Positions 1 through 64,000 of a stretch of DNA of 64,000 nucleotides are shown piece by piece. A program made the position numbers and the translations under genes. Source of the stretch: Cercozoa sp. M6MM (taxonomy: Eukaryota; Protista; Endomyxa: Ascetosporea). The notes below the pieces were generated by a model that saw only the letters and a list, made by a program, of their open reading frames with translations, was not told the DNA's origin and made no database searches. Location of the stretch: NCBI GenBank assembly GCA_040357565.1, contig JBDODJ010000051.1; one strand, given 5' to 3'. Within the stretch, counting starts at the first letter, position 1, and every line of letters starts with the position of its first letter.

Positions 1-58
1 ACTGGTATAATAGTTTGTTTTCCATACAGTTAATATCCAGTCTTTGTTGTTTGAATAG

Positions 59-1634
59 GCGAAACGCATGCCCAAATACCGATAAGTTTGCTAAAGATCA
101 TTCCGACAACGTTCTCGCTTCCGTCAGAGTACTCACTGTTCACCGAGGAGTACCGTCGTTCGCCTTCTTCGATCAAGTGGATTGTGAAACCCGTCAATGG
201 CGCCCAAGGCTCCGGAATTCGTACTTTTCTTCTTCGAAAACTGTCCTGTATTATTGAACTGCTTATTTTAGACATTGCGCGCTCCATTACGAGCATTCGC
301 AAGTGGATTCAGTCCCGTTGGGCACTTCATGCTATCGGTGGTACCCTTTCATACGAGGCGTTCCTCACTTGTATCATATATTGCAGCAGGCAACACAAAC
401 GGTTCAGCGCATCTCTACTGCGGTGCCTCGCTTGGAAGCGGCATGACGATTGCTCCGCAGCAACGCGATTTTGGTCAGTTTAAGTTGTCGTATCTTGTTT
501 GTATAGATTGAACTTACCGTACCTTGTGCTCGTAGTGTGCCAGAAGTATATCGACAAACCGTACACACTTGGTGGCAAAAAGTTCGGTACAATTTACACT
601 CGGTTTTGTTTGTGCTAGTATCCAAAGCAGAAGAATATGAAATCAGACTTGCGACTGTATGCGCTGGTGACGTCGTACCGCCCGCTGCAGCTGTGGATGT
701 ATCTGGACGGGTTTTGCCGCTTCAGTGGCACGAAATACTCCTCTGCTTCGGACACATTGAGCAACGATGCGATGCACCTCACAAACGGTATCGTGCCCCT
801 CAAACTGAAAAGGCTGTGTGGTAACAACTCACACTCGCACGACAGTCGCGGTGCAGAAACGAAGTGGAGAACAGTTCAACTCGCGGCACGGACAAAAGTG
901 GCGACTTGAGAACTTGGAGTTGTATCTGGTATGCGACGTGTCATCTAAGCCACTAAAAAGATAGGTTTGCTGACACAGAACCAAAGTCTCGGAGCACCCG
1001 TGTGGCAGCACGTGTGGCAACAGATTCAAGTGATCGTAGCGACGTCGATATACTCGGTGCAGTCGTCGATGATCAACGACCGGCACTGCTTCGAACTTTA
1101 CGTAATTTTCTGCCGTTCCTTTCTCTAGCTGAGCTCTCGTGAACTCTGATTCGAGTAGGGGTACGACATCCTGCTGGACCAAGACCTTCGTCCGTGGCTT
1201 TTGGAAGTGAATTCGAGTCCGTCTTTGTCTTCGACGACGTTGGAGGATCGTTGCATGAAACGAGCGTTGCTGCGCGACACCTTCGAGATTGTGTCGCGAA
1301 CTTTGCGCGAAAACACTCGCCGGGGCAGTCTCAACAACAGCGGCATTTCTTGTGCAACACCTTTCGCCCTGTGTCGGTAATTTCTATTGGATACGCCGCA
1401 AAGTGCATCACCTCGAGGTTCATTTCTGGCCAAATCTGTCTGTCTGTTCAGTCGGGGAACACGCGTTGGCGACTTTGAGTTGCTCATCAACGAGCACGTG
1501 CATCGTCAGGTATTCCATCTGCTTCTTTGCACGAGCATAGACTAAAAACTGTGGGTTTGCAAGCGTAGCGAGAGCAACGTCGCTCGTCCAACAGTAACAC
1601 CTCGCTGCGCTACGTGCGCGATGGCTGGAAGTAG
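59..1634 (+). CDS. TTLL1: Tubulin polyglutamylase, TTLL1-like (multi-exon, 5' part outside window)
   Basis: Spliced exons give [57 protein letters not shown]|[19 protein letters not shown]|[14 protein letters not shown]|[34 protein letters not shown] and a terminal ...GWK* (TAG 1632-1634). All are TTL-family motifs, closest to TTLL1 as I recall it. Confidence 0.85.
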
Positions 1635-1920
1635 GCCGGTCATGTAGTATTTAATTAGTCCGCCAAGCGTTCGAGTCGAGTACAGTGCATTCGATTTTTA
1701 GTACATTTTCGCATCGAAACTAGCGTACTGCGCTGTAATGTCGCGTACAGTAGGCACCAGCGTAACGAACTGATCATGAACGCAATCGATACCGCCTAAG
1801 TGACGTTAACTGAAGCACTGACGTGCATGACTTACACGACCGTATACGATAGGAAAATTTGTACGCTAGCGTAAGTTACCAGCGTACCGATCCGATCAAC
1901 GCAACTGATTCGGCTCAAAC

Positions 1921-9961
<8,041 letters not shown>

Positions 9962-10415
9962 GCGATAAGATACCTCCTGCCCAACAACAGCGTGACAGAC
10001 TGAATACTCATTTCTCATAAACAATTTTAGAACTCACCCGACACTACACCAACGTTATGCGCGTGCACGTGCGTGCAGATTTTCCTACAATTCCGTGTGC
10101 ACTAGGCAGAGAAATGGTGGTCTTCAGAATCCACTACAGTAACCGATCTGGCTCCACTGATCACGTTCTGGATCCGTTTTGGGCTGGGTGTGCTCACTGC
10201 GGGTATTTTCAGTTTATCAGAGTATACAACAGTTGCCTAGCATTTAGTTTTGGTTCTAAATACGATAAAGTAAGTAAAATCCGCGAAGGTACAGCAGAAA
10301 TGTCGAGAATGACATAACCAACGCCACGCGCGCAAAGGAGCGTGCCCAAGCGTTTCTCTTTCCAACAGCATTTCTTTTGTTTTGACTTGTTTCATTACAA
10401 CACACGCACATCACA

Positions 10416-11787
<1,372 letters not shown>

Positions 11788-12623
11788 ACCCTCGGCGGCC
11801 ACCGGCCACCCACTGTTCCGGCGTTCCCCACTTGCTGTCCTGTGCTGCTTTGGTCGCTGCGTGTAGTAGTTTTTCGTTTTCTTGTTTGCTTGTACAGTTG
11901 TTACTGCGGCTTAATGGCCTCCACTCCAACTTCAGTTAGAGTCTGCAGATCCTTTCGTTTACTGACGTGACTATCTGCCTCCTCCGGCTCCAGATCCCTC
12001 GCTGGGCTTGGTCGACGGTATAGGCCCCAAGGTCGATCTCGGCGTGTCAGTTAACTTTCGCTATTGCTCTCGTTCTTTTGTCTCATAGTTGCCATTTTAG
12101 TGCTTCTCGGTGCCCGGCTGTATCGTACTGCTAGTGGCACACTTAGGAATACGTTAGCGAATCCGGGAGACCTAAAGAAGTCCTTTTCCAACTCCAGTTA
12201 AAGATTAACGTTCAGTCGGTCGTCTGTTTAAAAAAGTTGGCAGTCGGTGCTCAGCGCATGTTCTGGACTACGGCCATATGCCGGCTTGTGAACCCCAGGG
12301 CAGCTACTGTAAACTGTAACTGTCTTCGTCTGAATGAACAACTTGGTTTCAATTAATCTGCCGACCAGTTGCGTTGCCGTAGATTTCCAAGCGCAACCCG
12401 AAATCTGCGTAAACTGACAAAGTCCGAATGCAAGACACCCTCTGCAAGCGGCGGGTGCTCACGCGCAACGGATTCACTCAAAAACGAGAGAGTCGTGTGT
12501 TTAAAGACTGTAGTTTGGCACAGGTAGCAAAGCTCTGGCCCTGCTTAGCTGACGTTGTGCCCTGAAGACTTGTTGAAAAGAAATCTCTCCTTTGGGAGTT
12601 GCCAACCTTGTGACTTGAAACTG

Positions 12624-13315
12624 ATGAAATTGCTTCTCGGGATCTCGCTTCTGGGCACCGCTGCTGCTGCAGGTATCGTTGAGCTTTCGGTTTAGCCGAT
12701 CCGATGCATGTTTAACAAGGGGCTTGTTGTTCAGCAGCAGTGCCGGATTTGGCGGATTTGTTCTCACCGCAAGAACTCGCTGGCATGCGGCGTGAGCATG
12801 CAAGACTCCAGGCCGAGTTCCAAGTGCAACAGCAAGCATTCCAGGCTCAAAAGGATAACGCAATTCAAGCCTTGGATGTTAATCAAGCTTGCAAGACAGC
12901 GCTAGATTCAGCAATCGTCCCGGGTGACAGCTTGACAACTACGGTAAATTACAAAAGACCATTACTGGTGCTTACAGTTTATTGTAACATTAACTTGTGG
13001 CGTGGCTATAGTTGCAAAACGTGCAAACTGTCCTCAACAGTCCGCAGTGCACTCGAGGCGTCAACCGTGCTGAGGCAGAAATGTATGGTGCTGCCGTGGT
13101 CAATGCCGCCTTCCCGCCGCGTGCGACAGAGGCACAGGCACTGCCTCGGAGAGGTCTGCAACCTCCTCTCGGTTTTCCTCCTCCCGGTCCTCCTCCTCTC
13201 GGTCCTTCTCCTCCCGGTCCTCCTCCTCCCGGTCCTCCTACTCCCGGTCCTCCTCCTCCCGGTCCTCCTCATCGCCGAGAAGAACCTCCGCAGGTAGTGT
13301 CTGCTGTGCTGTGTG

Positions 13316-13369
<54 letters not shown>

Positions 13370-13379
13370 NNNNNNNNNN

Positions 13380-13427
<48 letters not shown>

Positions 13428-15321
13428 GCACTTGTTTTTCTGGAACAGGAACTGCTCACACCACCGAGACGTCCACCTCCAGTTCAACCCGTTGCCCCGC
13501 GAGTAGAGCGATACCCTGCCCCAACGGTTCCTTAGTTTAGCCTCTTGCATCTCCTGCCTTTAGTTTGTATCCGGTGTGTGTTGTTCTACAGGCCGTCGAG
13601 GCTGAGCCCGAGGAGGAAGCAGTCACTCCTCTATTTGCCACGGTACGCGAGTTGGAGGTACACACACTCCGGGTCTTTCCTGTGACACATGTCTCTCAAT
13701 TTGCCTACAGACGGAGGAACCTGCGACACCTGTACAGGTGACTCCTGAGCCGGAGGTACTTCCGACCTCACTCTCTGTGACTGTACTCCTCTTGAGTTCA
13801 GCTGTGTGTATGTGACTCAGAGAGAACGCGAAGAAATGCGACGACTCTTGGTTCAGAGAGAGCCAGTTCTTACGGAGCAGCAACGCCTTGGAGAGTACCA
13901 TGAACGCGCCGCCCGAAAATGGAACATCGACAGCGACCGAGCTGCCCAAACTGCCAATGCTGGCTTCAATCAGTTGCACGAACTTGCGGAACAACTTGAC
14001 CATCCAGGTCAAGAATTCCACCAGAAAATCGACACGATGATCACAGACTTCACAAAGCGACTGGACGAACTGCGGGAAAAAGTGAGAATGTCCGTGGTGG
14101 CAAATACACAACGCATGGTGGACTTTATTATCGACCAATGGACGCAAGACCTGCAGCAGTGGCAGAACGACGCTAGAACTGCTCAGGAGGCACTGTACGA
14201 AGAGTTGGAACAAGCACTTCAAGCCCAGGTAATTTGTATCACAGACTAGACCTTTGTGTCGACATCTCTGAACTCTGTTGAGACAGGAAGAACACAAGTC
14301 GGCGAGATTCCCGGTTCCTTGCTACTGTCACTTTTCGTCGACCCTGACCCAAGCCGACCCTTCTTTTTTTTTACTCTGTTGGTTCTGTAGGTTGTACGCG
14401 ACTTGGGACCTGAGTTGGTACACACAGACTCTGTCACCTTTGTAGGTGCATTCATTTCGTTGTTGACTACAGAGAGAGGGGCCGCCCGCTGGAACCGGCG
14501 CCGTCCCAGTAAGTCTCCTCTTTGAAACTGCCCACCATGAAACATGAAATGAACATGGGATTGCAGTGGGAGCCGACATCGCGTCATGCTCGTGAAACAA
14601 GACCAGCAGAATTAGTACTGTCCTTACTTCCTTCATGTTGTTACTATCACAATGTACCATCACGGTGGCTGCAGGAACGAGAACGTCTCGACCGGGAGAA
14701 ACTTGAACTCGCAGAGGACATGGCTGCATTCGATGCTCGCATGCGCACAGAGTTGGAGACACATGCAGCTCGACTCCCTGCGACACCAATTGAACAAGTG
14801 ACTCCTGAAGCCGCAGTACCCTGGCTACCTGCCGCGCCTCGAAAACCGGTACCTGCGACCTCCCTCTTTGTGACTGTGTCAGATGCAACAACTCACAACT
14901 TAGCCTCAAACAACACAACGTCCTCCCACACTCGAAGTGGTACCCATGCTAGTAAGTTTATTCTGTCGTGTATGAAATTGATTGATTGAATGTAGGGAAC
15001 ACCTGAATTCGCACCTCGTGTACTCTCAGTTTTGCTGAAGGGTGTAATTTTCAAAGAAGAGTGTCTGTTTGTGGGACTCACAGTTGAGTCTGACTCCTTC
15101 CACGATCACCACTGTACTCTAACTTACTGTGGCGTATGTCTTGACCCTACCTGCTGTCTCACAGGAAGGCGAGGTTCCTCCTGCTGCGACTGGAACCCCG
15201 ACCACAGTGAGTCTTTCTCCATCATTCGTTGTTGTGTGTTTACACCGCATTGTTTTTTGCAGGCGACTTCGACCCCCGAAAGCTCGCCTGCGTCTTTCCC
15301 CGGAGTAACTTGAGAACCATC

Positions 15322-15371
<50 letters not shown>

Positions 15372-15381
15372 NNNNNNNNNN

Positions 15382-15473
<92 letters not shown>

Positions 15474-18400
15474 GCACCAGGCGCCTTCAGCTTTTGAAAG
15501 ACTGACTGAGAGTCCGTTGCCCTCGGAAGAAGAAGAGACTTGGAAATATGAGGAAGAAGAGGTACTGCTGAACTCAAAGAACTCGATTCTACCTGACACA
15601 TTTTAAACTGGGACCGCTCAGTGGCCCGTGGAGCAAGAAGAAAGAGAACTGGCACGTGCCGAAAAAGATCAGTTGGACCTCACCTTGCGAACCTGCTATG
15701 GCGAAGTTGTCGTTGCATACGATAAAGCCAGAGCGCGCACACAGCGTGCGGTTGAAGGTCTCGCCGGCATGCCGCGTCTACTGCCTGAGGTATAATTTAC
15801 ACTCACTTTGTGGTCAGACTGTACACTTCTCTTTCTTAGGAAGAAGTTGCGCACGTTGAACAACAACTGCAACAGCTGCAGCAGCAAGTGGAACGAAGCT
15901 TTGAAGGTCTCAAACGGGAGCAAGAAGCGCAGTTATTAGACCTGCTTCGCCAAATTCAGCAAGCTCAAACCCAGGTACGATAGCTTCCTCTAACTTGACC
16001 AGTCAAACTGATCTATTTTGCGTCCTCAGGATGACACTCAACGATTGCGAGCTTTAGCTGACAACATGTGCCGTGCTGCCGAATTCAAAGTGCATCAGCT
16101 GGAAGACAACCTCCGTGCTGCTACAGAAGACTTTAGACAAAACTTGCAGCGCCTTATCGAAGCTGCTCGTCAGCGAGAGGTGCCTTTTACTCTCCAAACA
16201 AGCCATGGACATTGTATACAATTGAGCTGACTGGACAGCTTGCCGAACAAGCTGCACTGCGCCGACAGGTTGAACAGCTCCGACAAAAGCAGCTGCAAGG
16301 ACCCACTCCCGCCCGAGCCGCCGAAGAACTCGCTCGTGCCGAAGCAGAACTCGCTGCATTCGATGCAGAACAAGCGCATCGAGCAGCAGAAGCAGAGGCA
16401 ATTGAAGCAGCAGCCGTCCGCGCGGAGGAAATACAACAAGAAATGGCTAAGACCATTGCAACAGAGGCTGAAACACGAGCTGAGCTGGAGCAAGAACAAC
16501 GTCTTGCGGCTGCAACTTTTGGTCAAATTCAAGCACAACGCGGCCTTCTCGAACGTGAACAACGAGCGGAACAAGTCCAACGCAAACAGAAGCAGTTGCA
16601 GTTCCTGCTGCGACAGGAAGAAGAAAGAAAGCAAGCCGAAGAAGAACGTGCCGCACGTCTGCGTGGACTGCTACAACCTCCGACTCCTCCAGTCGCACCT
16701 CAGGCACCTGAGGCACCTGTACAATTACCATTCCTGGGGCTATTTCGGTACTTTTGCACATATAATCTAAACAGGAGCTAGCGCCTACCGGTGCACCTGT
16801 CGCTGCATACCCAACACTGGTGCGCGACGTGTCGGTACAGTCCATCAGTCCTTCGTCTGTCTTTTCTTTAAGCAGCATCGTCAGTCCTGCGTGCATTATA
16901 ATCAGGTTAAAATGGAAGAAGCAACGACACCACGTACTACTGAAGGCCCTGCCGGACCGCCTGCTGTTCCTGTGGTATTGATCCACACACAGGAGATTGT
17001 TTTGATACCGTATGTGCGTGTCAGGCCGAACCAGTGGTGCCTGCGCCTGTCGCAGAAACACCTGCAGTCCCAGCAACCGGCGTTCCATCACCCGTACTCT
17101 TTTTTTTTTTTTGTTGATGAACTTCCAGTTCAGTCGCCTGTTTGAGTGTGTCTGTGGCTGCAGGAGAAACAAGCTGAGATTGAAGACATCATGCGCCAGC
17201 TCGTGGTTAATTTTATCCTTCAACTTTCCAAAGACGAGCACTTGATGTAGGAACACGTCGCTGCACTGCCTCCCGAGCGGATCATTCACGGTCCCGAGAA
17301 GGTTCCCCCGGTCACACCTCCGACATCGAGAGCTCCTGTAGTATCCCACTTGCTGTGCACAATACCTGTCTCTCTTTCTGTCTCTTACAGTGTGTATGTG
17401 TGCCCCGGTGTGTTCTCTGAGCAGTCTCCCACAGGGGAGGTACTTTATTCTCTTGTATGCACCCCCAGCAGCTTGTTTATAAACGTGTACTTGAAAAGAG
17501 ACCCTCACATCGCTTGCCCAAACGACAAGCTGAAGCTCTGAGAGGACCTGCTGCACAAGATGAACTCCAAGAGCGACTGCGCCACGCTGAACAAGCCGCA
17601 ACGGCAGTGGGAGAAGCCGAGATTGAAGCCTTGGTATCTAAATTTTAGATGTTATTTTCTTTATTGTGTGGCGGTCTTTAAATTTACATTTGTCGCATAC
17701 AATAATATTCAGCTGCTTTATCAAAAACTACATTATTGTATATTCATTACCGTTTTTCGGCAGCAACGACAAGCAGAGCTGGAACAGCATCTGCTTCAGG
17801 TCACACTGACTGAATTGGAACGAATCAAGGCTGCAGCGGCAGCAAAAGAAGTCGAGATTCTGCCACTACTGCAGCAGCTTCCTCAGCAGGTAAGGCGTTT
17901 GGTTTCTCGGGCATTCACTACTACCCTGTGTTTCTGTGTGTTGGCAGTTTCAAGCAGTTGTTCAACAAGAACTGGACAGTCTAATTCGAGAAATCAACCA
18001 AGCTGTCGAACAACATCAAACCCAACCACTCGATCAGTTGCGCACCGAATTTGAACAGTCGCCAGAGCAGTTCGAGGCGACTGTCCAAGAAGCGATGGAA
18101 CAACTGGCGAATCTCGAGCGACGCTGTGTCCGAGCACTGGAAGAATTGAAGCAACGGGTTCTTGGCACTTTGGTAAATTCAACCTCTGAACCACAAGCTA
18201 TACGTTGAACCCACATTCGTTATTCGTTTGCAGCAAGGCGTTAAAGAACTTCGTGAACGCACTCGAAACCACAAGGCGAGAGTTCTGCAAGAACTCGAAA
18301 CGGCACTGCAAAGTCACATTGGGGGCATGAAGGCTCGCCTTACAGAACCGCAGGTCCCTTTCACTTCTTTCTCCACTGCTTGCACTTCCTTCAATTTGAG

Positions 18401-19066
18401 AGCACTGCGTATCCCGGCATGATGTTTGACTTTTTGGCAGACGGGTGCAACTCCCGAGCGGCAGGCAGCACTGGAGGCAATGCAGCAGCAGTTTGGAGAA
18501 CAGAACACTGCAATGAATCAACGCATTGAAGAAACACGTGCCATGCTCGAGCAGCGTACTGCGCAGCTGGCTGCCGAAGTACTTTGCCGACTTCACTTTG
18601 AAGCTGTTATTATTATTTGTCCGGCAGGATGAAGCTGCTGAAGTCATCCGACAACTGGAAGAACTGCACACGGAGGCGATGACTTTGATGCGAGCCCAGC
18701 ACGAAGCACTAATGAAGCTGCTCGAACCTGTACCCCGACTCTTGTGTGTGCGTGAGTGTGTGTGTGTGCGTGTGTGTGTGTGCGTGTGTGTGTGTGTGTG
18801 CGTGCGTGCGTGTGTGTCACTTGACGACGTGTCTGCATGGGTAGGAAGTGGAGGTAGAGGAAGAAGAGGAGGAAGAGGAAGAAGAGGAAGGAGAGGAGAA
18901 AGAAGAGGAAGGAGAGGAGAAAGAAGAGCCAGAGGTGCCTCCTCCGGCAGCCCCTCCGGCAGCAGCCCCTCCAGCAGCCACTCCAGCTCGCCGATGGGGC
19001 TTCACGGACCTCCCTCGAGCGGCCCTCTCGACACTGACGTTTGGCTGGGTGCGACCTCCAGCATAG
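12624..19066 (+). CDS. Large secreted protein (~1,300 aa, ~35 exons): signal peptide, GPPPP repeats, helical/coiled-coil blocks alternating with Pro/Thr-rich micro-exons, acidic tract, C-terminal ALSTLTFGWVRPPA tail
   Basis: MKLLLGISLLGTAAAA|AAVPDL... signal peptide, followed by a continuous chain of AG/GT-bounded in-frame exons to TAG at 19064-19066. No family recognised. Confidence 0.75.
13310..13426. repeat. (GT)n microsatellite in intron, contains 10-N gap
   Basis: Direct reading. Confidence 0.95.
15323..15466. repeat. (CA)n microsatellite in intron, contains 10-N gap
   Basis: Direct reading. Confidence 0.95.
18744..18818. repeat. Imperfect (GT/GC)n microsatellite in intron
   Basis: Direct reading. 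Confidence 0.9.
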
Positions 19067-19342
19067 TCGCTGAAGTCTTGATGGACACCGACATTATCGA
19101 ACACTCACATCAGTTCTTTGACATGGCGCTAAGCTGAGTAAAAAAAAAAGAAGCGCTAACACCCCACATCACATTTTAGCACACACGGACACGCACGCCC
19201 TCTTTCCGTCAAAGTAAGAGGATGATCAAAACCGCCGTTAAAAAAAAAAGAAACGCCCATTCTGGTATTTTCTGAAGCTGGAAGTGTGCTCAATCACTAC
19301 ATTCTGACAGCTGTCCACCAGCGGAGGTGTGCAGCAGCAGCC

Positions 19343-20469
19343 ATGGGTCTCGTGAGCTCTCGTCGTTTCCGTCCCGATCGGGTTGCAGACGGTTCGAGTT
19401 CCGATCAAAATCAATCGGCACATCACACCACTGCCGCTGGCAGGTGGGACTCTTTGGTCGGCAGTTGGCAGAATCCCCTAGACGCAAAGGCACCAGCTGA
19501 CTCAGATGGCGTGCTAGTGCTCGGCAGCTGCCAGTCGTAACTTGCCTTTACACAATAGGCTGAATTGAGTCAAATCACGTTTTTATCCCCCAGCGGCCGC
19601 GAGTGTTTTGTGAATCTCGTGCGGCGTCGCTCGCTGCTGCAGGCTCCATGCGAGCTGCCTCCGTCGCCAGTGTGTGGTAGAACACAGCTACATTCACAGA
19701 CCGTACCCGAAGCAGTACGTCTTTTGTACAGCCGTGGAAACGCCGCGAGTCGAGCTTGAGTCGCACGAACTGCCCAGTTTGGGGTACAGCAAAAACAGTA
19801 CACGTGAACAGCGTGCCCATTTTGTGAGTGTTTAGTGGGTTCTTTGCGCACGCTCGCATCCCTGAAGAAGTAGTCCGCAACACTGCCAGTTGCGGCGTCG
19901 TTTTCACGGTAGAGCTCGAGCGAAAGAAAAACTGGTGCAGAAATTGATTGGCGGATTTTGGATTTGCAGATCGACTCAGCAGCAGCGATGAAGTGCAATC
20001 GAAATTCGCCGCGAAACGTAGCACAATTGCGAGCTCAGATGATAGAGTTTGCGCGCAGTGACGCTGCTGCCAGGGTGCCCATCGTTGTGGCACTTTTCAA
20101 CGCCTACCCAAACGAGCGAAAGGCCTTGAAGTTTGCATGCCAAGAACTGTACAATTGTACCACTGTTCTCAAGCTGCTTTGTAACAGAGTTTTTGATGTG
20201 CAGTAAGCTCTCTGCGTTGGCGAAACGAGTGTGTGCACCTTTACTTTGCCTCGTCATCCGCGAGTCGGAAAATGTAGCCACGTGCCTGTTGAAAACGAGT
20301 TTGAATTCCCCTTAATCTTGTCTGCATGCAGGTCGCTAAACAGTTCGATTTTACCTCACGCCGAAGCTCTGCCGAAAGTGTTCGCCGAGCAGTGTCGTGG
20401 TTGCAGGTACAGTCGTGGCTTTTAGTGTAATTTAGTTTAACATCACAGGGACTTCACGGCAATAAATAG
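19343..20469 (+). CDS. Arf/Arl-like small GTPase-fold protein with degenerate G motifs (stop at 20469 or 20504 depending on last acceptor)
   Basis: MGLVSS (myristoylation-type start), VLVLGSCQS|GRECFVNLV (G1 position), VELESHELPSLG|G (G3 position), GVVFT|IDSA, RVPIVVALFNAY (G4 position), QEL|KLSALAKR, SVRRAVSWLQ (Arf C-terminal helix). Order and spacing match the Arf family. Confidence 0.55.
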
Positions 20470-21071
20470 AACCCCTTAAGGCGATTTCGGTCGTCCTACG
20501 ATGACTTTAGCGATATCCTGCGCGACTGGTTGCACCAGCAGCAAAGCGACTCGGACACTGAAACTGACAAAAAAAGCCGATTCAGCGCCAAACTTGACGT
20601 CGTGCTGTCGCTAGTGGCGGATTTTGCTGAAGGCGAAGCGTCGCAGTTCTGCCAGTTTCGTCACGACGGTACAATGCGTTTCTCGACATTATCCGCGCAG
20701 ACGAGGCACCGACACGCGTTTGCCGTCGCTGTTGGTGCCGAGGATTACTAATCAGTTGCCCTCGTTTCAGAATCTGGCCGGATTGGCGTACTGTAGGGCC
20801 GTGAGTCTGGCAAAAATGCTTCTCCTTTAAACTGAATGCACTCAATGCACGGCAGCGCGTGTGCAAGCGACGGGTTTTAAGCTTTGAAATTGAATGATTA
20901 AAACTCTGGTTTAGATTACTTCCCAGTATTCGCATAAATTTCTGTGTGAAAACAGCATCCACGCACTTGTACGCTGAGGCACGCTGAGACAAGGTACAGA
21001 CAGTGTCGATTGCCAAACGAGACTTTGCTTCAGCCGGGTTGCGTTAAATTTGCAGAGCACGAAGAAACCCG

Positions 21072-21706
21072 ATGAAAATACATGTGTTGCTTGCGCTAAT
21101 GAGCGTCGCGGTGGTGAGAGTAGGCGCTGCTGACGAAGAGCAGGTGAGAGTAGGCGCTGTCACTCCAGCCGAATCGGACACCGCTCCATTTCGCGCCCCA
21201 AGCCCAACGACGGTACAAAATACAGTCTGGCCTTGATACTTTAAGACCTAACTTGTACTGCCAATACGTATTGTAGTCCTCCGAGGTGGGCACGAGTACT
21301 ACGTACGTCGGACTGGAAAAGGAAGAGCGTCCACTGAAATCGGCCCTAAAGCCCATACAAACAGATATGGTACAGCCTGTAGAGTGCTTTCCCGACATAC
21401 TGTATACTGTAAACCTCTAACTGTATTTCTCCCACTGGCGTACAACAGCCTGCGGAAGCACGACAGCAGAAGAAGAGCGTTCGCTTCCAGTTGCAGCCAG
21501 AGACGGCCGCGTCGCAAACCGCTGAAACTAAACCCCGGTCCGAACCAGAGGCGCAAGGCGTCAGCGCGCATACTCCAGCTCAAGCAGTCGAGGAGGCTGA
21601 GGAAACTCCGAGTCCCGCGCCGGCGTTGAGTTGGCGAGAATACGGCCAACGCGCGCTGTCGAGCATAACGTTTGGCTGGGTGCCTCCACCGCGCGCACTA
21701 GTGTAG
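21072..21706 (+). CDS. Small secreted protein (3 exons, ~160 aa) with KSALK and KKSVRF motifs and C-terminal ALSSITFGWVPPP tail
   Basis: MKIHVLLALMSVAVVRVGAA signal peptide. Exons join in phase 0: ...APSPTT|SSEVG...LKSALKPIQTDM|PAEARQQKKSVRFQLQP...RALSSITFGWVPPPRALV*. Confidence 0.75.
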
Positions 21707-21949
21707 TCACTGCTGACTTTTTCAGTTTAAGTTAATTATCTGACTGGAGGTTGAACTGGAAACCGACGCGAATCAATGGTTTTAACTTCTAGTAAGTACT
21801 CGGGCTCGATTGGACTTAAAATGGCCGGACGCGAGTGAAAGTCCGTTGTACTGAAAGGAAATACTCTAGATCCAGAATGGGTACTACTCAGTAAATATAA
21901 AAATTATATAAACTTTTATCTATGCATGCATCGCATACGTGTACCGCAG

Positions 21950-22024
21950 GACTGGCACAGGGGAACTACCGCTAGCGTAGTACGTAAATTGCATAGTTGG
22001 TTTCTTAGCAGACTGAACTAACTA
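21950..22024 (+). repeat. Short dispersed repeat, copy A
   Basis: gactggcacaggggaactac...catagttggtttcttagcagactgaactaacta matches the reverse complement of 61798-61848. Confidence 0.75.
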
Positions 22025-22108
22025 CGCTAACTAAGACCAGCGCGGTCTGCGGTGTGGTGTACTGTACGGTATCGTATGTTTCGTTTCCGATCCATCGCAT
22101 CACATGTC

Positions 22109-23054
22109 TTAGGCAAAGTCGGCGTTGGCAACGAGGATGATCGAGACGATGAGACCGAAAAGACCGAGAGCGCTGCCAAAGATCTCCACAATGAGCATTT
22201 TCACAAACAGCGACGGTTCCTACAGATAGTCATCCTTGTGCTTGTGCGAAAAGTTCTAAAATAGAGTCATCTACCTGCGCATCGGCCAAAGCACAGCCGG
22301 CACCAGTGACGCCGATCGAGACACTGCATATGCGTACGAAGGACAGAAATGAAAGGGAGGGGGTAAAGCAGCAAAGCACAGCGTACCCGCAAACAAAGTT
22401 TGACAGACCGACGACGAGTCCGGCAAAGAAAGACGCGTAGCCTGTGTGCAAGGAGGGGGTATGAAAGCCAAAAATTAAGCAAGAAGGAAGAAAATGAGGT
22501 GATCTCTACCCGCACGCAGTTGCTGCTGGAACTTGTGTTCGTACAATAGATCACTCGGGTCCAGCACAGAGGCACCTGAAAGACAGTACACACTAGGTAT
22601 GATAACATACCCCCTATCAGTCACACAGAACAGTTTAAAACGGACCAGAAGTGCGAGTGTAGATGATGATGGCCATGATGAGACCAAAGATAGCGCAGGC
22701 TTCGCAGAAGATGATGCTAATGATGTTCTTGTTCCTACACGCAGGATAATTTCGTTCGGCAGCCTGACCTCAAAGTAGAGCAGACTCACTTGATTCGAGG
22801 TGCCTTCACTGCGGCACCCATCAGACTCGGCGACGTCAGCAAGATGCCCCTGCATAAACAAAGCAACAACACGATCATCATTGGCGTTTGCTGTCAACAA
22901 AATGGTCAATCGAATTGCCGATCAGATATTGTGCGAACCATGCTGCGCCTCCGACAGCTGCTGCAACCGACAGAAACACTCCCAGGTACGCCCAGAAGTA
23001 TGGGGAGATCGACAGAAACGCGTCTCCCCATGTTCGTTCGTCCAGCAAAATCAT
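22109..23054 (-). CDS. VMA16: V-type ATPase proteolipid subunit c'' (7 exons)
   Basis: [25 protein letters not shown]|[20 protein letters not shown]|[22 protein letters not shown] ... [19 protein letters not shown]|[16 protein letters not shown]|[28 protein letters not shown]. Confidence 0.95.
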
Positions 23055-23236
23055 TACGACACTGGCCGAGGTGCTGCCTATGTGTCCTGATAGCTACACA
23101 CCCACAGATATATGTGTGTGCACGTCAGTGCTCAGTCCCAGAACATTTTAAATTTTGCCTAGCGCTCCAGCCGGGAGCTGTTGCCGATCGCCTCGCTGCG
23201 GCGCAAATCAGGGCTATCCACGCGCGGGTTGGCGCC

Positions 23237-26200
23237 ATGAAACCCTCTACAGCCGCGTCAGCGGCGGCTGCTGCGTCATTCGGCGCATTTTTCTGGAGTG
23301 GCCGGCGCCGAGCGTCGGCTCCCAGTGTAGTTGCAGGTACTTGTTATTGTGCTCATGAACATACGCGATTGTGCAAAAATCGTGCGGCACCAGATGATTC
23401 TTGGCTCCTGATCACTCTGTTTGATTGGATCCGCAGTGCCGCACTTGAGTATGAAGGAGACGGATGCGCTGTTCGAGGCGATTGAAATGCGCTCGCGTCA
23501 TGAGGTACATGAGGGCTGTTTGGCTGTGATTTGACATTGATTCTGTGGGATGAACCTAGGTGCTCGGCAAGCACACGCAACTCGGCTTTCGGACGCGTTT
23601 CCGCCGCATTTTGCTGGTATTCAAAACATTAACAGGTCATCGTTTCCGCTTCGGGTATTTTAAAGTCTTAATTCAGCAAAACAAGGAGAAAGCAACTGCT
23701 CGAGATGCGAAGTTGCACAATGCGACGCTTGCTTTCTTGGTACATTTTTGTATGTGTTTCCATCAATTAGTCCTCTCTCCCTCCTTCCTTCCTTTACTTA
23801 AAACGTTGGCACAGGCGCAATTCGCTCGTCTGTGCGATGAAGCTTACCTGTAAAGTGTCAGCTAAAACTGAAATCAACGGAAGCTTATTTTTGTGGGTTG
23901 TTTTTGTTTTCGAAGTGAGAGAGACCTGGCGGCACTGGTGGAACTCGTGCGACAGTTTGCACGCTCGCTCGGAGTGCAAGACAAGGACTCCCTCAAGCAA
24001 CAAAACAAGCGCCGGCCGCACCGAGTCAGTTTGCTGCCGCGAAGTGAGCCCTTCGACAATATGGCTCAGATTCTCGAACTTTTGCCGCTACGAACGAAAG
24101 CGCAAGTCGCGCGACTCGCTCTCATGGTTCCTTTTTGTTTTTGCTCTTTGTGGCCTTTCTAAATACAAGCCTATTTCACTTCTTTGTGCAGAAACATAAT
24201 CTTGCACTGGCAACGGCCATGATTCTCGCTGATATGCGCGATCTCGGTCCAGGTGATTCCTGTGTTTTGGGTGTTATTAGTGTTTGTACACTTGGACGTG
24301 TTTTGCACACTCGGACAGAACGCGGGCTGTCCGATTCGAGGATTTACGACTCACTGAGCGAGGCAAAACGACTGCGTCTGGTCGAGTACATGCTGGAAAA
24401 AGGACACGCTCGAGCGGCCTGGCATTTGCTGCTCGCACAGGTTATTTTAGCTCCTTTATTCTTTGTTCTTTAACCCTGTAACTTGCCTCTGTTCGTAGGA
24501 ACTCGACATTCGCAAAATCGACAATCTGCGAAATCGCACGCTTCAATGTATGTCGAGTATTTTCTTCTGCTGTCTGACATATTACAGTTACCCCCCCCCC
24601 CCCCCAGTGGTCGGCGATGAGAGAGAAGGCGAAGCGCGTGTCGAGGCACTCATGGCAACTCTCAAAAGCAGCAGTTCGAAAGAGCCAAGTGTCGACGTGG
24701 CACGTGTCTTAGTGTCTGTCATCACAAAGCACGCACACACCATCAAGCACGCCAACAACGACTCGTCCTCATCCGTCTTGTCACTCTTCGTACCTTATGT
24801 TTACTTCTCCCGACAAGAAGCTTTTTTATCACGTTTCTGCCATCAACAGACGGCGCTGAAAGCTGTGGAATTACATGTGAACGACATGTACAGTTTTTTA
24901 TTCACCTGAGTTAATTGTATGAAGACACCAACATATCTGTAGTGGTCGAGAACACTTCCGTGACGCCATTGATAGCTGCTCGAGCTTCTTTCTCACCTTC
25001 TACGTAACTTGCTTCGGGTCTGAACATACCAATCCCGCACACACACACTCTTTAAAAATAGGCGACACAACTGAGTATGAACGCCTCGCATGCGAAAGGC
25101 AAGGCCGGCTTCTTCCGCACGGAATTCGATGTACCACTTGTGTTTCAAACTAGACAGCTCAAAAAATGCAATACCTCTGTACAGGATCTGCGACGCATGT
25201 TCGCCTTGTTCTTGTGGCAGTACGAAGTGCCGCAACAACATATCAAACAACGAATGATCGCTTGGTACTCTTTTCCAATTTGTATGTGATTAAATGAATT
25301 TTCTATCCACAGGGAAGACATCAAAGCACTCAATGTCACTGCTGACACGGTTCAAACCTGCATGGACCTTGCGGTACACTTCTCTGTGTGTTTGATTACT
25401 TTTGTTATTGACGCCCGTTTAATCGCAGAAAGGCGACACTGAGCTGCAGAAACGCGTGTTTGCTGACCTGATGGCGGGTGTTATGGTGCCACGCCAAGAC
25501 TTACGCGTGGAGCGACTCATGCGCAAGCTTCCAGAATTGCCAGATGGAGCTGCGGAAACCTTTGCCGACACTCTTGGTATTCCTCAATCTTCAGCGTTGC
25601 CCTTGAAGGCCAACTCTTACCTTTAAACTCTTTAGTTCGAGTACTCTGCACACACGGTTACGTTCCATTTTTCTTCAAATCTGCTGCCGACTTGTTCCAA
25701 GCGGTGCATTGTCTTAATTAGCTATCCTCGAAGTCATTTTTTGTGGTCTGTACAGCTACTTTCGCGTGTGGAAAGCAACGACGAACGTCAAAGAATCGTC
25801 GATAATTTCTCCAAGAAGCTTCGTGTGTTCCTGGCGACCGTAACGAATTGTTTCTCTGAAAATGATTTAAATCTTACTGAGTTTTTTACAGGGCACAGAA
25901 TTCTTCAAGAACAGCGTAAACTCCTCTTCTATTTTTATTTTTTATTTTCTTTAATGTTATGCTTGATGCTTGTGTCACAGAGGGACGGCAAGTCGCAAGC
26001 TGCACCGCTGGATCGACGCGCTGTTGCGCTGGCGCTGCAGCGTCGCGTGGACGGTCTCGATGTGCGGCAACTCTTGTCGCCGCTGCCGTTGGACTGCGCT
26101 TCTGACGAGTCGAGCGGCTCGGATTTCGTTCTTGATGCGACTGCTCAGATCGTGTGGCTACTCACCGGCGAGGTGAGTTCTCTCTCCTGTTCCTTTGTAC

Positions 26201-27798
26201 CTTGTTTTACTTTCGCTGTATGTATTCAGGAGTTTGTAAAAGACAACGTGCACTCGCAGTTCTCGATCTCGTATGCTGTGCTTTTGTTTTTTGTGCACAT
26301 GCTGGAAACTGCCGTGTGTTGGCAGACCACGACAGCACGTGCACCAGTTGATTCCGACATCACAGGTCTTCGAAGCCGAACTCGCCGATCTCGCCCTGTA
26401 CCGCCTGTCGATTGTTTGCATGTCTTGCATTTTTCGTTGTTTCCTGCAGGCATAGCGCAATGGCGATGCGCTACAGCGCTTCGAAAGCCGAGCATACGAT
26501 TTTCCGGCAGGTAACCTTTCCTTGTTTTCCGCATTCTCAATTTCGCGAGTTGGTGTGTTCAGGGTTTGCTAACGCAACTCACGCGTCTGTTGCGGCTTTC
26601 TGCAACAAGCAAAAACGTGGTAGCATCGATCTTAGACTTTGAATTTAGTTGACGGTATGATCTTATTTTCCCGTAGAACATACAAGAAAATTGCGTGGCC
26701 GAAATCGCTCAAGTTTTGCAGACGTCGCTTTCACTCTCGTACAACTTTCTTTCTTGTATCTTATGAGTTGAATGATATACACTTTTTCCAAACAGGAAGA
26801 CTGCCGTGCGAAAACTCTGTGTTGAACTCTTGTATTTTGGTATTTTTACTTGATCGACAAAAACAAATTTGTTCACAGAACAACTTGGTTCGCTGATTCG
26901 GTTTTTATTTGCAGGCGCACCGAAAGCAAGAGTTTCTCGGCTTCGTGATGAACTCTTGAGACATTCCCCGGGTATTGCGTACAGTATGAGAGTCGTTTGA
27001 GTGTTCTCCAGTCCACACTTGCAGAGAGCGACGTTTCGGAACAGTTGGCTCAGTTGCACGAGAGCGTCATTTCTGGCACACTGTATACTTCGCTTTCAAC
27101 TTTTAATTACTCCTAAGGCTTTCGTCTTGCAAATGCTTCGTTTTGTTTTCGCAGCGATAAATCGGCGGCTTGGCGTCTCGCCCGTCTTTCACAGCGACAG
27201 TTTTTGCAGTTTCACGCTTCGTTCTCAGACGGTGCTTTTTCTTTTATGTTTGGAACTCCACGAAATAATCGTTTGATCGTTCAAACAGAAAACCAAGTGC
27301 AAGCTTACTCACATCCACAGAATGCATCGGTACATTCTCTCGTTCGTGATTCGTATCTTTATCAAGCAAGAGCTTGTTTGATGACTGTGCTTAGGCGCTG
27401 ATTCGATTGGCAGCGCGGACGCAATCGATGGACGTTTGCAGCCTGTATCCTTTTGTTTCTGGTCTCTGTTTGTTAGTTTTCTTATGTGAGGTGTGTTCAA
27501 CCAGCCTAAAGACTATCTGGGAAGCTCCGATTGAAGATCCACACGAGCAAGTATCCTTGCTGAACGCGCTGATTTCGATCGTTGCTGTCACTGACGGTGA
27601 TGACGAAACTGACGGTGAGAATGATGACGAGAATGACTCTGAAAATGACGGCGGTGACGGCATCAATGACGGCATTAACGGCAGTTTGACCTTGCTGCCA
27701 TTGACACGTGTGTACTCGCTTGCCGTTCTGAGTGGTCACCTGGCACGTCACTGGCAACTCCCGCTGCGCGAACGGTAGCTGACCCCCTGCCCCACATA

Positions 27799-27896
<98 letters not shown>

Positions 27897-30543
27897 GTTA
27901 TGTTATGTTATGTTATGTTATGTTATGTTATGTTTGTTATGTCTGTGAACAGCGAAAGATTAGCAAAGCATCTGCTCAAGTTCCTGCCGCGGTCTGGTCG
28001 ACAGGTAAGATCTTCCCCTGTGTGTACACTCTTAAATGTGCTCACTTGTGTTGATGCAGGATGAACTCGTGGTGTTGGCGCGTTACATTTTGCAGCAATG
28101 TGGCGTCTCTGTGCTTGGTACCCTCCTACCTATGTGTTCTGTTGTACAAGCACACGTGTCTCTTGGTACAGAGGAATCGCACGACCTCTTCTTGGCCGCT
28201 GCGTTGAACCGTGTCACCATTTCACTGTACTCTTGTTAGTCACACAGATACTCCAGCATGGTTTGTACGCGAACTGTTGACGTGTAGACCGCCTTCTTTA
28301 GCCGCCGCTCGCAGGAGAATGTACTACTTTCTTTCACCTGTCCAGTTGATGGTCACTTGATTGATAATAGATGCATTACTGTACTTGCAGAAAGATCGAT
28401 TCGGCGACGGCTGCGGCAACGAAACTCGCCGTGCTCGCCTCGCGAGGTGCGTTCCTCCTCAGTCCCTCACGCTGTCTTTTTTTTTTGTCACTTCAATTTT
28501 GCTTTCGGAAACAGAGGAAGGCGCGGACGAGTGGTTGCGAGTCGCGCTGCGCTGCCTGGATCAGCCGTTGAATGCTCTGTGGGACCACTCGGACGACAGC
28601 TCGAATGACGGCACGGATCCGGACTGTCGGCTAAGCATTGAGAATGCCAATGATGCCGCTATTGCTCACGCAGAACTCGAGTAGCTCGTACTTTACTCAA
28701 CGAAACAAAATACTTAAAAGTCGTCGATCGATCCGATCGGGTTGCGTAATTTAGAGGCAGTGGTGTGACCCTTGAGTATTATGATACGCCGGCACGCTCT
28801 TGCGCACGTGCGCTCGTCGTTCTGTCGACTTCTGACGGCGCAGGATGTGCTGCAGCACGTGGCCCAAAATGTACGTCCAGTGTTGGTCATAATCTAGTGT
28901 GCCGTACGGACTCGGGTCTTTGGTTTGGGCAGAAAACCGTCCCAAACTACGTGGCCTCGGCAGATGATGTACTGAACCTGGACCGCCAGGTGTTGTGTGG
29001 GTTCTACCGCGACGCGCAGCTTGAGAGCGAGTTGCTGGAACAGCTGCCGGCGTTGTGCACAGTGACCAACACGATGCCTGCCCTCACTGGTACAGTTAGT
29101 ACGTTTTGTATTAAATTCGTTTGTCGAGTGAGCGATGTAGGACAAGTGCACAACAACGCACCGTCGATTCCGTCGTTTTTGGCCGCACTCGGAGCCTCTC
29201 GTATCAAAAATAGTGATGCCGCGCTTTGCTGGATCTATTGCACTATGGATTTGCAGAAACTCACCGCTCATTTGCGGAGTTTGTGGAATACCTGGCTCTC
29301 TTTGACGTGGACAACTTGATTGCTCGGTTTGTTGTTTGTGCCGAGTTCTGAGTATTCGTACCGATACGTGTGGCGTGTTGTACAGAGGTGTTTCTGTGTC
29401 GAGTTCGAATATCTTATGCCTGCTGCCGGTAGATTCGAATTTCGTTGCTGTCCTACGCTACTCTTGATGTTCTTGTTGGAATGTAAATACAGTCGAACCT
29501 GCTGCCGTCGGTTATTGCGCAAGGTCTGGTGCTTCTCGCACACGAACTAGGTAGCTTTCTACTTCAGCAGAGTGTTTGACAAAGTCACATCTGTTGATAT
29601 AGACCAAGAGGCGTGGAGCGAGCAGGCAGAGCAAGTTCGAGAATTCATCCGTACTGCTTTTTATTTTGACTTGTGTTTCTAGCTGTATCCGACCTATCAA
29701 CTACAGATGTGCACGTTTTCGATACGCTGTTTGACTACGAAACTGCAAAATCAGTTGCGCCTATTTGGGTATCTGGAATGCTTGATGTTATACTTTTGAG
29801 CACAGAGTCACGCTGTTTTTGCGCCTTGTAGGAACGAGGAAATTGGCAGAATGAAACAGAAACAGACCGACATTTTGAGGAGTTTTTGGAGCACGGACCT
29901 CTGTTTTTGGTGCACCCAAATGCTTTTTCAATCCATGCCTGTCGAAGCATTCATGCGTGCTTTTTGGTGCTTAGACGCGAGTAGCGCAGCTTGTGGGCGT
30001 TTTCAACGCCACTGGCGACATCAGGTATCCGTCTGTAGATGATGGTCGAGTTTTCTTTCTCAGGATTTTGCCAACAGGTGTCTGCGAGCATTGCTGCGAA
30101 TCGCTGCCGAAGATGATGCTGCTCCAGCGTATAAGTGCACTTTGCATGGGCAAGCGCAAACAATATTTTCTTACAGAGAGGCAGCGCAAATCAGCGATGA
30201 CGCAGCAGGGGCGCTATTTCTGGCGTTGCAAAGCGACCCAGAAATGTCGCAGCGACTCGCAGAGGATTCTGACTTGCCATCACAGCAGGCCACCTTGCTC
30301 GCCAACATCATGCGGGAAATCACTGCTGACAGCAACCAAGTCAACGAGAACGCGCCACAACTCTACTTTTCTCTGTGCGGCCTCCCGTCCGACGTCCGAG
30401 TGCAGCAGCAGTGGGCTCAGTGGTACGAGCAACGCTTCTGTGCCGAAGCGGACGCCGAGTTCCGCGCCATTGAGCGCGAGTCGCTGGGACATTTGCTCGA
30501 ACTCGCGGATGATGTGGAGGACTCCGACTCTCTCGCACAGTGA
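23237..30543 (+). CDS. Large alpha-helical protein, divergent spatacsin (SPG11)-like; start approximate
   Basis: Long run of spliced exons. Segments HNLALATAMILA, LVEYMLEKGHARAAWHLLLAQ, IYCTMDLQ, LFDYETAKSVA and LPSDVRVQQQWAQWYEQRF recall spatacsin motifs in the right order (from memory, no search run). Confidence 0.45.
27801..27931. repeat. (GT)n followed by (TATGT)n in intron
   Basis: Direct reading. Confidence 0.95.
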
Positions 30544-30926
30544 TTACGAATTCGACGTACGGTACACCCGAGTCTCCGTCAGTCTGGTCAAAGGGCGGAT
30601 TGGCTGGGCGTTTTTGAACTGCATGTAGGCGTTGTGGGCCTTCTTAAGTTTCCTTGACGAACTGGTTATTAACCCTTGGGTTTCTAGCATGTGTAGGTAG
30701 TTACTGTACCCCCTAGCATGTAGATAGGCGAGGTAGCTACTGTACGATACCCCCCCCCCCCCAGCATGTTACTTATTTAATCTCAGACGATCGCGTCGGA
30801 TGTGTATTCGATTTTCCCCTGCGATGATGAAACGAAAGACCAAAGAAAATTAAAGTAAACGCCTTGTAATACGAGCTAGTCGACAGTAGGAGTCGTTAGG
30901 TCGTTACACCGTGCCGCCAAGGGCGG

Positions 30927-33652
30927 TTAGGCCTTACTTTGGAGTCGCATCATGTCAAAGTAGCTGTTTTGAAGCAGCGCGACCTCTCCGCGTATTCTCG
31001 TCAGCTCGATTTCGTAGTCTTCGCATTTCTTGCTGTACTCTCGAAGCTCAGCTCGCATACCCTACAGTAAATCCCCCACCAAGGTTAGATAGTTCACCAC
31101 GCCTGGGCAACAGTATCAGTCTATTAGATGATACCTTGTGCTGAGCACGCTTATCGTGCCAAGCTTGCACGTACAGTCGCAGTTGTTCGCGCGCTTCGTG
31201 ACCAGGTTGCTTTGCGATGACTTTTCGCAGTTCAATATAGTCGGCTTCCTTGCGTACGAGTCGTTTTTCCGCAGCACGGAAATCGCTGTCGTGACGCACC
31301 AGAGCACGTGTGAGCCGACCCGACCTGCGAATCAAGTCGTAGCGCTGCTCGTCTTGATCGCGCAGCTTGCGCCATCGATGAACATTGAGGGGACGGTTTA
31401 GTTCTTCGCGGAGTCGCTGCACCTTCAATCTCATACTCGTCACCTGGGTTTGCAAAGAATCACGATGCTCGTTGAGTTTTCGAAACTCGGAGAAGTGAGG
31501 ATCCATCTGCTCGTATTTGTCGCTCAACTCGTCTCGCTTGACTTCCAATGCAATCAGTTCGCGCTGCTTCTCGCGAAATTGTGCTTCACCCTTCATGAAG
31601 AGCGACTGTTGTAAACGAAGCTTCTCGTAGCAGTCACCAAGTTCTGAGTCGCGTGCGTTGAGTTGCACCAGGAGAACTCGAATTTCGTTCTCCACGAGTT
31701 TTAGCTGTTGTTCTTCGTGAGCGTGTTCAGTCTGCCCTTCTTTCAAAACGTCGCGCATGCTACTTATGGCATGCGTACGATCTCGTGTCACTTCTTGGGC
31801 TTGTCTCATTTTGTCTTTAAGCTCTTGAAGCCGCTGCTGAAGTGAGTTGATTTCGCCGTTGATTCGCTCGACTGCAAAGTGCTCGCTAATAAAACCAGCG
31901 TCCTTTTCGTTCAATTCCTGTTTCGTGAAAGCTATTTGCTGCTTCAAATGCTTGTGTTCGAGCTCGTATCTCGATTGTGACGCTCTCTGCTGGACCATTT
32001 GCTCAAGGTATTGATCCCTGAGAACACAAGGGACGTTCCACACATATATCCTTCGAGCAAGGTCGGTGTCGGTACCGATCCTTGCGCAGAGCATCGACAA
32101 GTTGACTCTGTTGAGAGAGCTGTTTGTTCTTTTCGTCGATCAAGTGTGTTAGCTTTAATTGATCCGATTCACACAGACGCATGCGTTGCTCGGCTTTGGC
32201 GAGGCGGACATCCATGACAGCCTCTTCTTCTTCCTTCTGAAGAATGTTGTCTCCTTCTTCCTCCAGCGCAGTGGCCAGCTGCTGACACCCTCGTGTGGCA
32301 TTCCAAAGTTCTCGCTGGAGAGAGCTCTGAATATTCTTGCCCATTCGAACGCGTGTTGCTTGAGCTTCAAGTTCGCGTACGGCAACGCTCTGTGCATCTC
32401 GTGCAACAGCTTCGTCGCGTATCACTGTGTTCAACCTTCGTTCCAGCTGTGTCGCCGCAGATTCAACTTCGTGAAGGTCGCTTTGGGCTTGCGAACTTTG
32501 TTTTGAGAGTTCCTTTACGGAGACACTCAAGCGAGAAAGTTCTGCATCCAACTTGCCTGTTGCTCGAACCATGAGACTTAGCGCCTTTCGCTCCACTTCG
32601 AGTTCTTTCCTCACCTTTCGTTGTACCGATTGTCTTGCGGCTTTTTCTTGCTCAAGCTGCTTCACATCTTCACGCGCCGCAGAGAGATTGACACGGAGTT
32701 CCGAGTTCTCGAGCTCTAAGCCCTCCTTCTCTTTCGACACGAGTTGTATTGAGGCGCTGACGTTCGTCTTCTTGTTTTGTATCTCGATGAGCTTGCCACG
32801 AAAGTCGACGAACTGTGTTTGGAGACGTTCCTGAGCTTCGACGGCTTCCGTCCTGTCGCGATTCAACTCGTCGATAGTACGAGCCAATTCTTCGGCCCGA
32901 GACTCAAACTTCCGTAGCAGTTGCACATCCTTTGGGATCACGGACTGAGCTTTTCGCAAGTCTGCCTTGAGCAAAGCTAGGTCGCTGCTTAACTTTGCGG
33001 ACTCTTCTTCAAGATTTGCCACTGCGTCGGCCCTCTTTTTAAACAGCACGCGCGCTTCGGTCAACAAGCTACGCTGAGCATCACGGCTGGCAGCTGCCTG
33101 CTTTTGCTCTTCTTCAAGAGCTTCGATTTTCTTACTTCCTTCTCGCTCGAAATCCTCGTGGCATTTTTCATGTTGTGTTTGAAGGTCCACCAACGACTTT
33201 CGCAGGTTCGAAATGTTGTCAAGTGTGCCGGTTATTTCTTCGCTCATCTGAAGTTTCTTGTCCCCAATGTTCTTGCGCTCTTTCTCTGCGTCTGCAAATT
33301 CCTCGTTTATGGACGCAAGCATTGCTTTACACTCCTCTTTTTGCTTCTGGAGTGATTGTGTCAGATCCAACAGCTCACGGCACTTCGCAACAAAGCGTGA
33401 CTCCGAGTCGTGCGACTTGCGAAGTGCGTTTTGAAGCTTCTCCATCTCGCGCACATACAGTCCAAGTCGCTGGGAGGTGCTCGGGTCACGCACTGTGACG
33501 ACGAAGCGTTCTTCGATTTCGCGTATTCGCAGTAACTCATCTTCGCCGATCTGCGAGGTCGATACCGAGGTGCCAGTGGCGAAACTCGAACGTGTTCCGG
33601 AACTGCTTTCACCCGAAGGGTGCGCGACAGAGCGCTCGCCCTCTGCTGACAT
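30927..33652 (-). CDS. CFAP58: Cilia- and flagella-associated protein 58 (coiled coil, 3 exons)
   Basis: The two long ORFs are joined by a GTACC...CAG intron (RKDR|DQYL). Diagnostic YEKLRLQQSLFMKGEAQF, ELNRPLNVHRWRKL and KQPGHEAREQLRLY. Last exon GMRAELREY...SKA*. Confidence 0.9.
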
Positions 33653-34801
33653 GCGTTGCTGTAGTGTGCTAGTGAAGCTTTACAGCGCTAGAAGTTTCAA
33701 ACTTTAGTCAGTCCGAGCATTTCTTCCCTTCAGAGAAACGCTGAAGGGGGAGGGGTGCCTTCTGTCGGTCGACTTAAAAATACTTATTAAATGCCCTCCC
33801 TCCGTCGTTTATTATACAGCAACAGTCAGTTACCGTCGGCTATTTTAGTACGCAAGCTTGTACGCGATTAATGTGGCAAAGGTCAGCAACGAGAGGACGT
33901 GAAAGCCGACATCTGAAAGGAAGCACACCAAGGAGGCAGCTATATCAGCCATAAATATAAGAACAATATTTTACATACCAATCAACGCTGCAGTGCAGTG
34001 GTTTTTTCGGTCGCGCATCGGCCAAATTGCATCAACGAACTTGAAAGCAACGTCGACGACTGCGAATCCTCCCGCGAGAGCAAACGGCGATGCCGTCGTT
34101 GAGGCAGCCTGCCCGGAACGCAGTTTTTAATTTAAAGACAATTTGTTGCAGTTTAAAGTGTTTTACTGTGACAGCGAACGCCTGGAACGCCACTGCATGA
34201 GCGACAAGAGTGCAAATATTGTTCTTCTTGCGGTACATGTGCCGAATCTTCAGTTTTTCCGGGCTCTGTTTTCAGTATCCACTTTGATCTCATATCTACG
34301 TTTTTAACCATCCACTTGAAACTGAAGGGAGCCTACGTGAGCTGCGCGGTGCCAAGCATTGTGAAGCAGCAAGTGATACCAAACATACGCAATGCCCATC
34401 GTGCATGTCGGAGCAACCAAGAATCCTACGCATCGCAATCACCGATATCTAGAAGACTGTGATGCAGTTTAAGTTTTGCTTTTCAGTTGCTAAACTGAAA
34501 GCGATAAATTTACTGTACATTTACCGGGAAGAGGGAGCAGAGACGACATTCTCGAGATTTACTGGAGAGATGGTGTACTGTTCGGGACTGCAACGCGAGA
34601 GTCAGCGTTAAATGCTACCATTCAGTTTCAACAGCCTTGTTTACTAGTTTTTTTATATTTCCACTCCAGGTGTGCAAGACGGGGTTGGCACGTCGTTGAT
34701 CTCGCTGGAAACCGAATAAAGCAATTTTAATGACAAACATGAAATTGAATTAAAGAGTTTTGGAATGCAGATTATCCTAAGGGCTTGAAGGTGATTGCTT
34801 T

Positions 34802-35007
34802 CTCCTGGGAGGTTTCATAAAAGCTCAATTCAATTGTTTCTCCTGGGAGGTTTTCGTGCAATATGCTCGATGAATTTCACATTAGCCCATCTCGAAACTG
34901 TCGATGACATGCGAGGTTGGTGATTTGTTGAGATATCGCGAGTATTTAATCGAAGAAATAGCGATGTTGATTTAAATTTAAAGCTCTCATGAAAAACCTC
35001 CCTGGAG
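34802..35007. mobile_element. MITE-like relic with ~30-bp imperfect terminal inverted repeats
   Basis: Left end ctcctgggaggtttcataaaagctcaatt; reverse complement of right end ctccagggaggtttttcatgagagctttaaatt. Extra direct copy of ttctcctgggaggttt at ~34838. No clear TSD. Confidence 0.45.
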
Positions 35008-35409
35008 TTGAACCAGTGCGGCAGTTTGGTCAGTTGGAGAGAAACGTTGCGGAAGTCTCCGCCAGACGTACCACAACTGACGCTAAAGCGTGTGCTAGGA
35101 GAACCCACTCAGACGTTGGCTTGGAATATTGTTTGCAATCGCGACTCAGTTTCACTTCGGTTCTTCGGGAGCTTTTCTTCTTGAATTACGGAGTTTGTGC
35201 GATATCCGAATCGTGAAAGGAGGACAGAAATCCGGCGATCTTTGAACGGTCAGTTAGTGTGACAACGACAAAGCGACTGTCTCTCGTCTGGCTCCAAAGT
35301 GGTACCCCCTGAAACATCCAGTTTTTACCAGTGAGTTTCGCGAAACGGCGGTTTCAGACTCAACTTGAACTGACACAGCTTGGGTGAGAGGGTATGGGAT
35401 TGGTGTAGA

Positions 35410-38400
35410 ATGCTGCTCATACTCTCGTTGCTGCTGGTGCATACAGCACAGGCGCAGTCATGCAACTGTGCCGACACGTGTGCAATTCGCACGGACAATG
35501 TGATGATCCCGACGCACTCAGCGACGTGCCTTGTCGATGCTGGTTGTGCTGAAGGCACCGCGCTGCCCAACGGGTCCAGCTGGCGCTTTTGCGGTGTCTA
35601 AGCCTCTAAACTTCCTTGAGTTCTGGCATAAGCCTATTTTTCGCTGGCAGGTCTAAGCGCGGACACTGAGCGTGCCGCGTGTGCCTGCAGTGATTCCTTT
35701 AGCGGACCGGCCGATGTATCCGAACGCGGCGCCTGCAGCACTCATGGTTTTGGCAATGATGAGGTAAACTTACTTCTTAGCTCAAGCCTAGACTAAGCTA
35801 AACTTGACAATAAATCAAACGAATTCATAATCTTACGACGACAAAGGCCGACTGGTGCTATGTCTGGGCACCCGGGCAGTGCAGCAGCGCGGCTTCGTCC
35901 GGTTGGCGAGCAGGTGCCGCCTGGCGCGAGGTAAATTTAGCTCACTTGAATGACTGTTACATTCTAACAAAGCAGTGATGTTTAGTGTGATCCGATACTG
36001 GAGCAACCTCCGGCTCAAGCTCATGACGGCGGCAACAATGGCAATGCCGACGATCCTGTAGTTTAGACTGCTTTCTGTCGATTATATTCTCATCATATCG
36101 AGTCAAGCATTGAATCCTGCCTTTTCCCAGTGTCGTTGCGTCTCGCAATCGGACCCTGTGGCCAATGGAATTCTCCTACAGCAACGCTTGGGTACAAAGA
36201 AAATTGAGATTATATCAGTATCAAAAGATAGGGTTGGTTTTGGTACGTGCAGGATGCAACTCGCATGCTACGGGCACGCTGCCCTTCTGCTACGTGAAAG
36301 GCTCGGCCCAAGAGTGTCCGACTGCTGTCGCAAGTGCGTGGATTCAAGGTACTCTATTATGGTACCCCTACTTGTGAGATAAGCAAGTTCAATATTACTT
36401 TAGGCATTGCATGGCGCAACTGCAATCCTGCGATCGACAACGGTGGCAGCATCAGTACAACAACGGCAACAACGACAACAACGACAACAACAGCGACAAC
36501 AACAACTGCTGCTCCCGTCAGTTTACTTTTGAGTTATTCCCTTGGGAGGGGGTAATACTAAGCGTATACAGACAACACCTCCAACAAACGATGCCTGCAC
36601 GTGTTCCTCGGAGGCACAACCCTTTAGCAACGGAATCGACATTCGTCCGTACCCTTGTTTGACCCCCTGTTTCAAGTATACAACGGAAACACGTATTTGG
36701 TAGACGCGTGGGTTGTGCGAGTCACACAACAGGCGTGCTGCCCTTCTGCTACGTGCAAGGTACGCAGTGTGCCGCTGCTTCTGCCTCTGGGTGGAGACAG
36801 GGCACCTTCTGGCGCAACTGCGACCCTGCGGTGGACAATAATGGCGGCAACAACGGCGGCGGTAATAATGGAGGAGGCAATAATGGAGGAGGCAATAATG
36901 GTGGTGGTAGTAATGGAGGTAACTGCGACACGCGCTACCGTCGTCAGTGGCGTCGACTGTCGTCGCAGCAACAAATCGAAGTGGTCGACACAATTCGCGA
37001 CTTCCGACAGCGCGGCGATTGGGCTCGATTCCAGCGCATCCACGCCTCGCTCAACAACGCACTGCAAGCACACGGCACCTCGCTCTTCCTGCCGTGGCAC
37101 CGCTGGTTCGTGCACGAGTTCGAAAGCTCAGTTCGCAACCTCGACTCGCGATACGCTTGCTTCTCCATGCCTTACTGGGACTGGTACACCGTACGACACA
37201 CAAACAGAGACAATTACTTTCTCAATTCTCAATGAACTAATGAACTGCAAATAGGACTCTCGACGCAGGAAGTGAACAGTTCTCGCCGGTAAACTTTAGT
37301 TTTTGTTTGCTTTTAGTGCTTTAGTTTCGGCCAGAATTGACATGTGCGTCCAACTGCAGCTTTTCGCAAGCAGTGCTTTCGGCGGCAATTCATTCGGCGC
37401 ATGCTCTGTAAACAATGCTGTCAATGAAACGACATCTGTAAAGCACATACCATGCACGTACTCTTGATTGTAGACTGCCAGTTGGGCGGCAAGTCGCTGC
37501 GTAACACGCAACTTTAACAATGGCGTGCGTTTCGCCAGTGCCGGCGAGGTGGCCAATGTCATCACGCAGCAGACGCAGTGGCTCACGTTTGCACCTCGAG
37601 TCGAGTTGCAGCACAACCTGCCGCACGAGTTCATTGGTGGCGACATGTCGACTTTGTACCAATACCATCCAGGCTTTATTTCAAATCAATACTGATACAG
37701 TGCTTTCAACTGAGTAAACTGAATCCTGCTACTTCCAAATTGAGTGAGTAAATTGCTAATTCTCAGTGAATCGGCCAACGACGTTCTGTTCTTCTTGCAT
37801 CACTCGATGGTGGACATGCTGTTCGCACTGTGGCAGGTGTGTCACAGCTACGACGGGTTGGGTGGGCCCATTCTACTCTGTTGATTTAGTTAAACTACTA
37901 CACGGTGTAAAGTAAGTTTACATGTGGTTTTGTAGAACCGTCGCAACTGACGCAAACGCACTTTGCCGCCTCCTTCAACGGCGGCACTGACGATCGAATC
38001 GATCGCGCCATGCCCTTCGCTTCGACCGGTGGTGAGGCCGGTTTGCTCGAGGTGACTCCGCGAGACATGTGGCGCAACGACCGCGACCCGCTCCGCGTGG
38101 TCTACGAAGGCGGCGATCTGCTGCGACATGCCACCATCCAGCGCATCTGCGGCACGCGAGTGGCCTCCTCGCCCTTCTTTGATGTCGCTTCACTTGGTAA
38201 CACTGATCAATCTCTTTCAGTACTCACCTTTAACTGTGATTGTAACTTCCCAGGTGGACAAGTCTCGCGTGGTGAGGCACCCGAAATCGCTTTCTCACTC
38301 CGCTCAGTCGCAACTTTGTAAATTATCTCCTGCACTTTTTCGCTCTTTCCGTGGGCTTGTGTAAAATCAAACATGTGCACTTTCGGCAGTGAAACGGCGG

Positions 38401-38811
38401 CTGCGGCTACGTCATCAAGCGCTGAGATGGGAACGGTTGCTGCCATTCTGGCTCGCATCGACTGCAACGTTTTGGGCTCTGGTACCCTGCCTTTGTTTTC
38501 TTGTGAGTGAGTGGGAGGAATTGAAATTGGGTCCTTGAACAGAAGCTTTGATGTCGCTGAGTGAACATCGTGCTGCACTTATGCACATGACAAAGGAGGT
38601 ACACAAAATCACTGTACCTTTTTGAGGCTGTGATATGTACTGTACCTTGCAGGAAATGGACGCGATGCTGACTGAGCACTGTCGAAAAGACTCGACCGAG
38701 ATGCAGGTACTTGTCTCCGTTTGTCACTTATGATACCGTAATAGTCCACTTTAATCAACCCTGGTACTCTTGTAGAGCATCATGCGACGGACAATTGATC
38801 TTGTCGAATAA
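35410..38811 (+). CDS. Secreted tyrosinase (type-3 copper) with four N-terminal Cys-rich modules
   Basis: Signal peptide MLLILSLLLVHTAQA. CuA region RIH...AHGTSLFLPWHRWFVHEFE...MPYWDW. CuB region LQHNLPHEFIGGDMST|ESANDVLFFLHHSMVDMLFALWQVCHSYD. Stop TAA at 38809-38811. Confidence 0.92.
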
Positions 38812-39003
38812 ATTACAAACTGAACTGACGGAGTCAACTGACTTATCAACATGAAAGCTGGCATACTGTGAGACACCGGAATGACTAAACGCGTACCACG
38901 CGCCAGGGAGCACTTTATACTTCAAATTAACTGTGAACTTAAAGCTAGTATAGCTAGTACTAGTACCGACCTGTCCCGATAAACCGGGCCGACTCTAACT
39001 GCT

Positions 39004-40908
39004 TCAGTATAACGGCACGAGCTGCAGTGTAATCTGTAGCGTCGGTTCGAAGGGCGGTTCCAGTCCACGCGCGAAAGCATCTTCGTCGGTCAGACGACGC
39101 GTGAGTGTCTGAAAAGCTTCGTTGTCGCGATAAGTCCAAGTGCCCCAGTGGAACACGGCTTCGTGCGGTCTGCTGGGACTGATGATATGTAAGCAACCGT
39201 CGCTGCCTCCAACCACGAGTTGTCCTGCATCTGGGAGTGCGAGAACACAGCGAGCAGCCGACGGAGTCGTGATGCAATTGATGATGGCACCTGAGTCACC
39301 ATGCCACAGCGTCAAACCACGTCGACCGGTGCCCACGATGACGTTGTTGCAGTGACACAACTCGCGTGTCGACGGACTGCTCGTGCACCAGAAGGCAGAG
39401 TCCATCAGTTCACTTTCTTCCGAGTCGACATCACTGACTCGAGTGGTCTGAGCCATCGTCAATCGCTCCGCGAGGAAAGGATCATCGACGAAACCGCGCG
39501 AGTTGAGTGCTTCTGTCAGCTCGTGTCCGGTGTAGCCGTGATACCGAAACGCTTCGATCGCGGCAACGAAACGTCCTTCGCTGAGCAAACCTTTCGCCAG
39601 ATCGATTCCTTCTTCCTTCGCTGCTGCGCTTTCTTTTTTCTGAAAAACCGAGTATGACGCCATCAGTGCTGCTTTATTCAAGCAAAAGCACGAACTACCT
39701 TGTTCGGATCGCTTGACAGTTCAAACACGTGCGTGTGTGCCGAACGGAACGAGGCGATCACTTTGTCTCCTCTCTCCGAGAAGCATGCAAAGTCACATGA
39801 TGCTGCTGGACTGCTCAAACAAACGTGTTCGTTACCAGTAGGAGAGATAGTGCAAGGTACAGCTTGGGATATCGCGTGCGTCGCCGACCAAACCGATGGT
39901 GCCACGGCAGCAAAGTGCGACACGAGCTGCGACGCGAATCGAAAATGCGAACTGCGCCGTCATCAACAGCAGCAGCTATCTCAAAAGAGTGAGACGACGT
40001 TCGCACAGAGTTTATTGCTGCCTTTCGAAGTCTTCCTCCTGAGCAATTTCATTTTTTCCAACAACTTTCAGTTGCCCAAAATCAATCAGTCAGAAGTTAA
40101 AACGAGCGATTTTTGGGAAATTGAACAAAGCAAAACTAACCATTCTCAGACGCAGCAAAATGATTGACGACATTTTGATCTTCGGCATCGAAAATGGCCT
40201 CGATTCGTCCTGTTCTTCCATCCGCGCGGCTGAAGAAACTTGTTTGTTTGCAAACAACTTTGTCATGATAAGATAAATTTAAATTCACCAAACTGTTCCG
40301 TTGTCACATGCAAGAAGAACAACATTCTCATCAAAAGAAGTGATATCGTTGACCCTGCAGAAAACACAGTCGTTTGAGGTTTAAAGCTGTTTAAAGACCA
40401 GAAAACAAAATGCCCATCAGTTGCAGCTTTCCACTTGGTTAAAGTTCCCGTTTCGAGCTCTGTTTCGACACTAATAGGGCCTCTATCTTAGATCAAAACT
40501 GTTAAAATCAAAGACATACAGAATGCCATCGAAATCGCCACTGAGAACGGTAGTTTCGCGAAGAAAGTCAACTGCATCAACCCCATGCTCGTGCTACAAG
40601 AACCTGGAAGATACGAGAGATGTTTGATGCTGAGGCAAAAGACAATTTACGGCGGTGTTCAGCGTTCCAAGGTTTAAATGTCGTGTGTCCAATGCGTCTG
40701 AAACACTCAGTTTTCCGTCACTCGAAGCAGCGACTCTAGAAGACAGGACTTTTCGTTGCTCAAATCGACTCAGTTTTGGTGTTTTTACAACAGAGGCGCC
40801 GTGCGGCGATTCAGCGCCAGTCGGTTGATTTTGCCTCTGTGGACTCTGGCCGTGCGAGTCAAACACAGTCGCGCTGACCACTGGAGCAAACGGCTCAGCC
40901 CACAACAT
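39004..40908 (-). CDS. WD40-repeat protein with TPR-like helix, DCAF6/WDTC1-like
   Basis: WD segments HEHGVDAVDFLRETTVLSGDFDGIL, EIAAAVDDGAVRIFDSR, FSERGDKVIASFRSAHTHVFE; TPR-like AKGLLSEGRFVAAIEAF; C-terminal QLVVGGSDGCLHIISP. Confidence 0.65.
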
Positions 40909-40965
40909 CAAAAAGCACCTGGCTGGCACACGAAAAAGACAAATCACCCAGTCAGACGGCAGCGA

Positions 40966-42316
40966 ATGATCAAAACTGTCTCTTCGATTCAACATGCGTC
41001 TATTCTGAACTATTGTGCACAGTGTCACGTTAAACGAGCTATCGGCACGACGTCACTACTAAAATTACCACACAAGAGGTTGATTTACTTGACAACAAAA
41101 TTGTTTTCTCTATCGCAGGCTACAACTACAGGGCAGACGCTTCGTTGATGTGACACGCTTTGTTGGATAGACTTTATGTTTTTAAATGTCTTTTGGTCAC
41201 GAGAAGGACGTGCTGACGGAAATCTCACAAGTATTGCCAGTGGAGGGACGGTTTTGTGCACCATGCAGCGTCGAACTGGCGTGCCATGAGCCTCGCGACG
41301 CTGTACAACTTGCATTTTTCTTGATTTTTGCTATGCAGGTATAGGTTGATTTCTGCAGAGAAATCGCCTGCTCTACGCGCTTGTTGCTTCCACAATGTAC
41401 GTGATGATTTTTTCGAGACCACGTGGTATCAAAAATACGCTGCAACGTCTGCTGCAGAAAGCGAGGAGGCGACGTTTTGTGGCTAAATTTTGGCGAATTG
41501 AGTTTCAAACGCTTGTTTGACCTGATTGACGCGGACACCGACTTGCTCCAAGTAGCGTTTCTTGAAACCTTGAAACAACATTTGTGAAACTGAAGATCAG
41601 AAGCACTTGCACGTGATTCCTGTGCACTCGCTGCCTGCGGTAGTACCACATGACTCAAAGCGTCTGTGAATGTGACGTTTTACTTGCTTGAACAGGTTTG
41701 CGCAGTGTTGCGGCAATTGCGACAATATCTAAAAAATGAAAGCAGCGGACAAGCAGGCGTTTTCGCAGGCAGATTCCAGACACTTCGGCTTCTCGTTTTA
41801 GAGGTACTGACTTGAGGAAATTTTATACGAAACTGACGCGAATTTAAAATATCTGTTTTATGCAGGAGTTTTCGCCTGTGGCTCGTAACGCACGCAGCAT
41901 CGCGGTCGCTGCCGGGAAAACTGACGCGCGGCAACGCTTTCGAGGCGAAGAACTGGTTCTGGGTCTGCTAGCTGCACTCAGTCTGCGAATGTTTAGATGT
42001 GTTTAGGGCGACGATTTGCGAGCTTTGTTGTCGCAATTGCGTGCCCTTAACAGAGTGCCCGTAATCTTCACGACGACGATCCTCCAGCGAGACGAAGGTC
42101 ACCCTCTGGGTCCCACTTGGGACGCAATTGCACAGGTTCCATTACCACCAGTCTGCAGGTGTGTTATGGTGCATCTTTTTTGTACAGATTCGACTGCACG
42201 TGCGCGACTCAAGTAGACATGAGGGCGGAGTGGTCGTTTCTGTTGACACATCACCCTACCAGGCAAAAGGCACCAAGGTCCTGTTGGATGAAACCACACT
42301 CGGTCCTGAGCTCTAG
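40966..42316 (+). CDS. Divergent RecA/RAD51 paralogue (RAD51C/XRCC3-like), Walker A not recognisable
   Basis: Spliced: SVELACHEPRDA|VDFCREIACSTRLLLPQ|KRGGDVLWLNFGELSFKRLFDL, LHVIPVHSL, LRLLVLE, VPVIFTT, HPLGPTWDAIAQ|IRLHV, VDTSPYQ. This follows the order of RAD51-paralogue elements. Confidence 0.6.
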
Positions 42317-42588
42317 CTGTTCATCTTAATTAATTGTAACAACACGTAGCGCAGTACACAGCAGCTGGACCAGCTGCCAGTCTGCGCCTGCTGTCCTTTT
42401 TGTTCGGTGTTGGTCGTGCGTGATCTTTTCTGCTCCTGGACTACCGGTCCAGAGAATCCCACACTGCTGTAGTTCTGAGTTCTCGCGTGCCTGTGACCGT
42501 GTGTATGCAACAGTGCACGCATTAGAGACGCGTGTGCAGAGAAAAGAGCGAGTAGTGCATTTTGAAAGACCACTGAAACGCGTGCCGG

Positions 42589-43489
42589 ATGTTCCTTGTA
42601 GCGACGACTCTGTTGCTTGTTGTGCTGGCGTTGTTTGCGCCCGCGCGTGCTGCTTCCTGGTAAAATCTCGCTTAGAATGTTTCGCGTCGTCCGCGCGGAG
42701 CAAACAAGCTGGATCTTGACTAAAATAATTGCAATACACTTGTTCTGGTCTGCAGTGAGGAGCTCACTGCACTTTCGGAAAATGCCGGCAAGCTGGACCA
42801 AGTCGAGCTCTGGTAGGATTTTGCGGCTTTGCAACCTAGTTTCGTTTCGACTTTTGTTTTCGTGCTGTAGGCACCAACAAATGATCGGTGACTGTCTGAG
42901 TCGCTGCATCCAGAAGATGGAGGAAGATCGCGACGACAAGAAGACCTGCAAGTGCAAGGACGAGAAGGACGACTTTGACGATGTGTTCTTCAAGGAAGAT
43001 GCGAACGATGGTATGTTTTCATGTCCAAGATGTGCGTGCTTTTTCCGTTTTAACTTGATTAAGTGTTTCTATTGCAGACTGGCGATTCTACTGCGAGACG
43101 GCCAAGTTCACGACTTCTGGCAAGCGCGAGGTGCCGCTGTTCTGCTTGACGTGAGTTCTTCGCTGTTGCTTGTGAGTCAAAGTTTTGTTGTGTGCAGATC
43201 ACGCTCAAGTACTACCCTGTGGCTCTGCGCGAGTGCAACAGCATCGACTTGCGCGTGGAGCACTGCCGTGCCGCTAACATCCGCGCTGCGCTTGCCTCTG
43301 GCTCCAACATTGAGTACCCACAGTCACAACGCCTATGTAGTGATATTATCTGACTTGTTGTGTAGCCCGGAGGAGATTGAAATCAAGGATTGCAAGCCGA
43401 CCACCGTCGCTATCGTTTTCATCGTTATTGGTTCGCTCGTCGGTGTCGCACTCATCGGTCTTGGCGTCTACAAGTTCAAGAACAAGTGA
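42589..43489 (+). CDS. Small Cys-rich type I membrane protein (6 exons), unknown family
   Basis: MFLVATTLLLVVLALFAPARA signal, ~9 Cys ectodomain, TM VAIVFIVIGSLVGVALIGLGVY, tail KFKNK*. Codon bias resembles actin. Confidence 0.8.
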
Positions 43490-43822
43490 GTTGCATGCGA
43501 AGGTTCGAAACGTTCGGAACGACTGACTCCATTCGTCTCGTTTTTCCTTTTGCTGTACCGCACTAAGCCTTCACTTAGTTACGTTAGTTCGTTAGTTGAG
43601 TCTGTACGGAACCGACGCAACTCCTACGTCAGTTCCCAGCGCCACAGCGCAGCTAGGCGAGGGTGGGTCGAAAGTGCATGGCCATCTACCGCCAGCTATG
43701 GTAGGCCCGTCCAGCTCCCCTTTGACGTTCCCCAGACGACGGATTGATTCCGTAGTCGGTGCGTAGCGGGCTGTAGTTTGATAGTAACCTCGAATCAACA
43801 TACATCACCGGAAATATGTTTC

Positions 43823-46617
43823 TCAAGGTCCGTCGCTATGGGCGTCATGATCACACTACAGCACGTCGCCTGAGACTGCATGCATTCCAGCGCGTCTTTA
43901 ACCTCGTGTCCTACGGCAGCAGACTATTGTTAACGCGTACGCCAGGGTTCTCGGTGTCATCGTCAAGATCGATTTCGAAGTCATTGTCGCTCCTGTCGCC
44001 TCGTGCCTCAATGTAACGCCGCGGTTCTTGGCTGTCTTCGACGTTGTCAAGCGCATCGGCGACGGCTTCGAGCTGAGCATCAGTGAACCCGCCTCCCGAA
44101 GCACGTGCCTGTTGCAGACGCAGCATGTGCAAGGCGGCCTATGGAACTCAATGTGAGTTGACACAGTCGAACGTATGGGAGTACTGGTACATTCACTTGT
44201 CGTTGCTCGGTCGAGTTTTTGCGCATCTGAACGCACATGTAGACGAGCGCGCAGACCACCACGAGTGCCAGCAGTCCTGTCAACATGCATATGGAAAATA
44301 AACACTCCGTTTAATGGGCCGAAGGAAGCTGCAGCACCGAGAGCACTGCTCAGTCCAGCGATGAGCTTGCTGTCCGTGTTGTTTTTTGGCGCATCTAGGG
44401 GGCAAAGTCAGAAGTACTAACAAAGAGGAAAACAGGTCTAAATCACCTCGCTCCACAGTATCGTCGTTCACTCCAAATGACGGCAGCAACGTCGATCCGT
44501 CTTCAGTTGTCGTAAAAGAACACTCACAGGAGGGAAAGAAGCTGCAAGTACCCGGCGACACGGCAACGAGTTTCGTGCCTCGCACTCGCGGGTCTACGGT
44601 ACCGGTACCGATGTGCACCTCGTATTGCATACTGAAAAGGGACAAGCGTTATCTCAATTTTACCGTTGCCGAGCGGAGAAGCAACGGTGCCGCTCAAGTC
44701 GCGCAACAACAGAGCCACTACATCTGCAGACAGAGGCATTTTTTTCTCTTGCTGAGCAGAGAAAAACTGTGCTACCATCGGCGTCGGCGAGAGGCGTGGT
44801 CTTGACGAGCAGGTCAAAGTGACTGCCTGCAATGACGTCGTTGTTGCCGTTTGAAATATCGGCCACAACGAACAGTTCGCGCGGCAGACCAGCTTCAATA
44901 ATAAATCAAAGGTACAGGGAGGGGGTAAGGGAAGGCAAAGATGCCATACCGTCCGCGAAGGCATCCAACACGGTCTGCTGCACCATAAACTTTTCAAACT
45001 CGGTCAGAGCCGAGAAACCCGTGCCTTGAGTTGTGTCTACAAAGGTAATACATCATTTAGTAAAACCCTTAATTTCGATATTTACCACCAGAATTTTCAC
45101 TGTTCATGAGTGCATCTTCGTTGAGGATCAAGCGAATGCGAACATCTTGCGTTGTGAAACACGCGCCGGTGCGACAAGTTCCCGGCAGCGTCGTTATCAC
45201 ATCCGTGCACTATGTCCATATATACACTCTGTGTGTTAAAGTAGACTTCATGAGGTACAAGGTACGGCATCGCCCTCACTGAGTGCCTGGCAAGCATCCC
45301 GTACGGAACATGCTGCGCCGCGGTAGCCGTTCCGACAGTCGCAGCGACCGAAACATGCGCCTCTCTGATAGCAAACACCCTAGGTATCTACAGCATACAC
45401 TGGACACAGGTACCTCCAAACCGCCGCAAATACGGCCTTGAGAATCACGTGGGCACGAGTCGGAATTGTACTGCACACTGAGTGCTAAGACAAGCCTTTA
45501 AAAGGAAGCACAAAGAGAGACGTACCACTTTAACCGGCAGCGATGTCGGAGGAGACTGCATTCCGAGCACGTCACTCACTCGTACCGTCAGCGAGTAGGC
45601 GAAGACGCCGTCTTCTTCCTGTTGTAAGGAAGGGTACCCTTCAGGCAGAAGAAAAAGAGAAGGAACGTACCGTCTTGCCTGCAGTGTTTGGAACTGCCCG
45701 AATGATTAAATCGCCCGTGTCAATGTTGACTTCCACTGCGGACACAAGAAGCACAAGTAATCGAGGGGATGAAACACGTTCAAAAGAAGGTACGAAAGGC
45801 TGCAGCGTCTCCTCCGATCACAGTGTATCGCATCTATTGGATTTAGGGTGAACCTACTACGTCAAGGAAGTGGACGAACGACAGAGAGAGAAGGAGATAC
45901 ACTGTCAGAATCGGGGTCGCTCGCGATGATCTTGGAGACCACCGTGCCCATTGGAAGTGTCGAGTGCAGACGTACTGTTCTCACCTGTACGACTACCCAA
46001 ACACAGCACATGCTACACTCCTTTGCCCGATGATTTGTAGGGGTATACTTGGTGCTTCGTTGGCATCCTGTACGAGAATGTCCTGCTGCAACGTCAGTTT
46101 CGGCGTCGAGGAGGAACTGTCTGTCACGTCCACTTGCAAGCTCTACCAGTGGGGATGTATCATACTAATATTGGAAGATAAAACAGCGAAGGAAATAAGA
46201 AGAGTACCAGTAGGGGTGCAGCCTCGTGGTTTAGACCTGCAGAGCCCACGCGCACTTCGCCGTTCAACTCGATCACAAGCACTCCCTAAACGGAACGAAT
46301 CCAATAAAAGGAAGTAACTTTCAATGAACCCGGACTCTGGTCAGATAGCTCTACCAAAGCAGTTCCGCCACGCACGCGATACACTGCAGTGGCTTCGTCA
46401 ATTTGCGCTTTGGCCTGTTTCGTCCCAACATTGCAAAATTCAGTTGAGTGTTTAGTTTTTATTTTACAGTTCCAGGCATGGATTTGGACAGATCGACGAT
46501 GAGCGAGCCCGGAGCAGCAAGCTCACTCACCGATACTTCTGACATTGTCACAAGTGTGGCAGTCACCAGCGACGCTCGCAGCAGCACCACATAGGCAAAC
46601 GCCGTATGCAGCAGCAT
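43823..46617 (-). CDS. Type I membrane protein with two cadherin repeats, EGF-like domain, TM and acidic tail (3' end approximate)
   Basis: Signal peptide; VSVSELAAPGSLIV, GLNHE, LQVDVTD...ILVQDANEAP, GTVVSKIIASDPDS, YTVIGGDAAAF, IDTGDL, YSLTVRVSD; EGF CPRDSQGRICGGLE|GVCYQRGACFGRCDCRNGYRGAAC; TM GLLALVVVCALVYMCV. Confidence 0.78.
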
Positions 46618-46988
46618 CTCCACTCGACTCAGCTGATGATAATATGACACTCGACTTTCGGGAGTGTATTTGCGTCCGTCAGCTTACCTAATTTAGTAAG
46701 CAAGATCCCTGGTGCAGTTGAGCAGGTAACATTGAATACCAATCTCATTCTCACTTGCGCAGCGTTTCTTCGGAACTGAAACGCGATGAAAGATAAGAAT
46801 CCGAACTGCGCTGTGCGTCGCCCGCGTATGGTAGGCCAACCGGGCTGCAATGAAAATAATGTGAGTATAGTTTTCTCTGTTCTAATTTAGCGTAGGCTGT
46901 AAATTAAACCGAGCAGAACGGAAATGAACGGCAGAATCTGGAATTTAGACTGACTTAAATCAAATAAACCGACGACGCGAAACGTCGA

Positions 46989-48714
46989 CTATGCTTCGAC
47001 GACCACAGAGGCAGCGTCTCTTGTCGCAGCTGACTCAACGGCAGGTTTTGGCCTGGGCCTCCGGTGAGCAGCAGCGTGCCGGTAACTCAGCGGCGGCCAC
47101 GAGGCAGAGGCCGTCTCGGCACGCGATGTCACACGGTGCAACCTCACGGCTTGCACGATCACGCAAAGCATCAAAAGTGCAAGTGGAACCGCCAGCAGAG
47201 CTGTCTGAGGTCTGCACAAGTTGTTCTCAGCATAAGCAATGGCTACAGTAAAAGTGAGCACAATACATCAACGACGACGCGATGATGCATCCAATAGTCG
47301 TGAGTGCCGAAGGAGCCACCACAATCGCGAAACTGCCACAAACAATGCTGCTTGTGCAAACAAAAACGGCAACACACCGTGTGTACCTCCGGATGTCGTA
47401 TTGCACAAAGATAAACGAGATGCAGGTTGCGCAGTAACAAATGAAAAGTGGCAACGCCACCAGGAAGAAAATGCCTTCGTCCAGCGAGGTTCCAGGTAGA
47501 AAGAAGGAGAGGATCGACAGTGTGATCCTAAATGACCAGATACAGTTAGTTGCTTAACAAAAAGCAACACTTACAGCAACAATGCTCCTTCGGCCAGAAC
47601 AACGCCAATCAAGACTACAGAAAAAGTATAAAGGCATAGAAGCTCTGAAGGTTGAAGGAAAGTTACGGTTGCGAAGAGAGCGCTTTCGATCCGAGTACAA
47701 GTCCCTCATCTCATCGGGAACTGTGATGATCAGTCGCGAGAATATGGCGCCCTTCTTGATCACCAAGTAGTTGGCCACAAATGGCGCGAGAAAGACACAA
47801 GCGAGCATCAAAAAACAGCTGCAAGGAATGAGAAGAAAATCGAATATAAAAAACTGAAAATGACGAAAGCGTCAGTTTACACCACTGCAATAGCTTTCGA
47901 CGAAGAGTTCGAGCAGTTTTCGGTGCATTGCATGGCAGTACAGTGCGTTGTTAGACCGTCCACTGCAAGGTTAAACCATTCGAGTCACTCCTCGCATAGT
48001 TAAGCAGGAGTGTACGAGGTCGGATCCACTGCGTCGTTTTGTCTGAATACAAAATGAAACTCGACAAACTCGTAACTTGTTGTGTGCAATGCAATAATTT
48101 ACCATCGGAGGCGTGTGACTCGTCATAAACGTCGAACTGGCGTCGTGAAGACAGCTGCACGACCCGTTTCTCTCCGTCGACAGCTCCAGTGAGGTTGGCC
48201 GATTTCTAAAGCAGCGAAACTTCTGTCAATGGCACATGCCCCCCACCAGCGTAGGTACAGGAACTGGCAGCAGTGTCGACCAATCCACATCTGAGTGTGC
48301 TGCATCTCCTCTGAACACAAAAAATGAATTACTTCGACGGAAGTAATTTATATATAGCTGAACTTGAAACTACGAGAAAGTGACTGCAAGGTGCCAGTTC
48401 GCACCAGTTTTGACTCGCACATGCCGTTTCGAGTCGTCCCACGAACTGAACGACCCTTTTTTGTCTGATTCTGCACGACAGAAATATCAGGCAGGAAGGT
48501 TCTGCCGCGTATCGGCCGATAAGTAACAACAACAATAAAATACGAGGAAGGTTCTGCCGGTGCAGGTCCAGGGGTACTCCTGCTTTCGCTCCAGCAGAAA
48601 CTGCAGCAGCACCTTCTTCGGGCACCCAAACAGATAGTGCATTTCGCGGAGCACAGCGCGGAGGTGACCCAACTGCTCCTCCGTGGCTTCCACTGCACCA
48701 CCTCCAGCAGGCAT
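46989..48714 (-). CDS. Hypothetical multi-pass membrane protein (5' structure uncertain)
   Basis: Several hydrophobic exons (FLMLACVFLAPFVANYLV; IFFLVALPLFICYCATCISFIFV; ALLAVPLALLMLCVIVQAV) bounded by GT/AG. Confidence 0.4.
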
Positions 48715-49257
48715 GGGTTGCACTGCCAAAGGCGTAAAGATCAGTTTAATCGGGCCACCTGGAGTCCCCCAGGGCACTACTCTGCGCTTGCTACCGCTGT
48801 GATACAAGGCCGCCGCAGGCAGCCTCTTGGAGCGCCGGCAGCAAAAATAAGCAAAGTTATCACATGGTTGTACGACATTTGAACGACACCGATGTCACTA
48901 GAAACCATTTTGGGGTATCTGAGCGACTTCCTGGCCTCTGGGGTAAAAGTTTGTCAAAAAGCATGGACCAGTCCCGGGGGATCAGCATCGCCAACACCAT
49001 AAAAAATTGCAATTTCTCGACACACCACGACTCTCCGGGGCGCTACTGTAGTTAACTTTAATCGGGTTTACTGCGCTTGTAAAAGAGGTGGCATCGGAAC
49101 CCCATCGCGATCTCGGTTCAAGTTGTGGGTTCTGTGTTGTAGCAAATTTTTGGAATCCCCGTTGCGTATGAGACAAATGGACGAGGGTACTGTTCTTTCA
49201 TGGAGCAAATTTGCCGTAGCCATTTTTCCGCTCACTCGATGTGATGTCTGAGAGAGT

Positions 49258-52200
49258 TCACCAGAATACGAAGAAGGACTTGATTGACGCCAGCATGGAC
49301 TGACCGATCGAGAGAACGAGACCGGGCGCAAGTTGCACAAGCAGCACCCCGCCCAGGACGAGTGCCAGCACAACACAAATCACTGTGAGCAGTCCGCCAC
49401 CGATCAGCTGTCGCAGCATCGAGAACGGGTTCAGACTCCACTTGAATCGTCCTATGTCAGTCATTTGTGTCACATACGCATTGGAAGCTGTTCGCACCGT
49501 ACAGTGAGAAACGAACACACCAGGGGGCTTGGGCAAGTGCGGGTGCTCGTTTGGCGCACTTCGACCGAAGCCTGCCGGTAGCGTGGTTTCTGCCATCAGC
49601 ACGGGCATGCACTCGAGCGACACTTGCAACTGCGCAAGCAATCTCTCTGCCTATGCTCGTAAGCAAAGAACAGCTCGGGACCTCAGCACGCGAGTCGTCG
49701 TATTTTGGGTGTCGCAAATCCTTCAACCACAAGCAGCGCTTTGATCCTCTATGAATGTGCAAACAATTCAACCGCACACTTGAGGGTTGAGTCGAAACAC
49801 ACCCGCCGAAAGCAAAAACCGAAGTCTCAGCGCAGACGAGCGCAACGACATCGTCCTTCTTCCTACAGACAGTAAGAACATACTACCCAATTCACGAATG
49901 CTCGTTCTGTGACACTGTAGAATACCGAGCAACATGCATGAGTTTACTCAGCGTCAATGTGGTCTCACTAATCGCTCGGTCTGACCCGACCTACCAGAAC
50001 TTCCGACTGGACACGATTACTTGACAGAAAGACCTGAGTGGACACTACCTTTTTGTCCCAAAGTTGAATGCGCAAACGAGGTGGAATACGAGTAGGCAAT
50101 CCCAGGCGCCATCGCATGCGGTAATTGAACTGCAAAACCAAAACGAACTGAAGTGAACTGGATTGCTTAAGTCCAAAATCTATAAATAATGTTCATAGTA
50201 TACTGTAAGTTAGACAAGAGTACAACTCAACATACACTGGCCTTTCCACCCGAGGCACGCCAGTGCACGTCTCTGCCTCATAAAAGTTGAGTCTCTGGTT
50301 GAAACACGGCTTCAAAGCAAATAAAAGCGCACTTACGTTCGCTGTCGCGCGGGCGAGAACTCCTCGCGCAGCGCGTCCTCGTCAACGTCAAGTTCGCACG
50401 TGACGTACCTGCGAACGGCGCACAGTGTTGTTTTTTAGTTCGTGCAGATGGTAGCCAGAGAGTTAGTTTACAAGTCAGCGCGCCGAGTGAGACTGCCCCG
50501 CACCGCCACATCTGATTTACATGTCAAGGTTGGTGAGGTGTGCAAGAAGAGCCTACACGAGTACTGCAGTATAGTACTTTTGGCCTGCCAAACGACCATG
50601 CGGAGTTCGAAATCTTGCGCCTGCGCTGGCGAGATGTCTGTCGCTGTCACACATACGCACATACACACACACATACAATATATATATATATATATATAAG
50701 TAGAGTACGCGGAGTGGCCTGTGCCTCGGCCGGCGTCATCAATTCAATGAAACACTGCAGACGACCTTGCGCGTGCGAGCTCCGTGGCGCTAACAAAGGA
50801 CGCTGCTCGAGTGGCTTTGGGCTCAGTTTCCTGTCGTTTCATGGTACAGGTCCAGAAACCCAAAGAGGTAAAGTCAATCGTACTGCCACTCGGGCGAAAA
50901 CCACAAATCCTCCAGATCCACGGTGGTCGAGCCGATCAGTTCGTCTTTTGTTGAAAGCAACCCGCTGAACAAGAGTATCACTTAATAAAGATAAGAGGCA
51001 GAACGAAAGGTTAAATGATACCCTCCGACAGCGTCCATGACAGCGAGGTCGAGTTGTCCGTCACCCGGCAGTTGCAGCGGCAGTTCTAGCACCTCACGGA
51101 ACTCCGGGTCGGTTGTGTGTCGCAGTCGACGCTCGCGTGTGCTGATCTCCTTCTTGCCGCACCTCATTACTGTGTGTGAGATTGAAGTTTGTGTTTGGTA
51201 CTAATTGATACCAAGACAGGGGGCGCATAGTCAGTTGGTACCAAGGTAGGGATCACACGTGCCACCAGGTCGCCGTGCCGCCAGTCCGCGTGCCCGTATG
51301 ACGTAGGCGCGCAGTACGACAGTCTCCGGAGTCAACAGAGGTCCCTGTATCAGTAGCATTCCAGTCACAGAGGAACTGCTTTCCTCCGAAACAGTAGTAC
51401 CGTGTCGATACTGAGTTCGTCCTCGCGGTGCCGTGTCATAGCGAAGAGACACTTCATGACACCAAGCTGGCGCCGCTGCTGCTCGCTGAACCTGGCGCGT
51501 TCATCGATCTCCTTGCCTACAGTATGAGGAGGAGACACGCGTGGTTGGTACCACTTGACACGTTGCCAGTCGAAGGAAGAATCGCTACCAGCACTGCCGG
51601 TCAGCAGAGCGGCCGACAGGAAGGGCGGCGGCGGCAGCACCTCGGACAGCGCCGCCTCCAGGACGCTGCGGCCGCGCATCCACTGCTCATCCTCTTCCTC
51701 TTCCTCCTCTTCCTCGTGATCAGAGTGGTCACTCGAGTACTCGCCACTAATGCCACTCAAGTGGTCACTTGACTGGTCACTCGTTGATACATCGGTCATT
51801 GCGTCAATATCGATCACGGTGGCCTCCTTGCTCTCCTCTGTACAAATACACACAGATTATGGTTTTACCACCTGGCTACAAGGCCGCAGTAGTACCTGTA
51901 CTTGAGGTGTACGTGTCGAAAGTGAGCGTCCAATCTGACGATCGAAAAGACTCGATTTCTGCAAACCACATTCCCTTAAGTAGATACAAAAGCACAAACG
52001 TCCAAACGTACCAGAGGAGGAGACGAAGGACATATCGCCGCGTGCACTGGCGCCTTCGAGAACGTCTGCGCGTTCGCGCCGACGCAGCTCGGCCACGGCG
52101 CTGTCGACGACGGCTTCCTCGCCGCTCTCGTGACTGCGCGATTCGATCTGGGGGGGGGGGGGTGGGGGATAGTGGGTGGCGGTAAATTAACAGCTGAGTT

Positions 52201-55200
52201 ACATCCTCGCGTTCCTCAGGCGTTTCTTCGTGCACATCGAGCGATTCCACGACTGTCCATTTGTACATAGATGTGAGTTCATTTGGACAGACCAGTCACT
52301 CTATTTGTACCGCCATTCAATGAGGCCGTGCGACCATGTTCGTCGGGAACGAACTGCGCCAGCGGAATGAAGGTGCGGGCCACCACGCGCTCCACTCCTC
52401 TGTAGAGAGGAGAATAGGATAAAAATAGAAGGGTAGAGTAGAAGGGGACACAGTTTGAGCACGTGATCAATCACGTGCACTTCGAGAACGGGCGAGAAAC
52501 GCCGTCGCGTCGGCACGAGCAGCGGGAACTTGAGCACCTCGAGAATGTTGGCGTTGCTCACCGACGGAGAAGCACTCGCCTGCGTGTCCAGCACTGCGCC
52601 GTCCGGTGCTATCACCTGCGGGTAAACAGGAATAAACAGAGGTACATAGCGGGTTCACACGGGGAAAGAGGGTAAAGAGGTAAAGAGGGGTAAAAAGGGG
52701 TAAAGAGGGCGTATGCGGGGGGGGGGGGCGCCCGAGTCTACCCGGACAGAGAGTTTGCGCAGCGAGATGCTTTGATGTTGCACTCCGCGCAGTCCCAGAA
52801 TCACCTGTCATGCACATCTGACCCCTTACCCCTATCCCATATATTGGTACCAAATGTAGCCACTGTAGTCGCATAGGCGGTCGCAGAGCAGGCATCAAAG
52901 GCGGCCCAGACATGTCCATTTGTGCCGTACCTGTTGGAACACTTAAGGGTGCGATCTCTCTCTCGTCCAGGAGGAGAAACGACGCCAACACGGATCCACG
53001 TGGAAGTGCTGCATCACGACGGCGCAGCGGCAGCCAGCGCGGCATCGGCGCCGCACGCAGCAACAGAGACGCGTCGCGTCGCAACTGCTCCGCCGTCAGG
53101 TAGCCCTCCTCTGCCTCCATTTCGTCCTCTGTGATAGTGGCAAAGGGAGTAAACAGGAGAACAAACAGGGGGATAAACGGGGGGAGATAACAACGATAAC
53201 GGAGAAGAATGACAGGGCTCACCTTCGAGAGCGGCAGCGTCCGCGCGGAAGACGACAAGTCGCTTGCGCGCACGCAGCGCCGTCACCAGCGGCAGACGTA
53301 GTTCGCCCAGAGTCACGTCGCCTGTCTCTGCAGACGCGGCACACTTACCCCCATCTCCACTTTACCTCCCCCTTTACTTTCATACCTCCACCAGCAGACA
53401 AAGCGACAAGTTTGATGTCAGGTGCAAAGGCCAGTGGCACCGGCAGTGCGACGGAGAGTTGCAGCACCTGAAACCACAGCGGGTTCACCGAGTCGCTTAC
53501 GTAGACCGTCTGTGCCGAGGCGGTGCCGCATCGGACCACGAGGTAGGCGTCGCTGGTCCCGTTTGCCTTGGCTGCCGGCAGTCCGCGTGCGTGCCATACT
53601 GCAGATACATCCTCCTTATATCAAAATATACATTACACTTGTATAGATATGTTCATACATATATATCCATATATAGAGATATAGATACACTGAGATATGT
53701 TCATTTATACACCATATATGTATACATGCATACATACATCAACATATATAATATATATAGAATATACCCCTCCTACCATAGGCTCGCAGGAGGAAACGTT
53801 GCATCTGCGGCATGCCAAGATTCGCGTCTAACAGCGGCGGCATCGGCACTTGCTCCGCTTCCTGTCCGAAGAGAGGGATAAAGGATATAGAGTAAAAGCG
53901 AGGGGGGGGTAAAATTACCTCCACCTCCAGCGGATGCTCCACGAAGCGCACGCGCAGCTGCGTCAAAGCACCGCGCAGCGCGGCCTCGGACAGCGGCACC
54001 CACTTCTCCTTGGTCACCGTGTCCCTTTCCTCTGGGGTAACAGGGGTAACAGGGAGTAACAGAAGAAACAGGGTAACGGGGGGGGGGGGGGTTAAAACGG
54101 GATGAAACTCCATACCACCCAACCGACAGGCGGACGACAGCAACACGTCGCTCAGATTCCACTCGACGAAGCCGAGCGATCGATCGTTTCTACAGAGGGT
54201 AAGGGAGTACCAGCGAGTAAAGGAAAGAAGAGGTAAAGGAGGGAGTAAAGAGAGGTAAGAGGGGTAAGGGGGCAAATGGGGGCAAAGAGGGGTAAGCTCA
54301 AACAGCGACTCAATATACGCTTCCGGTGTGCCGTTGACGGCGTCAAAAAACTCTACTCGCAGTCGTGTCTCTGGTGCTGAAGTGACAAAGGGTACACGAG
54401 GGGTTAAATGGGGAAGAACGGCGTTAAAGGGGTAAAGAGGGAGGCAAAAAAGGGTCGGTCAACAAAGAGGGGCAAAGAGGAGGGTAAGAGGGGGTAAAAA
54501 GAAAATAAAGTAAGGGGTAAACACACCAAACGGAGCAACGTCTTCAAAGACAGCGCCATCTTCCGGCCACGCCATTGCTTCCTGACGTCCGTGCGGACGT
54601 GGCTACAAATACAACTTGCCTCACGTGACTCCCGTAAGAAAACAGATCCACCAAACTGTACCTCGAACAAGTGGCAGTAGTTCAACTGTTCCGATTCTAA
54701 CTCCGCGTCCTCTTTTAACCAAAGGAGGTAAAAAGGGGTAATAAGTGAAGAGCTGGGGTAAAGGGAGTAAAGGACAAACAGCAAAAGAAACCCACCGCCC
54801 GGAAAAAACACTTTTGCGAATTCTTTCGCGTGTTTCGACTTTTTCCGTTCTTTTCGCTTTTTCTGCTTTCTTTTGGGGCAAGTGGAGGATAAAAGTGGTA
54901 AAAGAGGGGAGTAAAGGTGGGTAGGGGGGTAAAATGGATAAAAAGGGGTAATATGATTAGGGCAGTACATGTTGAGTGCCTTCCGCAGTGTGTTGGGACG
55001 CTGGAACAAACGTGCCGTAGCATACACTGCCGTTACACGGCCTGGAATGCACCTGGTAGGGGCAAAGGGGAGTAAACGAAGGAAGTAAAGGAGGCGGGGT
55101 AAGAACAGCTACAATCGCCGCGAGCGCAGCAGAAATATTTTGAGTGTTCCGCGACGCAAATCGACGGCCGAAATCGCTCGTGTTTCTGCCTGTTTCGACA

Positions 55201-58200
55201 GACTTCAGGGGGGTACAAGGGGGTAAAAGGGGTAAAAGAGCTAAAGGGGTAAGCAAGAGGTTGACGGGGTAAACAGGCGGTAAACGTACTCATTGTCGCC
55301 ATAGATAACTTGAAGCAGAGGCAGATTTTGCGGCAGAAACGGCCGATTCAACGCGATCGCTGCCGTCGACGGTTGCTTCCTTTGGTACTGTGGGGGATAA
55401 ACAAGAGGGCAAAAAGGGCGTAAAGGGGTAAAAAGAGAAGTCAACAAGTATTGTACATCCGAGAGACGCGAGGCACGCAACGACATCAAGGCTGCCCCCG
55501 CAAACACCTGAGGCGGGGGGGGTAAGAGGGGGTAAGGGCAAGAGGGGCAAGAGGGGGTAAGGGTAAGAGGGGTAGAGGGGTAAGGGTAAGAGGGGTAAAG
55601 GGGGTAAGGGTAAGAGGGGTAGAGGGGGGACGAGGGGGTAGGGCCAAGACCGACCACATGTTCGGCAGCAGGCTCGGCCTTGTCGTTCGAGAATTCGCGC
55701 CACTGCCGTCACACAACCGAATTTTACTCCACTCCCCCTACCTCCAACACAAAGAAGCCCTACCTGAGGCGGCGACGGAGCATGAGCCGGAGCCTGTCGG
55801 ATCAGTCGGCTCAACGGCACACGTAAAAATGACTGTCGACCCGTCTGCTCCGTCGCCAGGTAGCTGCACCACCGGACCGAACGGGGAAAGGAAGTAAAGG
55901 GGGTAAAATGAGGTCAAAAGTGGGGTAGAATAAGGTAAACGGGGCGTAGGTGGGGATTAAAGGGGGCGAGTAAAAAGGGGTAAAAAGGAGGCTCAAAGGT
56001 AGGTAAAAAGCGGGGTAAAATTGGGGTAAAAAGGGGCAAAACTATGCGTACACAAACACGTCAGGACACTGCGAGACATCTTTTGGCAGAGTAACCACCA
56101 CACCGTCCTGTGTTTGTCCAAACTGTCCCTGTGCCTGTTCAAACTGTCCTTCTCCAGGTTGTCCCTGGTCCGGTCCAGCCTGTTCCTGACCTGATCCGAT
56201 GGACCGACCGACCAGGGCGAAACCGCCTTGTGTCTGCAGCACCGGCGAGCGCCACAGCTGACCGCCGCACGTCAGTTGCACCTACAGTGCGTTACCCCCT
56301 GTTCACCCCCCCCCCCCCCTGTTTCCCCTCTCCCCTGTGTACCAGAGCAGGCGAGGTCATGATCTCTCCGACGGCGTAGACGTCGCAAATGATGACATAT
56401 GTGTCCTGCTCCGGTGCCGTGTCCCACTCGGACATCTACGCTTTACCCCCTTATCCCCCTGTGCTCCTCTTTATCCCTCCTTCCTTGACCCCGATAGCCC
56501 CAGTGAGTATTACAGGTGTGTCAGAGAGACGCGCGATTTCACTGACGGCAGGTTCCGGATTCAGCACTTCCTCTGCTCATACAGGAGGTGCAGGGGTCAG
56601 TAATAGCAATAGGGGGTATGGGGGGTATAAATGGCGTACCCATCTCGCATCGCAGCAGAACACGACCGCGGAAAGCCGTGCCTCCTGTTCACAAACAGGG
56701 GTACTTACCCCTTCTAGTTAGCCATCAGAAACACACCGACGTTGCCGACGTTCATGGCGAAAGCGCGTCGTTGCGTTGCTCCACCTTCGGCGCTATTCAG
56801 GGAAGGGGATTCGGGGTCAACAGGGTGAACGGGTGGAGGAGGATAAACAGGGGATGAACTGGGGTCAATATGGGTTAACAGGGTAGACTGGGGGTAAATA
56901 CGGAGTAAAATGGAAATAAACAGGAAGTAAGTAAACGGGGGAAGGTAAAAGCGCCTACTTGGACGGCTGCTGTCCGATGGGCGCGCCGTAAAAGTTAAGC
57001 CATCGTGGCGACAGTTTCCACTGTAAAAATAGCCACTGAGTCCAGGGTCTAGTTCAGCCAGTGCAGCAGCACGGTAGTACCTTTTGTTTAAGGATACGGT
57101 AGTCCAGAAATCCAGCAGCGACCGGAACACTTTCGTAGGCCGATCGTTGTGCCACTAGCGCCAGCTTAAGTCGCCTGCCAACATGGGTCGGGAGTAAACA
57201 GGGGGATAAACAGGGAGTAAACAGGGAGTAAACAGGGAGTAAACAGGGTAAATAGGGGATAAACAGTGGGTAAAGACCTCTGTAACTGAGGCTCTGTGAC
57301 AGGCATCGACAGTCGCAACAGTGGCGACAGATTGCCTTTATTCTGAACACTCAGAGAGGGTAAAGAAGGGGTAATAAAAGAGAGTAAAGAGGATGGCAAA
57401 GAGGAGGTAAAGTAGGGGCGAAGGATATATAAGGGAAAGGTACCGCCTCGATCGCGCCAGCCGGAGCAGGCGGCGTGCGTACCATCTCACCCTAAACTTG
57501 GGTAAAAGTGGTGAAGGGGTTAAAAAAAAGGGGGTAAAATGGGTAAAGAAACGAGGGGGGGCGTAATAATAACTAACCCCGAAACTGAGCACTAGGAAAG
57601 GCTGCGCAGCTGCGGCCGCCTGACCGGCTAGCGCACGCCCCGCCGCCATCACGCCCAGTCCCGTCGCCGCACTACATCGCAACAGAGGGATGAACGGAAT
57701 TAAGGGGGTAACAGGAGAACAAACGGGGAATAAACGGGGAAATAAACGAGGGGGGTAAATGGAGGGGGTAGAACCTAACAAAAGGCAGATCACGGCACTC
57801 GAACAGATCCAAGTGAAGCAAGTATCGCCGTTGCTCGATCGTCGGCGGCAACAGCACCGACACACCGGCGTCCAGTGGGTCACCCTTCATAAATTGAGTC
57901 GTCCATTTGTGCCAGTTCTAGTATACACGATCCAAATGGACACAGTACCGCCACAGTGTCGTCCTCGGCGAACGCGTCTGCCGCCAGTTCGTCGCCCGGT
58001 CCCAGCACCGCCACCGACACCAGTAGGTAGCCTCGTGTCTCGCCTCCTCTGACAGGTGGGAAAACAGCGGGTAAACGGGGGGGGGGGGCAAACGGGTTAA
58101 CGGGGGATACTTGGGGTGTCCCAGAGCGACCCACTGCCGACGCAGTTCGTGCCGAGGACGGAAGTATATCTGCACATGCAGTACAAAGTAAAGGGATTAA

Positions 58201-58915
58201 CACGGAGTACAGAAGTAGAAGGCAAAAAGAAGAAGAGAGTAAAAGGGGTAAAGGGGGGTAAGGAAGCCACCTCATCCAAAGCAGCGCGGAACTCGCCAAT
58301 CAGCGATTTCGTTCCTCGCGAGCCAAAGCCACTTCCCTGCGTTTACAGTTATAGTTACAAAAATGAAATGCGTTCAAAGGGTTATACAGGCTTTAATCAA
58401 AGGAGCCCAGGTATTATTTTTGTTGTAGTGGTGCGTACACTGGCATCCAGAACAGCGATTCGGAGCGACTCGGTTTCGATCTCACGCGGCTCTCGTTCGC
58501 CCAGCTGTTTTTACGTTTTCAGTTCGTGAGTTTATTTTGGTGTGTAGAGTGTGTGATAAAGGGAGACAGTACGTTGAGCGTAAAGACGGCGTCCCAGCGC
58601 GGTGACAGCGTCTGCGGCTTGGCCAGAGTCGAGTCGGCGAACTCAAAGAGTGACACGACACCCACTGGGTCGGCCATCTGACCGCGGCCACTCGGGACGA
58701 GACCACGTGCCTCGTGCAGTCGAACCACCAACTGAAACAAGCACACACATACACACATTAGATAACATAACTACAGTGCAGCCCCCCTTACAAGCTACAA
58801 CTCAGCAGCACACCTGGTACTCGCCCTTCTCGAGTTCATACTTGACTGTCTCCTCGGCCTTGACGTTGACGTTAGTGTCTGGACCAAGAGCTGCACTCGC
58901 TCCTGCTGTGTCCAT
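49258..58915 (-). CDS. Ferlin (multi-C2, C-terminal TM)
   Basis: C2 motifs VVRLHEARGL...ADPV, LPKDVSQCPDVFVY, LRAYVIRARGLAARRPGGTCDPYL, FELRMVVWQAK, T|DVHWRASGGKAS|FNYR, LRIQLWDK; ferlin tail PAGFGRSAPNEHPHLPKPP followed by TM and stop at 49258. Confidence 0.92.
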
Positions 58916-59385
58916 CTGTCACACGTGTGCTTGTCTGGTAGATACGCGCACACTGGCCCAGTCCAGTTCAGTACCTGCAAGACGGAATATTCACTCAGGC
59001 TTTTGTTTTTTGAAGTGAGTTACGGAATTCCGATCACTGCTTTCGGCCTTTCGTATAAGTTTCTGCGAGTGGCTGCCCATTTACTTTGATTCTGTGGGTG
59101 GCTGACCTGGCGTTGTCTGTATTCTGCACCAACAAACATATTGAAAGTGCACTTTCGTCCTGAACCAGCAAATATAACCCGCATGGAGACGATTAGACGT
59201 CCCGAACAGTCTAGCACAGTGCAATTTATGTTTTATTGATTTCGCTGTGTTTAAATCGTCTAAATTGTCGCGCATAGTCACTGTATCAACGAGTGTATTT
59301 CCATTGTACTTGTAGCCAGGGCAATGTATCTTTAGTAACACTGACACGAATTCACGTGAAAAGTAGAAATTGGAACAGCGTTTAG

Positions 59386-61631
59386 TCAGCTTTCGAGAGC
59401 ATCGACAGGCGTTCGGTCTGCTGCAGAAAGAACAGAGCTAAGTCGCACGGGAGGTTGTTCCAGCGTCTCCATCAGATCGAAAGGCTGCAGTCCAACTTCA
59501 TCCGACTCGGTGTTAAAATCGAGTTGGTGCTCGCCAGTTTCCATCTGCAACGACACCGACGAGGTTTCACTCTCCTGCATTTGGGCATCCAGAGGCTCAG
59601 TCAGCTCGCTTGTGACCGAGCTGTGGTGACTCTGCGACTGTCCCAGTGGATAGTACTTACTTCCACTGCGAGGTGAATTTTTCTTTGAAGCTTCGTCGCT
59701 GAGACTTTCGCGAGAGGCCAGTCTGAGTAGTTGTCGCTGCGACTCGGAGGCTCGTGCTGCTAGCCGTCTCCTCAGGGTTGAAGGTCGGTTCTGCCGCTGA
59801 CGTTCCCACAAAACCTCCAGCTCCTTTTCTTTCTCGTCGAAATAGGTCGCGTCCTCTCCTTCATCGACGCAGCGCAGGTCGCTCAACAGATCAAAGTCCG
59901 ATTCGATGTCGCTCAAGTATTTGCTTTCGCCCTTTGTGCGTTCGCGAGTGTGTATGTCGCGTCGATGTCCAAACGCATTCGCGTGCAGGCGCTCGAACGG
60001 ATTCATCATTAGATACGAGGACACTTTCGGATTGAAGTCCCACTCGCTGTTCTGTCGGCCGCCCTGTGAAGGTACACAAACGGACCTTTTGCGCTCGCGG
60101 CATTCGCGTCGCGTTCGACGAGAGGCAGCTCGGTGCATTGCCACCTCTGCAATGGGCACACGATTTGCAGGAGGCTCTGTTCTCTTCCAGTTCGATCGAA
60201 CGGAATCCGTGGCCATCTGGGACATGGTTCGAACCTGCGAACAAGTGAGAATCGAAATCGCACATATAATATGGACCAAACTGCTACCTTTCGTTCCGCT
60301 TCGGCAGCAGCGCTTTCCATTTTCATGCGACGCTGGAAAAGATCATTTTCCAGTCTTTCGTTGAATGATTTGTCGCGCAGTTCGGGAGGCAGCGGTGCTC
60401 GCTTTGTGGGAGGAAGTTGACTGACCAAGGACGATTGTTGCTGTAGTGCGTCGTGCAGAGTGTGGCGCCTGCTTAACTTTCACGTGCGAGCTGTCATAAT
60501 TGAAGGGTTTTGCTGAGTTGTAAATTTTAAACCTACCTCTGTATCTTTTTAGTTCGCCTTTTCTCTTCGTCGGAGTGTGTGCGTGCAAGAAACGAGCGCC
60601 AGCGTAGCTCATGTTCCGCTCTTGAACTACAGTAAGGTACATCTAGAACAAGGGCAACTGTGAACTGAACTCAACTTACATTCCGCGATCCGAAGAGTCG
60701 AAAGGTTTACTTTCGTCTGCTTTCGGATGGAATGGCGATTCGGTCGTCGAGAGCCGAAGAAAAGGATCTGCACTCTGTTTGACATGGCTGACGTAAGTAA
60801 ATGATACGCTTCAAACAATGACATACCAGGTAGTTTCGCAGTCGTCTTGATTTCTGGATATTAGCAGACGGTGTCGGGCGACAGATTTCTTCGTCTCGCA
60901 GCTGTTGGCCTCCTTCGTTGTCGTACTGATAGCGAGCCTGAACTTGTCGCATTCGGAGGTCGTCGACCAAGCTAGGAAGTCTCCTCCTGCAGAATCGAGT
61001 GCTTTTCAGTTTATTTGATGTCAAGACCTGACAAAGCTAAAAGTAAAGCGGTGCTCACCGTTGCCGAGCCAACTCAATTGAGCGCTTGTTCAACCTTGGA
61101 GCAAAGGTCTAAACCAATGACATTTTTGACAAGCAAGTGTGAGGAGCTGGGCTAAAAGTAAATTAAATTGAAACTCACACAGGCAGACTGCTCGAGGCGC
61201 GCCTTTTGTTCCATTTCGTCCTGGATTGCACGGAGTCGGTTTTGTGTCTTTAGGGACATCTTCTTATTCACGAGACGTTCAATTCCTCGCTCAAACGCAG
61301 GTCGAGGGCAGGACTCTTTGCAGGAATGTGGTCGCATTTCGTGTCGAGAAGACTGTCGCGCCTCACTGTCGACGTTTTCGCTGTCTTCCGAGAAGCGAAA
61401 GTGCAGCACGTTCTTCTCGTGACTTGGGGAAATGTCCAAGAAAGACGCACGAGGTTCGGTGGAATCATCGAGTTCATGAGCAGAACCAGGCTCAATCGAG
61501 TATTCGTCGGTGTCCGATTCGAGGGCAGTGGCAAGGGGCGATATCGGTGAAGGTTCACACTCTTGCTCGTGATCATGAACTTGTCGCTGCGAGACAAAGT
61601 GCGAAGCCAGCAACTCTAATTCCCTGCTCAT
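59386..61631 (-). CDS. Hypothetical hydrophilic/coiled-coil protein (start approximate)
   Basis: Long hydrophilic ORFs (297 aa, 168 aa and others) linked by GT-AG introns, with short FERL/NERL-type helices. No family recognised. Confidence 0.5.
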
Positions 61632-61797
61632 CGCCAGCAACACGGTGCCTGGAGGCACTGTGGCCGAGCAACTGTTCTAGAGTGACGTTGCGCAGCAAAA
61701 CACTTGTCTGTAGTCGTCTGCGTTATAGGCAATGAGAGAAACGCACCGCTCGACTACTGTATTTTCTCCTTGGATCGAACTCCCAATTTCGCAGAGT

Positions 61798-61848
61798 TAG
61801 TTAGTTGAGTCTTCTAGGAAACCAACTATGTAGTTCCCTGCACCAGTC
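61798..61848 (-). repeat. Short dispersed repeat, copy B
   Basis: Reverse complement gactggtgcagggaactacatagttggtttcctagaagactcaactaacta matches 21950-22024, without the central insert. Confidence 0.75.
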
Positions 61849-62128
61849 TGGGGTGGGTCACAAGAGCATGGCCGTTTCTATTTTGACATTCCCCAAGACA
61901 CCGAAGTCGACTTCATGGTTGGTGCTCCCAATTTGGCATAACTGCAGAAGTTGAGATGTGGGCACGTATTGGCACACTAATGATCCACAGTGATTTGCGT
62001 CACGGTCAGAGCAATTGCTCCCGTACGGAAACTTCGGTTAAAACGAAACAGAAAGCGAGAATTTAGTTAGACTAACTGAAACTAAACGAAAGAAACTTAG
62101 TACGAGTAGTTGTGTCGGCCAAGATCGG

Positions 62129-64000
62129 CTAAAGAGCAGGAGCAGGCTCGAGAGGCGGCGGCGCATCCTCCATCTCGGGCGAGGCGGACTGGTCGGCCGA
62201 GGAGGAGGAAGACGAGTAGACGCCTGACGAGGCGGTCAGCTGGTCGGACAGCCGTGCCTGCTTGGCCTCGCGGCGGCGTCGCTCGTGCTCGGCGAGTTTG
62301 TCGAGCGTGTGCTGCGCCTTGACGAAGCAGGCCTCGAGCGGCACCAGCAGCCGGTTCAGGAAGGGCGTCGTGGCGCGCACCCGTGTGCTCACGTGCGCTG
62401 CCGCACACAAAGTTTATCGGTTATTAAGGTATAAAGGTATTAAAGGTATACAGGCATAAAGGTAGATAAATTAACAGAGGTAAAAATAGACACATAAAAA
62501 TAAATGAACACACATATATATAGACTTATATCGGTACATGTGCATATATATACATATATTACCGATTTACTACATATACAAATACACATGTATACCTATA
62601 CAGACATATAAAAACAGGTACTCTGCATGTGCACACGCTGTTGCTGGATGGCGTCGTGCTCTCCGCGCAGTGCCGCCAGCAGTCGCTGCAAACGTGCCTT
62701 GTGCGCCTTGCGGAACGGAAACAGTTTCTGGGGGGATTAGAGGGGTAAAGGGGGTAAACGGGGAGGGGGTAATGGGGTATGCGCTACCCAGAAGTGCGAG
62801 CACAACTCGTGAACAATTCGCGCGTGTTTCCGGACAGCTTCTTCTGCCTCGGCCGCGATCTCTAAACCAAGGGGGTAAAGGGGAAAGATGGGGGGGGGGG
62901 GGTAAGAGGGGCCAAGCGGGGGAGGGAAAGTACCATACTCGGAGCCATCCGGCGCATGCACCGCCAGTCGACGCCGCTTCCGCTCCGGTCCTTCGTCGTC
63001 ACTACATCCACCCCGGAGGGGGTAAACAGGGAGGGAAGGGCGGGGGGGGGGGTAAAACTACGCCACTCGCTGCCGCACGCTGCCCTCGTGCAGCAGAGTG
63101 TCGATGATGGCTGCGCCCGTCGACTTGCCTGAAGCAACTCAACTCAACTCAAAGCAACTCAACTCAACTCAAAGCAACTCAACTCAACTCAAAGCAACTT
63201 AACTCAACTCAACTCAACTCAACTTAAAGCAACTCAACTCAACTCAACTCAACTCAACTTACCTTGCCTATCATCCTGCTCCTCAGCCGAGGTAGCCTGT
63301 GCAACAGATGTCACACCGGCCGCGCTCTGCAGTTCGCTACGCCGCTGCAGTCGCAGCAGCGCCTGGGGGGAGGGGGTAAAGGGATAAGGGTGGGGGTAAA
63401 GGGTACGGGTGGGGTAAAACCTACCAGCATCTGCATGAGCGCCTGGTTGCTTTCGTTCGGCGACTGCAGCATCGGCAGCGACACCGCCACTGCCCTCTAA
63501 GGGGGGGGGGGTAAAGTGGGGGTAAAGTGGGGGGTAAGGGGGTAAACCTGCGACGCCGGTACGGCAGCCAGGCGCGCGGCAAAGTCGGCGAGACTCTTGG
63601 AGACCAAGGCGGCGGCGGCGGCTTTCGCTTCGACCTCCTGCGCCGACGTCGTTGCGTGTGCGCCTACTCTTACCTCCCTCTTTACCCCCTCCCCATCTTA
63701 CCCTCCATCTTACCCTACGCCCCATCTTACCCCCCATCTTACCCCCGTGTTACCAGCAAAGAGAAGCCGGACGTCGCACAGTGGCAGCGGCAGTTCGGTG
63801 CGACCACCTTGTTCGGACAGGCTTGATGGTCGGTCCTCCTGTGATGGCGGCATCCGCGCGGAGCCACTCGTGTCTTTCGCTGCCACCAGGATCGACTCGC
63901 GGTTCATGTGTCGCAGCAAGGCCGCTCGCTCCTTCGCCTGCTTGGCCTGCGCCGTGCGCGAACGCTCCAGCACCTGGGGTGTTAAAATACAGGGATAAAT
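62129..64000 (-). CDS. TFIIH p62 subunit (TFB1/GTF2H1)-like, 3' part
   Basis: LLRHMNRESILV, PLPLCDVRLLFAG, IVHELCSHFW|KLFPF...RLQRLLAAL and LLVPLEACFVKA match the p62 C-terminal elements as I recall them (IIKRFNHHS, ELLRHFWSCFP). Confidence 0.6.
63134..63260. repeat. (AACTC)n satellite filling one intron
   Basis: Direct reading. AACTC units are interrupted by AAAGC. Confidence 0.95.

Follow-up and report, generated by a model that had tools for sequence, protein, structure and literature searches.

Two neighboring genes in a 64,000-nucleotide stretch of DNA from Cercozoa sp. M6MM (the whole analyzed stretch is called the window here) have last exons with a common ending, ALS[TS][LI]TFGWV(x)PP, which includes 16 identical nucleotides (Table 1). 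The open frame of the large gene (18848-19066) ends in ...RAALSTLTFGWVRPPA-stop and that of the small gene (21491-21706) in ...QRALSSITFGWVPPPRALV-stop; in both, this tail is preceded by a Pro/Ala linker and, further upstream, by an acidic stretch, as the initial annotation of the window had noted. A Trp about 15 residues before the tail is also found in both genes, and the likeness at the protein level reaches this upstream PA..W element, but the residues that follow the motif are unlike (RPPA in the large gene, PPPRALV in the small gene). The organism, an amphizoic amoeba from fish gills and a member of Apofilosa (Rhizaria), now bears the name Lemnamoeba sinaloensis and has a draft assembly of 23.67 Mb in 2244 scaffolds (PMC11069148, PMC13746701). 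The contigs of the draft assembly break at simple-sequence repeats (SSRs), and the genes of the species have about 13 introns each, 82 nt long on average.

Table 1. Features of the tail-bearing locus, in window positions
Feature	Position	Strand	Remarks
Upstream gene model, first exon, signal-peptide-like (MKLLLGISLLGTAAAA)	12624..12672	+	Direct reading; KD9 maximum 2.43; a paralogous exon on C560 heads P0003
Large gene, coiled-coil exons with a paralogous copy on C189	17762..18729	+	blastn 71% over 1008 nt against L033; exon-wise protein alignments; own-genome protein matches
Large gene, penultimate exon (last of the coiled-coil exons)	18628-18729	+	
Large gene, last intron	18730..18844	+	115 nt, GTA donor, TAG acceptor, holds a (GT)n repeat; sequence reading; donor position and acceptor same in C189
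Large gene, last exon: acidic run, Pro/Ala linker, RRW, tail, TAG	18845..19066	+	
Tail copy 1, AALSTLTFGWVRPPA-stop	19022..19066	+	Large gene; contains the 16-nt identity at 19037-19052
3'UTR box (GAACACTC...AGTTCT)	19099..19117	+	A closer form is common to the C189, C825 and C1501 copies
Small gene, exon 1, signal-peptide-like start MKIHVLLALMSVAVV	21072..21212	+	Homologous to C189 exon 1, E = 4e-5, 65% identity
Small gene, exon 2 (SSEVG...)	21277..21369	+	Counterpart visible in C189
Small gene, exon 3 (last): disordered, acidic, Pro/Ala, tail, TAG	21449..21706	+	The tail is also the end of public model P0001
Tail copy 2, QRALSSITFGWVPPPRALV-stop	21653..21706	+	Small gene; contains the 16-nt identity at 21668-21683

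Splice logic and conservation in a paralogue on another contig, C189, both support the tail frame of the large gene's last exon. With phase-0 splicing of the last intron, the last exon is read in its Glu-rich frame, of which the tail is the end, and the GTA donor (after ...EP) and the TAG acceptor, both in phase 0, occupy identical positions in the window and on C189. One could instead suppose that one of the two tails is untranslated and that the conserved nucleotides belong to a 3'UTR or RNA element; the Glu-rich frame of C189 contains a premature TAG where another frame is open, and an alternative frame of the window has no stop between the penultimate exon and 19137, the (GT)n intron included. 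Against such an artefact of frame or gene model, however, stand the splicing at the same positions at both loci, the public model of the small gene, which ends in the tail, and the differences within the motif, which are conservative at the protein level; we regard this explanation as very improbable.

The 5' part of the large gene is a different matter. The initial annotation had described a secreted protein of ~1,300 aa; a signal-peptide-like exon is indeed found at the head of the upstream gene model, but the public annotation holds no 1,300-aa protein and splits the gene. Its model P0002 (MHM6MM_002419, 725 aa) runs from the exon at 13806, reads into a 45-nt stretch that the initial annotation had taken for an intron with an unusual GTT donor, and stops at a TAG at 17249. 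Because P0002 ends there, we treat the join between the signal-peptide-like exon and the tail-bearing 3' part as putative and not secure; if the TAG is real, the tail-bearing 3' gene would start near 17457 and would have no signal peptide. At this locus, SSR gaps and weak splice sites fragment the public draft gene models. For the small gene, the public model P0001 (MHM6MM_002423, 154 aa) begins at an internal Met, and a signal peptide in this gene requires the ATG at 21072, upstream of the P0001 start; the homologous exon on C189 supports this ATG as the start of a classical-looking signal peptide. Thus, the claim that both proteins carry an N-terminal signal peptide holds for the presence of signal-peptide-like first exons but not for a secure connection of the large gene's to its tail. 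The two intact tails (n=2) are both C-terminal and both stand in gene models with signal-peptide-like first exons, their bearers being paralogues and the exon chain of the large gene a model.

The tail pair itself is a case of homology, as judged from the nucleotide comparison. The 16-mer ACGTTTGGCTGGGTGC has exactly 2 occurrences in the window, one in each tail, and 0 of 100 dinucleotide shuffles of the sequence gave two matches. The two last exons aligned locally at the nucleotide level with a score of 36, compared with 19 +/- 2 (maximum 27) for shuffles; the scored alignment is ~40 nt long, and a one-codon gap brings CCTCCA into it. Chance as the source of the likeness is ruled out by these shuffle controls, and the frames, the 16-mer and the alignment together bear out the original observation of a shared C-terminal tail with 16 identical nucleotides. 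By eye, TAGTC.CTG is found in both genes, and the likeness perhaps extends past the stop codon, before which the scored alignment ends.

The relationship between the two genes is made visible by the paralogue on C189 (L033). Exon 1 (MKLLALLALMSIAAM...) and exon 2 of this gene match exons 1-2 of the small gene, with 70% nucleotide identity over 290 nt from 50 nt upstream of the ATG and a protein E value of 4e-5, and positions 145-434 of C189 correspond to 21022-21267 of the window. From 17647 onward, the large gene is matched by the next six exons of C189, together with its last-intron boundaries, last exon and 3'UTR box, at 71% over 1008 nt overall and 82-88% inside exons, with positions 692-1608 corresponding to 17760-18732. 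C189 therefore joins exons, intron boundaries and the 3'UTR of both genes, which places them in one paralogous family, and its composition of small-gene exons 1-2 and large-gene 3' exons argues that the tail is shared by descent in that family. The description of the two bodies as unalike is correct when the genes are compared directly, but not in the sense of unrelated proteins, since this chimeric paralogue links them; the small gene looks like a family member without the coiled-coil body. The last exon of C189 has a premature TAG in its acidic run and then continues in frame to ...SRLTFGRIL-stop.

Further paralogous pieces lie on three other contigs. On C825 (L004), the entire last exon of the large gene and the 3' end of the intron before it are present as a copy with 93% of the nucleotides identical, and the tail there reads TFGAV...RPR-stop. 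C1501 (L032) holds a copy of the penultimate exon (90%) with an in-frame TGA and, beyond an SSR and a gap, a barely recognizable tail remnant that adjoins a 3'UTR box of 26 nt, which C825 has in identical form. The Trp of the tail is lost in C825, C189 and C1501, two of which have premature stops upstream (TAG in C189, TGA in C1501). C560 carries a 5' paralogue, NCBI P0003, in which a nearly identical signal-peptide exon is accompanied by polyproline and two copies of a 147-aa exon.

The initial annotation had interpreted the tail as a portable last-exon module on otherwise dissimilar proteins, a C-terminal sorting, anchoring or translocation signal that would define a secreted or effector family, and had proposed a scan of the proteome for further bearers. 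We scanned the genome (23.6 Mb, 2235 contigs) with degenerate DNA patterns, each accompanied by a reversed-pattern control. LSxxTFGWV and TFGWVxPP each matched only the known pair (2 matches, control 0), and the looser patterns TFGWV, FGWxxPP and LSxxTFGxV gave 4, 6 and 12 matches with 4, 4 and 13 in their controls, respectively. When the context of each extra match of a loose pattern was read, none had the linker, LS, PP or any other feature of the tail except C825. A profile built from three sequences found, across the whole genome, the two copies on C51 (the window genes), C825 and one weak Pro/Ala match; DNA searches of the genome with each last exon returned C825 only, and DNA and 3'UTR-box searches taken together returned only C825, C189 and C1501. 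No intact tail beyond those of the two window genes was found in the 23.6 Mb, only the three decayed paralogous remnants, so that essentially no other proteins carry it, the very outcome that the initial annotation had named as counting against its reading, and by these patterns the tail is not a proteome-wide signal on many unrelated proteins in this genome. Signal-peptide-like starts in the models of both bearers, the position of the tail at or near a free C-terminus behind a flexible linker and the movement of 3' exon blocks among family members are all features that a portable signal would have. However, further bearers are missing from the 23.6 Mb, the loose patterns match no oftener than their controls, no relatives were found elsewhere, the two bearers are paralogous with different end residues, and the signal peptide of the large gene is not securely joined to the tail; a portable signal is thus quite unlikely, and neither the module on unrelated proteins nor the definition of a secreted or effector family was upheld. 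The suggestion of extrusome cargo, and with it any apicomplexan-style setting, also falls away because the organism is a rhizarian amoeba.

Searches beyond this genome gave a consistent picture. Among 5.8 billion proteins, the sole match of the small gene's last-exon frame was its own entry, MHM6MM_002423 of 'Cercozoa sp. M6MM'; the tail region of the large gene had no match among proteins of 40-128 aa, and the penultimate exon had none among proteins of 112-355 aa. HMMER comparison of the 147-aa exon with 1.84 billion representatives returned two proteins of the same organism and one weak match to a repeat protein, which we take as spurious. No Pfam family reached its gathering threshold for the tail exons, P0001, P0002 or P0003, the ESM Atlas had no match for the family, and a full-text search of the literature for the motif returned nothing; the remark that no described motif is like it agrees with these searches. 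These searches, like the structure predictions below, were run exon by exon. On this basis, the family is an orphan, with no relatives found outside the organism among billions of proteins.

How strongly the tail is constrained can be read in two ways. Between the two window genes it is ~85% identical, and the remainder of the last exon is not alignable at the nucleotide level; the first five tail codons contain two synonymous and two conservative changes, and inside the motif the changes are likewise synonymous or conservative (T/S, L/I). This pattern is as expected for purifying selection on an older duplicate but does not demonstrate it, and the evidence for constraint is mixed. Family members show dN/dS near or above 1, the last exons of the large gene and C825 differ at 6, 6 and 7 sites over the codon positions with the differences clustered in the tail, and, with two intact copies, the 'conserved motif' amounts to a single pairwise comparison. 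In addition, the large gene and C189 share 62-74% amino-acid identity and use the same codon in 74 of 83 identical residues (~89%); since codons are kept to this extent in the family, the nucleotide identity of the tail can be explained without selection or gene conversion. We dropped gene conversion as a required cause of the 16-nt identity, because the P of ~0.008 estimated for identical codons presumed saturated synonymous sites and is discounted by the family calibration.

The same figures bear on the idea that the tail is a functionless relic, left by a recent duplication, or by local gene conversion across the 2.6 kb that separate the two genes, and not yet decayed. With such low synonymous divergence, nucleotide identity alone does not demand selection, and a neutral origin would agree with the similarity that seems to continue past the stop, with the loss of the Trp in the three other copies and with the neutral look of the substitutions between the window and C825. 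It agrees less well with a tail that stays alignable where the remaining last exon of the small gene does not, or with the mild changes in the first five tail codons, and the copies without the Trp are those with signs of pseudogenization. We consider a neutral relic somewhat unlikely.

Prediction of the small protein with AlphaFold2, run without an alignment, gave a pLDDT of ~82 at residues 128-150 and of 50-60 elsewhere, and the model of the ordered part places a helix (WREYGQRAL) ahead of an extended SSITFGWVPPP; the tail of the large gene yielded no confident structure with AlphaFold2. In both tails, the longest uncharged run free of Pro is 10-11 residues, and the maximum KD19 is 0.32-0.51. 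A GPI-anchor signal, which needs a run of roughly 12-20 residues, is ruled out by these lengths and by the ends RPPA and PPPRALV, and a tail anchor or transmembrane helix (about 18-22 residues) is ruled out by the same hydropathy values. Retention in the ER (K/HDEL) and PTS1 targeting (SKL-type) are likewise ruled out, as the proteins end in ...RPPA and ...RALV.

Present evidence does not make the tail a new class of sorting signal. Our data favor, with a probability of about 0.65, a model whereby the tail is a homologous last-exon piece inherited in one small paralogous family restricted to Lemnamoeba sinaloensis. The genes of this family are intron-rich and encode a signal-peptide-like start and a coiled-coil or disordered body, after which come an acidic run, a linker of Pro and Ala and finally the tail; exon blocks have been duplicated and recombined between loci, with the gene on C189 as a joined product, and the intact ...LSxxTFGWV(x)PP ending is kept only by the two neighboring window genes. 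It is possible, and we suggest it tentatively, that the kept tail serves as a short linear docking peptide, placed C-terminally on proteins that are otherwise disordered. Such a peptide would consist of the upstream Trp and a short helix, then the aromatic TFGWV and a Pro cap, and the large protein and the body-less small protein might share a binding partner, for example a lumenal receptor or the cell coat, or bind one another. That the tail is a genuine undescribed docking or sorting peptide, through which the coiled-coil protein attaches to a receptor or the cell coat and for whose site the small protein, made up of signal peptide, disordered spacer and tail, acts as a soluble competitor or cap, appears unlikely.

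Several known systems resemble the tail in part. The C-terminal vacuolar sorting determinants (ctVSDs) of plant secretory proteins, such as those of barley lectin, tobacco chitinase and phaseolin, have no sequence consensus, need exposure at the very end of the protein and occur on many unrelated cargo proteins. Like them, the tail is a short hydrophobic or aromatic C-terminal peptide that follows a flexible region in proteins with a putative signal peptide; unlike them, it is a fixed sequence on two paralogues with unlike end residues. With GPI signals, the tail shares the putative N-terminal signal peptide, the Ser/Pro/Ala-rich linker and the hydrophobic C-terminal end, but its hydrophobic run is followed by Arg/Pro-rich residues and is too short and polar. 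Short linear motifs and molecular recognition features offer another parallel, with ~15-25 residues predicted to be locally ordered (helix plus aromatic core) in a disordered chain and a tail that is conserved while its flanks drift; however, the tail fits no catalogued class, and its conservation is that of two intact copies. To our knowledge, almost no cell biology is known for Apofilosa, and if the tail binds a partner, it would be a small, tractable entry point for studying how proteins are secreted or the cell coat is built in this group.

The main value of the analysis is corrective, in that a seemingly portable signal is accounted for by ordinary paralogy; the family is a fast-evolving orphan, and its exon blocks have been reshuffled between SSR-rich loci. 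In this respect, it recalls the lineage-specific, fast-evolving, tandem or dispersed secreted repeat-protein families of protists, which are likewise orphans with signal-peptide-like starts, low-complexity or coiled-coil bodies, shuffled exon blocks, pseudogenized copies and dN/dS near 1; it differs from them in having no known tie to parasitism or an organelle and in being very small, with about two intact tail-bearing genes and a set of fragments.

One member of the orphan family, the gene on contig C189, is chimeric and looks like a product of exon-block shuffling between paralogues: exons 1 and 2 are of the small-gene type, followed by later exons, a last exon and a 3'UTR that resemble those of the large gene. 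The shared C-terminal tail is cut off in this copy by a premature TAG within the acidic run. Between paralogous exons of the large gene (window 17936-18711) and the C189 gene (879-1581), amino-acid identity is 62-74% and the same codon is kept at ~89% of identical residues, and together these values indicate a dN/dS near or above 1. Such a ratio would imply either very relaxed or diversifying evolution, or that the C189 copy is dead.

Exon 1 of the small gene contains a 17-nt direct repeat, so that VRVGA is encoded twice; each copy includes a donor-like GTGAGA site, and the repeat is not present in the C189 paralogue of this exon.

Continuation of the large gene to 19066 hinges on a single junction, at window 17205-17249, where P0002, a public model of 725 aa, terminates at a TAG that is the final codon of a putative in-frame intron of 45 nt with a GTT donor. 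An actin gene split by introns (window 10466-11787) lies directly upstream of the large gene.

Directly 3' of the family stop codons is a conserved box, CACTC[GA]AACTAGTTCT, which genome-wide is restricted to family 3' ends (three matches at ≤1 mismatch, versus one for the control); it could act in 3'-end processing or in regulation. On contig C825, a minus-strand open frame (1639-1911) converges on the last-exon copy, and its C-terminal acidic peptide (...DDEDDFGLVD...) is similar to the ribosomal P-stalk C-terminal motif.

Coordinates of family features in the window and on other contigs
Feature	Location	Remark
Chimeric family member	C189 (L033) 145-1820	
Direct repeat GGTGAGAGTAGGCGCTG	window 21113-21129, 21143-21159	30 nt apart
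3' box	window 19099-19117	
3' box	C189 about 1823-1838	
3' box	C825 (L004) 584-609	
3' box	C1501 (L032) 1170-1195	minus strand
(GT)n/(CA)n	window 13311-13430, 15323-15467, 18743-18817	long, with N gaps
(GT)n/(CA)n	C825 1-76; C1501, both ends	long, with N gaps

The (GT)n/(CA)n repeats are located within introns of family genes and at contig ends, which fits a published comment on this draft assembly, namely that it is broken by SSRs. The repeats are open in every frame and generate long spurious ORFs.
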